Assembly: GCF_000009045.1 (NCBI RefSeq)
Contig: NC_000964.3
Coordinates: forward strand, 1,426,001-1,490,000
DNA: 64,000 nt
Direction of reading: 5' to 3'
DNA from: Bacillus subtilis subsp. subtilis str. 168
GTDB taxonomy: Bacteria > Bacillota > Bacilli > Bacillales > Bacillaceae
Notes under the pieces: generated by a model
Told to the model about the DNA's origin: nothing
The model's input: the letters and a program-made list of their open reading frames with translations, nothing else
The model's database searches: none
Shown: positions 1 to 64,000 of the stretch, piece by piece
How the letters are laid out: the number at the start of each line of letters is the position of its first letter
Numbering within the stretch: position 1 is the stretch's first letter
Made by a program: the position numbers and the translations under genes

Positions 1-837
1 ATTTTAGTTCCCGATCCGGGTTATCCTGATTACTGGTCGGGTGTCACACTTGCAAAAGCAAAGATGGAAATGATGCCGCTCGTAAAGGACAGAGCGTTTC
101 TCCCTGATTACAGCAGCATAACCGCTGAAATAAGGGAACAGGCGAAATTGATGTATTTGAATTATCCGAATAATCCGACTGGAGCTGTTGCTACTTCCGA
201 GTTCTTTGAAGATACCGTGCGTTTTGCGGCTGAAAACGGAATCTGCGTCGTTCACGATTTTGCTTACGGCGCTGTAGGATTTGACGGCTGCAAGCCTTTA
301 AGCTTTTTGCAGACTGAAGGTGCGAAGGATATCGGAATTGAAATTTACACGCTGTCAAAAACGTATAATATGGCAGGATGGCGGGTTGGCTTTGCCGTCG
401 GAAACGCTTCGGTCATTGAAGCGATCAATCTTTATCAAGACCATATGTTTGTCAGTCTTTTCAGAGCGACTCAGGAGGCTGCAGCAGAGGCACTGTTAGC
501 CGATCAGACGTGTGTGGCAGAGCAAAATGCCAGGTATGAGAGCAGGAGAAACGCTTGGATCACGGCATGCCGGGAAATCGGCTGGGATGTAACAGCTCCC
601 GCAGGTTCTTTTTTTGCATGGCTGCCTGTGCCTGAAGGCTATACTTCTGAGCAGTTCTCAGATCTTTTGCTGGAAAAAGCGAATGTGGCAGTTGCGGCTG
701 GAAACGGCTTCGGTGAATATGGCGAGGGCTACGTCAGAGTCGGACTTTTAACAAGTGAAGAAAGACTTAAGGAAGCCGCTTATCGAATTGGCAAACTGAA
801 CCTGTTTACCCAAAAAAGCATTGACAAGACCTTATAA
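1..837 (+). CDS. mtnE: PLP-dependent aminotransferase of methionine salvage (5' end outside window)
   Basis: Frame is open from base 1 (ILVPDPGYPDY...). Class I/II aminotransferase motifs NYPNNPTG and SKTYNMAGWRVG; lies beside mtnWXBD. Confidence 0.92.
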   Translation: MLVPDPGYPDYWSGVTLAKAKMEMMPLVKDRAFLPDYSSITAEIREQAKLMYLNYPNNPTGAVATSEFFEDTVRFAAENGICVVHDFAYGAVGFDGCKPLSFLQTEGAKDIGIEIYTLSKTYNMAGWRVGFAVGNASVIEAINLYQDHMFVSLFRATQEAAAEALLADQTCVAEQNARYESRRNAWITACREIGWDVTAPAGSFFAWLPVPEGYTSEQFSDLLLEKANVAVAAGNGFGEYGEGYVRVGLLTSEERLKEAAYRIGKLNLFTQKSIDKTL

Positions 838-849
838 CGATGGGATAAT
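821..849 (+). promoter_or_regulatory. sigma-A promoter of mtnWXBD
   Basis: TTGACA (821-826), 17 bp spacer, TG-n-GATAAT (841-849), just upstream of the riboswitch. Confidence 0.75.
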
Positions 850-875
850 TCAAAATAATTTATAAAATCTATATT

Positions 876-1030
876 TTCTTATCAAGAGCAGGCAGAGGGA
901 CGAGCCCGATGAAGCCCGGCAACCGACTTATAAAGCACGGTGCTAATTCTTGCAGCTAGCGGCTGAGAGATAAGATTCGGACGAGAAACGAAACCTCTTT
1001 AGACGCGATTGCAGTTTGAAGAGGTTTTTT
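876..1030 (+). ncRNA. SAM-I (S-box) riboswitch with terminator
   Basis: TTCTTATCAAGAG...GAGGGA...GCCCGATGAAGCCCGGCAACC...GGTGCTAATTC...GATAAGA core, then AAACCTCTT...AAGAGGTTTTTT terminator. Confidence 0.95.
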
Positions 1031-1060
1031 GATATGGATGAAAATGAAAGGAGCTCTGGC

Positions 1061-2278
1061 ATGAGTGAGTTATTAGCGACATATCTCCTGACCGAACCGG
1101 GAGCCGATACAGAGAAGAAAGCAGAACAAATCGCAACAGGATTGACAGTAGGCTCCTGGACTGATCTGCCCCTTGTAAAACAGGAGCAAATGCAAAAGCA
1201 CAAGGGGCGGGTGATAAAAGTTGAGGAGAGAGAGGGAACTGCTGCATCAGAAAAACAAGCGGTCATCACAATTGCCTATCCTGAAATCAATTTCTCTCAG
1301 GATATTCCGGCTTTGCTGACAACAGTGTTTGGCAAGCTGTCCCTGGACGGAAAAATCAAATTAATCGATCTTCACTTCTCTGAAGCATTTAAGCGTGCAC
1401 TGCCGGGACCGAAGTTTGGCGTATACGGCATCCGGAAGCTGCTGGGAGAGTTTGAGAGACCGCTGTTAATGAGCATATTTAAAGGCGTAATCGGAAGGGA
1501 CCTGAGTGATATTAAAGAACAGCTCCGGCAGCAGGCGCTTGGCGGAGTTGACTTGATTAAAGACGATGAAATTTTCTTTGAGACTGGTCTAGCGCCTTTT
1601 GAAACAAGAATTGCAGAAGGAAAGCAAATATTGAAAGAAACGTATGAACAAACCGGACATAAAACGCTGTATGCGGTGAATTTGACCGGACGTACGGCTG
1701 ATCTGAAAGACAAAGCGAGACGCGCCGCCGAATTGGGAGCGGATGCGCTTTTGTTTAATGTCTTCGCTTACGGCTTGGACGTTATGCAAGGCCTTGCAGA
1801 AGATCCTGAAATCCCAGTTCCGATTATGGCGCATCCAGCAGTGAGCGGAGCGTTTACGTCTTCTCCGTTTTACGGTTTTTCTCACGCTCTTTTACTCGGA
1901 AAATTAAACCGATATTGCGGTGCTGACTTCAGCCTCTTTCCGTCTCCATATGGTTCGGTTGCGCTTCCAAGAGCAGATGCACTGGCGATTCATGAAGAAT
2001 GTGTGAGAGAGGATGCTTTTAACCAAACATTTGCTGTTCCGTCAGCAGGCATTCATCCCGGCATGGTTCCGCTATTAATGCGTGATTTCGGCATAGACCA
2101 CATTATTAACGCCGGAGGAGGCGTACATGGACATCCGAACGGTGCCCAAGGCGGGGGGCGAGCGTTCAGAGCTATTATTGATGCGGTCCTAGAGGCCCAG
2201 CCGATTGATGAAAAAGCCGAACAATGCAAGGATCTTAAGCTTGCGCTAGATAAATGGGGAAAGGCTGAAGCCGTATGA
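1061..2278 (+). CDS. mtnW: 2,3-diketo-5-methylthiopentyl-1-phosphate enolase (RuBisCO-like protein)
   Basis: RuBisCO KDDE motif ([10 protein letters not shown]). RBS AAGGAG precedes ATG at 1061; the ORF-track start at 1016 lies inside the riboswitch terminator. Confidence 0.95.
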
Positions 2279-2982
2279 CGACTCGAAAACCTTTTATTAT
2301 TTGTGATTTTGACGGAACAATCACGATGAACGACAACATTATAAATATCATGAAAACATTTGCTCCCCCAGAGTGGATGGCATTAAAAGACGGCGTACTT
2401 TCCAAAACGCTGTCAATCAAGGAAGGTGTCGGGCGGATGTTCGGCCTTCTGCCCAGCAGTTTAAAAGAAGAGATTACAAGTTTTGTATTGGAAGATGCAA
2501 AAATCAGGGAAGGCTTTCGGGAATTTGTAGCATTTATCAATGAGCACGAGATTCCGTTTTATGTCATAAGCGGTGGAATGGACTTTTTTGTATATCCTTT
2601 GCTTGAAGGCATTGTGGAGAAAGACCGCATTTATTGCAACCATGCTTCATTTGACAATGACTATATCCATATTGACTGGCCTCATTCCTGCAAGGGCACA
2701 TGCAGCAATCAATGCGGGTGCTGTAAGCCGTCGGTCATCCATGAACTTTCTGAACCGAACCAATATATCATCATGATCGGTGATTCGGTTACAGATGTGG
2801 AGGCAGCAAAGCTGTCTGACCTATGCTTTGCAAGGGATTATTTATTAAACGAATGCCGGGAGCAAAACCTCAATCATCTTCCGTATCAAGATTTTTATGA
2901 GATCAGAAAGGAAATTGAGAATGTAAAGGAGGTACAGGAATGGCTGCAAAACAAGAACGCTGGCGAGAGCTCGCTGAAGTAA
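2275..2982 (+). CDS. mtnX: 2-hydroxy-3-keto-5-methylthiopentenyl-1-phosphate phosphatase (HAD family)
   Basis: CDFDGTIT and GDSVTD HAD motifs; overlaps the mtnW stop. Confidence 0.93.
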
Positions 2983-3569
2983 AACGGGAATTGGCAGAGA
3001 GAGATTGGTTTCCGGCGACTAGCGGCAATCTGTCAATTAAGGTTACAGATGAGCCTTTAACATTTCTCGTCACTGCAAGCGGAAAAGATAAACGCAAAGA
3101 GACGGTTGAAGATTTTCTGCTGGTCGATCAAAACGGAGAGCCTGCTGAAAGCGGGCATTCTCTGAAACCGTCAGCAGAAACGCTTTTGCATACACATTTG
3201 TACAATAAAACCAATGCCGGATGCTGCCTGCATGTCCATACGGTAAACAATAATGTGATTTCAGAGTTATACGGAGACCAAAAGAAAATCACATTCAAAG
3301 GCCAGGAAATTATAAAAGCACTCGGCTTGTGGGAAGAGAACGCAGAAGTGACCGTTCCGATTATAGAAAATCCGGCACATATCCCGACGCTAGCGGCACT
3401 GTTTGCGGAAGAGATTTCAGAAGATTCAGGAGCTGTTCTGATCCGAAATCATGGTATTACGGCTTGGGGGAAAACAGCATTTGAGGCAAAAAGAGTGCTT
3501 GAAGCGTATGAATTTTTGTTCAGCTACCATTTGAAATTGAAAACACTCGAGCATCAGCTGGTTAAATAA
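2940..3569 (+). CDS. mtnB: methylthioribulose-1-phosphate dehydratase
   Basis: Class II aldolase-like motifs ATSGNLS, LHVHT and LIRNHG. Confidence 0.93.
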
Positions 3570-3583
3570 AAGGAGGAATTGAA

Positions 3584-4120
3584 ATGGCTACAATTCGAAT
3601 TCATGATGAGGCAAATACAACGATTGAAAATCAAGAGGAAGTGGCAAGCTTTCTGGACAGTCAAGAGGTTATTTATGAGCAATGGGATATCACGAGGCTT
3701 CCGGAACATCTCTCAGAGAAATATGACCTGACAGAAGAAGAAAAACAGCAAATTCTTGATACCTTCGAAACTGAAATTAAAGATATCTCAACCCGCCGCG
3801 GCTATAAAGCACAGGATGTTATTTCATTGTCAGACAGCAATCCGAAACTTGATGAACTGCTTGAAAACTTTAAAAGAGAGCATCACCATACAGACGATGA
3901 GGTTCGTTTTATTGTAAGCGGACACGGTATTTTTGTCATTCAAGGCCAGGACGGCACGTTTTTTGATGTCCGTTTAAACCCTGGAGATTTAATCTCCGTG
4001 CCTGAGAATATCCGCCATTACTTCACGCTTCAGGAGGACCGCAAAGTTGTCGCGGTGAGAATTTTTGTCACAACTGAAGGCTGGGTTCCTATTTATGAAA
4101 AAGACAGCGTGAATCAATAA
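3584..4120 (+). CDS. mtnD: acireductone dioxygenase
   Basis: Cupin motif EHHHTDDEVR...GHG...HYF. Confidence 0.93.
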   Translation: MATIRIHDEANTTIENQEEVASFLDSQEVIYEQWDITRLPEHLSEKYDLTEEEKQQILDTFETEIKDISTRRGYKAQDVISLSDSNPKLDELLENFKREHHHTDDEVRFIVSGHGIFVIQGQDGTFFDVRLNPGDLISVPENIRHYFTLQEDRKVVAVRIFVTTEGWVPIYEKDSVNQ

Positions 4121-4129
4121 GCGTGAGAT

Positions 4130-4157
4130 AGCCCCGTTCATCGAACGGGGCTTTTTA
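4130..4157. terminator. intrinsic terminator between mtnD and ykvA
   Basis: AGCCCCGTTC-ATC-GAACGGGGCT followed by a T-tract. Confidence 0.85.
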
Positions 4158-4160
4158 TAT

Positions 4161-4481
4161 TTATTGCAAACGCCACTTTTCATATTGTGACAGTTCTTTT
4201 TTAATCAGTGTCCAAATCAAACCTAAAACAGCTGCATCGTCAATGAATCCAAGACCGAGGATTACGTCTGGAATGATATCGAGCGGCATGACGATATACA
4301 GGATTGCGGCAGTTAACAGCAAAAGTGTTTTAACCTGTGAACGAGGGTAGTCGCCATTTCGCCAATCGCGAAGCATCTGAAAAAAAGTAGTGATGTGCTG
4401 GATACATTTTTTTCGGTTTTTCCTCTTTAAAATCGCTTTTCCGCCTGCCGCTCCGAGCATTATTGCTTTCTTTTTCTTCAT
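4161..4481 (-). CDS. ykvA: YkvA/DUF1232-family small membrane protein
   Basis: RBS GGAGGT 7 nt before ATG 4481; YxxxPxDIIPDxIxGLGFIDD motif. Confidence 0.85.
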   Translation of the reverse strand: MKKKKAIMLGAAGGKAILKRKNRKKCIQHITTFFQMLRDWRNGDYPRSQVKTLLLLTAAILYIVMPLDIIPDVILGLGFIDDAAVLGLIWTLIKKELSQYEKWRLQ

Positions 4482-4683
4482 TGGGCATACCTCCTGCCTG
4501 GCGGCGTGTTTAAGATATTCTTCACCTGGGTATTGTTCTTCTAATCCTATCAATATATCTATTATACCTGAAAAATTAACTTATTTAATGAAAATATGTT
4601 TACAAATAAAGTATAATCTGTAATAATGCACAATAACCCAATCAAACTTGTTTCCTATTTCTTAGCGGCGAGGGGTGAAGTGA

Positions 4684-4941
4684 ATGGGCGGTTCTTCTGA
4701 ACAAGAAAGATTGTTGGTGTCTATTGATGAAAAAAGAAAGTTAATGATAGATGCCGCTAGAAAGCAGGGATTTACAGGGCATGACACGATCAGGCACAGT
4801 CAGGAGCTGGATTGTTTAATAAATGAATATCATCAGCTTATGCAAGAAAACGAACATTCCCAAGGGATTCAAGGCCTTGTAAAGAAATTAGGCTTGTGGC
4901 CCCGCAGAGATGTTATGCCAGCATATGATGCAAATAAATAG
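4684..4941 (+). CDS. spo0E: Spo0A~P aspartyl-phosphate phosphatase
   Basis: SQELD signature of the Spo0E family. Confidence 0.93.
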   Translation: MGGSSEQERLLVSIDEKRKLMIDAARKQGFTGHDTIRHSQELDCLINEYHQLMQENEHSQGIQGLVKKLGLWPRRDVMPAYDANK

Positions 4942-5026
4942 CGGCCTATCAGATGCATATATAAAGAGAGAGCTTTTCGGAAGCGCTCTTTTTTTCTGGA
5001 AAAAATTCATATGAAAGAGGGAACTA

Positions 5027-5458
5027 ATGAAGGAACTGGCGATTCTCATTACCGAAATGGTCAATCAATTTCATGATGCTTTTATTTCCTTATGCGGAAT
5101 ATTTGGCATTCATTTAACTGACAAAGAAATGCATTTTTGGGTGATCGGCATTTTTGGCATATTCTTTTTCGGCGTCACTCACGCTGTGTTTACATGGCTT
5201 TCTAAATGGAGTATGACAGCCTTGTCCTTTATCTATACCGTTACAGTCATCATTGTCATCGTATTTGCGATTGAGATTCAGCAAAAGGTGACGGGGAGAG
5301 GGAATATGGAGTTTTTAGATGCCACGGAAGGTATAAAGGGTTTTTTAGTATTTTTTATGTTTTTTTTGCTTTTGAAAATGCTGTTGCGTTTCATCAAAAT
5401 CCTTTTTTCTGGAAGACCAGCAAGCAAATCGAATGGCAATGCCCGATCACGAAGATAA
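5027..5458 (+). CDS. eag: small membrane protein of unknown function
   Basis: Three hydrophobic segments; position downstream of spo0E. Confidence 0.8.
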
Positions 5459-5485
5459 AAAACCCTCCTGACATGGTCAGGGGGG

Positions 5486-7006
5486 CTATGATGCGGATAC
5501 GGGGAGGGTGATCGTCACCTCTGTGCCTCTTCGCACTTCACTTTCAATATGAATAGAGCCTCCGTACATCAGCACGATCCGTTTACAAACAACAAGGCCG
5601 AGACCGGTTCCTTTTTCTTTAGAAGTAACAAAGGGAAGGAAGATGTGATCCAGCATTTCCTGAGAAATCCCTTCACCGTTATCCACAACTTTGATTATGG
5701 CTTTTTTATCTAAAGCTCCTAGGGAGATCGTCAGTTTGCCTCCTTCAGGCATTGACTCGAGGCCATTTTTTGCTACATTTAAAATCACTTGTTTAATATG
5801 ATCTTTTGTACATTTTACGAGTAAGGGCTGCTCGGTTAGATACTGTAATTCGACTTCAACATTGTATAGATTGCCCTCAGAATAAATGATCGGCATAATT
5901 TCTCCGATAATGTCCTGAAGTGAGTTCAGCTCCCATTTTTCAGCTGTCGGCTTGCCGAGAACGAGAAACTCACTCACTATTTGATTGATGCGCTTTATCT
6001 CCTGTTCGATAATGGAGAAGTAAAGCTGATCTTCCTCACCTTTATATTTCTTTTGCAACAGCTGAATAAAGCCGCTTATCCCGGTGAGGGGGTTACGGAT
6101 TTCATGGGCTGTGCTGGCAGCAAGCGTCCCGATCAGCTCTAATTTTTGCGCCTCGTTTTCTGAGCGCTCCAGCTGGGTCTGCCGCTTCAGCAAATAATAC
6201 AGCACGAGAATAAAAAGGATATTCAGCAGAACAATAATACATGAAAGCGGAAGCACAAGGCTTTTCGACAGTTCTTCTATTGTGACCGGGTTCGGATAGA
6301 CTTTCATATTCCAGCTGATATCATCCAGATATCCGCTGACAGGTTTCTGATCCTCTGCATGAGAGGCTTGTCCGCTCGCAAAAATCATTTTCCCGTCTTG
6401 GTTCACAACTTCAATATAAACATCAGGGCTTAGTAAGTTAATGAGATTTTTCAAATAATCAATTTGAATAGCTGCGACAAGATAATCTGTCACATTACGT
6501 TTTGAGTCCAAAACAGGCACACAAATTGTGAAAATTGGCTGACCAGTAATTCTGCTCGAATAACTATCTGAAATGACTGTCTTTTTAGTTTCCTTTGCTT
6601 TTATAAAAAAAGATCTGTCGGCCAGGTTTACTTTCGTTTTTAATTCGGTTGTGCTTGCGGTGACGTCTCCTTTGGCATTGAGAAAATAGAGACCGGAAAA
6701 TCTCGGCTCTGAATCAAAGGTCTTTTCCAAAATTGATTGCATTTTCTTTATATCAACCGGTCTGTCGATGGCGATGGACAAGGAGGTCATTCTCGCCATT
6801 GTTTCTCCGATTAAATAATTGATTTTGTTGCGGTGAAGGTTTAGCAGGACACTTGCTTCTTGTTTATGTTCTGCAGCTATTGTATCTTTTTCTTTTTCAT
6901 ATACGAAAAAGCTGATGACGATTGCCGGAATCACGACCAGTATGATATAAAGTTTGACTCTCCCGCAGGCGCCTTTTAGTATTTTCAATTTGCATCGCTC
7001 CAACAT
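5486..7006 (-). CDS. kinD: sensor histidine kinase (Cache-type sensor)
   Basis: Two TM segments, H-box AHEIRNPL, N box, G boxes (DNGEG, GTGLGL). Confidence 0.93.
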   Translation of the reverse strand: MLERCKLKILKGACGRVKLYIILVVIPAIVISFFVYEKEKDTIAAEHKQEASVLLNLHRNKINYLIGETMARMTSLSIAIDRPVDIKKMQSILEKTFDSEPRFSGLYFLNAKGDVTASTTELKTKVNLADRSFFIKAKETKKTVISDSYSSRITGQPIFTICVPVLDSKRNVTDYLVAAIQIDYLKNLINLLSPDVYIEVVNQDGKMIFASGQASHAEDQKPVSGYLDDISWNMKVYPNPVTIEELSKSLVLPLSCIIVLLNILFILVLYYLLKRQTQLERSENEAQKLELIGTLAASTAHEIRNPLTGISGFIQLLQKKYKGEEDQLYFSIIEQEIKRINQIVSEFLVLGKPTAEKWELNSLQDIIGEIMPIIYSEGNLYNVEVELQYLTEQPLLVKCTKDHIKQVILNVAKNGLESMPEGGKLTISLGALDKKAIIKVVDNGEGISQEMLDHIFLPFVTSKEKGTGLGLVVCKRIVLMYGGSIHIESEVRRGTEVTITLPVSAS

Positions 7007-7198
7007 ACACCTGATTAGAGGTATTATATCATTGTTTCTTCTTCTTTAATAAGAAAAAATAACCAAAAAAATTAGAAAAAGATGTTGGCAAGCTTACATT
7101 TTAAAAAAGAAGAGAAATATTGGAAAGATTTTTATTGACATTTTGGTCTTTGTTTATTAATGTTTCTCTGTAACGGTTTCTAAAAGGATGATTGAGAC

Positions 7199-7636
7199 AT
7201 GACAGAAAAATCACTGAAGTTATTTATCGTGCTGTCGCGCGCGTATCGGTCTATTAACGATCATATGAATAAGCATATTCATAAGCATGGGCTGAATCCG
7301 ACTGAATTTGCTGTGCTAGAGCTTTTGTACCATAAAGGCGATCAGCCGCTGCAGCAGATAGGAGATAAAATTCTCTTGGCTAGCGGGAGCATCACATACG
7401 TTGTAGATAAGCTGGAGCAAAAAGAACTTCTCATTCGGAAAGCGTCTCCTACAGACAGACGAGTGACATTTGCGCAAATTACTGAAAAAGGCATCGGTCT
7501 TTTGAACGATATTTTCCCTGATCACGCTGCTGAAATTGATGAAATGATCAGCGTATTAAGCGAAGAAGAGGTAGAGATGTGCACCGAAATGTTAAAAAGA
7601 GTAGGATTAAACGCAAAACAGTTTCATAATAAGTAA
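7199..7636 (+). CDS. mhqR: MarR-family repressor of the quinone response
   Basis: MarR wHTH (LEQKELLIRK...DRR); recognised sequence. Confidence 0.88.
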   Translation: MTEKSLKLFIVLSRAYRSINDHMNKHIHKHGLNPTEFAVLELLYHKGDQPLQQIGDKILLASGSITYVVDKLEQKELLIRKASPTDRRVTFAQITEKGIGLLNDIFPDHAAEIDEMISVLSEEEVEMCTEMLKRVGLNAKQFHNK

Positions 7637-7675
7637 AAAAAGGAAGCCTGATATGTCACAAGGCTTCCTTTTTTG

Positions 7676-8461
7676 CTATTTTTCATTTGTTTCCGCTGCG
7701 CCTCTCGGCAAAATGAGAACTTCAACCCGCCGGTTTTTGCTTCGGCCTTCCGCAGTTTTATTGGAAGCCACCGGTTTATACTCGCCATAACCCTTGGCGC
7801 TGAACACTTTTGCATCGAGCTTGGGGTTTTCAATCAGGAGCCCCATAAAGTTTACCGCTCTCATGACGCTTAAATGCCAGTTTGATTGGAATTCAGAATT
7901 TTTAATTGGCATATTATCAGTATGTCCGCTGATAATGATATTTCTTGGCGGGTTAATCACAAGAAGATTTGAAATCTCTTTTGCAAGCGGCACATCTTCC
8001 TTACGGATGGTCGCTTTTCCAGAATCGAAGAAGATGCTGTCTTTAATCGTAATCAGAAGGCCTTCACTAGTCATCTTCGTCTCCAGCTGATGTTCCAGCT
8101 TTTTATCTTTGATGAACTTTTCCACCTGGCTCTTCACATTTTCAAGTTCTTCTTGATCAGCTGCTTTTTCTTTTTCTTTCTTGTTTTTCTCTTTCTCTTC
8201 TTTTTCCTTTTTCACTTCATCGATGCCGTCTGACTCGTTTTCAGGAGGAGTGACACTGGAGTAGTCCAGTACACCGGTTCCGCCTGTAAAAACTTCATTA
8301 AATGATTTTGAGAGCATTTGAAACTTAGCTGCGTCAATCGAGCTGCTCGCGTACAGCACAATAAACAATGCCAGGAGAAGAGTAAGGATGTCGGCGTAAG
8401 GAACGAGCCATGATTCATCAACGTGCTCGTCCTCATGCTTCTTCTTCTTTTTTCTCGCCAT
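7676..8461 (-). CDS. motB: flagellar stator protein MotB
   Basis: WLVPYADILTLLLALF TM motif plus OmpA-like domain (GHTD, NWHLS, NRRVE). Confidence 0.96.
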   Translation of the reverse strand: MARKKKKKHEDEHVDESWLVPYADILTLLLALFIVLYASSSIDAAKFQMLSKSFNEVFTGGTGVLDYSSVTPPENESDGIDEVKKEKEEKEKNKKEKEKAADQEELENVKSQVEKFIKDKKLEHQLETKMTSEGLLITIKDSIFFDSGKATIRKEDVPLAKEISNLLVINPPRNIIISGHTDNMPIKNSEFQSNWHLSVMRAVNFMGLLIENPKLDAKVFSAKGYGEYKPVASNKTAEGRSKNRRVEVLILPRGAAETNEK

Positions 8462-9245
8462 TTTGCGCCTCTCCTTGTTCTGCAAATTTCAAGCGGTCCT
8501 TCGCAGGAAGATACATTAAAAGCTTTTGTTCGATGACTTTCGGTGCTTGTCCTTCTAAAACGGATAAAACACCTTCAATCATGACCTCACGCAGTTTTAC
8601 TTCCTGTTTTGATTTTCGTTTTAATTTATTTGCGAAAGGATGCCATAACACATACCCTGTAAAGATACCGAGAAGTGTGGCAACAAAGGCAGCACTGATG
8701 GCGTGTCCAAGCTCATCTGTGTTATCCATATGAGAGAGAGCGGCAATCAGCCCGATTACAGCGCCGAGTACTCCAAGTGTCGGAGCGTACGTTCCTGCTT
8801 GTGTAAAAATAGCGGCTCCTGCTTGGTGCCTGTCCTCCATTGCTTCGACTTCCTCTGTCATAATATCTCTTATAAATTCCGCGCTTTGCCCGTCAACAGC
8901 CATGCTGAGCCCGTTTTTCAAGAAAGCATCATCTACATCCTCAATGCTTGCTTCTAAAGCAAGCAGACCTTCGCGGCGTGCAAGCTGAGCCCATTCAGAG
9001 AACATAGGAATGAGTTCCTCTATTGTGAGCTGTTTATTTTCCTTAAATAACACTCGAAACAGCGTAGGCACTTTTTTAATTTCTTTTGTTGGGAACGCAA
9101 TAACGACTGCTGAGATTGTCCCGGCGATAATAATTAAAATGGCAGCGGGGTTTGCAAGGGCGCTGAAACTGACGCCTTTCAGAACCATCCCGACGCTCAA
9201 TGCCACAAAAGCAAGAATAATACCGATTAACGAAGTTTTATCCAT
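8433..9245 (-). CDS. motA: flagellar stator protein MotA
   Basis: MDKTSLIG start; APTLGVLGAVIGL and ATLLGIF motifs. Confidence 0.96.
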   Translation of the reverse strand: MDKTSLIGIILAFVALSVGMVLKGVSFSALANPAAILIIIAGTISAVVIAFPTKEIKKVPTLFRVLFKENKQLTIEELIPMFSEWAQLARREGLLALEASIEDVDDAFLKNGLSMAVDGQSAEFIRDIMTEEVEAMEDRHQAGAAIFTQAGTYAPTLGVLGAVIGLIAALSHMDNTDELGHAISAAFVATLLGIFTGYVLWHPFANKLKRKSKQEVKLREVMIEGVLSVLEGQAPKVIEQKLLMYLPAKDRLKFAEQGEAQNGEKKEEEA

Positions 9246-9286
9246 AGTTTTCACCAAATCCTTTTTTACTAGCTTGTCTATGGTTA

Positions 9287-9313
9287 ATATCGGTTTTGGT
9301 GCCCGGAACTTTA
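9287..9313 (-). promoter_or_regulatory. sigma-D promoter of motAB
   Basis: TAAA-15 bp-ACCGATAT on the minus strand. Confidence 0.85.
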
Positions 9314-9370
9314 GGGACATTGTGAATTTGTTCATGAAATATTCAAGGAAGAGGCATAGAAGGGAGAAAT

Positions 9371-9405
9371 AAACAAAAACGGGCTCTCCAAAATTGAAAA
9401 GCCCG
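9371..9405 (-). terminator. intrinsic terminator upstream of the motA promoter
   Basis: Minus strand CGGGCUUUUCA-AUUU-UGGAGAGCCCG (11 bp including G-U pairs) followed by UUUUUGUUU. Confidence 0.7.
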
Positions 9406-9419
9406 GGGGTCTACTGAAA

Positions 9420-9497
9420 TTAGCAGCTTGCTTGCAAGCTGTCCTTCAGATGGTATTCATATAATAGTAGAAATACATATTCACTGTATATAAACAT
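9420..9497 (-). CDS. candidate 25-aa small protein (MFIYSEYVFLLLYEYHLKDSLQASC)
   Basis: AAGGAGG 8 nt before ATG; terminator 15 nt after the stop; no promoter identified. Confidence 0.4.
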   Translation of the reverse strand: MFIYSEYVFLLLYEYHLKDSLQASC

Positions 9498-9589
9498 GTT
9501 CCATCCCTCCTTAAAAAAGTGTAAAGGATGAAGGGAAGTAGCGCTTCAGGAGAAGGGACGGTAATTTCTAAGTCAAGAGTATGAAAGTA

Positions 9590-9625
9590 TAAAAAAAAGC
9601 GGCTTCCTAAAAGGAAACCGCTGAT
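9590..9625 (-). terminator. clpE terminator
   Basis: AGCGGTTTCC-TTTTA-GGAAGCCGCT followed by a T-tract on the minus strand. Confidence 0.8.
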
Positions 9626-9627
9626 TG

Positions 9628-11727
9628 TTATTTTGCTCGCACTTTGATTTTATCATCTTCTAAAATCACGTGAAAACTTGTGATCTCGCCATTATCAAGC
9701 AGCAGATCGGTCATTTCATCCTCAACCCATTCTTGGATGGTTCTTCTAAGCGGACGTGCACCGAATGAAGGGTGGTAGCCCAGCTCAGCGATTTTTTCTT
9801 TCGCTTCATCTGTCACATTCAAGCTAATGCCCCGTTCCGCCAATGTTTCTTCAAGTTCTCCAAGAAGAAGGCTGACGATTTTGACAAGATGTTCTTTTTC
9901 CAATGAGCGGAACTCAATAATGCTGTCAAAACGGTTGAGGAACTCAGGTTTAAAGAACATGCTCAGTGAATCAATTAATGTTTGTTCTTCGATGACACTG
10001 TCATCTGATTGGAAACCGACTTTCGTTTGTTTCTCACCAGCACCCGCATTACTTGTCATGATGATCACAGTGTCTTTGAAGCTTACAGTTCTGCCTTGGC
10101 TGTCTGTCAGACGGCCATCTTCCATAATTTGCAGGAACATATGCTGAACGTCTGGGTGTGCTTTTTCAATCTCATCCAGCAACACAATGCTGTAAGGATT
10201 GCGGCGCACCTTCTCAGTTAATTGTCCAGCTTCCTCATGGCCGACATATCCAGGCGGTGAACCGATAATTTTAGATACGGCGTGTTTCTCCATGTATTCG
10301 CTCATATCGAGTCGGATAATAGCGTCTTTTGTGCCGAATAATTCATCTGCCAGTGTTTTAGAAAGCTCTGTTTTCCCTACGCCGGTAGGACCGACGAAGA
10401 GGAAGGAGCCGACTGGTCTGTTTTTGGATTTTAATCCGGCGCGGCTTCGTCTTACCGCTTTTGCCACTTTTTGAACAGCGGCTTCTTGTCCGATCACGCG
10501 TTCATGAAGTTTTGCTTCGAGTTCTTTCATTTTCGTTTGTTCGTCTGCCTGCAGTTTGCCGACAGGGATGCCTGTTTTTTGTTCAACAATTTCCTGAATG
10601 TGCTCAGCTTCCACAGTGACAGCGGTATGAGCGGAGGAGCTGTTCAGTTTTTTCTCCAATGCGAGTTCTTCATCACGGAGTTTTGCCGCCAGTTCGTAAT
10701 TTTCTTCTTCCAGGGCTTTTGTTTTTTCGGCTTCAATTGCAGTTAAGCGTTCAGCGGCATCCTCATCATTCAGTTCATCAATTAACAGGTTGGCTTTTGA
10801 ACCTGCTTCATCTAATAAATCAATTGCTTTATCCGGCAGGTGTCTGTCCTGAATGTAGCGGGATGATAAAGTGACACATGCTTTGATTGCTTCATCACTG
10901 AATGTTACGCCATGGTACGCCTCGTATTTGTCTTTAATCCCTTGCAGAATGAGGATAGCCTGTTCAATTGAAGGCTCCTGCACCATGACAGGCTGAAAAC
11001 GTCTTTCCAGCGCGGCATCTTTTTCGATTTGACGATATTCTTTCAGTGTTGTCGCGCCAATGACTTGCAGTTCGCCTCTGGCTAGGGCCGGTTTGAGAAT
11101 GTTGCCGGCGTCCATTGATCCTTCTGCAGAGCCTGCGCCGACGAGAAGGTGAATTTCATCAATGAACAGAATGACATTTTTTCGTTCCTTCAGCTCAGTG
11201 ATCAGCTGTTTCATTCTCTCCTCAAATTGGCCTCTGATCCCTGTGTTTGCAACAAGAGATGCAACATCAAGCAAGTATAGCTCTTTGTTTTTTAGTTTGT
11301 TTGGAACATCACCTTCAGCAATTTTTAAAGCGAGCCCTTCAGCGATGGCAGTTTTCCCTACACCCGGCTCACCAATAAGAACCGGATTGTTTTTGTTTCG
11401 GCGGTTTAGAATTTCGATCACTCGCGCCACTTCATCATCACGGCCGATGACGGGATCAATGAGACCGGCTTTTGCACCGTTTGTAATATTTTGAGCCAGC
11501 TCATCAAGCAACCCTTTTTTTTCGCTTTGTTTTGCTGCGCTCTGTTCTTTCGGCTGGAATGCCTGTTCAAACGGAAATCCGAAAGATTGAGGACCCATAC
11601 TCATTGAAGGTTTACGGGTCAGTTCGTTATAGCAAGTTTCACAAAGAACCATCTGTTTATGAACGGAATTTATTTGCATGTTAAGGCGAATCGTCGCCTC
11701 GTTTTGATGACAATGTTGACAACGCAT
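9628..11727 (-). CDS. clpE: Clp ATPase ClpE (HSP100)
   Basis: N-terminal Zn finger CQHC...CETC; two Walker A motifs ([16 protein letters not shown]); RBS GGAGGT before ATG 11727. Confidence 0.96.
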
Positions 11728-11748
11728 TTGCCAAAACCTCCTTAATAA

Positions 11749-11957
11749 TTTGATCATCTTTGACCAATGAAAGTGAATAAAAAGGTCTATTGGGTTTGAC
11801 CTTCTTTGACTATTAGTATACGGCAAACTTAACGGCATTCAAACCAATATGCTCAAAGCAGACTGAATATTTGACTATCTTTGACCAATTGATTTTTAAA
11901 AAAGGCCGGTTTGTTTGACCAACTTTGATTAATAGTATACTCTGACTATCTTTGACT
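11749..11957 (-). promoter_or_regulatory. five CtsR operators upstream of clpE
   Basis: Heptad direct repeats of the (A/G)GTCAAA-N3-(A/G)GTCAAA type at 11749-65, 11795-811, 11870-86, 11914-30 and 11941-57; TATACT -10 boxes at about 11815 and 11934. Confidence 0.9.
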
Positions 11958-12091
11958 TTCAAGTCTTATGCACAAAAATTTTTGATTTGTTACAAAGTAA
12001 AACATGTTTTCTTCGTCTTTTCAAGGAACTTGTCTCATAGGTTATAAAAAGGCATATATGGACAAAACTGCGGTTCGTTCGGAGGGAAGAA

Positions 12092-13135
12092 ATGGAACAA
12101 TCAAAAGGGTCTGCAAGTCAGCTTGCTTTTGTGTATGTCGGCACAGTAGTCGGAGCTGGATTTGCGACTGGGAGGGAAATTGTTGAGTTTTTTCTGAAGT
12201 TCGGCTGGTTCGGTTTTTTCGGCATTCTCGTCAGCGGCGGAATGTTTACGTTACTGGGGGCCAAGCTGATGATCATTTCAAAGCGAATCAATGCCAAGTC
12301 ATATCAAGAAATGAACATATTTTTGTTCGGGGCGACGGCTGGGCGGATTATCAATGTATTTATGCTGTTTGTTCTCCTTGGAGTTACATCTGTTATGCTT
12401 TCAGGGGCAGGGGCGCTTTTTGAGGAACAGCTGGGGATGTCCGCTCAGATTGGGATGCTCATTACAATCGGTCTGAGTTTAATTGTGATGACTAGAGGAG
12501 TAAAAGGCATTTTCGGTGTCAATGTGTTTGTTGTTCCTCTTTTAATCATCTTTTCAATGATTGTGGTGGCCGACTCTTTTATATTCAGCGAATCACGAAA
12601 CGCAGCTCAGTGGGTCTGGCCGCATCGCTGGGATTGGCTGTTATCAGCAGTTTCTTACGGGGCTTTAAATTTATCGCTTGCCCAAGCTGTTTTGGTTCCG
12701 CTGGCGAATGAAATGTCATCGGAGAAAGTGATAAAAAAAGGCGCTTTAATCGGAGGCACGATGCTGACGATTGTGCTGTCCGCGAGTTTTCTGTCTTTGT
12801 CGACTCTTCCGGATGTATTTTTGTATGATATACCGATGGCGCAAGTGGTTTATCTCTTTGCACGATCTGTCCATTTGATTTATTTACTCATTATTTTCGG
12901 AGAAGTGTTCACATCAGTTATCGGTAATCTATATGGATTAGAAAAACAAGTGCAAAGCTTTCTTCCAGTGAAAAGCAAATATATCTTTGCAGCCATTATG
13001 ATCACGGCTTATATTACGAGCCAAATAGGGTACGGCAGGCTTATTTCAACGATTTATCCCTTGTTTGGCTATGTGAGCCTGGCCTTCATAGGCGCTTTGC
13101 TTTGCAAAAAAGCTCCTCGGCGGCGCAGTTTATAA
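12092..13135 (+). CDS. ykvI: YkvI-family polytopic membrane protein (putative transporter)
   Basis: GTVVGAGFATGREIVEFF motif; about 10 hydrophobic segments. Confidence 0.85.
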   Translation: MEQSKGSASQLAFVYVGTVVGAGFATGREIVEFFLKFGWFGFFGILVSGGMFTLLGAKLMIISKRINAKSYQEMNIFLFGATAGRIINVFMLFVLLGVTSVMLSGAGALFEEQLGMSAQIGMLITIGLSLIVMTRGVKGIFGVNVFVVPLLIIFSMIVVADSFIFSESRNAAQWVWPHRWDWLLSAVSYGALNLSLAQAVLVPLANEMSSEKVIKKGALIGGTMLTIVLSASFLSLSTLPDVFLYDIPMAQVVYLFARSVHLIYLLIIFGEVFTSVIGNLYGLEKQVQSFLPVKSKYIFAAIMITAYITSQIGYGRLISTIYPLFGYVSLAFIGALLCKKAPRRRSL

Positions 13136-13278
13136 ATATATATAATGAAACGAACCGTCACTATAGAGCGATAATTGATCTAGGAACCGGGGACTGACTT
13201 TTTTATTGTCAAGAAAAACATCATTATGGTAAGATAGCAGAAGTGAAAAAATTGAAGAAAATCCGTGCGATATGCGGG

Positions 13279-13345
13279 AGAGGTTCTAGCTACACCCTCT
13301 ATAAAAAACTAAGGACGAGCTGTATCCTTGGATACGGCCTTTTTT
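13279..13345 (+). ncRNA. preQ1-I riboswitch with terminator
   Basis: AGAGGTTCTAGCTACACCCTCTATAAAAAACTAA aptamer, then GCTGTATCC-TT-GGATACGGC + T-tract, upstream of queC. Confidence 0.95.
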
Positions 13346-13447
13346 ATGTTTTTCTAGAGCACCTTCCGAAAAAAGGTGTTTTTTTGCGTGAATTAGCTGT
13401 AGCGATGTCTCTCGCCGGCGTTTTTATTGCGGAGAAGGAGAGGAATC

Positions 13448-14107
13448 ATGAAAAAAGAAAAAGCAATTGTCGTATTTAGCGGCGGTCAAGACAGCACAAC
13501 ATGCTTACTGTGGGCCTTAAAAGAATTCGAAGAAGTCGAAACGGTGACTTTTCATTATAATCAGCGACATTCGCAGGAAGTTGAAGTGGCAAAATCCATT
13601 GCGGAAAAGCTTGGTGTGAAAAATCATTTGCTTGATATGTCACTTTTAAATCAGCTTGCACCGAATGCCCTGACTAGAAATGATATTGAGATAGAAGTAA
13701 AAGACGGCGAACTGCCATCCACATTCGTTCCAGGCCGCAATTTGGTATTCTTATCCTTTGCGTCTATCCTGGCTTACCAAATTGGCGCGCGCCACATTAT
13801 TACAGGAGTTTGCGAGACAGACTTCAGTGGTTATCCTGACTGCCGTGACGAATTCGTGAAATCTTGCAATGTCACGGTAAATCTGGCAATGGAGAAGCCG
13901 TTTGTGATCCACACGCCTCTCATGTGGCTCAATAAGGCGGAAACGTGGAAGCTTGCAGATGAGCTTGGCGCGCTGGATTTTGTGAAAAACAACACGCTGA
14001 CATGCTATAACGGCATCATCGCAGACGGCTGCGGCGAATGTCCGGCATGTCACCTTCGTTCAAAAGGTTATGAAGAATATATGGTGATGAAAGGAGAGCG
14101 TGCATAA
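13448..14107 (+). CDS. queC: 7-cyano-7-deazaguanine synthase
   Basis: SGGQDS PP-loop, VPGRN, YPDCR, and TCY...CGECPAC Zn site. Confidence 0.96.
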
Positions 14108-14549
14108 ATTGTTATCTCAAATTTATCCGCAGGCCCAGCATCCTTATTCGTTTGAACTGAATAAGGACATGCATATCTCAGCCGCTCATTTTATCCCTCG
14201 GGAAAGTGCGGGAGCGTGCAGCAGGGTTCACGGGCATACGTATACCGTAAATATAACCGTTGCCGGCGACGAACTTGACGATTCAGGCTTTCTTGTCAAT
14301 TTCAGCGTACTCAAAAAACTGGTGCACGGAAACTATGATCACACGCTATTAAATGATCATGAAGATTTTTCTCAGGACGACCGGTATTCGCTGCCGACAA
14401 CTGAAGTCGTGGCGAAAACGATTTATGACAACGTACAGGCTTATTTAGACACTTTGGAGAATAAGCCGACCTGTGTACAGGTGTTTGTCCGTGAAACACC
14501 GACAAGCTACTGTGTCTACCGTCCGAAAAAGGGTGGTTTGAATGGCTAA
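14100..14549 (+). CDS. queD: 6-carboxy-5,6,7,8-tetrahydropterin synthase
   Basis: AAH...C.RVHGHTY and PTTE motifs; GTG start. Confidence 0.95.
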
Positions 14550-15273
14550 AGGAATTCCTGTATTAGAAATTTTCGGCCCGACGATTCAAGGAGAAGGCAT
14601 GGTGATCGGACAGAAAACGATGTTCGTCCGGACAGCCGGCTGCGATTATTCCTGCAGCTGGTGTGACTCCGCTTTCACTTGGGACGGGTCTGCTAAAAAA
14701 GATATTCGCTGGATGACGGCGGAGGAGATTTTTGCGGAGCTTAAGGACATTGGGGGAGATGCGTTTTCTCATGTGACGATCTCAGGCGGCAACCCGGCTC
14801 TGTTAAAACAGCTGGATGCTTTTATTGAACTGCTGAAGGAAAATAACATCCGTGCAGCGCTTGAAACTCAAGGGACCGTTTATCAGGATTGGTTTACGCT
14901 GATTGATGACCTGACAATTTCTCCAAAACCGCCAAGCTCAAAAATGGTAACGAACTTTCAAAAGCTTGACCACATTTTAACTTCACTTCAAGAGAATGAT
15001 AGACAGCATGCTGTCAGCTTGAAGGTTGTCATCTTTAATGATGAAGATCTGGAATTTGCCAAAACTGTGCACAAGCGGTATCCGGGAATCCCGTTTTATT
15101 TACAAGTCGGAAATGATGACGTGCATACGACAGATGATCAGTCACTGATTGCACATTTGCTTGGAAAATATGAAGCGCTTGTTGATAAGGTAGCTGTCGA
15201 TGCGGAGCTGAATCTCGTCAGAGTGCTCCCGCAGCTGCACACCCTGTTATGGGGCAACAAACGCGGAGTATAA
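14542..15273 (+). CDS. queE: 7-carboxy-7-deazaguanine synthase (radical SAM)
   Basis: TIQGEG, CxxxCxxC (CDYSCSWC), and C-terminal PQLH. Confidence 0.95.
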
Positions 15274-15290
15274 TAGAAAGGAAGATGAAC

Positions 15291-15788
15291 ATGACGACAA
15301 GAAAAGAATCAGAATTAGAAGGTGTAACATTGCTAGGCAATCAAGGTACAAATTATTTGTTCGAATATGCACCGGACGTGCTGGAATCCTTCCCTAATAA
15401 ACATGTAAACCGTGATTACTTTGTAAAATTCAATTGCCCGGAATTCACATCTTTATGTCCTAAAACAGGCCAGCCTGACTTTGCGACAATCTACATCAGC
15501 TACATTCCTGATGAAAAAATGGTTGAAAGCAAATCATTAAAGCTGTATCTATTCAGCTTCAGAAACCATGGTGACTTCCACGAGGACTGCATGAATATCA
15601 TCATGAACGACTTGATTGAATTAATGGACCCGCGCTACATTGAAGTATGGGGCAAATTCACGCCAAGAGGCGGAATTTCCATTGATCCGTACACAAACTA
15701 CGGAAAGCCTGGCACGAAGTATGAGAAAATGGCCGAATACCGTATGATGAACCATGATTTGTATCCGGAGACAATTGATAATCGTTAA
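15291..15788 (+). CDS. queF: NADPH-dependent 7-cyano-7-deazaguanine reductase
   Basis: [15 protein letters not shown] and [10 protein letters not shown] QueF motifs. Confidence 0.96.
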
Positions 15789-15827
15789 TTATTCCGTTGT
15801 GTGATACGGAGTGTAAAAGGAAGTGGA

Positions 15828-16002
15828 GTCACAGTAAAATCCGAACATTCAGCGTTAATTTTCAGCGGAAATGTGACCTGGTCACAGCGAAGTGTGACCC
15901 GCACTAAGCTCAATAAAAGTGGGAAAAGTCACACCTGAAAATGGCTCTACTCATGGGAATTGTATTAAAAAGTGTGACCTGAGGTGCAACCTGAACTGTG
16001 AC
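15828..16002. repeat. cluster of seven TGTGAC/GTCACA hexamers in both orientations
   Basis: Copies at 15828, 15872, 15881, 15893, 15928, 15973 and 15997; includes the near-palindrome TGTGACCTGGTCACA. Confidence 0.85.
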
Positions 16003-16110
16003 TTTTATGCAGTGAAAAATTGATAGTACAGAAGCAGATTAAGGCGTACAATTTGTACGTCTTTTCTTTTTTATCCGAAAGAAAAAATGCCTATCTAGAG
16101 ATCATAGGCA

Positions 16111-16348
16111 TTAAATATTATTATCAATATCTTCATTTATTTTTTGGCTAAGTTTCTGAACCTTCTCTTTAACATTTGAAACAGCTCTTTTTTGAATTTC
16201 ATCAATTCTCCTGAATATAGTCGATGACACTTCTTATTAGAACTTCACTTTCAAAATTGAATATCTCATTTATTTCTGACTGTTCTTCATCTGTTAGGTG
16301 ATGGTATTGAAGTTGTTTAGCATTTACTTCAGCAGCTACATCAATCCT
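16111..16348 (-). pseudogene. 3' remnant of a lost gene (no start, one frameshift) with its terminator
   Basis: VRIDVAAEVNAKQLQYHHLTDEEQSEINEIFNFESEVLIRSVIDYIQEN / DEIQKRAVSNVKEKVQKLSQKINEDIDNNI*, followed by hairpin AATGCCTAT...ATAGGCATT + T-tract. Confidence 0.55.
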
Positions 16349-16703
16349 AACTTAGTTGTTCTGGTTGTACAATTTCATATTCACCTTCTGCATACTCTTG
16401 CTCCGCATAATAGCCTCCCCATTGACAGAGCTCCTGCAAGATAGGTTTAAGAGATTCTCCAAGTTCAGTGGATGAATATTCAACCTTCGGCGGTACTTGA
16501 TTATACATCTTTCTGCTCACAAGTCCACTGGCTTCAAGCTCTCTAAGTGTTTGAATCAGCATTTTCTGAGTTATATTTGGGATAATGCGCTTTAATTCAC
16601 TCGTTCTCTTTGGTCCATTCATTAAAAAGTATAATACAAGGCCTTTCCATTTTCCGCCAATAACTTCCTTTGTCACTTCAAACCCACAGCTAAATTTTTT
16701 CAT
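16347..16703 (-). CDS. ykvN: HxlR/DUF24-family transcriptional regulator
   Basis: C6 then IGGKWK, ELKRIIPNITQKML, PPKVEYS motifs. Confidence 0.9.
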   Translation of the reverse strand: MKKFSCGFEVTKEVIGGKWKGLVLYFLMNGPKRTSELKRIIPNITQKMLIQTLRELEASGLVSRKMYNQVPPKVEYSSTELGESLKPILQELCQWGGYYAEQEYAEGEYEIVQPEQLS

Positions 16704-16871
16704 GTCTAAAGCTCTCCATTCCACATTTATTACTTTTTAGTTACTATATCACAAAAAAGTGGGTACTTCCGATAATGTGCTTACTGAAGGATACTATATC
16801 TTGTAAGTTGTTCTTCAAGTACTTAAAGGTACTAGACATAAAATAAAATTAATTCTAAAGGAGTGTTAAGT

Positions 16872-17618
16872 ATGGGTAAATTTGAAGGTAAAATAGCGCT
16901 TGTAACGGGTGGAACAAGTGGGATTGGTCTTGCTACAGCACAAAAATTTGTAAACGAAGGTGCATATGTTTATATTACGGGACGTAGACAAAACGAACTT
17001 GATAAAGCTGTTAACCAAATTGGCAAGAACGTAACCGGTGTTCAAGGTGATATTTCTAAGCTTGAAGACTTAGACAAACTATATGACATTATAAAGCAGG
17101 AAAAAGGTAAGTTGGACATTCTTTTTGCTAATGCAGGCATCGGCAACTTCCTTCCATTAGGTGAAATTACTGAAGAGCAGGTTGATAGAACGTTCGACAT
17201 TAACGTTAAAGGAACCATCTTTACTGTTCAAAAAGCGTTATCACTATTCCCGGACAAAGTAGGTTCTATTATTGTAACGGGCTCTACTGCTGGATCAATT
17301 GGCAACCCAGCGTTTAGTGTATATGGAGCATCTAAAGCAGCATTAAGAGCACTAGTTCGCAACTGGATTCTTGACCTAAAAGGTACTGAAATCCGTGTAA
17401 ATGTGGTTAGTCCAGGAGGTATTCTTACACCTGCCTACGATGAGCTTTTTGGTGATGCACTTGAAGAGGTACTGGAAAATAGCAGAAATACTGTTCCAGC
17501 TGGAAAAGTTGGGACACCTGAAGAAGTAGCAAACGCTGTATCTTTCCTTGCTTCAGACGAAAGCAGTTACTTGACGGGTGTTGAATTGTTCGTAGATGGC
17601 GGGCTAGCACAGGTATAA
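16872..17618 (+). CDS. ykvO: short-chain dehydrogenase/reductase
   Basis: TGGTSGIG Rossmann motif, ANAG, YGASK catalytic motif. Confidence 0.9.
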
Positions 17619-18098
17619 TTTCACTGCGCAGAGATTACAAATAGTCCCCAAAAAAGGTTAATGGGGATTTACTTGAAGAAGTCGTATAAAAAAGTCGTTT
17701 TCCTTAAAGGACAGGGAATTCGACTTTTTTATATTTGAATTTGATTAACGTTGTAAATTCGCATTTTCCTGGGGCTACTACTAAATGACCTGTAAAAAAG
17801 ATTACACTGTGAATAAATGTACTTAAAGTAACGGGGGCTCTTGACTTTTAATAAAAAATAATATCCCTGTCCTTGTATTCTAATACTTTTAAAAATATTT
17901 AAAGGAATCCTTATGTCCTGAATAACCACATAGGAAAATATGTTGTAGGTTGCTTTCTTTTTTTGTGGGGCATCCCACACAAGCTATCTCGTGATCTCAC
18001 ACCTGAACGTTTTTTATAGACTAGTACCGCGACAAGTTATATTACATATACATACCAATAAAGTAGACATTAAAAAGTGAAAGAGAGGATGGAAATGT

Positions 18099-19298
18099 GT
18101 GAAAATTCTTTTCCTTGAGAGTCATCCCATGTGGCTCTATGGTTTACCGAATGGGTTTAGGGAAGCAGGACATACCGTAATGATTTCCGGTCCTGTAAGT
18201 CGGGAAAATATAACTGAAATGATAGACGAATTTAAACCAGATTTAATAGTATCTATGGGATGGACACCAGAGCATTCAAGGGAAAAGCAGGCCTGGATTC
18301 GCAACGCTACTAAAAAGGTGAATATCCCTCTCGTTTATTGGGCAACTGAAGACCCGCTGCACACTCAAAACTTTACTATCCCGTTAATTAAAAAGATGAA
18401 ACCGGATTTTGTTTTCACGGTCACGCCTTCTCTGTGTAAAACTTATGAAAGCATGGGGATTAAAGCAGCTCACTTAGACTTTGCATTTCACGAAAGTATA
18501 CATCACCAGATTAAACCATTAGCGAAATACAGTTGTGATATAGCAGTGGTGGCTAATGCTTACCCTAATTTTCTTGAAGAACATCCGGAAGTGTTCCGTT
18601 CGTCCTCTTTAAAAACGCTTATTCGTCCTCTTATACGGAAGGGTATTCGCATTGATTTTTGGGGGAGAAACTGGGAAAAAATGAGTAAATATATAGGAAG
18701 AGAAATTCCCCGCAATTGGATCCATGGATACCTTGATTATACTGAAGCATATAAAGTTTACAGTTCAGCAAAAATCATTATCGGTTTGCAAAACTGTGAA
18801 AGCCAACTTACACAACGCACCTATGAGATTCTTGGTTCCGGGGGGTTTTTATTGACATCGGATACACCAGCAGTTCGAGGTAAATTCAAACCTGGCCGCG
18901 ATCTCATCGTTTCTTCCTCCCCAAAAGAAACATTGGAAAAGGTTAAATACTATTTAAATCATGATAGCGAGAGAAAAAAGATTCAGATAAACGGTAAAAA
19001 GGCTGTAAAGAATGATTCCTATCGGCATAGAGCCGAGAGAATGCTTGAGGTGCTAAAAAGCAGAGGAATCATAAGAAACTTAGGGGAAACCATTCATTAT
19101 GTAGATGTTCTCAAAGAAAAATACGTGATCCATCATGTTACTCCCGGTGAAACATTATCAATAATTGCCAGTAAGTATAATGTTTCCCTGCAGCAACTCA
19201 TGGAGCTTAATCATTTCAAATCAGATCAAATATATGCTGGACAAATCATTAAGATTAGAGAGAAACTGTTTAGAAATATTAATAACAAATTATTCTAA
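18099..19298 (+). CDS. ykvP: CgeB-like putative glycosyltransferase with C-terminal LysM (spore protein)
   Basis: [21 protein letters not shown] and YRHRAERM motifs of the CgeB/DUF3880 family; Lys[14 protein letters not shown]...IYAGQIIKI. Confidence 0.85.
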
Positions 19299-19313
19299 AG
19301 GAGAGTAATATGA

Positions 19314-19541
19314 ATGAAGGGGAAAATACCTAAAATAAGAAATCAAGCGAATAAAGTAAAAAGAACGCCTCGTTATATGGAATTTCCCGTGACATACGAA
19401 GTATATCATGTGGAATCCGGCGATACATTATGGACGATTGCCAAATCCTTTGAAATTCCGGTACAACAACTTATGAATCTTAATAAGCTTTCTTCAGATA
19501 GAATTTATCCTGGACAAATTATAAAGATAAGAGAAAGATAA
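19314..19541 (+). CDS. ykzQ: stand-alone LysM protein
   Basis: YHVESGDTLWTIAKSFEIPVQQLMNLN...IYPGQIIKI; RBS AAGGAG. Confidence 0.8.
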   Translation: MKGKIPKIRNQANKVKRTPRYMEFPVTYEVYHVESGDTLWTIAKSFEIPVQQLMNLNKLSSDRIYPGQIIKIRER

Positions 19542-19637
19542 TCTTTGAGGTTTCGGAAGCGAATCAAATTGAAATGACAATCCTCATTTTTTTATTTGTG
19601 GGGAACTTGATATTTTTGGGGATGAAGGGGTTATGAG

Positions 19638-20336
19638 ATGTTTCAAATGAGCTATTACTATTCTGGATTAGGATGGGACTTTATTCAACACGTTGATCAA
19701 ACGAACGGAGTATTAAATGTTGTGTCTCCTGATTTTTTCTATATCAGAAAAGATGGATCATTACTTCTCCGTTCAGCTAATCCCGATGTGATTAAAGCTC
19801 TTCATAGAAGAAAATTAAAAGTAGTTCCTTTTCTAAGCAATCATTGGGATCAGGATTTGGGACGATTTGCATTAATGAACCGAGTTCTTTTAGCTAAACA
19901 AATTTCTCATGCAATAGAAGAACTGGATTTGGATGGAGTTAATATCGATATAGAAAACCTTACAGAAAAAGATCGGAATCTATTTACAGATTTTATTAGA
20001 TTAGTAAGGAAAAGTATTCCTAGACATAAAGAAGTATCAGTTGCAGTGGCGGCAAATCCTTTTGGCTGGACGAAGGGCTGGCACGGATCATATGATTACG
20101 AGTATTTAGCTAAATATGCAGATTATCTTATGGTTATGGCCTATGATGAAAGCCGCCTTGCTGGGCCTACTGCAAGTGTAGGATGGGTGGAAAAGTCCAT
20201 TCAATATGTTCTGACCCAAAAAATCTCTCCTCAAAAACTAGTTTTAGGATTGCCATTCTATGGCCGCTGCTGGATGGAAGGCCAATCTGCCTCTCAAGCC
20301 ATTCCCCTTTACCTTGTTGTTAGTAAAAAGGCATAG
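19638..20336 (+). pseudogene. ykvQ: GH18 glycoside hydrolase (YaaH/YdhD-like), N-terminal fragment
   Basis: LDGVNIDIE catalytic motif, YDY..LA.YAD...[14 protein letters not shown]; ends before the last barrel strands. Confidence 0.8.
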
Positions 20337-20568
20337 CGGGACAATTATTTTTGACACCAAGAGTCAATCTCCAAAAGCTATTTTTACTGTCAATCACGAT
20401 AAAAAGGGGCCGTTGCCTTCGGGAACATATACATTATGGTTTGAAAATGAACAGTCACTCAGAGCAAAAATAAAACTCGCTCAAAAATATAATCTGAAAG
20501 GTCTTGGCAGCTGGAGTCTTGGACAAGAAGATGCGTCAGTCTGGAATACAGTGTTTAAAAATATATAA
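20317..20568 (+). pseudogene. ykzR: GH18 hydrolase, C-terminal fragment in +1 frame
   Basis: [11 protein letters not shown]...[15 protein letters not shown], the GH18 C-terminal signature; overlaps the ykvQ stop. Confidence 0.75.
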
Positions 20569-20784
20569 TGATTTATAGTTCAGAACAAAATTCGAAGATA
20601 ATTGCAATGAATCTCTAAATGGACATACTGAAAGGAGTTTATTACGAGTGCGGGTAAAACAGTGAGGGCATTCCATAGGCCCTTCTCCCAAAATGTTCTA
20701 CACGAGGCATTACATTGGGCTTGAAATACACATTCAAACTTATGTTATAGTACGCATTTTACGGATGTGTTGAATTTATTCTGC

Positions 20785-20915
20785 TTCCATGATTTAATCA
20801 TACACATGCTACTTGATAGCAGGGTTATCGCATTTCATTCAGAATTGTTCAGGATCGATATGGAAGCGCACGACTAACTAGAACTTTAAAAGCATACACT
20901 CATATACTTCCTGAA
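20785..20915 (+). pseudogene. degenerate tyrosine-integrase C-terminus
   Basis: FHDL-(1-nt deletion)-HTHAT**QGYRISFRIVQDRYGSARLTRTLKAYTHILPE resembles the HxLRH...LGH...Y box II. Confidence 0.7.
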
Positions 20916-21000
20916 TGGATGCTGGTTTATCTAAAAAACATGATGAGAATTGATTGTACGCATGGTGAAGCATGACTTGTTGATAATCGACCATATGGTT

Positions 21001-21025
21001 TCTCCTTAGAAATGAGGGGGTTTTT
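21001..21025 (+). terminator. plus-strand terminator after the integrase relic
   Basis: CUCCUUA-GAAA-UGAGGGG stem followed by GUUUUU. Confidence 0.6.
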
Positions 21026-21027
21026 AC

Positions 21028-21108
21028 ATAAAAAAGACGAGCGAATCCGGGGGGAATTCCACTCGCCGCTTTCTAATGAAAAGACGGGATGCTGGATGGC
21101 AGCTCGTC
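21028..21108 (-). ncRNA. candidate ~80-nt small RNA
   Basis: Minus-strand TTTACA-18-TATAAT (21144-21115), three hairpins, terminator with C-rich loop + U-tract, no CDS. Confidence 0.45.
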
Positions 21109-21250
21109 TGTTTTATTATAATTTAACGAACGTATGTTTGTAAAGGTGTCTTTTCGAATGAATTGGTTCATATAACCGTTAAGAACAGATTCATTGTAAA
21201 CATTCGCTAAGGTATGCTAAGATGCATGGACTATAAAGGAGTGATATGAA

Positions 21251-21541
21251 GTGAAGACATTGCGGTTAAACAATGTAACGTTAGAAATGGCTGCATATCA
21301 AGAGGAGAGCGAGCCGAAGCGAAAAATTGCATTTACCTTAAACGTTACGAGTGAGACTTACCATGATATCGCTGTCCTGTTGTATGAAAAAACGTTTAAT
21401 GTCGAGGTTCCGGAACGCGATCTTGCCTTCCGGGGGGAAATGACAAATTATTCAACATCATTGACCAACCTGTACGAACCAGGGGCCGTCAGCGAGTTCT
21501 ATATAGAAATAACGGAAATAGACAAAAACGCCGATTCATGA
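21251..21541 (+). CDS. ykvR: conserved protein of unknown function
   Basis: RBS AAGGAG, GTG start, bidirectional terminator after it. Confidence 0.8.
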   Translation: MKTLRLNNVTLEMAAYQEESEPKRKIAFTLNVTSETYHDIAVLLYEKTFNVEVPERDLAFRGEMTNYSTSLTNLYEPGAVSEFYIEITEIDKNADS

Positions 21542-21661
21542 TCGGTGTTTTTTATGTAAAAAAGCTGCCGGCCGGCAGCTTTTGAGAAAGCGAATTTCAT
21601 ATGTAAGGTGTTAAATTGTCCGTCTTGCAGTTTTTTGAATAAATGTGGAAATAAGGAGGTT

Positions 21662-21847
21662 TTAATAGGAGTCTCTGATGATCTTATAATTTTTATGATT
21701 AACAACTGTCAATGAATCTAACTCAAGATCCCGATAGTTATCCATGATCGTCACATCAACGATAACAGAATTCTCATTTACTTTTTCAACAACACCGGTT
21801 AATCCGTTTTTAAATTCAATGACATTCCCAACCTTAGCGATTTTCAC
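21662..21847 (-). CDS. ykvS: YkvS/DUF2187-family small protein
   Basis: RBS AAAGGAGAGG, GTG start; KIAKVGNVIEFKNGLTGVVEKVNENSVIVD. Confidence 0.8.
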   Translation of the reverse strand: MKIAKVGNVIEFKNGLTGVVEKVNENSVIVDVTIMDNYRDLELDSLTVVNHKNYKIIRDSY

Positions 21848-22012
21848 AAGCTTCCTCTCCTTTAAACATAATAATGCCTTTTGAAAGTATTTTGCAGTAT
21901 TTTCATTGAGAAGTAAAGCGATAAGGAGTTTTATCTCCCTTATGAATTGTTCTGTCGCTATAAAGATGATATATTGATTTTCGTCAATAGAAAGAAAAGG
22001 GGGGAATTTTTG

Positions 22013-22207
22013 TTGCGTCCCGAAGAAATAACAGAAATGATTGAACAGCTGCGCACCGGCGCCATAAACGAACTGAGAGTCCAGAAAGAGCATTTTCTTG
22101 ATTTCAGGGCCGTGTTATCTAAACAAGATGATTTTAAACATTTCCGAGGAATTGCCCAGCAAGGCGGAGATGTTATCTTTCAATACTTAGAACAGCCAAG
22201 AAGCTGA
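22013..22207 (+). CDS. ykzS: small conserved hypothetical protein
   Basis: RBS AAGGGGG, TTG start; [16 protein letters not shown]; terminator follows. Confidence 0.75.
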
Positions 22208-22284
22208 AGGTTTCTCATACGTGAGAAGCCTTTTTATCATATATGACAGAACACAAGCCTTTTATTACAGCTGTCTGTAACAGG

Positions 22285-22301
22285 TGTAAATAAAATGTAA
22301 A
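22285..22301 (+). promoter_or_regulatory. WalR box upstream of ykvT
   Basis: TGTAAA-TAAAA-TGTAAA matches TGTWAH-N5-TGTWAH. Confidence 0.7.
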
Positions 22302-22505
22302 GTACCAAAGATGGATAAACATGTTTTAATTTAACAATATTTATAGAATTTCAGACTGTTTTTTTGCCATTAAGCAGTGAGTCATCCTCTTTATTCCATC
22401 CTGATACCTCCTTGGGAGAGTTGGAAAATCTTTTTCCGTGAAAATGAATGGATCTCTTGTTAAGGTTATGAAGTGTTTTTTGGAGCACTTTAAGGAGGAA
22501 ACTGT

Positions 22506-23132
22506 ATGACAACGAAATTCACTGCTCTGGCTGTTTTTCTTCTTTGTTTCATGCCTGCAGCCAAAATTGAGCATACACAAGCTTCACTACTGAGCGCAAA
22601 GAAGACAAAACATGAAGAAGCGAAATGGCTTACACATATAGATCGAAATACGAATGAATCTTTCCCTTCACTGTCTGCTGATAAAGACAAGAAAATAAAA
22701 CCGATTAAGCTATCAGCACACACTGAAAAGAAAGAGAAAGATAAACCGGACAAAACAAATGATGAGAAAGAAACATATACACAGTCTGAAAAAGAGTTGC
22801 TGTCCCGTCTCGTTCACGCAGAGGCCAAAGGAGAATCATATAAAGGCAAGGTCGCTGTAGCAAGCGTTGTACTGAACAGGACGGAGAAAAAAGGTTTTCC
22901 TGATACGATAAGAGGAGTTATTTATCAGAAAAACGCCTTTGAACCGGTCGCAAACGGGAGCATTAACCAAAAGCCTGATAAAGAATCGATTGAAGCTGCC
23001 GAAGAAGCGCTGTCCTCAAAAAATAGAGAAACAGATGCCATATTCTTTTATAATCCGAAAACAGCGTCAGATAATTGGATTCGTTCAAGAAAAATCGTAG
23101 AAAAAATCGGCAGACACGTTTTTGCCGTCTAA
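22506..23132 (+). CDS. ykvT: secreted SleB-like (Hydrolase_2) cell-wall hydrolase
   Basis: Signal peptide; [35 protein letters not shown] motifs. Confidence 0.9.
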
Positions 23133-23191
23133 GCATAGAAGAGACAATTTGTCTCAGCTGTGCTTTTTTTCATATAAAGAGTAAAAATAAA

Positions 23192-23218
23192 ATAATTTTT
23201 GAACTTGTCTCATATGAT
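23192..23218 (+). promoter_or_regulatory. probable sigma-E promoter of ykvU-stoA
   Basis: ATA-16 bp-CATATGAT; the same GAACTTGTCTCATA 14-mer occurs upstream of ykvI (12026-12039). Confidence 0.55.
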
Positions 23219-23249
23219 GTTGGTAGTACAAGAGACAAGGAGAGACATC

Positions 23250-24587
23250 ATGAATCGATTTGTGAAAGGGATCATTCTTTTATCCATTGCCGCCTTTTTC
23301 GCTGAATGCCTTGAATTTGTCGTCAATATGATTTTGGCGCGGGAGCTTGGCGAGCATGGGATGGGGCTTTACATGAGTATTTTGCCCACGATCTTTTTAA
23401 TTATTGTCATCGCGAGCCTGGAACTGCCGATATCCATTTCTAAATTCATTGCCGAGTCAAATCCTAAGCTTCATGAAAGCATGCTGAGGCACGCTTTCAG
23501 AATGACAGCCATTTTTACTGCTTTTTCTACTGCCGCCGCTAGTATTGCGCTTCCGTTTATTCCGGTATTTGATACATACCACCCGTTTATTAAAGGGATT
23601 GTCATCGGCTTAATTCCTGTTGTCGCCTTTACTTCAATCGCCAGGGGCTACTTTATGGGTGTGCAGAAAATGGGGAAGATCGCAATTGCCAATGTGCTGA
23701 AAAAAATCATCCAGCTCTTGTGCTTATTCCTCTTTTTTCAATGGTACTCATTTGAATTGGACATGGCTGTGCTGATTTCCTTGTTTGTTCTAGTCGTGAG
23801 TGATGTGGTCGTGCTTGTTTATTTATATTCACAATTTATCATGGCAAGGCGGGCGTTATCCGGCCAGCAGCACATTCATTTGCGCGGAAAGGATGTAAGG
23901 AAAAGACTGCTTGCTGTTTCAATTCCTACAACAGGACTGCGTATTTTTCATGCGGTTGTCAATGCAATTGAACCCTTTTTAGTAAAAGGAGCTCTTTTGG
24001 CTGCGGGCGTTGCCGGGACAGCGGCGATCGATCAATACGGAATGCTGGCAGGAGTGGCTGTGACGATAGGGTCGTTCCCTGCTTTTATTGCCCATTCGTT
24101 AATGGTCGTCATGATACCGAGTATTTCGGAAGCTTATGCACTTTCTCAGTATGACATCGTGTTAAAAAGGCTGAAGCAGTCGATTTTCATTACATTAGGT
24201 TACGGTATACCTGCCGTCTGGGTCATGTTCCAGTTTGCGGGACCTCTCACGCATTTGTTTTTTCACTCTCCTGAAGCGCAGTATTACTTGCAGCTGTTGT
24301 GGCCTTACTTTCTCTTTCATCTGTTTGTCATGCCGCTGCAGGCGTGCTTAATCGGGATGGGTTTTGTGAAAGAGGCTTTTTATCACAATGTATGGAGCCA
24401 TATCGTTGCGCTAAGTATGATGTATGTACTGGGATCAATGGAGAATCTGCAAATGCTCGGGATTATCCTTGGAATGAACACTGGCATGATTCTTTTGACG
24501 AGCCTGCACTATGCCACGATCTGCAAAGCATTGAAGGTATCTGTATTTCTTACGGGAGGGACCAGAACGCCGCGAATTGAAGGATGA
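23250..24587 (+). CDS. ykvU: SpoVB/MurJ-like (MOP) membrane protein, spore cortex
   Basis: ILARELGEHGMGLY, LPISISKFIAE; 12 or more TM segments. Confidence 0.88.
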   Translation: MNRFVKGIILLSIAAFFAECLEFVVNMILARELGEHGMGLYMSILPTIFLIIVIASLELPISISKFIAESNPKLHESMLRHAFRMTAIFTAFSTAAASIALPFIPVFDTYHPFIKGIVIGLIPVVAFTSIARGYFMGVQKMGKIAIANVLKKIIQLLCLFLFFQWYSFELDMAVLISLFVLVVSDVVVLVYLYSQFIMARRALSGQQHIHLRGKDVRKRLLAVSIPTTGLRIFHAVVNAIEPFLVKGALLAAGVAGTAAIDQYGMLAGVAVTIGSFPAFIAHSLMVVMIPSISEAYALSQYDIVLKRLKQSIFITLGYGIPAVWVMFQFAGPLTHLFFHSPEAQYYLQLLWPYFLFHLFVMPLQACLIGMGFVKEAFYHNVWSHIVALSMMYVLGSMENLQMLGIILGMNTGMILLTSLHYATICKALKVSVFLTGGTRTPRIEG

Positions 24588-24637
24588 TAAAGGAACAGCA
24601 GGGGCAAGCTAATTGAAAAGCATGAAAGGAAGATTCC

Positions 24638-25135
24638 ATGTTGACGAAGCGCTTGCTTACTATATACATTATGTTATTAGGGTTGATTGCATGGTTTCCA
24701 GGTGCGGCACAAGCTGAGGAAAAACAGCCTGCTGTTCCCGCTGTTTTTCTTATGAAAACGATAGAAGGGGAGGACATCTCGATTCCGAATAAAGGGCAAA
24801 AAACAATTCTCCATTTTTGGACGTCATGGTGCCCGCCCTGCAAAAAGGAGCTTCCACAGTTTCAATCGTTTTATGATGCCCATCCATCCGACAGTGTAAA
24901 GCTGGTAACGGTGAATTTAGTGAATTCGGAACAAAATCAGCAAGTCGTTGAAGACTTTATTAAAGCAAACAAGCTGACGTTTCCGATTGTCCTTGACTCA
25001 AAAGGGGAATTGATGAAGGAGTATCATATCATCACGATCCCAACATCATTTTTGCTGAATGAAAAGGGAGAAATTGAAAAAACAAAAATTGGCCCGATGA
25101 CAGCGGAACAACTGAAGGAATGGACGGAAGAATAG
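24638..25135 (+). CDS. stoA: sporulation thiol-disulfide oxidoreductase
   Basis: N-terminal anchor; thioredoxin fold FWTSWCPPC. Confidence 0.92.
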   Translation: MLTKRLLTIYIMLLGLIAWFPGAAQAEEKQPAVPAVFLMKTIEGEDISIPNKGQKTILHFWTSWCPPCKKELPQFQSFYDAHPSDSVKLVTVNLVNSEQNQQVVEDFIKANKLTFPIVLDSKGELMKEYHIITIPTSFLLNEKGEIEKTKIGPMTAEQLKEWTEE

Positions 25136-25191
25136 CTGAGAGCATAGACTCTCAGCTTTTTTCATATAGAGAAGAAGTGAATAAACATTAA

Positions 25192-25229
25192 TGATAATTA
25201 TTATCAAAAAGAAATTAAAATAATTATAA
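25192..25229 (+). promoter_or_regulatory. Fur box and PerR box upstream of pfeT
   Basis: TGATAAT-T-ATTATCA (25192-206, perfect Fur 7-1-7); TTAAAAT-A-ATTATAA (25215-29, one mismatch to the Per box). Confidence 0.8.
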
Positions 25230-25370
25230 TTGAAATTCTCTTCGTGCGTGCTATAATAAAGGAAGACATCAAGAAATAACTGACGATAAAGCTGCCTTTT
25301 GGGCAGCGATTTTGTTTTTATAAGAGAAATGAAGATGATTTACGTTCTCAATTAGAGAGGAGAATTCGAT

Positions 25371-27284
25371 ATGAATGAACAAGTTATCGTTCAACGCGAC
25401 CCGCATGAGCCATTGAAAACAGACAAGAGGGAAAAAAACTGGGCACAGCACGCGGAGCTTATTGCAGCACTTGTATCAGGCGCTCTTATTTTGGCAGGCT
25501 GGCTCTTATCCGGATATCAGGTATTATCCATAATACTTTTCTTGCTGGCTTTTGTGATCGGCGGATTTGCTAAAGCGAAGGAAGGAATCGAAGAAACACT
25601 CGAATCCAAAACGCTGAATGTAGAACTTTTAATGATTTTCGCTGCCATTGGTTCCGCCTTGATCGGATACTGGGCAGAGGGTGCTATTTTAATATTTATT
25701 TTTTCCTTAAGCGGAGCTTTAGAAACATACACGATGAATAAAAGCAGCAGAGATTTAACGTCTTTAATGCAGCTTGAGCCTGAAGAAGCGACATTGATGG
25801 TCAATGGTGAAACCAAAAGAGTTCCGGTTTCAGACTTGCAGGCCGGTGATATGATTGTGATCAAACCTGGAGAACGCGTAGCGGCAGACGGTATCATTGA
25901 ATCGGGCTCGACAAGTCTTGACGAGTCGGCTTTAACAGGTGAATCAATGCCTGTAGAAAAAAACACAGGCGACACTGTATTCACAGGAACGGTGAATCGC
26001 AATGGCTCCTTGACAGTCCGTGTCACGAAAGCAAATGAAGATTCGTTATTCAGAAAAATTATCAAACTGGTTGAATCAGCGCAAAATAGTGTTTCACCCG
26101 CGCAGGCTTTCATCGAACGATTTGAAAATGCTTATGTGAAAGGTGTGCTAATTGCGGTGGCGCTCCTTTTATTCGTCCCGCACTTTGCGCTGGGCTGGAG
26201 CTGGAGTGAAACCTTCTACCGCGCAATGGTGTTTATGGTTGTCGCGTCACCTTGTGCGCTTGTCGCCTCTATTATGCCGGCGGCGCTGTCCCTGATTTCA
26301 AATGGCGCCCGCAACGGTATGCTTGTGAAAGGAAGCGTCTTTCTTGAACAGCTGGGCTCAGTGCAAATGATCGCCTTTGATAAAACCGGAACTGTAACAA
26401 AAGGCCAGCCTGCCGTAGAGACGATCAGAATAGCAGAAGGATTCAGTGAAGCGGAAGTTCTTGAGGCTGTCTATGCCATCGAAACGCAATCAAGCCATCC
26501 GCTCGCCCAAGCCATAACGGCGTACGCTGAAAGCCGCGGCGTGAATCAGTCCGGCTACATATCTATAGAAGAAACCTCAGGGTTTGGCGTTATGGCAGAA
26601 GTGTCGGGTGCGAAATGGAAGGTCGGTAAAGCAGGTTTTATCGGCGAGGAAATGGCAGCACAATTTATGAAACAAACAGCATCAGATGTCATTCAAAGCG
26701 GTCATACAATTGTATTTGTGAAAAAGGATGATCAAATAGCAGGCTGTATCGCACTGAAGGACCAAATCAGGCCTGAAGCAAAAGAGGTCATGGAAGAACT
26801 GAACCGACTTGGGATTAAAACGGCCATGCTGACAGGAGATCACGAAGACACGGCTCAAGCGATTGCCAAGGAAGCCGGCATGACAACTGTCGTGGCAGAA
26901 TGCCTGCCTGACCAAAAAGTGAATGAAATCAAACGGTTAAAAGAAGAATTCGGAACGATTGCAATGGTGGGTGACGGAATCAATGATGCGCCGGCACTCA
27001 AAGCAGCGGATGTCGGCATTGCGATGGGCGGCGGAACAGATGTAGCACTTGAGACCGCTGATATGGTCCTCATGAAAAACGATTTGAAAAAGCTCGTAAA
27101 CATGTGCCGCTTGTCTCGGAAAATGAACAGGATCATCAAACAAAATATCGTGTTTTCTCTAGCTGTAATCTGCCTGCTGATTTGTGCAAACTTTTTGCAG
27201 GCGATGGAATTGCCATTTGGCGTGATTGGTCATGAGGGCAGCACGATTTTAGTCATACTAAACGGTTTAAGACTCCTAAAATAA
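25371..27284 (+). CDS. pfeT: P1B4-type ATPase, Fe(II) efflux (ZosA)
   Basis: SPC, DKTGT, TGES, GDGIND and HEGST motifs. Confidence 0.93.
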   Translation: MNEQVIVQRDPHEPLKTDKREKNWAQHAELIAALVSGALILAGWLLSGYQVLSIILFLLAFVIGGFAKAKEGIEETLESKTLNVELLMIFAAIGSALIGYWAEGAILIFIFSLSGALETYTMNKSSRDLTSLMQLEPEEATLMVNGETKRVPVSDLQAGDMIVIKPGERVAADGIIESGSTSLDESALTGESMPVEKNTGDTVFTGTVNRNGSLTVRVTKANEDSLFRKIIKLVESAQNSVSPAQAFIERFENAYVKGVLIAVALLLFVPHFALGWSWSETFYRAMVFMVVASPCALVASIMPAALSLISNGARNGMLVKGSVFLEQLGSVQMIAFDKTGTVTKGQPAVETIRIAEGFSEAEVLEAVYAIETQSSHPLAQAITAYAESRGVNQSGYISIEETSGFGVMAEVSGAKWKVGKAGFIGEEMAAQFMKQTASDVIQSGHTIVFVKKDDQIAGCIALKDQIRPEAKEVMEELNRLGIKTAMLTGDHEDTAQAIAKEAGMTTVVAECLPDQKVNEIKRLKEEFGTIAMVGDGINDAPALKAADVGIAMGGGTDVALETADMVLMKNDLKKLVNMCRLSRKMNRIIKQNIVFSLAVICLLICANFLQAMELPFGVIGHEGSTILVILNGLRLLK

Positions 27285-27321
27285 AACCAGCAGCCTAATC
27301 AGGCTGCTGGCTTTTTATGTA

Positions 27322-27525
27322 TCAAGCTTTCCCTTCATTTTTGTCTTTATCAGATCTTTTCATAACTAGGATGAGAGCGAGGGTGCAGCAAAGGAAACCC
27401 GCTGCACAGCCTATGATAGAGCTGTAATAATAAAAGCCCACCATCTTCATCCCGATAAAAGGAGCGGAAATTCCCAAAACCGTTAAGAGCATAACTGCTT
27501 TTCGTCTGAAAAAATTCATCAGCAA
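27322..27525 (-). CDS. candidate ~67-aa two-TM membrane protein
   Basis: GGGGGG RBS 9 nt before TTG 27525; two hydrophobic segments and a charged tail; shares a bidirectional terminator with pfeT. Confidence 0.55.
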   Translation of the reverse strand: MLMNFFRRKAVMLLTVLGISAPFIGMKMVGFYYYSSIIGCAAGFLCCTLALILVMKRSDKDKNEGKA

Positions 27526-27690
27526 ACGGAACAACCCCCCTGCGATTGAACGTTACTGTCAGTATACAGGAAGAGGAGCAGGAAATAAAATGCATTAGAA
27601 AATGAAGGCGTCGTGAAAGGCAAACACCGGTAAAACCTGTTACAATGGAAGACAGAACAATGCATTGCAAATGGCAGGGAGGAACAAGAA

Positions 27691-28782
27691 GTGAATAGAA
27701 TACAACGCGTCTCTTCATGGCTGAAGGAAGCGGGGCATACTGCCGCATTTATTCATACGAAAGAAAATGTTTTTTACTTAACCGGTTTTTACACAGAGCC
27801 GCATGAAAGATTAATGGGGTTATTTATTTTTCAAGAAGAGGAGCCTTTCTTTGTTTGTCCAGGAATGGAAGCAGGACAGGCCCGCAACGCAGGCTGGAAT
27901 CATGAAATCATTGGCTATGCGGATCACGAAAATCCGTGGGAGCTGATAGAGAAGGCTTTGAAAAAGCGAAATATCAGCATACATATGCTTGCGGTAGAAA
28001 AGGATTCAATCTCGCTGTCACGTGCAGAACAGCTGAAGCATGCGACGGGCGGGGCTCAATTTGTTTCAGCAGAAGAAACACTCAATCAATTTCGCCTGAT
28101 TAAAGATGACAATGAGATTCGTTTGCTGAAAGAGGCGGCAAAGCTTGCAGATTACGGTGTTGAAGTCGGCACAGCCGCTTTGCGTGAAGGCATCAGTGAA
28201 GTGGAAGTGCTCGCTCAAATTGAGTATGAGCTGAAGAAAAAAGGAATTCAGGGCATGTCTTTCTCTACAATGGTTTTATTCGGAGAAAAATCTGGCCAGC
28301 CTCATGGAAATCCTGGTACAGCCACGTTGAAGAAAGGTGATTTTGTTTTATTTGATCTCGGTGTTATTCTTGATGGCTATTGCTCTGATATTACAAGAAC
28401 GTTTGCATACAAAACCATCAATCCGAAGCAGGAGGCCATTTACGAGACTGTGCTTCAAGCGGAAAAAGCCGCGATTGAGGCAAGCAAACCCGGTGTGAGA
28501 ATCGGAGATCTGGATTTAACTGCCCGCGGAATCATTGAAAAAGCGGGATATGGTGATTATTTTCCTCACCGGCTTGGGCATGGACTCGGAATTTCAGTCC
28601 ATGAGTATCCATCAATGAGCCAGGCCAACGATACACTGCTGCAGGAAGGCATGGTCTACACGATCGAACCGGGGATTTATGTGCCAGAGATCGGCGGCGT
28701 ACGCATTGAGGATGACGTTCACGTAACAAAGGACGGAGCAGTTGCTCTGACCCAATATCCAAAGGATTTGATCATACTGTAA
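27691..28782 (+). CDS. papB: Xaa-Pro peptidase (M24 family)
   Basis: PHG, DLG...GYCSDITRT, HRLGHGLG...HE, TIEPG and GVRIED motifs (formerly ykvY). Confidence 0.9.
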   Translation: MNRIQRVSSWLKEAGHTAAFIHTKENVFYLTGFYTEPHERLMGLFIFQEEEPFFVCPGMEAGQARNAGWNHEIIGYADHENPWELIEKALKKRNISIHMLAVEKDSISLSRAEQLKHATGGAQFVSAEETLNQFRLIKDDNEIRLLKEAAKLADYGVEVGTAALREGISEVEVLAQIEYELKKKGIQGMSFSTMVLFGEKSGQPHGNPGTATLKKGDFVLFDLGVILDGYCSDITRTFAYKTINPKQEAIYETVLQAEKAAIEASKPGVRIGDLDLTARGIIEKAGYGDYFPHRLGHGLGISVHEYPSMSQANDTLLQEGMVYTIEPGIYVPEIGGVRIEDDVHVTKDGAVALTQYPKDLIIL

Positions 28783-28831
28783 TAGAAATAAAAAAGGACT
28801 TTGTTCTCGACATCGTCCTTTTTTATCTGCA

Positions 28832-28957
28832 TTAAATAAAAAAATCATCAAATGTTCGAAAGGGTTTAATTTCATGTTTTTGGTTGAGAGGTTTTACAGC
28901 AAGACAGCTGCCACCGAGAACAGTGAGACATAACCCAATTAAAATGAAGAAACCCAT
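28832..28957 (-). CDS. candidate 41-aa single-TM protein (MGFFILIGLCLTVLGGSCLAVKPLNQKHEIKPFRTFDDFFI)
   Basis: AAAGGAGAAG RBS 5 nt before ATG; stops just before a bidirectional terminator. Confidence 0.6.
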   Translation of the reverse strand: MGFFILIGLCLTVLGGSCLAVKPLNQKHEIKPFRTFDDFFI

Positions 28958-29063
28958 GTGATCTTCTCCTTTCAGCTAAAAACACAAAAAGATATCTGGT
29001 ACGTCCATATCATATTGTATGAAACGCATTCCAGATCAAGGGGATTTAGAAAGAAGGGAATCT

Positions 29064-30029
29064 ATGGCTAATATTAAAGACATTGCAGAGAAAGCCGGTG
29101 TCTCTGTTACAACGGTTTCCCGAGTCATAAACAATCATCCATACGTCAGTGAAGACAAACGAAAAAGAGTGTTTGAGGCAATGGAATCATTGGAGTACAC
29201 GAGAAATATTCACGCTGTACATTTGTCGAAAGGATTTTCAAACATGATTGGTGTTGTCTTGCCGACGGTTAATCTGCCATATTTTGCAGAGCTGATTGCA
29301 GGAATAGCCGACGCAGCCGCGGAATCCGGGGTTCACCTCTCTTTATTCCAAACAAACTATGAAGTACAAAAAGAAATCTTTGCGCTGTCCCAATTAAAGC
29401 AGCGCCAGGTTGACGGCCTGATTTTTTGCTCAAAGGCGCTTGCTGATGAGAAACTCATGGAATGGGAGGGCCCGATTTTGCTTTGCCAGAATTCAGATAA
29501 TGCCCGCTTCCCAACCATCAGCATTCCTCACCAAGAAGCATTTCGGAACGGCTTGGACTATTTAATTGCCAAAGGGCACAAAAAAATAGCCATCTGTTTG
29601 GCAAGAAAAAAAGGCATGAACAGCCATTTTCGAATCAAAGCCTACAAAGAGGCATTGGAAGAGATCGGCGAGGCATTTCGTGAAGACTGGGTAATTGAGA
29701 AAGCGATTACAATCAATGATGGGAAGGCGCTTTTTCATAAATGGAATACGTGGAAGGAAAAGCCGACGGCTATTTTTGTTGCCAATGACCAAGTCTCAGC
29801 AGGGCTTTTTCTTGAAGCAAAGAACCAGCGGGTGTCAGTACCGGATGAGCTTGCAATCTTAAGCGTTGATAACCACGAAATCAGCCAAGCGCTTGGAATC
29901 ACAACGATCGATATTCAGACAAGGGAAATGGGAAAGCAGGCATTTGCCATATTGGAAAAAAGAATTCAAGGACAGCCGATTGAAAGGAAAGTTCTGGATT
30001 ACCGTCTCATCGAAAGATCGACTGTTTAG
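29064..30029 (+). CDS. ykvZ: LacI-family transcriptional regulator
   Basis: IKDIAEKAGVSVTTVSRVIN HTH. Confidence 0.92.
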   Translation: MANIKDIAEKAGVSVTTVSRVINNHPYVSEDKRKRVFEAMESLEYTRNIHAVHLSKGFSNMIGVVLPTVNLPYFAELIAGIADAAAESGVHLSLFQTNYEVQKEIFALSQLKQRQVDGLIFCSKALADEKLMEWEGPILLCQNSDNARFPTISIPHQEAFRNGLDYLIAKGHKKIAICLARKKGMNSHFRIKAYKEALEEIGEAFREDWVIEKAITINDGKALFHKWNTWKEKPTAIFVANDQVSAGLFLEAKNQRVSVPDELAILSVDNHEISQALGITTIDIQTREMGKQAFAILEKRIQGQPIERKVLDYRLIERSTV

Positions 30030-30091
30030 TGAATGCATTGAAAAAAGGTTTGACGTGCATTCTGTTCGTTATGTACGATATGAGGTATTGA

Positions 30092-30958
30092 ATGACAAAG
30101 GAGCTGAGGATCGTGAATGGGTCCTTCACAGTGAAAAAGGTACTGAATAATAACGTATTAATTGCTTCTCATCATAAATACAGCGAAGTCGTTTTAATCG
30201 GAAAAGGTATTGGTTTCGGAAAAAAACAAGATGATGTCATTGAAGATAAAGGCTACGATAAAATGTTCATTTTAAAAGACGAGAAGGAACAAAAGCAGTT
30301 TAAAAAGCTCCTTGACTATGTTGATGAAAAGCTCGTTGATATTTCAAACGATGTCATCTATCACATAAGCAATAGGACGAATCACTCATTAAATGAACAT
30401 ATTCACATTGCGTTGACAGACCATATCGCATTTGCGATCAAAAGGCAGCAGCAGGGATTTGATATGAAAAATCCATTTCTAATGGAGACTCAGTCACTAT
30501 ATCCTGAGGAGTACCAAATTGCCAAAGAAGTCATAGATATGATCAATGAAAAAGCGGGACTCTGCCTTCCGGAAGGGGAGATTGGTTTTATCGCTCTGCA
30601 TATCCATTCAGCGTTGACAAACCGTCCGCTGTCCGAGGTCAATCAGCACTCTCAGCTCATGGCGCAGCTTGTCGAGGTGATTGAAGACTCATTTCAAATG
30701 AAAGTAAATAAGGAAAGTGTCAACTATTTGCGGCTGATCAGGCATATCAGATTTACAATAGAAAGAATTAAAAAAGAAGAACCGACTAAAGAACCAGAAA
30801 AATTAATGTTGTTATTGAAAAATGAATATCCGCTATGCTACAATACAGCTTGGAAATTGATTAAAATCTTGCAGCAAACATTGAAGAAACCAGTTCATGA
30901 GGCGGAAGCGGTTTATCTGACGCTTCATCTGTACCGATTAACCAATAAAATTTCATAA
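30092..30958 (+). CDS. glcT: BglG/SacY-family antiterminator of ptsG
   Basis: VKKVLNNNV CAT domain, GKGIGFGKK, two PRDs; alternative GTG start at 30113. Confidence 0.93.
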   Translation: MTKELRIVNGSFTVKKVLNNNVLIASHHKYSEVVLIGKGIGFGKKQDDVIEDKGYDKMFILKDEKEQKQFKKLLDYVDEKLVDISNDVIYHISNRTNHSLNEHIHIALTDHIAFAIKRQQQGFDMKNPFLMETQSLYPEEYQIAKEVIDMINEKAGLCLPEGEIGFIALHIHSALTNRPLSEVNQHSQLMAQLVEVIEDSFQMKVNKESVNYLRLIRHIRFTIERIKKEEPTKEPEKLMLLLKNEYPLCYNTAWKLIKILQQTLKKPVHEAEAVYLTLHLYRLTNKIS

Positions 30959-30977
30959 ATTCAGTTTATCCTTATAA

Positions 30978-31073
30978 CGTGTTACTGATTCGATCAGGCA
31001 TGAGTGATTGAGGGAAAAAAACGGGAAGTTCATTCTCGTTCTTTTGCGCACCCAATTTTGCTCATGCCTTTTT
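30978..31073 (+). promoter_or_regulatory. ptsG RAT overlapping a terminator
   Basis: GTGTTACTGATTCGATCAGGCATGAG RAT; GGCATGAG...CTCATGCC + T-tract terminator. Confidence 0.88.
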
Positions 31074-31186
31074 GTTGTGTAAAAGGGCAAATGTAAACGG
31101 TTAAACTGGAAGACTTACGCCTGTGAATTCGTTGTCATGATTTTTAGCTGTAAGGTCAGACTAGTAAAAAGAGGAGGTCAATTCTT

Positions 31187-33286
31187 ATGTTTAAAGCATT
31201 ATTCGGCGTTCTTCAAAAAATTGGGCGTGCGCTTATGCTTCCAGTTGCGATCCTTCCGGCTGCGGGTATTTTGCTTGCGATCGGGAATGCGATGCAAAAT
31301 AAGGACATGATTCAGGTCCTGCATTTCTTGAGCAATGACAATGTTCAGCTTGTAGCAGGTGTGATGGAAAGTGCTGGGCAGATTGTTTTCGATAACCTTC
31401 CGCTTCTTTTCGCAGTAGGTGTAGCCATCGGGCTTGCCAATGGTGATGGAGTTGCAGGGATTGCAGCAATTATCGGTTATCTTGTAATGAATGTATCCAT
31501 GAGTGCGGTTCTTCTTGCAAACGGAACCATTCCTTCGGATTCAGTTGAAAGAGCCAAGTTCTTTACGGAAAACCATCCTGCATATGTAAACATGCTTGGT
31601 ATACCTACCTTGGCGACAGGGGTGTTCGGCGGTATTATCGTCGGTGTGTTAGCTGCATTATTGTTTAACAGATTTTACACAATTGAACTGCCGCAATACC
31701 TTGGTTTCTTTGCGGGTAAACGTTTCGTTCCAATTGTTACGTCAATTTCTGCACTGATTCTGGGTCTTATTATGTTAGTGATCTGGCCTCCAATCCAGCA
31801 TGGATTGAATGCCTTTTCAACAGGATTAGTGGAAGCGAATCCAACCCTTGCTGCATTTATCTTCGGGGTGATTGAACGTTCGCTTATCCCATTCGGATTG
31901 CACCATATTTTCTATTCACCGTTCTGGTATGAATTCTTCAGCTATAAGAGTGCAGCAGGAGAAATCATCCGCGGGGATCAGCGTATCTTTATGGCGCAGA
32001 TTAAAGACGGCGTACAGTTAACGGCAGGTACGTTCATGACAGGTAAATATCCATTTATGATGTTCGGTCTGCCTGCTGCGGCGCTTGCCATTTATCATGA
32101 AGCAAAACCGCAAAACAAAAAACTCGTTGCAGGTATTATGGGTTCAGCGGCCTTGACATCTTTCTTAACGGGGATCACAGAGCCATTGGAATTTTCTTTC
32201 TTATTCGTTGCTCCAGTCCTGTTTGCGATTCACTGTTTGTTTGCGGGACTTTCATTCATGGTCATGCAGCTGTTGAATGTTAAGATTGGTATGACATTCT
32301 CCGGCGGTTTAATTGACTACTTCCTATTCGGTATTTTACCAAACCGGACGGCATGGTGGCTTGTCATCCCTGTCGGCTTAGGGTTAGCGGTCATTTACTA
32401 CTTTGGATTCCGATTTGCCATCCGCAAATTTAATCTGAAAACACCTGGACGCGAGGATGCTGCGGAAGAAACAGCAGCACCTGGGAAAACAGGTGAAGCA
32501 GGAGATCTTCCTTATGAGATTCTGCAGGCAATGGGTGACCAGGAAAACATCAAACACCTTGATGCTTGTATCACTCGTCTGCGTGTGACTGTAAACGATC
32601 AGAAAAAGGTTGATAAAGACCGTCTGAAACAGCTTGGCGCTTCCGGAGTGCTGGAAGTCGGCAACAACATTCAGGCTATTTTCGGACCGCGTTCTGACGG
32701 GTTAAAAACACAAATGCAAGACATTATTGCGGGACGCAAGCCTAGACCTGAGCCGAAAACATCTGCTCAAGAGGAAGTAGGCCAGCAGGTTGAGGAAGTG
32801 ATTGCAGAACCGCTGCAAAATGAAATCGGCGAGGAAGTTTTCGTTTCTCCGATTACCGGGGAAATTCACCCAATTACGGATGTTCCTGACCAAGTCTTCT
32901 CAGGGAAAATGATGGGTGACGGTTTTGCGATTCTCCCTTCTGAAGGAATTGTCGTATCACCGGTTCGCGGAAAAATTCTCAATGTGTTCCCGACAAAACA
33001 TGCGATCGGCCTGCAATCCGACGGCGGAAGAGAAATTTTAATCCACTTTGGTATTGATACCGTCAGCCTGAAGGGCGAAGGATTTACGTCTTTCGTATCA
33101 GAAGGAGACCGCGTTGAGCCTGGACAAAAACTTCTTGAAGTTGATCTGGATGCAGTCAAACCGAATGTACCATCTCTCATGACACCGATTGTATTTACAA
33201 ACCTTGCTGAAGGAGAAACAGTCAGCATTAAAGCAAGCGGTTCAGTCAACAGAGAACAAGAAGATATTGTGAAGATTGAAAAATAA
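31187..33286 (+). CDS. ptsG: PTS glucose-specific EIICBA
   Basis: GITEP (EIIC), ACITRLR (EIIB), KMMGDGFA and IHFGIDTV (EIIA). Confidence 0.97.
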
Positions 33287-33383
33287 GGGTGTTAGTACGC
33301 CGTGCTTGTCAGATGACAAGTACGGTTGTATGATATAATATTGTGAAGTAATAAAGCTTTAAGTTAAAAGGAGAATGATAAAA

Positions 33384-33650
33384 ATGGCACAAAAAACATT
33401 TAAAGTAACTGCAGATTCTGGAATCCATGCTCGTCCTGCGACAGTTCTTGTACAAACTGCTAGCAAATACGACGCTGACGTTAATTTAGAATATAACGGC
33501 AAAACAGTTAACCTTAAATCTATTATGGGTGTTATGTCTTTAGGTATCGCTAAAGGCGCTGAGATCACAATCTCTGCTTCCGGAGCTGACGAAAACGATG
33601 CTCTTAACGCTTTAGAAGAAACAATGAAAAGCGAAGGACTCGGCGAGTAA
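33384..33650 (+). CDS. ptsH: phosphocarrier HPr
   Basis: GIHARP (His15) and KSIMG (Ser46). Confidence 0.97.
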
Positions 33651-35362
33651 TGCAAGAATTAAAAGGGATTGGTGCTTCAGCCGGCATCGCGATTGCAAAA
33701 GCGTACCGGCTTGAAGAGCCAGATTTAACGGTTGAAAAGAAAAACATCTCTGATTCTGAAGCGGAAGTAAGCCGTTTTGATGAAGCGATTGCACGTTCAA
33801 AAGAAGAGCTCGAAAAAATCAAAGAGCACGCTTTGAAAGAACTGGGTCAGGATAAAGCTGATATTTTTTCTGCTCACCTTTTAGTTCTCAGTGACCCTGA
33901 GCTTCTGAACCCTGTGAAAGAAAAAATCAGCACTGATTCAGTGAACGCTGAATTCGCTTTAAAAGAAACGTCTTCTATGTTCGTTACTATGTTTGAATCT
34001 ATGGACAACGAATATATGAAAGAGCGTGCGGCAGATATCCGCGATGTAACAAAACGCGTAACCGGCCACCTGCTTGGCGTCGAAATTCCAAACCCAAGCA
34101 TGATCTCAGAAGAGGTTATTATTGTAGCTGAAGACTTAACACCGTCTGACACAGCTCAATTAAACCGTGAGTTCGTAAAAGGATTCACTACTGATATCGG
34201 CGGACGCACATCTCACTCTGCCATCATGGCACGTTCTCTTGAGATTCCAGCAGTTGTTGGAACGAAAGCTGCTACAGGCACGATCCAAAACGGCGTGACT
34301 GTTATCGTTGACGGTATCAATGGCGATGTCATTATTGACCCATCTGCGGAAACTGTAAAAGAGTATGAAGAAAAACATAATGCTTATTTGGCTCAAAAAG
34401 CTGAGTGGGCGAAGCTTGTCAATGAACCGACTGTCTCAAAAGACGGACATCATGTAGAGCTTGCAGCGAACATCGGTACTCCTGATGATGTAAAAGGTGT
34501 TCTTGAAAACGGCGGAGAAGCAGTTGGCCTTTACCGTACAGAATTCCTTTACATGGGAAGAGATCAGCTGCCTACAGAAGATGAGCAGTTTGATGCTTAC
34601 AAAACGGTTCTTGAGCGTATGGAAGGAAAATCAGTCGTCGTGCGGACACTTGATATCGGCGGAGACAAAGAGCTTCCTTACCTGCAGCTTCCTAAAGAAA
34701 TGAACCCGTTCCTGGGATATAGAGCGATTCGTCTTTGCCTTGAAGAGCAAGAAATCTTCAGAACACAGCTTCGCGCGCTGCTTCGTGCAAGTACATACGG
34801 AAACTTGAAAATCATGTTCCCTATGATTGCGACAGTTAACGAATTCAAAGAAGCAAAAGCGATCCTTCTTGAAGAGAAAGAAAAGCTCGTAAAAGCGGGA
34901 CAGGCTGTATCTGACGATATTGAAGTCGGAATGATGGTTGAGATTCCGTCAACTGCAGTCATCGCTGATCAGTTTGCTAAAGAGGTTGATTTCTTCAGTA
35001 TCGGAACAAACGATTTGATTCAATACACAATGGCAGCTGACCGTATGAATGAACGTGTATCTTACCTGTATCAGCCATACAACCCGGCAATCCTTCGCTT
35101 AATTACACTGGTAATTGAAGCAGCACACAAAGAAGGAAAATGGGTTGGCATGTGCGGAGAAATGGCAGGAGACGAGATTGCGATTCCGATCCTTCTCGGC
35201 TTAGGCTTAGATGAGTTCTCAATGAGCGCAACGTCTATCCTTCCGGCAAGAACACAAATCAGCAAATTGTCTAAACAAGAAGCTGAGTCATTCAAAGAGA
35301 AAATCTTATCTATGAGCACGACAGAAGAAGTTGTCGCGTTCGTAAAAGAAACATTCAAGTAA
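33650..35362 (+). CDS. ptsI: PTS enzyme I
   Basis: [26 protein letters not shown] and GMCGE motifs. Confidence 0.97.
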
Positions 35363-35402
35363 TGTACAAAAACCAGACGGCCTCCGGCCTGTCTGGTTTT
35401 TT

Positions 35403-35432
35403 TCATAAGTAAGGGTATAGAAGGACACAATA
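35403..35432 (+). promoter_or_regulatory. probable sigma-G promoter of splAB
   Basis: TCATA-18 bp-CACAATA. Confidence 0.55.
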
Positions 35433-35452
35433 ACATGGCTAGGAGGGATAGT

Positions 35453-35692
35453 ATGTCAAACCAATTTAACGCAGGAGATACTGTTTATGTGATCTACAGA
35501 AATCCGCACGCCGCCAATGTAGCCCACATAAAGGAAGCCGAAATTGTGCACCATCCATACCATGAAGGCGAGCTTTCCCTGTTTATTTATGAAACCTATC
35601 ATCCATTCGCAGAGGACGATGCTGTGTTTGCAAGCTATGAAGAAGCTAAATCGCTTTACAAAGAACTGTTTGATATTGATCCGTATGAGTAA
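35453..35692 (+). CDS. splA: regulator of the spore photoproduct lyase operon
   Basis: RBS AGGAGG; VIYRNPH motif; upstream of splB. Confidence 0.88.
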   Translation: MSNQFNAGDTVYVIYRNPHAANVAHIKEAEIVHHPYHEGELSLFIYETYHPFAEDDAVFASYEEAKSLYKELFDIDPYE

Positions 35693-35769
35693 CAAGGAAA
35701 TCATTACAACTCATATCCTTTCCGCCTAGTGAGAAAAGTAACGTTAGTAAAGGAAAAGGATGTGGCATC

Positions 35770-36798
35770 ATGCAGAACCCATTTGTTCCGCAGCTTGTGT
35801 ATATAGAACCGAGGGCGCTGGAATATCCGCTGGGCCAAGAATTACAAGATAAATTTGAGAATATGGGTATTGAAATCAGAGAAACGACATCCCACAATCA
35901 GGTGCGTAATATCCCTGGGAAAAATCATCTTCAGCAATATCGCAATGCGAAATCAACTTTAGTTATCGGTGTCCGGAAAACATTAAAGTTTGATTCATCC
36001 AAACCCTCGGCCGAATATGCCATTCCGTTTGCAACAGGCTGCATGGGGCATTGTCATTACTGCTACCTGCAAACAACCATGGGATCAAAGCCGTATATCA
36101 GAACTTATGTAAACGTCGAAGAGATTTTAGATCAGGCAGATAAGTATATGAAGGAGCGCGCACCAGAGTTCACAAGGTTCGAAGCATCATGTACGTCAGA
36201 CATTGTAGGAATTGATCATCTGACACACACGCTGAAGCGCGCCATTGAACATTTTGGCCAAAGTGATCTCGGAAAGCTCCGATTTGTAACGAAATTTCAT
36301 CATGTCGATCACCTATTAGACGCAAAGCATAACGGGAAAACGAGATTCAGATTCAGTATTAATGCCGACTATGTGATTAAAAACTTTGAGCCGGGAACTT
36401 CACCTCTTGATAAGCGGATAGAAGCGGCAGTAAAAGTTGCAAAAGCAGGCTACCCGCTAGGCTTTATTGTTGCTCCGATTTATATTCATGAAGGCTGGGA
36501 AGAAGGATACAGACATCTGTTTGAAAAGCTAGATGCTGCTTTGCCGCAGGACGTTAGACATGACATTACGTTTGAATTAATTCAACACCGTTTTACAAAA
36601 CCGGCCAAACGAGTGATAGAGAAAAATTATCCGAAGACGAAGCTCGAATTAGATGAAGAAAAGCGCCGTTATAAATGGGGCCGTTACGGGATCGGAAAAT
36701 ATATTTATCAGAAAGATGAAGAGCATGCACTTCGAGAGGCACTTGAATCCTATATTGATACCTTTTTCCCTAACGCAAAAATTGAATATTTCACTTAA
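35770..36798 (+). CDS. splB: spore photoproduct lyase (radical SAM)
   Basis: CMGHCHYC; recognised sequence. Confidence 0.96.
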   Translation: MQNPFVPQLVYIEPRALEYPLGQELQDKFENMGIEIRETTSHNQVRNIPGKNHLQQYRNAKSTLVIGVRKTLKFDSSKPSAEYAIPFATGCMGHCHYCYLQTTMGSKPYIRTYVNVEEILDQADKYMKERAPEFTRFEASCTSDIVGIDHLTHTLKRAIEHFGQSDLGKLRFVTKFHHVDHLLDAKHNGKTRFRFSINADYVIKNFEPGTSPLDKRIEAAVKVAKAGYPLGFIVAPIYIHEGWEEGYRHLFEKLDAALPQDVRHDITFELIQHRFTKPAKRVIEKNYPKTKLELDEEKRRYKWGRYGIGKYIYQKDEEHALREALESYIDTFFPNAKIEYFT

Positions 36799-36812
36799 AC
36801 GGGCTGTTGTGA

Positions 36813-37493
36813 TCAACAGCTCGCTTTTTTATAAAAAACATTTTTCCATTCCATCAAAACGCCGTAATTCAATGATTCTTTATCCTCCAAATAATTGCTG
36901 ACTACACGAATAGGTGAACGCCCGCAACGGAGGAGAAAGGACAGCACAGGGTCGTTTTTCCTGCCTTCCATCACATCTTCAACGTACTGAACAGCGCTGA
37001 TCTCGTGTGCGTATTTATAATACAAAGGAATGCGGCCGCCGCCGAGAAGGCGTTCCAGTCTTTTATCAACAGTCAGCTCATACATCGTATTCATCAGCCA
37101 TTTTCCGATTCCAAGCTTTCGATAATGAGGAGAAACAGAAATATCCACTACATATAAAGTATTTCCATGAGGTTCATGATTTTTAATCGATCCGTTGTCA
37201 GTTGCTTGTGCCCATGTATGATCAGGAGAATCAGGCTCAAATTGTACAATAAGAGCAGTCATGGAACCGATAATTCTGCCATTGATGAGCGCGCATAAAG
37301 CGCCTTCCGGAAAGGTTTTGATATGGCTGGCAAGCTGGTCCTCTGACCACAGCAATTCCTGGGGAAACGGAGGAGGGAAACATTCTTCTTGAAGAGAAAT
37401 CAGCCTCTCGATGTCAGTCTCAGTGTAGTTTCTAATGGTCAGAGCCTCAAATTTTCTGCCGTCATGCACATACATTTGTTTTAGTATGATCAT
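36813..37493 (-). CDS. ykwB: GNAT-family acetyltransferase
   Basis: ISVSPHYRKLGIGKWL acetyl-CoA-binding motif. Confidence 0.85.
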   Translation of the reverse strand: MIILKQMYVHDGRKFEALTIRNYTETDIERLISLQEECFPPPFPQELLWSEDQLASHIKTFPEGALCALINGRIIGSMTALIVQFEPDSPDHTWAQATDNGSIKNHEPHGNTLYVVDISVSPHYRKLGIGKWLMNTMYELTVDKRLERLLGGGRIPLYYKYAHEISAVQYVEDVMEGRKNDPVLSFLLRCGRSPIRVVSNYLEDKESLNYGVLMEWKNVFYKKASC

Positions 37494-37578
37494 CACTCTC
37501 CTTATGTTGTTTCATTATAACGAAGATTGAATTTTCAGTAAATATATTCCGATTTTCTTATAATTTATTTTTTGATTA

Positions 37579-37606
37579 TTCATTTTTCAAACGAAAGGGC
37601 CGATAT
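37579..37606 (+). promoter_or_regulatory. sigma-D promoter of mcpC
   Basis: TTCA-16 bp-GCCGATAT. Confidence 0.65.
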
Positions 37607-37627
37607 AGAAATTAGGAGGGGATTGGT

Positions 37628-39595
37628 TTGTTTAAAAAACTTCACATGAAGATTGCTGTTTTTGTTTCGATTATGTTAATCATCACAGTTGTTCTCTTAA
37701 TGCTGTCTTCTTATTTGACGCTAAAACCGATGATTACAGAGGATGGGAAAAATACAACTCAAAACGTGACGCAGTCACTTGAACAAAATATTGAATTGCA
37801 ATTAAAGAGTTATGCCATTTCGTTATCAAGATTGGCTAATGGGGAATTAACGCATACATTTGTAACGAAACCAAGTAAAGAAGCTTCTCGGCTGTTTCAC
37901 GATGACATTAAGCAAATCAAAGACAACGATGATTATGTTGCGATGGCTTACATAGGCACCGCAAAAAAAGAAATGTTTACATATCCAAAAGCGGATTTCG
38001 CTGAGGATTACGATCCAACATCAAGACCATGGTATAAGCTTGCAGCTGAAACCCCGGATCAAGTTGTTTGGACGGAACCTTATAAAGATGTCGTGACAGG
38101 AGACATGATTGTTACTGCATCGAAAGCGATCTTAGACAGGCAAAAAGTGATAGGGGTTGCCAGCTATGACTTGAAACTCTCTGCTATCCAGAGTATGGTC
38201 AATAAACAAAAGGTGCCTTACAAAGGATTTGCCTTTTTAGCTGATGCGAGCGGCAATCTTTTAGCCCATCCGTCAAATCAAGGAAAAAATATATCAAAGG
38301 ATCAAACACTGCAAACCATCGCATCCGAGAAAAAAGGGATACAAGATGTGAATGGGAAAATGGTTGTGTACCAAACGATTGGCGAGACAGGCTGGAAGGT
38401 CGGAACGCAATTTGATACCGATCAATTAATGTGGATTTCAGATAAAATGAATCGGGCCAATCTTTGGATATCATTGATTGCGCTTATCATAACAATTATT
38501 CTCAGCTACTTCCTGGCCAAAACGATAACCGGTCCGATACAGCAGCTGATCGTAAAAACGAAAGCTGTTTCCGCAGGCGATTTAACAGTGCGCGCGGAAT
38601 CAAAATCTAAGGATGAAGTCGGTATTTTAACAAGAGATTTCAATCTGATGGTTGAAAATATGAAGGAAATGGTTGAGCAAGTGAGACTCTCTTCAGGGAA
38701 AGTATCTGACACCTCTGAACAACTAACGGCTGTGGCTGCCGAAACTAATGAAACAAGCGGACAAATTGCAAAAGCGATTGAAGAAGTAGCCGCAGGGGCA
38801 TCGGAACAGGCTTCTGAAGTTGAAACCATTAATGAAAAATCGGAAAGCCTGTCAACGAAAATCAGGCAAATCGCTGAGGAGGCAGGCGGAATTAAAGAAC
38901 GCTCAAAATCGTCCGAGGATGCAAGCTATAAAGGACTTGACGCGCTCGGCCAGCTGCTGATGAAATCAAACGAAGCCAATATGGAAACGAAAAAGGTTGA
39001 AACGATGCTGCTGGATTTGGAAAATCAAACTAAGAATATTGAAGAAGTCGTTACAGCGATTTCAAACATATCTGATCAAACCAACTTGCTTGCCTTAAAT
39101 GCCAGTATTGAGGCAGCCAGAGCCGGAGAAAGCGGGCGCGGTTTTGCCGTCGTAGCCGATGAAGTGCGGAAGTTAGCTGAGCAATCAGCCCTTTCTACAA
39201 AGCATATCAGCGAGACTGTGAAGCTTATCCAGCTTGAGACAAAAGAGGCCTCTCACGCGATGGTTGAGGCAAGCAGAATGAATGATGAACAAAACAGTGC
39301 AATTCACGAAACTGGAGAGGTATTAAATACGATAACTGCAGAAATGCAGTCACTGGTACAAGGTATTGATCACATTTACGCGGAAATTCAAAGAATGAGT
39401 GAAGAACAGCTTGCGATTTCTGAAGCCATTCAAAGCATTTCAGCCATATCACAGGAATCAGCTGCCGCAGCAGAGGAAGTGAACGCATCAACCGATGAAC
39501 AGCTTGTCACCCTTGATAAAGTCAAACACTCAACGGAAACACTAAAACATGCAAGCCAAGAGCTTATGAACACAATTGCAAAATTCACATTGTAA
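37628..39595 (+). CDS. mcpC: methyl-accepting chemotaxis protein (dCache sensor)
   Basis: YDPTSRPWY Cache motif, [31 protein letters not shown]. Confidence 0.94.
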
Positions 39596-39726
39596 TCCAA
39601 TTACATCCCCAAACATCATTTGTTTTGGGGATTTTTTATTTTATAAGATGAATAGATATGGTAGTCTAGAAAATGAAGGAAAAATGATAAATTTTAACTA
39701 AAATCTAAACGAAACATCTGGGAGGA

Positions 39727-40599
39727 ATGACCTTGAAAAAAACAATTGGTTTTATCGGTCTTGGAGTAATGGGAAAAAGCATGGCATCACATATTCTCAA
39801 TGACGGCCATCCTGTATTGGTGTACACCCGGACAAAAGAAAAAGCAGAAAGCATACTTCAAAAAGGCGCGATCTGGAAAGATACGGTCAAAGATCTTTCG
39901 AAAGAAGCGGATGTTATCATCACAATGGTCGGCTATCCCAGTGATGTTGAAGAAGTGTATTTCGGAAGCAATGGAATTATTGAAAACGCAAAAGAAGGTG
40001 CATATCTTATTGATATGACGACATCTAAGCCTTCGCTTGCGAAGAAGATTGCTGAAGCGGCCAAAGAAAAAGCATTGTTCGCTTTAGACGCTCCTGTTTC
40101 CGGTGGAGACATCGGTGCACAAAACGGAACACTCGCGATTATGGTCGGTGGAGAAAAAGAAGCTTTTGAAGCCTGCATGCCGATTTTCTCTTTAATGGGA
40201 GAGAATATTCAGTATCAAGGACCGGCTGGAAGCGGACAGCATACCAAGATGTGCAATCAGATTGCAATTGCAGCCGGTATGATCGGTGTTGCTGAAGCGA
40301 TGGCTTATGCCCAAAAATCAGGCCTAGAGCCGGAAAATGTTCTGAAAAGCATCACAACGGGCGCAGCCGGAAGCTGGTCATTGTCAAATCTTGCTCCCCG
40401 TATGCTGCAAGGCAACTTTGAACCGGGATTTTATGTGAAGCATTTTATTAAGGATATGGGAATTGCACTAGAGGAAGCAGAATTAATGGGGGAAGAAATG
40501 CCAGGCTTGTCGCTCGCAAAATCTTTATATGACAAGCTAGCTGCTCAAGGTGAAGAAAACAGCGGAACACAGAGTATATATAAGCTTTGGGTGAAATAA
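39727..40599 (+). CDS. ykwC: beta-hydroxyacid dehydrogenase family protein
   Basis: GFIGLGVMG, DAPVSGG, GSGQHTKMCNQ. Confidence 0.88.
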   Translation: MTLKKTIGFIGLGVMGKSMASHILNDGHPVLVYTRTKEKAESILQKGAIWKDTVKDLSKEADVIITMVGYPSDVEEVYFGSNGIIENAKEGAYLIDMTTSKPSLAKKIAEAAKEKALFALDAPVSGGDIGAQNGTLAIMVGGEKEAFEACMPIFSLMGENIQYQGPAGSGQHTKMCNQIAIAAGMIGVAEAMAYAQKSGLEPENVLKSITTGAAGSWSLSNLAPRMLQGNFEPGFYVKHFIKDMGIALEEAELMGEEMPGLSLAKSLYDKLAAQGEENSGTQSIYKLWVK

Positions 40600-40637
40600 A
40601 AAAAGATTGCCTGTACGAAACAGGCAATCTTTTTTTA

Positions 40638-41411
40638 TTATTTTCCGATGAATTGTTGTGTCCAGATGCTTCCAGACTCAACGTAACCAACACCGATGTG
40701 AGTAAAGTTAGGGTTTAGAATGTTTTTTCTGTGTCCTTCACTGTTCATCCAAGCTTTTACTACTTCTTCTGGTGTCTTTTGGCCCTTCGCAATGTTTTCA
40801 CCTGCTGTTTTGTAGCTGATTCCGAAAGATTTCATCATATCAAACGGTGAGCCGTATGTTGGGCTTTGGTGATCAAAGTAGTTTTTGTCTTTCATATCCT
40901 GAGATTTTGCGCGTGCAGATTTGCTTAACGTTTCATCAATTTGAAGCGGTTTTAAGCCTTGTTTTTGTCTTTCTGCATTTGTAAGTTCAACAACTTTTTT
41001 CTCATATGCACTTACAGATGAAGGTGCAGACGTTGTTGTGTTTGTTTTTTCAGCAGTTGCGGGTGCTTTAGAAGCAGTGTTTTGATCAGCAGCTGCTTTT
41101 TCAGTAGTCTTTTGTGCAGGTTTTGCCGTTTCTGTCTTTTGAACATCCTGAACTTTCACGTTAGATTGCTTCGCATGTTTTTGAAGAAGCTGCTTCATCT
41201 CTTTTTCGTTTGCAGCGTTTAACGTTTTGATATTTGTGTTAATATGCAGTTTTTTCACTGCATCGTTAAGTGACATGTTTTGTACTGTGTTCCCCGTTTT
41301 TACTGTAACCACAGGCTGGCAGGAGAGTTCTTTCGCTGATGCTTGCTGTACGCCCCCGAATGTGAATAATCCAACCGCAGCGGCAGCAGATAAAATAAAT
41401 GCTTTCTTCAT
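40638..41411 (-). CDS. ykwD: secreted CAP/SCP-domain protein
   Basis: Signal peptide, low-complexity linker, GENIA and WMNSEGHRKNIL. Confidence 0.88.
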   Translation of the reverse strand: MKKAFILSAAAAVGLFTFGGVQQASAKELSCQPVVTVKTGNTVQNMSLNDAVKKLHINTNIKTLNAANEKEMKQLLQKHAKQSNVKVQDVQKTETAKPAQKTTEKAAADQNTASKAPATAEKTNTTTSAPSSVSAYEKKVVELTNAERQKQGLKPLQIDETLSKSARAKSQDMKDKNYFDHQSPTYGSPFDMMKSFGISYKTAGENIAKGQKTPEEVVKAWMNSEGHRKNILNPNFTHIGVGYVESGSIWTQQFIGK

Positions 41412-41747
41412 TAGTTCGTAACCTCCTAGAGTTGTTTGTTTCTACAGAAAAATCATAACATAGCTTTTTTGTCATAAAGATTCCAGCACTTTCCTTTGAC
41501 AAATAGAGATTGTCATTTTCGTAAAGTAAATCCGTTGAATCACTAAGAATAAGGGAATCAGCGGTATATATGATTTTATCGTACCGTTACATAGCTTCCT
41601 TTTTTTTGAACCGTTAGTTATATTTTAATGTGTTTTTATATTGACAGCTTTTTTTACTCCTTTTCGCTGTAACAACTATTACAAAGGTGTTACAATTAAT
41701 CTCAGTATATGTAAATATATTGAATGATTTGAGAGGGGTAACCAGAA

Positions 41748-43862
41748 GTGACTGAAATAGGACGTGAACCAAAGAAAAAGAGCAAAGGAAACAGAGCAAT
41801 CAGAATGAACCTTTTTTTCCTAGCTGTCTTTGTTCTATTCACTGCATTAATTTTTAAGCTCGGGGTTGTTCAAATTGTTGAAGGCGAACAGCATGAAGAA
41901 GACGCTGAGAAATCAAATGCAAAAACAGCTTACTATCCTGCGCCTCGCGGGAAGATGTACGACAGAAACCAGAAAGTTGCTGTCGACAACCAGAGCGTTC
42001 CAGAAATTGTGTATGTATCAACATCTAGCACAAAAACAGAAGATAAAATCAAAACAGCGAAGCGGCTTGCTTCTTTCATTCATATTGATACCGAATTTTT
42101 GAAGGAAAGGGATCTTCGTGATTACTGGATCGCAGCTCATCCGAAAAAAGCCGCCGCTCTGCTTAAGGAATCAGAAAGCAATCTGAAAGGAGACCAGGCT
42201 TACAAGCTTCAAATAGAGCGTGTTCCGGATCAAGAATTAAAGGCTATTCAGCAAGATGACGAAGAAATGGAAACTGCTGCGATATATACAAGGTTTTCAA
42301 GCGGAAATGCTTACGAACCTCAAATCGTAAAGGCAATGAATCCAAATAAGAGCAATAGCAATGGAAAAAACGGAGCGCTGCTTGATGAGAAGAAAAACTC
42401 CTCGCAAAGACCAAAAAATGACTTAACATATGATGAAATTTCCATTGTTTCTGAGCATTTAGAAGAACTTCCGGGAATCGATATCGTAAACGATTGGACA
42501 CGAAAATATCCTTATGACAAAACCCTTTATTCTGTTTTCGGGGGCGTCACGACACCTGATCAGGGCCTGCTGAGCGACCGGAAAGATTTCTACTTAACAA
42601 GAGGCTATGCGAATAATGACAGGGTGGGAAAAAGTTATTTAGAGTATCAATATGAAGAATATTTAAATTCGCATAAAGAAAAAGTGGAATACGTAGAAGA
42701 TAATAAAGGAAATGTCGTCAGCCAAAAAACCATTGATAAGGGCAGCAGGGGATACGATCTTCAGCTTTCTTTTGACATGGAGCTTCAGGCAAAGGTAGAA
42801 AAGATCATTGAAGAAGAAGTAAGAAACAGCCGTGCACGCGGAAATTACATGCTTGACAGAGCCTTTGCCGTAATGATGGACCCGAATAACGGCGATATTT
42901 TATCAATGGCAGGGAAAAAGATAGATTTAAAAACCAACAAAATTGAAGATTATGCGATAGGGGCATTTACCACCCAATATGAAATGGGATCAGCAGTAAA
43001 GGGGGCCACCGTGCTAGCCGGCTATCAGGACGGGATCCCGCATTATAAATATTATATCGATGCTCCAATGCTTTTAGGAACGAATCTTATAAAAAAATCT
43101 TATACTAATATGGGAACCATCAATGAATTAACCGCATTGCAAAAAAGTTCAAACGTATATATGTTCAATGTTGCCATGCATATTGCAGGCGTAACATACA
43201 AGCCGCATGGATCTCTCCCGGCTGATCAGAACGATCTACTGAAAATGAGAAACTATTACAGCCAGTTTGGTCTGGGAGTAAAGACAGGTATTGATCTCCC
43301 GCAGGAATCAGCCGGAATGCAAACCACACCTAAAACTGTAGGAGGATTAATTTTAGACTTAGCAATTGGCCAATACGATACATACACACCGCTTCAAATG
43401 GCTCAATACATCTCAGTAATCGCCAATGGTGGCTATCGTGTTCAGCCTAGAATCGTCACAAGTATTCATAAGCCAGGAAAAAAAGACCAGCTGGGTAAGG
43501 CGATTGAACATAGGAAACCTAAAGTACTCAATAAGATTAATAATTCAGAGAGCGATTTGAAACAAGTACAAACAGGCATGAAATTAGTCACTTCTTCAGG
43601 GACAGCAAAAAATACGTTTACAGAAGATGTATCAGGGAAAACGGGAACAGCGGAAACATTTTACTACGGCACGAATCGCAACTGGTGGGGGAAAAAAACA
43701 TACAATCTGACTTTTGTCGGCTATTACCCGTCGAAAAAACCAAAAGTGGCCTTTAGTGTTGTTGTTCCATCAGTAGATGATGATGATAAGATCAATAAAA
43801 TTATTGCCAAAAGAGCTATCCACGCCTACGCAGAGCTCGAAAAAAAACACAGTAAAAAATAA
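41748..43862 (+). CDS. pbpH: class B penicillin-binding protein
   Basis: TM anchor, APRGKMYDRN; SAVK, SSN and KTG motifs. Confidence 0.92.
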   Translation: MTEIGREPKKKSKGNRAIRMNLFFLAVFVLFTALIFKLGVVQIVEGEQHEEDAEKSNAKTAYYPAPRGKMYDRNQKVAVDNQSVPEIVYVSTSSTKTEDKIKTAKRLASFIHIDTEFLKERDLRDYWIAAHPKKAAALLKESESNLKGDQAYKLQIERVPDQELKAIQQDDEEMETAAIYTRFSSGNAYEPQIVKAMNPNKSNSNGKNGALLDEKKNSSQRPKNDLTYDEISIVSEHLEELPGIDIVNDWTRKYPYDKTLYSVFGGVTTPDQGLLSDRKDFYLTRGYANNDRVGKSYLEYQYEEYLNSHKEKVEYVEDNKGNVVSQKTIDKGSRGYDLQLSFDMELQAKVEKIIEEEVRNSRARGNYMLDRAFAVMMDPNNGDILSMAGKKIDLKTNKIEDYAIGAFTTQYEMGSAVKGATVLAGYQDGIPHYKYYIDAPMLLGTNLIKKSYTNMGTINELTALQKSSNVYMFNVAMHIAGVTYKPHGSLPADQNDLLKMRNYYSQFGLGVKTGIDLPQESAGMQTTPKTVGGLILDLAIGQYDTYTPLQMAQYISVIANGGYRVQPRIVTSIHKPGKKDQLGKAIEHRKPKVLNKINNSESDLKQVQTGMKLVTSSGTAKNTFTEDVSGKTGTAETFYYGTNRNWWGKKTYNLTFVGYYPSKKPKVAFSVVVPSVDDDDKINKIIAKRAIHAYAELEKKHSKK

Positions 43863-43934
43863 AAAACAGGGTGCACAACTAAAAGATTGTGTGCCCTTTC
43901 TTTTATTCAAAAATTGACGTTCACCATAAGAATA

Positions 43935-43996
43935 GAAGGAGAATACTCATTTTCTAGCGAATCATACTAGGTAAAAGTCAATCTGTATATGTCGAA
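43935..43996 (+). promoter_or_regulatory. sigma-H promoter of kinA with downstream Spo0A box
   Basis: GAAGGA-18 bp-GAAT; TGTCGAA at 43990-43996. Confidence 0.75.
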
Positions 43997-44025
43997 ACAC
44001 GATGATCATGCAAAGGAGGGATTCT

Positions 44026-45846
44026 GTGGAACAGGATACGCAGCATGTTAAACCACTTCAAACAAAAACCGATATTCATGCAGTCTTGGCCTCTAATGGA
44101 CGCATCATTTATATATCTGCCAACTCCAAACTGCATTTGGGCTATCTCCAAGGAGAGATGATCGGATCATTCCTCAAAACGTTTCTGCATGAGGAAGACC
44201 AATTTTTGGTTGAAAGCTATTTTTATAATGAACATCATCTGATGCCGTGCACCTTTCGTTTTATTAAAAAAGATCATACGATTGTGTGGGTGGAGGCTGC
44301 GGTAGAAATTGTTACGACAAGAGCTGAGCGGACAGAACGGGAAATCATTTTGAAAATGAAGGTTCTTGAAGAAGAAACAGGCCATCAATCCCTAAACTGC
44401 GAAAAACATGAAATCGAACCTGCAAGCCCGGAATCGACTACATATATAACGGATGATTATGAACGGTTGGTTGAAAATCTCCCGAGTCCGCTATGCATCA
44501 GTGTCAAAGGCAAGATCGTCTATGTAAACAGCGCGATGCTTTCAATGCTGGGAGCCAAAAGCAAGGATGCTATTATTGGTAAATCGTCCTATGAATTTAT
44601 TGAAGAAGAATATCATGATATCGTGAAAAACAGGATTATACGAATGCAAAAAGGAATGGAAGTCGGAATGATTGAACAGACGTGGAAAAGGCTTGATGGC
44701 ACACCTGTTCATTTAGAAGTGAAAGCATCCCCGACCGTCTACAAAAACCAGCAGGCTGAGCTGCTGCTGCTGATCGATATCTCTTCAAGGAAAAAATTCC
44801 AAACCATCCTGCAAAAAAGCCGTGAACGATATCAGCTGCTGATTCAAAATTCCATTGATACCATTGCGGTGATTCACAATGGAAAATGGGTATTTATGAA
44901 TGAATCGGGAATTTCCCTGTTTGAAGCGGCTACATATGAGGATTTAATTGGCAAAAACATATACGATCAGCTGCATCCTTGCGATCACGAGGATGTAAAA
45001 GAGAGAATCCAAAACATTGCCGAGCAAAAAACAGAATCTGAAATTGTCAAGCAATCCTGGTTCACCTTTCAGAACAGGGTCATCTATACGGAGATGGTCT
45101 GCATTCCGACGACCTTTTTTGGTGAAGCGGCCGTCCAGGTCATTCTTCGGGACATCTCAGAGAGAAAACAAACAGAAGAATTGATGCTGAAATCGGAAAA
45201 ATTATCAATCGCAGGGCAGCTCGCGGCGGGAATCGCCCATGAGATCCGCAACCCTCTTACAGCGATCAAAGGATTTTTACAGCTGATGAAACCGACAATG
45301 GAAGGCAACGAACATTACTTTGATATTGTGTTTTCTGAACTCAGCCGTATCGAATTAATACTCAGTGAACTGCTCATGCTGGCGAAACCTCAGCAAAATG
45401 CTGTCAAAGAATATTTGAACTTGAAAAAATTAATTGGTGAGGTTTCAGCCCTGTTAGAAACGCAGGCGAATTTAAATGGCATTTTTATCAGAACAAGTTA
45501 TGAAAAAGACAGCATTTATATAAACGGGGATCAAAACCAATTAAAGCAGGTATTCATTAATTTAATCAAAAATGCAGTTGAATCAATGCCTGATGGGGGA
45601 ACAGTAGACATTATCATAACCGAAGATGAGCATTCTGTTCATGTTACTGTCAAAGACGAAGGGGAAGGTATACCTGAAAAGGTACTAAACCGGATTGGAG
45701 AGCCATTTTTAACAACAAAAGAAAAAGGTACGGGGCTTGGATTAATGGTGACATTTAATATCATTGAAAACCATCAGGGAGTTATACATGTGGACAGCCA
45801 TCCTGAAAAAGGCACAGCGTTTAAAATTTCATTTCCAAAAAAATAA
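44026..45846 (+). CDS. kinA: sporulation histidine kinase with three PAS domains
   Basis: RBS AAAGGAGG, GTG start; AHEIRNPL, GTGLGL; no TM segments. Confidence 0.96.
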   Translation: MEQDTQHVKPLQTKTDIHAVLASNGRIIYISANSKLHLGYLQGEMIGSFLKTFLHEEDQFLVESYFYNEHHLMPCTFRFIKKDHTIVWVEAAVEIVTTRAERTEREIILKMKVLEEETGHQSLNCEKHEIEPASPESTTYITDDYERLVENLPSPLCISVKGKIVYVNSAMLSMLGAKSKDAIIGKSSYEFIEEEYHDIVKNRIIRMQKGMEVGMIEQTWKRLDGTPVHLEVKASPTVYKNQQAELLLLIDISSRKKFQTILQKSRERYQLLIQNSIDTIAVIHNGKWVFMNESGISLFEAATYEDLIGKNIYDQLHPCDHEDVKERIQNIAEQKTESEIVKQSWFTFQNRVIYTEMVCIPTTFFGEAAVQVILRDISERKQTEELMLKSEKLSIAGQLAAGIAHEIRNPLTAIKGFLQLMKPTMEGNEHYFDIVFSELSRIELILSELLMLAKPQQNAVKEYLNLKKLIGEVSALLETQANLNGIFIRTSYEKDSIYINGDQNQLKQVFINLIKNAVESMPDGGTVDIIITEDEHSVHVTVKDEGEGIPEKVLNRIGEPFLTTKEKGTGLGLMVTFNIIENHQGVIHVDSHPEKGTAFKISFPKK

Positions 45847-45856
45847 AAACAACGGC

Positions 45857-47038
45857 TTAAACGCCGTTGTTTATCGTCTGCATTGCTTCACGTTTTTTTA
45901 ATACAAATAATTCTAAACGGTCTAGGCCTTCTCTCAGCGTGTCCATTGAGCATGCAAAAGACAGCCTTACATATCCTTCACCATATGTTGAGAACGAGCT
46001 GCCCGGCACGAGTGCCACGCCAGCGTCTTCCAAAAGAGCCATACTAAAATCAAATGAAGTCATTCCAAATGATTTAATAGAAGGGAAGATATAAAACGCA
46101 CCGGACGGTTTAACTACGTCAAGTCCCATGGAAACAAGACGGTCATAAACATAGTCCAGACGTTTTTTGTATTGTTCTCTCATAATCAATGCATCGTCAA
46201 AGCCGTTTGTGACAGCTTCAAGCGCGGCTTTTTGAGAAATGGATGAGGCGCACGACACATTGTATTGATGAACCTTTAAAATGTGCTTTGCAATGTCTTT
46301 CGGTGCAAATAAAAATCCAATTCTCCAACCGGTCATGCTGTGTGATTTTGACAACCCGTTAATGACAATCGTTTGATCCCGCAAATAGGTTGCGATGGAG
46401 TAATGCGGTCTGTCATATGTTAATTCACTGTATATTTCATCAGACAATACGAAGACATTTCTGCCTTTTAAGAGAGCTGCGATGCTTTTCAGTTCTTCTT
46501 CAGATAAAGTCACGCCGGTAGGGTTTGACGGATAAGGAAGCACGACACACTTGGTGTTGGGTGTCAGAGCATCTTCAATCAGCCGGGCGGTAAGCTTAAA
46601 GCCGTGTGACGTAGTATCAACAATGACAGGCTTGGCCCCGCACAAATTGATAATAGGTTCATAGCCCGGATAAATAGGCCCTGGCATAATGACTTCATCA
46701 CCGGGAGATAAAATCGTCCGGAATGCAGCATCAATGGCTTGGCTTGCGCCTGTTGTGATGATAATTTCAGATTCAGCATCATAGTTGAAATCCGCTTTTT
46801 TCTTCATATAAAGCTGCACAGCTTGTCTCAGCTCCAGGTAGCCGGCATTCGGAGTATATGACGTCACGTTTTCATCAATGGCTTTTTTTGCGGCAGCTTT
46901 CACATGATGCGGTGTGAAAAAATCAGGCTGGCCGATTGTAAGTGAAATGACGTCTTCGTGTTGGGCTACAAGATTCGAGAATTTGCGTATTCCTGAAATT
47001 TCGATCTCTCTTGCTTTCGGATTCAGCAAATGTTCCAT
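45857..47038 (-). CDS. dapX: PLP aminotransferase (N-acetyl-diaminopimelate aminotransferase, PatA)
   Basis: PSNPTG, SDEIY, SKSHSMTGWRIG. Confidence 0.88.
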   Translation of the reverse strand: MEHLLNPKAREIEISGIRKFSNLVAQHEDVISLTIGQPDFFTPHHVKAAAKKAIDENVTSYTPNAGYLELRQAVQLYMKKKADFNYDAESEIIITTGASQAIDAAFRTILSPGDEVIMPGPIYPGYEPIINLCGAKPVIVDTTSHGFKLTARLIEDALTPNTKCVVLPYPSNPTGVTLSEEELKSIAALLKGRNVFVLSDEIYSELTYDRPHYSIATYLRDQTIVINGLSKSHSMTGWRIGFLFAPKDIAKHILKVHQYNVSCASSISQKAALEAVTNGFDDALIMREQYKKRLDYVYDRLVSMGLDVVKPSGAFYIFPSIKSFGMTSFDFSMALLEDAGVALVPGSSFSTYGEGYVRLSFACSMDTLREGLDRLELFVLKKREAMQTINNGV

Positions 47039-47239
47039 AATTCATCACCTTAACAAATATAATGAGTTTATCCTATTTTACCACTAGCTGATCATTTGTC
47101 ACCTTTTTAACTGATATATTTCGATTGTATGCGCCTTTTTTCTAAACATACCTTTCTTTTCAGAAAAAAAGAAGACAACCAGCGATTTGATTGTCTTTAT
47201 TGTATCATGTTCTATTATTGTTTATATGTGCCAATTTCA

Positions 47240-47401
47240 TTAATAGCCATAATCAAAATGAAGGTCTTCGTGCCAAATCAGATACGGAGGATGCTCTTCT
47301 TGAAGGTCAGCTGATTCTTTCTTCATATTCAGGTAAGTTTCTTCACTGATATCCTCTAAAACAGTCATTTCGTTTTCTTTAAATATTACTAAGGTACCCA
47401 T
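47240..47401 (-). CDS. ykzT: 53-aa acidic protein (below the ORF-track cut-off)
   Basis: RBS GAAGGG; [23 protein letters not shown]...[13 protein letters not shown]; terminator at about 47163-47200. Confidence 0.75.
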
Positions 47402-47538
47402 TATTTACACCCTTCTTTGGAAAAATCCTTGACTATTTTATCACTGTTAGTTGGAAAGTCAATGGTTATTAGGAAAAAAGTTTCTTTTTTGAGGAACGCG
47501 GCTTGTTGCCTTCGGAATTCGATTTTGAAGAGCTGCCA

Positions 47539-47565
47539 TTCACTTTTTACAAATTACGCCGATAT
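47539..47565 (+). promoter_or_regulatory. sigma-D promoter of cheV
   Basis: TTCA-15 bp-GCCGATAT. Confidence 0.75.
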
Positions 47566-47604
47566 ATACAGTACAATACTGAATGCGAATAGCGAGGGAT
47601 TGAA

Positions 47605-48516
47605 TTGTCGTTACAACAATACGAAATTTTATTGGATTCTGGTACAAATGAATTAGAAATTGTGAAGTTTGGCGTGGGTGAAAATGCTTTCGGAATTAAC
47701 GTCATGAAGGTAAGAGAAATTATTCAGCCTGTCGAGGTGACATCAGTGCCTCACTCCCATCAGCATGTAGAAGGAATGATTAAACTCAGAGGAGAAATCC
47801 TCCCTGTGATCAGTCTCTTCTCATTTTTTGGAGTAGAGCCTGAAGGATCAAAAGATGAGAAATATATCGTGACTGAATTTAATAAACGGAAAATTGTTTT
47901 TCATGTCGGCTCTGTTTCTCAAATTCACAGAGTATCCTGGGAAGCGATTGAAAAGCCGACATCGTTAAATCAAGGAATGGAGCGGCACCTTACCGGTATT
48001 ATTAAGCTCGAAGACCTGATGATCTTTTTGCCTGACTATGAAAAAATTATTTATGACATTGAATCAGATTCAGGTGTTGACACGTATAATATGCATACCG
48101 AGGGCTTCGATGAAAGAAGAACTGATAAAAAGCTTATCATTGTAGAGGACTCACCGCTTTTGATGCGCCTCTTGCAGGATGAATTAAAAGAAGCAGGGTA
48201 CAACAATATCGCTTCGTTTGAAAATGGAAAAGAGGCATATGAATACATTATGAACCTTGCTGAAAACGAAACTGATTTATCAAAACAGATTGATATGATC
48301 ATCACTGATATTGAAATGCCAAAAATGGACGGACACAGGCTCACAAAGCTGCTGAAGGAAAATCCGAAAAGCTCAGATGTGCCGGTTATGATTTTCTCAT
48401 CGTTAATTACGGATGATCTGCGTCACCGCGGCGAAGTTGTAGGCGCAGATGAGCAAATCAGCAAGCCTGAGATCAGTGATTTGATTAAAAAAGTGGATAC
48501 GTATGTTATTGAATAA
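47605..48516 (+). CDS. cheV: CheW-receiver fusion chemotaxis protein
   Basis: [12 protein letters not shown] CheW domain; VEDS and [10 protein letters not shown] receiver domain. Confidence 0.95.
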
Positions 48517-48559
48517 ATAAAAACAGCCGTTGCCAGAAAGAGGCACGGCTGTTTTTATT

Positions 48560-49024
48560 TTAAAAGTAACTCTCGCCAAGTTTTTTAAAGACCGGTTTAT
48601 GGTAAGCTGGCTGCTGGCGATTTGGCACTAGCGGCTTTTCTTTCATGCCGACATATTCTTGCAATAGGTGTTTCGCTTTTGTTAAAGACATTTGAGCTTT
48701 AGGATTTCGATACGATTGATTAAGTGTACCTAAATGCGGAAGATGTTCGAAGTCTTCTTTAGTTGGAGGCATGTGAAAATAGTAGTCTCCGATTGAGATA
48801 AGCACGTCCGATTGCTGTTGGCTGAACCTTGGATTTTTTGAAAAATGAAGCCCTATTTTCTTTCCTTTACCTTCTTTGACAAGCTTTTGCAAAGCCCGTT
48901 TTTTCAGCAGATATAGGTATTTAGGGTTGGGGGCGGTTTTTGCATGGCGGTTCACAGTGTAAACTGCTTTTGAAAGATTTTCTACGGTTGGCTGCAGATC
49001 TTTCGTATATGCATGGTCGTCCAT
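48560..49024 (-). CDS. ykyB: YkyB-family protein, function unknown
   Basis: AVYTVNRHAK, YYFHMPP motifs. Confidence 0.85.
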   Translation of the reverse strand: MDDHAYTKDLQPTVENLSKAVYTVNRHAKTAPNPKYLYLLKKRALQKLVKEGKGKKIGLHFSKNPRFSQQQSDVLISIGDYYFHMPPTKEDFEHLPHLGTLNQSYRNPKAQMSLTKAKHLLQEYVGMKEKPLVPNRQQPAYHKPVFKKLGESYF

Positions 49025-49149
49025 TATTTCTCTCCTTTGCTCTTATCAATTTCTATATGTTTAGATTATACTTTTTTAAAGTTGAAATGCAAATATTGAA
49101 TGTAAAAATGCGCTTTTTTCTAAGAAAAAAAGCGCATTTTTAACCTGCA

Positions 49150-50442
49150 TTATACAGATCTTGCCTTCTTTTTCGGCTGTTCTTGAAATGCTTCCTGAAC
49201 ATTCACTTCCACAGCCTGAGCACTGTATTTTGGCAGTGCAATAAAATAAAAAATAAAAACGAGCAGGATAATAACACCCATGCCGTAATAAAGATAATCA
49301 ATGTTTGAAACAAACTTAGGGAATAACAGCGCGACTAAGCCGAGTGTCAAAGATTGTGCAAACATCATAAAAGGGTCCTGCATGCCGCTTACACGTCCCA
49401 TCAGTTTTGGATGAACAATTTTTGGCATCCACCCTCCGATTGCAATGTTGATCGGTCCGATACACATTCCCAGTGCAAAAGCTGCCGCGTAATACACCCA
49501 TAAAATATTGGTGTAGCCGAGGACGAAGATCAGCAAACCTGCAATGAAAATCGGTATCGACATTAAAAAGTGCGGCTTCACTTTTTTAGAGATGAGCGTG
49601 CCGATTACGCTTCCTGCCAGAAGCCCAAACCCGAGTGCGATCGTAAATACAGACGTATGCCACTCATAACGGTCAGGCGCCAATCCATATTTCATTGTAA
49701 ACATCGGCAATACGGCGAATCCTCCATTGACAAATCCAAAAATGAAGAAGCCAAAAATAAGAGATGCCAGCAATTTGTTTTTTAAAATATAGAGGATGCC
49801 TTCTCTAAAGTCATTTATTGAATCCTTAACAGAAGTCTTTCTCCAGCTGAATGCACCGTTTGGCTGTCGGGCTTCTTTTGGAATCCGGCAGCTGCGGATC
49901 AGCAGCCCGGAAATGATAAAGCTGACAAAATCAAGAATAATGGCGCCTTCAATACCGATTGTGTTGTACATAAACGCGCCTATGCCGACTCCAAACACCA
50001 TAAAAATGCTAAAAAGCATCTGATTAAGCCCTGCCGCTTTCGCATAATGCTCCTTCGGCAGAATGGCTTGTACCAAACTGTTTTCTGCCGGAAAGAAAAA
50101 CTTTGTTACAGCGCTTCTGATAAATAAGATACAAAAAACAAGAGGAATATTGCCGGTAAATAAAGTGAAAAAAAGCACGACAGTCAGGCCTGCTCTGATC
50201 CAATCACAATTTTCTGCCACCTTTTTTCTATCAAACCGGTCCGCGACGACTCCCACGATCAGAAATACAAATATGGTCGGAAGAGAATACATCAGCTCCG
50301 CCAAGGTCGTATATGAAGGCTGGCTGCTGAATCGGTCCAGCAAAAAAAAAGCAAAGGCCATGTTGCCTACTGTCGTGCCCATTTGAGAAGCGAGTGCTGC
50401 GAAAAATAGACGAACAAAATTACGATTTTTAAATATATCCAT
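49150..50442 (-). CDS. ykuC: MFS efflux transporter (macrolide/H+ type)
   Basis: GVVADRFDRKK motif A; 12 TM segments. Confidence 0.88.
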   Translation of the reverse strand: MDIFKNRNFVRLFFAALASQMGTTVGNMAFAFFLLDRFSSQPSYTTLAELMYSLPTIFVFLIVGVVADRFDRKKVAENCDWIRAGLTVVLFFTLFTGNIPLVFCILFIRSAVTKFFFPAENSLVQAILPKEHYAKAAGLNQMLFSIFMVFGVGIGAFMYNTIGIEGAIILDFVSFIISGLLIRSCRIPKEARQPNGAFSWRKTSVKDSINDFREGILYILKNKLLASLIFGFFIFGFVNGGFAVLPMFTMKYGLAPDRYEWHTSVFTIALGFGLLAGSVIGTLISKKVKPHFLMSIPIFIAGLLIFVLGYTNILWVYYAAAFALGMCIGPINIAIGGWMPKIVHPKLMGRVSGMQDPFMMFAQSLTLGLVALLFPKFVSNIDYLYYGMGVIILLVFIFYFIALPKYSAQAVEVNVQEAFQEQPKKKARSV

Positions 50443-50517
50443 AAAAACGCTCCTTACCCTAAAGGTCCCACTTTATCATATTATAAACCGCCTGTTTTTG
50501 AAACAAATAAGAAAACA

Positions 50518-51012
50518 TTACCGGTTAATCGTGACTCTCGTTCCGTTTGGCACAATTGAAGCAAGTTCGATCACGTCTTTGTTATGCATGCGAATGCAGC
50601 CTTTAGAAACAGCCTTACCAATCGAAGCGGGATTATTCGTCCCATGTATTCCGTAGTGCTGCTTTGAAAGGCTCAGCCAATAAGCGCCAAATGGGCCGCC
50701 GGGATTGCGCTGGCGGTTAATAATGTAAAACTCGCCAGTAGGCGTTTGCGTTAGTATTTTACCAACGGCGATGGGATAGGTTTTCATTACCCGATTATTT
50801 AGGGACAGCGTAAGGGTCTTCGCTCCGATTGAGACTGCGATATGATACGGAATTGTATAAGGGTCCGGCAGTCCGGGGATGACTATGGACTGTCCCGCGG
50901 TGAGCCCTGCCTGCAGTGACGGATTAGCCTGGAGTAATGCAGCCGTGCTGATTCTGAAATCAGCCGCGATGCTGTTCAGTGTATCACCTTGCTTCACCTG
51001 GTACGTAAGCAG
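50518..51012 (-). CDS. ykuD: LysM + L,D-transpeptidase
   Basis: Lys[10 protein letters not shown]; HGT...SKGCIRM catalytic motif; probable CTG start. Confidence 0.92.
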
Positions 51013-51068
51013 TTTCCTCATCCTCCTTTTTTACTTATAAGTATTGATGAGGAGCCCATCCTGCTACA

Positions 51069-51929
51069 TTAATTTGTGCTTTTTAAGGTGAAGACAGTGA
51101 TTTCAGGCTTGGCAAGAAACCGCAAAGGCAGCCTGGTCATCCCGAGGCCTCGGTTTACGTAAATATGAGTGCTGCCCGTTTGATACATTCCCTCTGTGTA
51201 GACTTTTCCATATGGAGGCGTAATAATCGGTCCGTAAAAAGGCAGCTGAATCTGGCCGCCGTGTGTATGGCCGGAAAGCTGAAGGTTCACGGGATAATCT
51301 GTTGTTTTCAAGGCTGCATCAGGTTCATGGACGAGAAGAATGGAAAAAAGTCTGTCGCTCAGCCTTGAAAGGGTGCCTTCATAATCTGGGTTTCCCAGCA
51401 TTAAGTCATCAAGCGAAGCAATCTCGATTTTGCTGCCATCTGCGAGTGACAATGTTTGATAGCCATTGCGATATACCGTGAAACCTCCGGCCGTCATCAG
51501 GCTTTTGTAAACGGCAGTTCCATAGCCTCCGTGATCATGATTGCCGTAAATACAAAGCTTGCCGAAGGGAGCATTAAGCTTTCTCAATAATGGAATGACT
51601 GCCTGGTGGTGCTGGTACGTATCAGGATTATCAATAATATCACCTGTAAAAACAATGAGATCAGGTTTAGATTCATTAATTGTAAGAATGACAGTTTTTA
51701 AATCTTCGAGAGTAAAGTAATCACTCAAGTGTGCATCGCTGAACTGCACGATTTTAAAACCGTCAAATCCGTGCGGGATGAGAGAGCTTTTTATTGTGTG
51801 TTCGGTTGTCTCGATCATATGCGGCTCGAGATACCTGGCATAGCCATATCCCCCGCCGGCCGTTAAAGCCCCGGCAGCAAGAGCGCCGAACATTCCTTTT
51901 AGAAATTGTCTTCTGGACATCTTTTTCAT
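51069..51929 (-). CDS. ykuE: Tat-exported metallophosphoesterase
   Basis: SRRQFLK signal; SDAH, TGD, GNHD and GHTH motifs. Confidence 0.92.
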   Translation of the reverse strand: MKKMSRRQFLKGMFGALAAGALTAGGGYGYARYLEPHMIETTEHTIKSSLIPHGFDGFKIVQFSDAHLSDYFTLEDLKTVILTINESKPDLIVFTGDIIDNPDTYQHHQAVIPLLRKLNAPFGKLCIYGNHDHGGYGTAVYKSLMTAGGFTVYRNGYQTLSLADGSKIEIASLDDLMLGNPDYEGTLSRLSDRLFSILLVHEPDAALKTTDYPVNLQLSGHTHGGQIQLPFYGPIITPPYGKVYTEGMYQTGSTHIYVNRGLGMTRLPLRFLAKPEITVFTLKSTN

Positions 51930-52036
51930 TTCAAACCAACCTTTAATAGAGTTTTTCTATTATATCATCTGTATCTGATAAAAATCTCATATGAGCATGT
52001 GCTGACAGAGGCAGGGATATAATGATAGAATATTAT

Positions 52037-52054
52037 TGAATGAATAATCATTCA
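52037..52054 (+). promoter_or_regulatory. FadR box
   Basis: TGAATGAATAATCATTCA palindrome matches TGAATGANTANTCATTCA. Confidence 0.85.
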
Positions 52055-52071
52055 CAATTGGAGGGATAAAC

Positions 52072-52836
52072 ATGGAAAAAAAGGCGGTAATTATTACCGG
52101 CGGGTCAAGCGGCATGGGAAAAGCGATGGCAAAAAAACAGGCTGAATTAGGGTGGCACGTTATGGTGACAGGGAGGAACCATGAGGCACTTGAGGAAACA
52201 AAAAAAGAAATTCAGACCTTTGAGGGACAGGTCGCTTGTTTTCAAATGGATGTCCGTTCCGATTCCGCCGCTTCAGACATGATTAAAGAAGCGGTAAAAG
52301 CCTTTGGCCGGCTTGACGCGCTGATTAACAACGCGGCCGGAAACTTTATTTGTCCGGCAGAAAAGCTGACGCCCAATGGATGGAAAGCCGTTATTGAGAT
52401 TGTTTTAAACGGCACATTTTTTTGCAGCCAAGCAGCGGCAAGGCATTGGATTGACCAGAAGCAGCAGGGTGTCATTTTAAATATGGCAGCCACGTACGCT
52501 TGGGGAGCGGGAGCGGGGGTCGTTCATTCCGCTGCAGCCAAAGCGGGGGTATTGTCATTGACAAGAACGCTGGCCGTTGAATGGGGGAGCAAATACGGCA
52601 TTCGTACAAACGCGATAGCCCCCGGACCGATTGAACGAACAGGCGGTGCGGAGAAGCTATTTGAATCGGAAAAAGCGATGGCCCGCACGATGAACAGTGT
52701 GCCGCTCGGCCGATTGGGCACACCGGAGGAAATCGCCGCTTTGGCAGCGTTTTTGCTTTCTGATGAAGCATCCTATATAAACGGGGATTGTATCACAATG
52801 GACGGGGGGCAATGGCTGAATCCTTATCCGTTTTAA
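52072..52836 (+). CDS. fadH: 2,4-dienoyl-CoA reductase (SDR)
   Basis: TGGSSGMG, NNAAGNF, HSAAAKAG. Confidence 0.92.
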   Translation: MEKKAVIITGGSSGMGKAMAKKQAELGWHVMVTGRNHEALEETKKEIQTFEGQVACFQMDVRSDSAASDMIKEAVKAFGRLDALINNAAGNFICPAEKLTPNGWKAVIEIVLNGTFFCSQAAARHWIDQKQQGVILNMAATYAWGAGAGVVHSAAAKAGVLSLTRTLAVEWGSKYGIRTNAIAPGPIERTGGAEKLFESEKAMARTMNSVPLGRLGTPEEIAALAAFLLSDEASYINGDCITMDGGQWLNPYPF

Positions 52837-53136
52837 TCTGAATATTTATAAGTGAATATTTAAGTTATTAAGAACTTTTATGTTCGAATGTAATACCTCC
52901 ACAATTAACCTTCTTCCTATCCAATTTGATAACACATAGAGCTTTATTTGTTTATGAGGTGTTGTGTCATACGTAAGCCACCTAATATATGAAAGGTATA
53001 TTTTAAAAGGGGAGACGAAATATGAAGAACTTAGATTTCAAATAAAACATTCATATAATTACTTCGTTAACTAAAAAGAGAAATTATAAGAATGAAAGGT
53101 TTCAAGGTTACATCAGATTGGGAGGAAGGTAATATA

Positions 53137-54867
53137 ATGGACGAGATGGTATTATTAACTCAGGAATGGCTCAATGAAACGTACAAAGGAAAAAGTGGCT
53201 ACAATTCCATTGAGGAAAATGGGAAAACTGGCTGGAAAACAATGTATGCATTAACTAGAGCATTACAACTAGAATTGGGAATTACACAGACTTCCGACAG
53301 TTTTGGTCCTACAACTTTAAGAAAGCTTAAAGAATTAGGCCCGATTTCTACGTCAACTAATTCAAAAAAAAATATTGTGAAAATTATTCAAGGTGCTCTT
53401 TATTGTAAAGGTTATGGTCCAGGTGGATTAACGGGTACATTTGGTCAGGGAACGAAAGAGGCGATAGCAGAAATGCAATTGCATATGGGGCTTTCTAAAA
53501 CAGACGGTGTAGTAACGCCTAAGGTGTTTAAAGCTTTATTAAACATGGACTCTTATATCCTTTTAAATGGGGCGTCAGAGAAAGTTCGTTCAATACAGCA
53601 ATGGCTAAATAATAAATATTACAATAGAGAGAATTTCTACTTTATGCCCTGTGATGGCCTGTATTCAAGGGATACTCAAAAGTCTCTTGTTTATGCAATA
53701 CAGTACGAGGAAGGGTTAAGTGATAGTATAGCTAATGGGAATTTTGGACCAACTACTCAAAGATTGATTCCTGTATTAAGAATTGGAGAAACAGATGAAA
53801 AAAACAGTTTTATTCATTTATTTCAAGCTGCTCTAATCTTTAATGGCTACAATGTTCCTTTTGATGGAGTATACTCTGAATCTGTAAGATCAAAAGTAAA
53901 GGCTTTTCAGTCTTTTGCAAAATTACAACAGAGTGGTACTGCCGACTTTCAAACATGGGCTTCACTTCTAGTAAGTACTGGAGACCCCAATCGAAAAGGA
54001 GTTGCTTGTGACTCAATTACTCAAATTACATCGGACAGGGCGGAGTCCCTTAAGAGGGCAGGTTATAAGATTGTAGGGCGGTATCTAACAAATGCGCCGG
54101 GGAGTACACTAAATAAAAAAATACAACCAGGTGAATTAGAAACTATCTTAAAATCAGGTTTAAATGTTTTTCCGATTTATCAAACCTATGGGGGAGCAAC
54201 AAATTATTTTAATAAAGAACAAGGAAAGAAAGATGCGTTTGCTGCTTATAAAGCAGCAAAAGAATACGGGTTTAAAAATAACACTGTAATATACTTTGCA
54301 GTAGATTATGATGCATATGGTAACGATTTAAACAACAATATTATTCCACACTTCGAAGGTATAAATGAAATAATGAACGGTTTTTTAGGTTCAACTTACA
54401 AAATTGGTATTTATGCCCCTAGGAATGTATGTACTATAGTTTCTAAAAAAGGTTTAGCATTTGCAAGTTTTGTAAGTGGTATGTCTACTGGCTTTAGCGG
54501 AAACTTAGGATATCCTTTGCCTTACAATTGGGCGTTTGACCAAATTTCAACAATTACTGTTGGAAATGGTTCTGGAATGATTGAAATTGATAATGATATT
54601 TGTTCAGGTTTGGATAATGGAGTTAATACCATAAATATAGTGCCTTCAGAGAATAAGAAGTTTTTTGATCAAATTGATGTTTTATATGAAACTGCTGAAA
54701 AATATGCTCAAATGCAAAGCGACTTAAATAATGGGGTAAAAAAAACACAATTAGCTAATGAGTTGGTTGCCCAGTATTTAAGAAAGGATGACTACAAAGG
54801 GTGGAAGTGGGTCCCTACCGCAGGCCAGATTGATCCTATTTATCGTGAATGGGCAGTAAAGCGCTAG
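53137..54867 (+). CDS. fadG: peptidoglycan-binding repeats + DUF1906-like glycoside hydrolase domain (truncated by frameshift)
   Basis: RBS GGAGG; repeated DGxxGxxT PG-binding units; GRYL, PIYQ, IYFAVDYD and GIY motifs (ykuG). Confidence 0.75.
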   Translation: MDEMVLLTQEWLNETYKGKSGYNSIEENGKTGWKTMYALTRALQLELGITQTSDSFGPTTLRKLKELGPISTSTNSKKNIVKIIQGALYCKGYGPGGLTGTFGQGTKEAIAEMQLHMGLSKTDGVVTPKVFKALLNMDSYILLNGASEKVRSIQQWLNNKYYNRENFYFMPCDGLYSRDTQKSLVYAIQYEEGLSDSIANGNFGPTTQRLIPVLRIGETDEKNSFIHLFQAALIFNGYNVPFDGVYSESVRSKVKAFQSFAKLQQSGTADFQTWASLLVSTGDPNRKGVACDSITQITSDRAESLKRAGYKIVGRYLTNAPGSTLNKKIQPGELETILKSGLNVFPIYQTYGGATNYFNKEQGKKDAFAAYKAAKEYGFKNNTVIYFAVDYDAYGNDLNNNIIPHFEGINEIMNGFLGSTYKIGIYAPRNVCTIVSKKGLAFASFVSGMSTGFSGNLGYPLPYNWAFDQISTITVGNGSGMIEIDNDICSGLDNGVNTINIVPSENKKFFDQIDVLYETAEKYAQMQSDLNNGVKKTQLANELVAQYLRKDDYKGWKWVPTAGQIDPIYREWAVKR

Positions 54868-55451
54868 GGGAAGACCTAGTAAATGGAATTGTTGATCCTA
54901 TATCAAAAACTGTCATAGGAACGCAGCATCTTATGGCAACTTATAATGCCATTATTTATAGTGGTGGTTACTCTCAAACACTACGAGATTTTGCTGGTTG
55001 GACTGGAGATCTATTAACAACAATACAGGACATGAAATTACACGCTCAAGAATTTAATTCGCCTTATGATGCGGCTATGAAAATAATAGGTAATATGTAT
55101 CAATTTAGCCTAGATGATTTATTTAGTGATGTAGATGCAATTAATCTAGCGAATAAAACATCAGTTGGTGCTAATGCACAACCTCTAAATATCGCAATTA
55201 GAGATTATTATAGTAATAATGACTGTATGAATAGGTTCACTCAATTTGTAAATAATAGATTTGATGGTTCGTTAGACAAAATTTTCTCTGAAGCAGAGTA
55301 TTATTTAAATACAAACCTTGACCCAGTTGTTGTTCCAATTAGGTTAGCCTTTAAACGTGCTTTTGATGTTGAGGATTATAGTGAAGAGATTGGAAAAATA
55401 ACAGCACAAGCATTTAGAGATGTTATCGAGAAAAAAATGATATCTGAATAA
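54864..55451 (+). pseudogene. ykzU: C-terminal continuation of ykuG in the -1 frame
   Basis: Frame overlaps the ykuG stop (AAG CGC TAG versus GCG CTA GGG); no clear RBS; contains QHLMAT...GWTGDL. Confidence 0.65.
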
Positions 55452-55456
55452 ACTGC

Positions 55457-55495
55457 AAAACAAGCGAACGTTAAAACTGGTCGTTCGCTTGTTTT
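55457..55495. terminator. bidirectional terminator between ykzU and ykuH
   Basis: AAAACAAGCGAACG...CGTTCGCTTGTTTT 14-bp inverted repeat. Confidence 0.85.
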
Positions 55496-55546
55496 ATTTT
55501 CTATTTAAATTTATGATATAATTTTTAAAGATTAAGGAGTGATTCA

Positions 55547-56095
55547 TTGAAGAAATTGTTAAAAAAGTTAGTTGTATTATTTTTAAGCAGTTTAGTTATC
55601 ATCTTTAATGTTTGGTACTTTATTATTTGTGCTTTTTCCCCAGAGTATTATCAAAATACAAATCTTACTTCTAATGAAATAATAAGATTTGAAAAACTAT
55701 ACCACATAGATTTTCCTGATGAAACAAAATTTATTAAAGCTAGAGAGTATTTGGCTGGGCCCGGAGGAGATACGTCAGCTGTATTATATGTGTCTCTGCC
55801 AACCAAGCGGGTAGAAAAAGTTTTATCTGATTACACGTATATGAAAATAAACTATACTGACAATGTCGGTTCAATGTATGGAGTTGACGTTTCAAAGAGT
55901 GTCGCCGGTTTAACAACTCTTACATTTGGCACTTACGATAAAAAAGGAACTTTCTATAATATGAAACATGATGATGATTGGATGTATAAAGGCACTGACT
56001 GGAATCTTTACTTTTGGACAGCTGCTAGTTATAATGCTGTTATTTTTGTATTTGTTTTGGTTATTGTGAAACAAATGAATAAAATTCTTAATTAA
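55547..56095 (+). CDS. ykuH: membrane protein (N- and C-terminal TM, probable extracellular domain), unknown function
   Basis: RBS AAGGAG, TTG start; extended -10 TGaTATAAT at 55514-55522. Confidence 0.8.
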   Translation: MKKLLKKLVVLFLSSLVIIFNVWYFIICAFSPEYYQNTNLTSNEIIRFEKLYHIDFPDETKFIKAREYLAGPGGDTSAVLYVSLPTKRVEKVLSDYTYMKINYTDNVGSMYGVDVSKSVAGLTTLTFGTYDKKGTFYNMKHDDDWMYKGTDWNLYFWTAASYNAVIFVFVLVIVKQMNKILN

Positions 56096-56247
56096 CCAGT
56101 ATGTAGATTGATAATCTCAAAAAAATTTTCCTCTTCTTTTAACATACTCCATACGACCTACTTTTCCATACTATGATTTTTTTGAAATTTGTGGTGTAGT
56201 TATAATTGTGCGTATAATCAGACAAAGATAGAGAAGCAGGTGATAAC

Positions 56248-57471
56248 ATGTTGGATCCACTTGATATTTTAACGAACATTGATGATGTCCTTCCATATTA
56301 CCAGGCGATTTTTAGTGCCGAGGAGCAGAAGGTTGTCGGATATGAGGTGCTTGGACGAATTTTGGCAGATTCAGAAATCCAAAGTCTCGGGCCCTTCTTT
56401 TTAGATGCGGGGATACCCGAAGAATATAAATTAGAGGTTGATAACAGAATTATCCGCCAGGCTCTTGACCGCTTTTTAGAGGCGGATTCTGATCTGCTGA
56501 TTTTTATGAATCAGGATGCCAATCTGCTGATGCTGGATCATGGTGAAAGCTTTCTGGAGCTTCTGAAAGAATATGAAGCGAAGGGAATCGAACTCCACCG
56601 TTTTGTGCTTGAAATTACAGAGCACAATTTTGAAGGGGATATTGAGCAGCTCTACCATATGCTTGCATACTATCGTACATACGGAATTAAAATCGCAGTT
56701 GACAACATCGGAAAAGAAAGCAGCAACTTGGACAGAATCGCGCTGCTCTCACCAGATCTGTTAAAAATCGATTTGCAGGCGCTGAAAGTGTCACAGCCGT
56801 CACCGTCATATGAGCATGTGCTGTACAGCATATCTTTATTAGCAAGAAAAATCGGTGCGGCGCTGCTGTATGAAGACATTGAGGCGAACTTCCAGCTTCA
56901 GTACGCCTGGAGAAACGGAGGCCGCTATTTTCAGGGCTATTACTTAGTGTCTCCATCTGAAACGTTTCTAGAGAGAGATGTATTGAAACAAAGACTTAAA
57001 ACTGAATTTCACCAATTTATCACACATGAGAAAAAGAAACTGGAGACCGTCTATGAGCACTCTGAACAGTTTTACAAACGAGTGCATCAGGCTGTGACCT
57101 CTTTGAGAAAAAACAATCTGTCTTCTGATGATGACTTTATTAAAAAGCTGGCGGAAGAGCTGACAGATTGCAGCTTCAGGATTTACATGTGTGATGAAGA
57201 AGGCGATCAGCTGACGGGAAATGTGTTTAAGCAAGATGGAGAATGGATTTATCAGCCGGAATATGCGGAAAAGAACTGGAGCTGGCGCCCTTATTTTCTG
57301 GAGAACATTATGAGAATGAGAAATCTCAGAAAAGGTTTTTTCAGTGATCTGTACAGTGATTTGGAAACAGGTGAAATGATCAGAACGTTTTCATATCCGA
57401 TGGATGATCAGATGTATTTATTTATAGACTTGCCTTATTCTTATTTATATGAGCAGGACGGACTGATTTAA
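56248..57471 (+). CDS. ykuI: EAL-domain c-di-GMP-binding protein
   Basis: GYEVLGR, LEITEH, IAVDNIG, FQGY; C-terminal PAS/Cache-like domain. Confidence 0.92.
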   Translation: MLDPLDILTNIDDVLPYYQAIFSAEEQKVVGYEVLGRILADSEIQSLGPFFLDAGIPEEYKLEVDNRIIRQALDRFLEADSDLLIFMNQDANLLMLDHGESFLELLKEYEAKGIELHRFVLEITEHNFEGDIEQLYHMLAYYRTYGIKIAVDNIGKESSNLDRIALLSPDLLKIDLQALKVSQPSPSYEHVLYSISLLARKIGAALLYEDIEANFQLQYAWRNGGRYFQGYYLVSPSETFLERDVLKQRLKTEFHQFITHEKKKLETVYEHSEQFYKRVHQAVTSLRKNNLSSDDDFIKKLAEELTDCSFRIYMCDEEGDQLTGNVFKQDGEWIYQPEYAEKNWSWRPYFLENIMRMRNLRKGFFSDLYSDLETGEMIRTFSYPMDDQMYLFIDLPYSYLYEQDGLI

Positions 57472-57521
57472 CGGCTGAAAGGCCGTTTTTTTTATGAAAT
57501 GAAAAAAATATCAAAAAACGA

Positions 57522-57550
57522 TTGACATTGATACTGAGAATCATTATCAT
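57522..57550 (+). promoter_or_regulatory. Fur-repressed sigma-A promoter of fsrA
   Basis: TTGACA-17-TATCAT overlapped by GATACTGAGAATCATTATC (17/19 to the Fur box). Confidence 0.88.
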
Positions 57551-57556
57551 TTAATT

Positions 57557-57643
57557 ATAGAGAGAAGCTACTCTCTGTTCCCCAACCCCTCTATCAGATC
57601 AAGATCCGAAAAAACTTGGCGCTACCCCCGCCAAGTTTTTTAT
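57557..57643 (+). ncRNA. fsrA: FsrA iron-sparing sRNA
   Basis: C-rich motifs (TTCCCCAACCCC, CTACCCCC), terminator AACTTGGCG...CGCCAAGTT + T-tract, Fur box. Confidence 0.88.
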
Positions 57644-58116
57644 TTGTCAAAGCATAGGACAATCCAATGAAACAATAAACCTAACTAGTGGTAAACGTTT
57701 AACACGGGGAGAAACATTGAGTGCCGAACACCCCTGACACTGCTGCACGGGTGAGGAGGAAAATTCGTTCTGAAATGATTATTTCAGTTCCGTTGTTTAC
57801 CTCTATCCAGCATGACTCCCATTGATTATGGCCACGCGGGACTTCACCATAAAATTCAAAAGAAGGTTTTGACAAAGTTGCAAAAAGGCATTCTTAATGC
57901 TGCCAAAGATTCGAAAAAAATTATAATTATGTGCATGACATTCAAAAAAAGCCTCAAACTAAAGAAAAATAGTTTTTTTCACTTTTTTTCTTTGCTTAAA
58001 TTCAGCAGTGAAAATGCCATCCTGTCCGACTTTATGGTATGATGCTCAATAGAACTTGTATTATAATAAATACTTGTTGATTTGAAGTTGCTTTTTGAAA
58101 GGAGTCTTTTTTTAGA

Positions 58117-58356
58117 ATGTCACAATTAATGGGTATCATCACACGGCTGCAAAGTCTGCAAGAAACAGCGGAAGCGGCTAACGAGCCAATGCAGCGTTAT
58201 TTCGAAGTGAATGGTGAGAAAATATGCAGTGTTAAATATTTCGAAAAAAATCAAACGTTTGAACTGACGGTTTTCCAAAAGGGTGAAAAACCTAACACAT
58301 ATCCGTTTGATAATATCGACATGGTTTCCATCGAAATCTTTGAACTTCTTCAGTAA
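58117..58356 (+). CDS. ykuJ: YkuJ/DUF1797 family protein
   Basis: RBS AAAGGAG; FDNIDMVSIEIFELL. Confidence 0.85.
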   Translation: MSQLMGIITRLQSLQETAEAANEPMQRYFEVNGEKICSVKYFEKNQTFELTVFQKGEKPNTYPFDNIDMVSIEIFELLQ

Positions 58357-58465
58357 GATTCCTGAAATAGGGGGAACAAGCTTCCGCCTTTGCAAAAGTA
58401 ATCGAAATAAACGGTAAGGAACATACTTGTTTCATGGTTGTAAATCCTTGAAAAGGAGTGTCGTG

Positions 58466-58984
58466 ATGGCTGATTCTTTTCTGTTTTATAATCTTTCAGA
58501 AGCACAGATGACCTTTCAAGATGTGATGGAACGGCTTAAAGCCTTTGTTCAAAAGGACCCCCGTTCTTCTTATGTGTTATCGATCGGAACCGATTCACAG
58601 GTTTACCGCGATTACACAAAGTTTATTACCGCATTGCATTTGCATCGTACAGGCAAGGGAGCTTGGGGCTGCTTGAAAAATCATACAGTCGACAGACCCA
58701 TACATAGCCTTCGGGAGAAGATTTCGTTAGAAACGGCGTACAGCCAAGAAACGGCCGCTCATATTCTTGATGGACACTTAATGGATATTACCGATCTGCT
58801 CCTGCCCTTTACCGGTGAGGGGGCGGATCTTACCTTTGAAGTTCACTTGGATATTGGGAAAAAAGGGCTTACAAAAGATCTGATCCAAGAAATGACTGGA
58901 CGTATTACCTCCATGGGGATTGAGGCCAAAATAAAGCCGGATTCATACACTGCCTTCAGCTATGCAAATCGTTTCACAAAATAA
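58466..58984 (+). CDS. ykuK: RNase H-like fold protein
   Basis: IGTDSQ, ETAYS, EVHLDIG and KPDS acidic motif pattern. Confidence 0.8.
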   Translation: MADSFLFYNLSEAQMTFQDVMERLKAFVQKDPRSSYVLSIGTDSQVYRDYTKFITALHLHRTGKGAWGCLKNHTVDRPIHSLREKISLETAYSQETAAHILDGHLMDITDLLLPFTGEGADLTFEVHLDIGKKGLTKDLIQEMTGRITSMGIEAKIKPDSYTAFSYANRFTK

Positions 58985-59008
58985 TTTGGCTGAAAAAGCC
59001 AAGGTAAA

Positions 59009-59015
59009 TGTCGAA
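59009..59015 (+). promoter_or_regulatory. Spo0A box upstream of abbA
   Basis: TGTCGAA; a reverse copy lies at 59374-59380. Confidence 0.6.
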
Positions 59016-59117
59016 TTATGCGGTTGACGTTTGTTATCTGATTACTTATTCTAGCGGTAGAGCTGAAAGTAAGTTGTCTTGCTTTCAGAGGTATTCAGTA
59101 TAAAACAGGGGGCCTGA

Positions 59118-59315
59118 TTGCGAATGAGTCTTATCGGTGAACGATTTACAGAAGAAGAACAAAAACTTCTGCTGAATATCCTGATCAACCATGAGTATGC
59201 CATCGAGCTATTAAGCAGTGAGATCAACGATATAGAGACAGGGACCAAAAACGTTGACGGAACCACCTACAAAAAACTTGTAACGCTATACGACCGATTT
59301 CGATTTGAAAATTAA
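59118..59315 (+). CDS. abbA: anti-AbrB antirepressor
   Basis: Recognised sequence (RFTEEEQKLLL...YAIELLSSEI); TTG start. Confidence 0.88.
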   Translation: MRMSLIGERFTEEEQKLLLNILINHEYAIELLSSEINDIETGTKNVDGTTYKKLVTLYDRFRFEN

Positions 59316-59452
59316 TGGGACACCCTATAATTGATACTCCACAAAGAGTATCTTTTTTATTGAAAGGAAACTTTTCGACAAATACTGATAAAGTTTATAT
59401 TATTGCAATATAGGGAATGTATTGATGATGAAAATGAAAAGGGGTCGAAAAC

Positions 59453-59896
59453 ATGATAAGCTTACAATCAGATCAACTTCTTGAGGCAACAGTCGGACAA
59501 TTTATGATTGAGGCGGACAAAGTAGCGCACGTGCAAGTCGGAAATAACCTTGAGCATGCATTATTAGTATTGACAAAAACCGGATACACAGCCATCCCGG
59601 TTCTGGATCCTTCCTACCGTTTACATGGCTTAATCGGGACAAATATGATCATGAACAGTATTTTTGGACTTGAGCGAATTGAGTTTGAAAAGCTTGACCA
59701 AATCACTGTTGAGGAAGTCATGCTGACCGACATTCCGCGCCTTCATATCAATGATCCGATTATGAAGGGATTCGGCATGGTCATTAATAACGGATTTGTC
59801 TGTGTTGAAAATGACGAGCAGGTATTTGAAGGGATTTTTACGAGAAGAGTCGTTTTAAAGGAATTGAATAAGCATATACGCTCATTGAATAAGTAG
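59453..59896 (+). CDS. darB: tandem-CBS c-di-AMP receptor (YkuL)
   Basis: GYTAIPVLD and GIFTRR CBS motifs. Confidence 0.9.
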   Translation: MISLQSDQLLEATVGQFMIEADKVAHVQVGNNLEHALLVLTKTGYTAIPVLDPSYRLHGLIGTNMIMNSIFGLERIEFEKLDQITVEEVMLTDIPRLHINDPIMKGFGMVINNGFVCVENDEQVFEGIFTRRVVLKELNKHIRSLNK

Positions 59897-60044
59897 GCTG
59901 TACGGTCCTATTTTTATTATATAGGCAGAGTGAAAAAAGAAAGCGCATACATAATTTAAACGAGAATAGGGCTTGAATAAGAAACTAAGATTTTATTAGA
60001 ATGGGAGATAAGAAAAACTTATTGATAACAAAAAGGAGGACGAC

Positions 60045-60926
60045 ATGCAGCTTCAAGAGCTTCATATGCTCGTAGTTTTAGCTGAGGAATTAAATATGAG
60101 AAAGGCGGCAGAACGGCTTTTTGTATCTCAGCCGGCTTTATCTCAGCGCTTACAAACCATTGAAAAGGCGTGGGGAACAAAAATCTTTTTAAGATCTCAA
60201 AAAGGATTAACGGTAACGCCCGCCGGTGAGAAAATCATTCAGTTTGCGAATGATGTGACATTAGAGCAGGAAAGAATAAGAGAAAATATTGACGAGCTTG
60301 AAGGTGAAATTCACGGCACATTGAAGCTTGCCGTCGCCTCCATAATCGGTCAGCATTGGCTCCCTAAAGTCCTGAAGACGTATGTGGAAAAGTATCCGAA
60401 TGCAAAGATCTCGCTCATAACCGGGTGGAGCAGCGAAATGCTGAAAAGCTTGTATGAGGATCAGGTTCATATCGGCATTATAAGAGGCAACCCTGAGTGG
60501 AAGGGGCGCAAAGATTACTTAATGACAGATCATCTGTATTTAGTGGATACTGAAATTTCCTGCATCGAAGATATTGCCCATACAGAACGTCCGTTTATCC
60601 AGTTTAAAAGTGACAGCACTTATTTTCAGGAAATTCAGCACTGGTGGCATCAAAAATTTAAAACGTCGCCGAAACAGACGATATTGGTTGATCAGATTGA
60701 AACGTGCAAACAGATGGCGCTGCACGGAATCGGTTATGCCATTTTGCCGTCTGTTACCCTTCAAAATGAAGATAAAGTGAATAAAATGCCTCTTTTAGAC
60801 ATGAAAGGGCATCCGATCGGTCGGGATACATGGTTATTAGGTTATGAGCCTGCCTTTGAACTGAAACAAGTTCAAGCTTTTGTACAAGTGATAAAGGATA
60901 TGCTGGATCAGGAAAATCCATTTTAA
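60045..60926 (+). CDS. ccpC: LysR-family citrate-responsive regulator
   Basis: AAERLFVSQPALSQRLQ HTH. Confidence 0.92.
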   Translation: MQLQELHMLVVLAEELNMRKAAERLFVSQPALSQRLQTIEKAWGTKIFLRSQKGLTVTPAGEKIIQFANDVTLEQERIRENIDELEGEIHGTLKLAVASIIGQHWLPKVLKTYVEKYPNAKISLITGWSSEMLKSLYEDQVHIGIIRGNPEWKGRKDYLMTDHLYLVDTEISCIEDIAHTERPFIQFKSDSTYFQEIQHWWHQKFKTSPKQTILVDQIETCKQMALHGIGYAILPSVTLQNEDKVNKMPLLDMKGHPIGRDTWLLGYEPAFELKQVQAFVQVIKDMLDQENPF

Positions 60927-60963
60927 AGACAGCGAGGTGCTGTCTTTTTTTTATTTATCTGTT

Positions 60964-61019
60964 GACAATGAAAATCATTATCATTTAAAGTGATACATAT
61001 GATATTGAAAATCATTATC
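60964..61019 (+). promoter_or_regulatory. two Fur boxes upstream of ykuNOP
   Basis: GACAATGAAAATCATTATC (60964-82) and GATATTGAAAATCATTATC (61001-19), each 17/19. Confidence 0.88.
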
Positions 61020-61037
61020 AACTAATGGGGTGATAAC

Positions 61038-61514
61038 ATGGCTAAAGCCTTGATTACATATGCCAGCATGTCAGGAAATACAGAAGACATTGCCTTCATA
61101 ATAAAAGATACGCTTCAGGAATATGAGTTGGATATCGATTGTGTCGAGATAAATGATATGGATGCGTCTTGTTTAACCTCCTATGATTATGTACTGATTG
61201 GCACCTATACATGGGGGGACGGCGATTTGCCCTACGAAGCGGAGGATTTTTTCGAAGAGGTCAAACAGATTCAGCTTAATGGTTTAAAAACAGCCTGCTT
61301 CGGGTCTGGCGATTATTCTTATCCAAAGTTTTGCGAAGCGGTGAATTTGTTCAATGTCATGCTGCAAGAGGCGGGAGCTGCTGTTTACCAGGAAACACTA
61401 AAAATTGAATTAGCGCCTGAAACAGATGAAGATGTGGAAAGCTGCCGAGCGTTTGCGAGAGGTTTTCTTGCATGGGCAGATTATATGAACAAGGAAAAAA
61501 TCCATGTTTCATAA
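61038..61514 (+). CDS. ykuN: flavodoxin
   Basis: YASMSGNTE, TYTWGDGDLP, FGSGD. Confidence 0.94.
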   Translation: MAKALITYASMSGNTEDIAFIIKDTLQEYELDIDCVEINDMDASCLTSYDYVLIGTYTWGDGDLPYEAEDFFEEVKQIQLNGLKTACFGSGDYSYPKFCEAVNLFNVMLQEAGAAVYQETLKIELAPETDEDVESCRAFARGFLAWADYMNKEKIHVS

Positions 61515-62397
61515 AGGGGCAACCGCTGTTACGGCATCGGCGTTTTCTGGATATTTTGTGGCGGTACAAAGAGAAGGCATTTTTCATTACTCTTTGGAGC
61601 AGGGCTGGAGAAAGCTTTTTCGTTTGAAAAGTAAGATACACTGTATCAGCTACATAGGGCCTTACTTATTTGGCGTTGGTGAAAAGGGAACAGTCATTCG
61701 TTCGGCTGATGAAGGGAAAACCTGGACGATGTCGAGCTTTCCGACAAATGCAACAGTGTGGGCGATTACCGGCAGAAACAACGGGTTTGTCTGCGCCCAC
61801 GGTAAGCATTGTATTTATGTATCGGATGATTTTGGTGTCTCATGGCGCGTAGCCAAACCTTTTGCCGAATTTCATAATCCCCCTGTTATCCGGTCGTTAT
61901 GCCTTCACGGGGGCAATCTCTTTATCGGCACGCAAATACACGAATATTTTGGCGGCATTTGGGCTTACGACATTAAGCGTGACACTGTCCAAGTTGTCAA
62001 AAAAGAAAAAAACCGGATGACGGCATCCATGCTCGTGTTCAATGAAAATTGGCTGGTGGCGGCGATGGGTTCTGTGAAAGGAAAGCACGGTGCTGTCACT
62101 GTAAGGAATCTTTTGAATGGTGAAGAATTCACCATACAATCCAGTATGATCAGAAATGAAGAATCATTTCTTGATCTTTCAGAGGATGATGGCATTATAT
62201 ATGTCACTACAACACAAGATGAAAATGGTTTTTCGAGAATTTACCAGGTTGATCTCGAAGCCCGGTCGTTAAAATGGTTCGATACCATTAAGGGACATGG
62301 ATGGAGAGTGGCCAATCAGAAAGAGAATTTCTTTTGCGCAGGCTTGTATGAATGTAAATTTGTCCAGCCGTACGAAGTTTCAGCAATGATTCATTAG
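61504..62397 (+). CDS. ykuO: Asp-box/BNR-repeat beta-propeller-like protein, unknown function
   Basis: RSADEGKTW and VSDDFGVSW Asp-boxes. Confidence 0.75.
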   Translation: MFHKGATAVTASAFSGYFVAVQREGIFHYSLEQGWRKLFRLKSKIHCISYIGPYLFGVGEKGTVIRSADEGKTWTMSSFPTNATVWAITGRNNGFVCAHGKHCIYVSDDFGVSWRVAKPFAEFHNPPVIRSLCLHGGNLFIGTQIHEYFGGIWAYDIKRDTVQVVKKEKNRMTASMLVFNENWLVAAMGSVKGKHGAVTVRNLLNGEEFTIQSSMIRNEESFLDLSEDDGIIYVTTTQDENGFSRIYQVDLEARSLKWFDTIKGHGWRVANQKENFFCAGLYECKFVQPYEVSAMIH

Positions 62398-62412
62398 AGG
62401 AGGAACAAGGAA

Positions 62413-62868
62413 TTGGCGAAGATTTTGCTCGTTTATGCAACAATGTCAGGCAACACTGAAGCTATGGCAGATTTGATTGAAAAGGGGCTTCAGGAGGCGT
62501 TAGCAGAAGTAGACCGTTTCGAAGCAATGGATATTGATGATGCCCAGCTGTTTACCGATTATGACCATGTCATAATGGGAACCTACACGTGGGGAGACGG
62601 AGATCTGCCTGATGAATTTTTAGATCTTGTTGAAGACATGGAGGAGATTGATTTTTCCGGCAAAACATGCGCTGTATTCGGTTCCGGTGATACAGCATAT
62701 GAATTTTTCTGCGGAGCGGTTGATACGCTAGAGGCAAAAATAAAAGAACGCGGTGGAGACATTGTGCTGCCTTCGGTAAAAATCGAAAATAATCCAGAAG
62801 GTGAAGAAGAGGAAGAATTAATAAACTTCGGGAGACAATTCGCAAAGAAAAGCGGGTGCGCTGTCTGA
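62413..62868 (+). CDS. ykuP: flavodoxin
   Basis: YATMSGNTE, TYTWGDGDLP, FGSGD. Confidence 0.94.
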   Translation: MAKILLVYATMSGNTEAMADLIEKGLQEALAEVDRFEAMDIDDAQLFTDYDHVIMGTYTWGDGDLPDEFLDLVEDMEEIDFSGKTCAVFGSGDTAYEFFCGAVDTLEAKIKERGGDIVLPSVKIENNPEGEEEEELINFGRQFAKKSGCAV

Positions 62869-62972
62869 TCACTCACTGGGAACTGCTAAAACGGCTGTTC
62901 CTTTTTTTCTTGTCTTTGTATCTTTCCTTTGATACAGTAATGAGGTAGAAAATCAGGAGGAGGACTATACAT

Positions 62973-63683
62973 ATGAAAATGATGGACGCAAATGAAATTA
63001 TTTCATTTATTCAAAATAGTACAAAATCTACACCTGTAAAGGTTTACGTGAAAGGTGAGCTGGAAGGAATCAATTTCGGTGAATCTGCGAAAGCTTTTAT
63101 CAATGGAAACACTGGTGTCGTTTTCGGTGAATGGAGCGAAATCCAAACAGCAATCGAAGAAAACCAAAGCAAAATCGAAGACTATGTGGTTGAAAATGAC
63201 CGCCGCAATTCTGCGATCCCAATGCTTGATCTTAAAAACATCAAAGCGCGTATCGAGCCGGGTGCGATCATCCGCGACCAAGTTGAAATCGGTGATAACG
63301 CAGTCATCATGATGGGTGCTTCTATTAATATCGGTTCAGTCATCGGCGAAGGCACAATGATTGATATGAACGTTGTGCTTGGCGGACGAGCTACTGTTGG
63401 AAAAAACTGCCATATCGGCGCGGGTTCTGTACTTGCGGGCGTTATTGAGCCGCCATCCGCTAAACCGGTTGTGATTGAAGACGACGTCGTAATCGGCGCA
63501 AATGCTGTTGTGCTTGAAGGTGTAACAGTAGGTAAAGGAGCTGTTGTTGCTGCGGGAGCGATCGTGGTAAACGACGTTGAGCCATACACTGTCGTTGCAG
63601 GCACACCAGCTAAAAAAATCAAAGACATTGATGAAAAAACAAAAGGCAAAACTGAAATCAAGCAGGAATTACGCCAGCTGTAA
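62973..63683 (+). CDS. dapH: tetrahydrodipicolinate N-acetyltransferase
   Basis: [10 protein letters not shown]; hexapeptide repeats; GVIEPPSA. Confidence 0.94.
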
Positions 63684-63752
63684 GGAAAAGTTTGATAAAA
63701 AAGGCGTGGATAATATATCCACGCCTTATTCGTATAGGCAGGAGGAATAGAA

Positions 63753-64000
63753 ATGAAGATAGAGGAGCTCATCGCAATTCGCAGAGATCTGCATCGTATA
63801 CCGGAGCTTGGATTTCAGGAGTTCAAAACCCAGCAGTATTTATTAAATGTCTTGGAACAATATCCGCAAGACAGAATTGAAATTGAGAAATGGCGAACAG
63901 GGCTTTTTGTAAAAGTGAACGGGACGGCGCCGGAAAAAATGCTGGCATACAGAGCGGATATCGATGCGCTTTCTATAGAAGAGCAAACTGGTCTTCCATT
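63753..64000 (+). CDS. dapL: N-acetyl-diaminopimelate deacetylase (M20 family; 3' end outside window)
   Basis: [14 protein letters not shown] and YRADIDAL motifs; RBS GGAGG. Confidence 0.88.

Follow-up and report, generated by a model that had tools for sequence, protein, structure and literature searches.

The frameshifted ykuG/ykzU gene of Bacillus subtilis 168 probably encodes an antibacterial cell-envelope toxin with a TelC-like tail, and YkuH is its candidate immunity partner

What does the gene behind fadH in Bacillus subtilis 168 encode? It carries the name fadG (ykuG), and the only description of it in the literature is as a member of the fadH–fadG operon, which FadR represses and in which it follows fadH as gene two (PMC5397183, PMC4525379). 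The name goes back to operon membership with fadH. We analyzed the locus within a stretch of 64,000 nucleotides of the chromosome (NC_000964.3, positions 1,426,001 to 1,490,000), called the window below; all coordinates are counted from its first letter. By domain content, and as proposed in an earlier note made from the letters of this DNA, the cassette gene would encode an effector that attacks the cell envelope rather than a fatty-acid enzyme. The explanation that we prefer, with a probability of roughly 55%, is that YkuG is an antibacterial cell-envelope toxin, now frameshifted, with a TelC-like tail and with YkuH as its inferred immunity partner.

The cassette lies between fadH and ykuI, and no phage genes were seen nearby within the window. 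The region from 52800 to 56200 is AT-rich, with a GC content of 0.28–0.38 compared to 0.42–0.53 in the flanking fadH and ykuI. The following features were located, all on the + strand:

52072..52836, + strand: fadH, an SDR-type 2,4-dienoyl-CoA reductase-like gene (Pfam adh_short_C2, E 1.5e-55)
52837..53136, + strand: AT-rich spacer of 300 nt between fadH and ykuG (terminator and promoter site scan, folding)
53137..53979, + strand: four helical wall-binding modules in the order A-B-A'-B' (Pfam, NCBIfam, PHROG, self-comparison)
54046..54600, + strand: Rv2525c-like (DUF1906) TIM-barrel, glycoside-hydrolase-like domain (Pfam PF08924)
54649..54867, + strand: N-terminal portion of the TelC-like domain, read in the ykuG frame until a premature TAG (91% identity to intact residues 1–76)
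54853..54856, + strand: frameshift, a 1-nt deletion and an adjacent substitution relative to intact relatives (DNA alignment)
54849..55451, + strand: ykzU, remainder of the TelC-like (prok-TelC/lipocone) domain (ORF; conserved motifs kept)
55457..55503, + strand: intrinsic terminator 3' of ykzU, a hairpin at 55457–55495 followed by the U-run UUUUAUUUU
55514..55522, + strand: extended -10 element TGaTATAAT 5' of ykuH (read from the sequence)
55547..56095, + strand: ykuH, 182 aa (ORF; TTG start, AAGGAG ribosome binding site at 55534–55539)

In the spacer between fadH and ykuG the site scan revealed neither a terminator-like site nor a sigma-70-like promoter on the + strand. The sole hairpin there is a weak AT structure (-10.8 kcal/mol, z -2.0). 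The hairpin behind ykzU is strong, with a folding energy of -19.1 kcal/mol (z -4.65). For the ykuH promoter no good -35 element was found, and a two-hexamer scan omits the TGaTATAAT site. The layout given in the earlier note, an AT-rich cassette with no terminator after fadH, a terminator between ykuG/ykzU and ykuH and a separate ykuH promoter of the extended -10 type, was therefore recovered in each of its parts.

The coding region in front of this terminator contains two ORFs that overlap in different frames (53092/53137–54867 and 54849–55451). At the DNA level, alignment with the intact genes of B. mojavensis and B. halotolerans revealed one 1-nt deletion, located between 54854 and 54855. 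The intact relatives are 771 aa long, the length of about 771 aa that had been read for the rejoined frames. Thus, ykuG/ykzU is one gene of ~771 aa that is inactivated by a 1-nt deletion. The strain 168 frameshift was left unmended, and natural intact homologues served throughout. C-terminal fragments that fall into the same 90% cluster are called on ~1000 or more contigs. Intact 771-aa alleles are present in some strains labelled B. subtilis, and the type strain of B. halotolerans has a ykuG-type gene with an independent frameshift. Translation from the ATG at 53137, which is preceded by a GGGAGGAAGG ribosome binding site, gives the N-terminus MDEMVLLTQEW... We searched this N-terminus for a signal peptide or hydrophobic leader and found none, in agreement with the earlier reading. 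The alignment begins at query residue 1–2 in 81 of 82 related loci, and at residue 81 in the remaining one, the broken L016.

The N-terminal scaffold consists of module A (residues 1–67), B (~77–136), A' (148–215) and B' (~222–281), followed by the barrel. B and B' are PG_binding_1 domains. Pfam detected them as two stretches (E 4.4e-32), and NCBIfam and PHROG placed stretches at 65–136 and 222–281. A and A' are further PGBD-like modules that are related to each other (31% identity, E 3e-9). The match of the barrel to PF08924 (Rv2525c_GlyHyd-like) had an E-value of 1.8e-52 and 178.8 bits, well above the gathering cut-off of 27.2, and covered profile positions 2–197 of 198; many columns are invariant among 15 homologues from Bacillota and Actinomycetota. 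Several peptidoglycan-binding repeats and a DUF1906-like TIM-barrel had been read from the translation before, and the profile searches confirmed both. An LXG domain was absent from the N-terminal 576 aa and from the intact homologues, for which Pfam reported PG_binding_1 and Rv2525c_GlyHyd-like only. Likewise, Pfam, NCBIfam and PHROGs gave no lipid-catabolism or beta-oxidation domain in the cassette.

Identification of the C-terminal domain needed a profile and the fold. Single-sequence searches with the 200-aa ykzU product returned no Pfam, NCBIfam or PDB match and a weak PHROG match. A profile of 47 C-terminal domains was then compared with all PDB sequences by hmmsearch, and it retrieved TelC (5ukh_A) with an E-value of 3.5e-9 and 39.8 bits, aligned over three colinear blocks; one further row appeared, with E 0.51. 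The domain also shows the fold of TelC, mainly alpha-helical lobes with a single beta-hairpin. Within the family H94 is kept in 42 of 43 members, D157, D161 and D163 are each kept in 46 of 47, R196 in 45 of 47, and GWxGD is kept as well. These signatures match the description of prok-TelC domains, which have an active-site His, an Asp in an Asp-rich motif, another Asp six positions further on and an Arg from a C-terminal helical extension (PMC12419801). H94, D157, D161, D163 and R196 are all present in the ykzU ORF of the window, which retains the His (TQHLMAT), AGWTGD, the SLDDLFSDVDAINL Asp motif, YY and NRF. Judged from sequence, a TelC-type lipocone domain makes up the C-terminal 270 residues.

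Among the relatives of this domain a single one has been characterised, TelC (SIR_1489) from Streptococcus intermedius, and it is a toxin. It is an LXG/T7SSb-exported lipid II phosphatase with TipC as immunity protein. Hallmarks of the TelC toxin domain are Ca-dependent cleavage of lipid II or C55-PP, for which PMC5892711 has a TLC/HPLC assay, and toxicity that is limited to the outside of the membrane. Purified TelC added externally was reported not to kill (PMC6193138). By homology, the substrate of the YkuG C-terminus would be lipid II (or undecaprenyl-PP), cleaved on the outer side of the membrane. The N-terminal 500 residues, with the four PG-binding modules and the Rv2525c-like barrel, would bind the target cell wall and perhaps cut through it. 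For YkuG we infer enzymatic activity, toxicity and wall breaching, as well as an interaction of the toxin with YkuH. In contrast to TelC, YkuG lacks both an LXG domain and a WXG partner, and its N-terminus is the 500-aa scaffold of PGBD modules and Rv2525c-like barrel. That YkuG has neither a signal peptide nor an LXG domain speaks against the toxin reading, since TelC must be outside the membrane to be toxic. A further difference is that the strain 168 gene is frameshifted, and its TelC-like activity is a prediction. The column that matches TelC D401, three residues before the His, holds Gly in B. subtilis, B. mojavensis and B. halotolerans, and only 23 of the 43 sequences of the family have Asp there (mapped with a SEQRES offset of 187, which was inferred from a 14-aa tag and the match ranges). 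TelC D401A is the inactive control variant in the TelC source papers. Given Gly at this position, absence of lipid II cleavage is a real possibility.

YkuH is predicted to have hydrophobic transmembrane helices at its N- and C-terminus around an alpha/beta domain of ~120 residues outside the cell, which supports the membrane protein with a probable extracellular domain of the earlier note; the secondary structure derives from a low-confidence AF2 model (pLDDT 60). The protein had no match in Pfam, NCBIfam or PHROG, and no holin family was hit. The look-alikes from an atlas search all scored below 0.9 and were without family. A YkuH profile compared with PDB sequences gave nothing (best row E 6.3), in a copy of the PDB for which the presence of TipC2 is unconfirmed. 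A word search found relatives in seven clusters only, and every cluster with a named source belongs to the B. subtilis group. TipC is membrane-anchored with an extracellular inhibitory domain (PMC6193138). YkuH differs from it in having two transmembrane helices and shows no detectable similarity to it, so the likeness is confined to topology, a transmembrane anchor and an outside domain. We propose that YkuH, separately promoted, anchored at both ends and with its domain facing the wall, would inhibit the TelC-like domain within the inner wall zone, analogous to the action of TipC on TelC. A complex prediction for the TelC-like domain and the YkuH ectodomain returned "no answer" (score 0.00), which speaks neither for nor against binding.

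The gene order fadH–ykuH–ykuI without ykuG occurs in at least five species. One of them has, upstream of ykuH, a ykuG remnant of 22 aa, which points to loss of ykuG there. In genomes without ykuG the dN/dS of ykuH is 0.26–0.33; purifying selection maintains ykuH both where ykuG is deleted and where it is broken. In a small sample, YkuH-type partners were found only beside the two most similar C-termini, those of the B. subtilis group and of G020. The G020 case is a second locus, where a diverged YkuG-like protein (C-terminus 44% identity) is accompanied by a diverged YkuH-like protein (36%). Small proteins with three or multiple transmembrane helices are encoded 3' of other TelC-type genes, one of which has a different N-terminus. 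Within this small sample the genes downstream of TelC-type loci do not form one family, and at several of these loci no obvious partner is encoded. By analogy, a role of YkuH as the cognate immunity protein of YkuG is plausible on circumstantial grounds.

The scaffold belongs to a large family. More than 3154 homologues of ~720–800 aa share the N-terminal region at 45–65% identity. Conservation stops at ...IEIDNxIxSGxDNG (~residue 495), and the C-termini then differ. TelC-like, lipase (Lipase_3/Mbeg1, GHSLGG), Ybfg_C and actinobacterial types are found on the common scaffold. Clustering of the C-termini of 79 loci gave nine clusters; the earlier note had suggested a check for variable C-termini among homologs. 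Like polymorphic toxins, the family thus combines a conserved N-terminus with unrelated alternative C-termini. Within the TelC type, recent C-terminal swaps were not seen, and divergence is gradual (25–45% identity). We also considered the actinobacterial C-terminus as a diverged TelC and rejected this, as hhalign against the TelC type gave a probability of 0.1 and no PDB match was obtained; the only lead for it is a weak lysozyme/SLT-like one (atlas search, DUF1402/SLT).

The architecture of PGBD, Rv2525c-like barrel and TelC domain has been described as a potential conflict system (Burroughs et al., eLife 2025, PMC12419801). The domain architecture of these proteins is identical to that of YkuG, and ykuG is a new, degraded member of it. 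None of ykuG, ykzU, ykuH and ybfG is named in that paper. The actinobacterial partners given there, a small multi-transmembrane protein and a secreted VanY-type peptidase, recur at the loci analyzed here. The paper is silent on YkuH-type partners, the B. subtilis frameshift, orphan ykuH genes and the same scaffold with non-TelC C-termini. In 44 of our 82 scaffold loci an operon partner carries a Tat signal and weak similarity to Peptidase_M15_4 (VanY-like), and in Actinomycetota the scaffold lies in a conserved operon beside a Tat-signal VanY-like peptidase. The VanY-like neighbour accompanies two different C-terminal types.

A second protein with this scaffold, YbfG, is encoded in the same genome. 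It is 51% identical to YkuG over residues 1–503, has the same MxDEMVL start and lacks a signal peptide. As at the ykuG locus, a membrane protein confined to close relatives comes next. Unlike YkuG, YbfG has a Ybfg_C C-terminus (PF21015 in related proteins), which ends in hydrophobic segments and is not TelC-like. Its membrane protein YbfF is polytopic and unrelated to YkuH, and ybfG is intact, unlike ykuG. In the ybfG-ybfF-ybfE locus, loss of YbfF leads to lysis with beta-lactams (bioRxiv 10.64898/2026.05.13.724699). YbfG has been found in the pellicle and in the cell-free fraction of B. amyloliquefaciens.

These family data bear on a housekeeping or developmental alternative, in which the PGBD–glycosidase–TelC-like protein serves to trim the wall of the producing cell itself or to recycle lipid-linked precursors, e.g. 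during sporulation, germination or hyphal growth, and YkuH is unrelated or regulatory. We judge this rather unlikely. The actinobacterial VanY-like operon could equally reflect housekeeping wall remodelling, and the strong conservation of the N-terminal region between Bacillota and Actinomycetota (45–65% identity), the frequent Tat-signal partner, the description of the YbfF phenotype as cell-wall homeostasis and the retention of ykuH without ykuG all fit such a role. It is less readily reconciled with the sporadic occurrence of the TelC type (5 of 401 sampled Bacilli genomes), with repeated breakage or loss of ykuG among close relatives with no sign of replacement, with interchangeable C-termini that include a lipase, with a toxin as the sole characterised C-terminal relative and with the AT-rich region.

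A prophage-derived lysis cassette, with YkuG as an endolysin-like enzyme released via a holin-like YkuH, is improbable in our view. Phage endolysins (PG_binding_1, GH25-like) also have wall-binding repeats and a glycosidase-like barrel without a signal peptide, and PHROG endolysin families do match YkuG; phrog_15213 matches over the full length (E 2.7e-154), and several endolysin PHROGs match single domains. One homologue is on a metagenomic phage contig, and in G020 the copy is preceded by an Amidase_2-LysM-PGBD gene. However, endolysins are without the extra toxin-type C-terminal domain of YkuG, and relatives of YkuG are almost absent from phage genomes: among 50,697 phage records two match the N-terminal part and none the C-terminal domain. 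A holin–endolysin assignment was rejected, as the locus, with fadH and ykuI as neighbours, offers neither a recognisable holin nor a phage context. The terminator between ykuG/ykzU and ykuH also stands against it, and purifying selection on ykuH in the absence of ykuG is unexpected for a dedicated holin.

YkuH might instead serve as an export or release factor for YkuG, which has no recognisable export signal, and small membrane proteins are recurrent 3' of family members; we give this little credence, since genomes without any ykuG to export still carry an intact ykuH (dN/dS ~0.3). A true function in fatty-acid degradation, suggested by the FadR-repressed operon and by the fadH–ykuG interval without terminator, can practically be dismissed, as all domains point to the wall or lipid II and none to lipid catabolism, fadH is directly followed by ykuH in close relatives that lack ykuG, and the gene is broken in strain 168 with fragments of the broken form widespread on other contigs.

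With YkuG read as an envelope toxin, a long-standing name in a model organism is corrected: "fadG" would be a broken envelope-toxin gene and not a fatty-acid gene, with a C-terminal domain now identified as TelC-like. A broader reading is tentative, and we consider it doubtful as a whole. Here, the PGBD–Rv2525c scaffold would be a self-contained wall-binding and wall-breaching module shared by polymorphic bacteriolytic toxins, a large family across Bacillota and Actinomycetota that would need neither T7SS nor Sec. Interchangeable warheads (TelC-like phosphatase, lipase, possibly a lysozyme/SLT-like domain, hydrophobic Ybfg_C) would act at or beneath the target wall, and the lineage-restricted YkuH and YbfF would be immunity proteins. 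If so, the beta-lactam hypersensitivity of ybfF mutants would reflect YbfG left unneutralised, and ykuH of strain 168 would be an orphan immunity gene against neighbours with intact alleles. A scaffold that breaches walls would also be a natural delivery module for enzymes acting beneath the Gram-positive wall. The locus offers a tractable Bacillus setting for how a TelC-type enzyme gets to the inner wall zone without a T7SS, for the roles of YkuH-type and three-transmembrane partners, and for whether the YbfF beta-lactam phenotype reflects immunity.

We also asked whether the TelC-like domain is joined to other delivery domains. The shorter matches are mostly pieces of the PGBD–Rv2525c–TelC architecture. 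A small number of TelC-like domains have other N-termini, which include a RicinB domain in P0214 and unassigned regions in P0206, P0290 and P0283.

The window spans positions 1426001-1490000 of the source genome, which is one contig of 4,215,606 bp. The genes are arranged in the order ykuD-ykuE-fadH-ykuG/ykzU-ykuH-ykuI, in agreement with the names in the earlier note, which had described an AT-rich cassette at this site. GC content between 52800 and 56200 was 0.28–0.38, compared with 0.42–0.53 in fadH and ykuI. The following features were located:

53092-54867, + strand, ykuG ORF, in another frame than the ykzU ORF, which it overlaps
54849-55451, + strand, ykzU ORF, overlapping the ykuG ORF
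53137, + strand, ATG start of ykuG, preceded by a GGGAGGAAGG ribosome-binding site
55457-55495, + strand, terminator 3' of ykzU, hairpin and U-run (-19.1 kcal/mol, z -4.65)
55514-55522, + strand, extended -10 element TGaTATAAT upstream of ykuH, with AAGGAG and a TTG start

The terminator and the separate ykuH promoter proposed before were thus both recovered. The interval between fadH and ykuG was searched for a terminator and for a promoter consensus, and neither was found. The missing terminator had been noted before, and both results are consistent with the published FadR-repressed fadH-fadG operon (PMC5397183, PMC4525379), in which fadG is ykuG/ykzU.

Alignment with the intact genes of B. 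mojavensis and B. halotolerans revealed the loss of a single nucleotide between 54854 and 54855 and a substitution beside it. The intact relatives encode 771 aa, which bears out the length suggested for the rejoined reading. Here, the break is characterised only as a 1-nt deletion relative to these relatives. At GTA AAG (54849-54867), a -1 slip on A_AAG would yield ...WAVKALGEDLV, close to the intact form ...WADKALGEDLV. Fragments in the 90% identity group of the broken C-terminal ORF were found on about 1000 or more contigs; the gene is intact in some strains that bear the B. subtilis label. The B. halotolerans type strain ATCC 25096 (L016:6001-6300) has a different ykuG frameshift near codon 78 with ykuH intact downstream; other B. 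halotolerans strains have an intact 771-aa ykuG. Matches began at query residue 1-2 in 81 of 82 related loci, and at residue 81 in the broken ATCC 25096 locus. The protein thus truly starts with MDEMVLL... and lacks a signal peptide, as had been noted.

Pfam detected two PG_binding_1 stretches and an Rv2525c_GlyHyd-like domain (E 1.8e-52) in YkuG, matching the peptidoglycan-binding repeats and DUF1906-like barrel read from the sequence. Residues 1-67 and 148-215 are related (31% identity, E 3e-9), so the wall-binding region comprises four modules in an A-B-A'-B' array. The last 270 residues, the extra C-terminal domain of the earlier note, matched no family in the libraries searched. We aligned the domain of the intact B. 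mojavensis protein with 46 homologues from an exhaustive HMMER search, which found 332 representative clusters. The resulting profile matched TelC alone (E 3.5e-9, three colinear blocks). Independently, an AF2 model of the intact domain (pLDDT 94.8, helical with one hairpin) gave TelC (5ukh) as the top-ranked, weak Foldseek hit. Near-invariant residues of the family are His94, GWxGD, Asp157, Asp161, Asp163 and Arg196, and all are kept in the ykzU ORF of strain 168. The +6 Asp and the Arg agree with the prok-TelC description (PMC12419801). A caveat is the column aligned with TelC D401, the residue changed to Ala in the inactive control (PMC5555719, PMC6193138): the B. subtilis clade has Gly there, and just 23 of 43 members have Asp, with a numbering that rests on an inferred offset. 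We assign the domain as TelC-like with high confidence, and this is the chief gain of the analysis. Precomputed Pfam labels place PF27189 on TelC-type and PF26363 on lipase-type C-termini; our Pfam scan reported neither model. All elements of the earlier observation were hereby confirmed. In sum, ykuG/ykzU is a disrupted gene whose product joined a glycosidase-like, wall-binding scaffold to a domain homologous to TelC.

By word search, the scaffold was found in more than 3154 proteins from Bacillota and Actinomycetota, each about 720-800 aa long. Their N-terminal 500 residues share 45-65% identity, also across phyla. Conservation ends past ...IEIDNxIxSGRDNG, and at least nine unrelated C-terminal types follow among 79 loci, including TelC-like, Lipase_3/Mbeg1 with GHSLGG, and Ybfg_C. 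The dominant actinobacterial C-terminus showed no relation to TelC (hhalign probability 0.1), and language-model features gave only a lysozyme-like lead, DUF1402/SLT. Judged by sequence, a constant N-terminus with varied C-termini is the anatomy of polymorphic toxins. The TelC-bearing architecture has been described as a potential conflict system (Burroughs et al., PMC12419801), and its reported actinobacterial partners, a small protein with several TM helices and a VanY-type secreted peptidase, were recovered here too. In the Actinomycetota loci (L030-L094), 44 of 82 loci encode a ~234-aa protein in the same orientation, ~300 nt further downstream; it accompanied two different C-terminal types, and the examples scanned had a Tat signal or were weakly similar to Peptidase_M15_4. 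A ~117-aa membrane protein was directly downstream in nine loci. Ectobacillus panaciterrae (L019:678-7000) carries tandem scaffold genes of 751 and 747 aa on a 7.3-kb contig. Desemzia sp. RIT 804 (L025, L026) has two copies on one contig. The same ORFs are listed as neighbours of both; by eye only, these resemble an XRE/ImmA-like pair of prophage type and a glucosaminidase-like gene.

A housekeeping role in wall remodelling agrees with the conserved actinobacterial operon but fits poorly with the repeated decay, the swappable C-termini and a sporadic distribution (TelC type in 5 of 401 Bacilli genomes). A prophage lysis cassette, which a match to phrog_15213 and the missing signal peptide would favour, does not fit a family almost absent from phage genomes, the non-phage neighbours, or ykuH retained alone.

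YkuH has 182 aa, with a hydrophobic helix at each end and ~120 residues between. It matched no family, and no similarity to TipC was detected in a profile search of PDB sequences. Just seven 90% clusters were found, the named ones all from the B. subtilis group, and ykuH is present in 10 of 49 species of the genus. At least five species have fadH-ykuH-ykuI without ykuG. In one of them, 22 aa of the ykuG C-terminus remain immediately upstream of ykuH; there ykuG was lost and ykuH retained. In ykuG-less genomes dN/dS of ykuH was 0.26-0.33 versus 0.03-0.07 for fadH and ykuI, more relaxed yet constrained. YkuH, a separately promoted membrane protein, hence outlives the toxin gene in relatives, which speaks against the rival proposal that it is an export factor for YkuG. 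Comparison of 52072-57468 with three ykuG-less species (L097, L099, L100) gave dS of ~0.3-0.4 for fadH and ykuH versus ~1.9-2.3 for ykuI, suggesting that a boundary of recombination or transfer lies between ykuH and ykuI.

One genome (G020) has a syntenic orphan ykuH and, at a second locus, a YkuG-like gene whose C-terminus is 44% identical, with a YkuH-like gene (36% identity) behind it. This second YkuH type occurs alone in two further species. An Amidase_2-LysM-PG_binding_1 gene lies upstream of the YkuG-like gene (L008:1798-2766). Small 3-TM proteins follow other TelC-type genes in Terribacillus (L009) and B. tequilensis (L032). They resemble a 98-aa 3-TM protein in G422 (L111:868-2600), encoded after a 420-aa protein with a TelC-like domain behind an unrelated N-terminus. 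From sequence, these patterns resemble those of orphan and cognate immunity genes. Of the proposed pairing of variable C-termini with variable downstream genes, the variable C-termini were found; the partner pattern comes from a small sample, and some TelC-type loci have no obvious partner.

The Streptococcus intermedius toxin TelC is an LXG protein exported by the T7SS; it cuts lipid II at the undecaprenyl phosphoester and is toxic solely outside the membrane. Its neutralising partner TipC has an N-terminal helix as membrane anchor and places its inhibitory domain in the inner wall zone (PMC5555719, PMC6193138). Purified TelC added externally reportedly fails to kill, presumably blocked by the wall (PMC6193138). 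YkuG has no LXG domain, unlike TelC, and no signal peptide. Its scaffold may bind the target wall and perhaps cut through, giving the TelC-like domain access to lipid II; YkuH would block this domain at the membrane surface, and ykuH of strain 168 would be an orphan immunity gene. The effector-immunity interpretation is partly supported: the toxin-type domain and variable C-termini favour it, and YkuH is only a candidate. A fatty-acid role, suspected earlier to be a mis-assignment, has no support beyond co-transcription with fadH. The names ykuG, ykzU, ykuH and ybfG are absent from PMC12419801 and its supplements. As that 2025 computational survey already contains the architecture, ykuG is a further, degraded example; new here are the TelC-like identity of its C-terminal domain and YkuH as a candidate immunity family.

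The paralogous ybfGFE locus offers a parallel. YbfG (732 aa; G000:C1:238819-243339, L013) is 51% identical to YkuG over residues 1-503 and divergent beyond; its N-terminus is likewise signal-less and its C-terminus ends in hydrophobic segments. An overlapping membrane-protein ORF, ybfF, follows. Cells without YbfF lyse with beta-lactams, and overexpressed YbfF is protective (bioRxiv 10.64898/2026.05.13.724699). By analogy, this would suit an immunity role of YkuH if the YbfF effect depends on ybfG. In B. amyloliquefaciens, YbfG was found in extracellular fractions, to which lysis may contribute.
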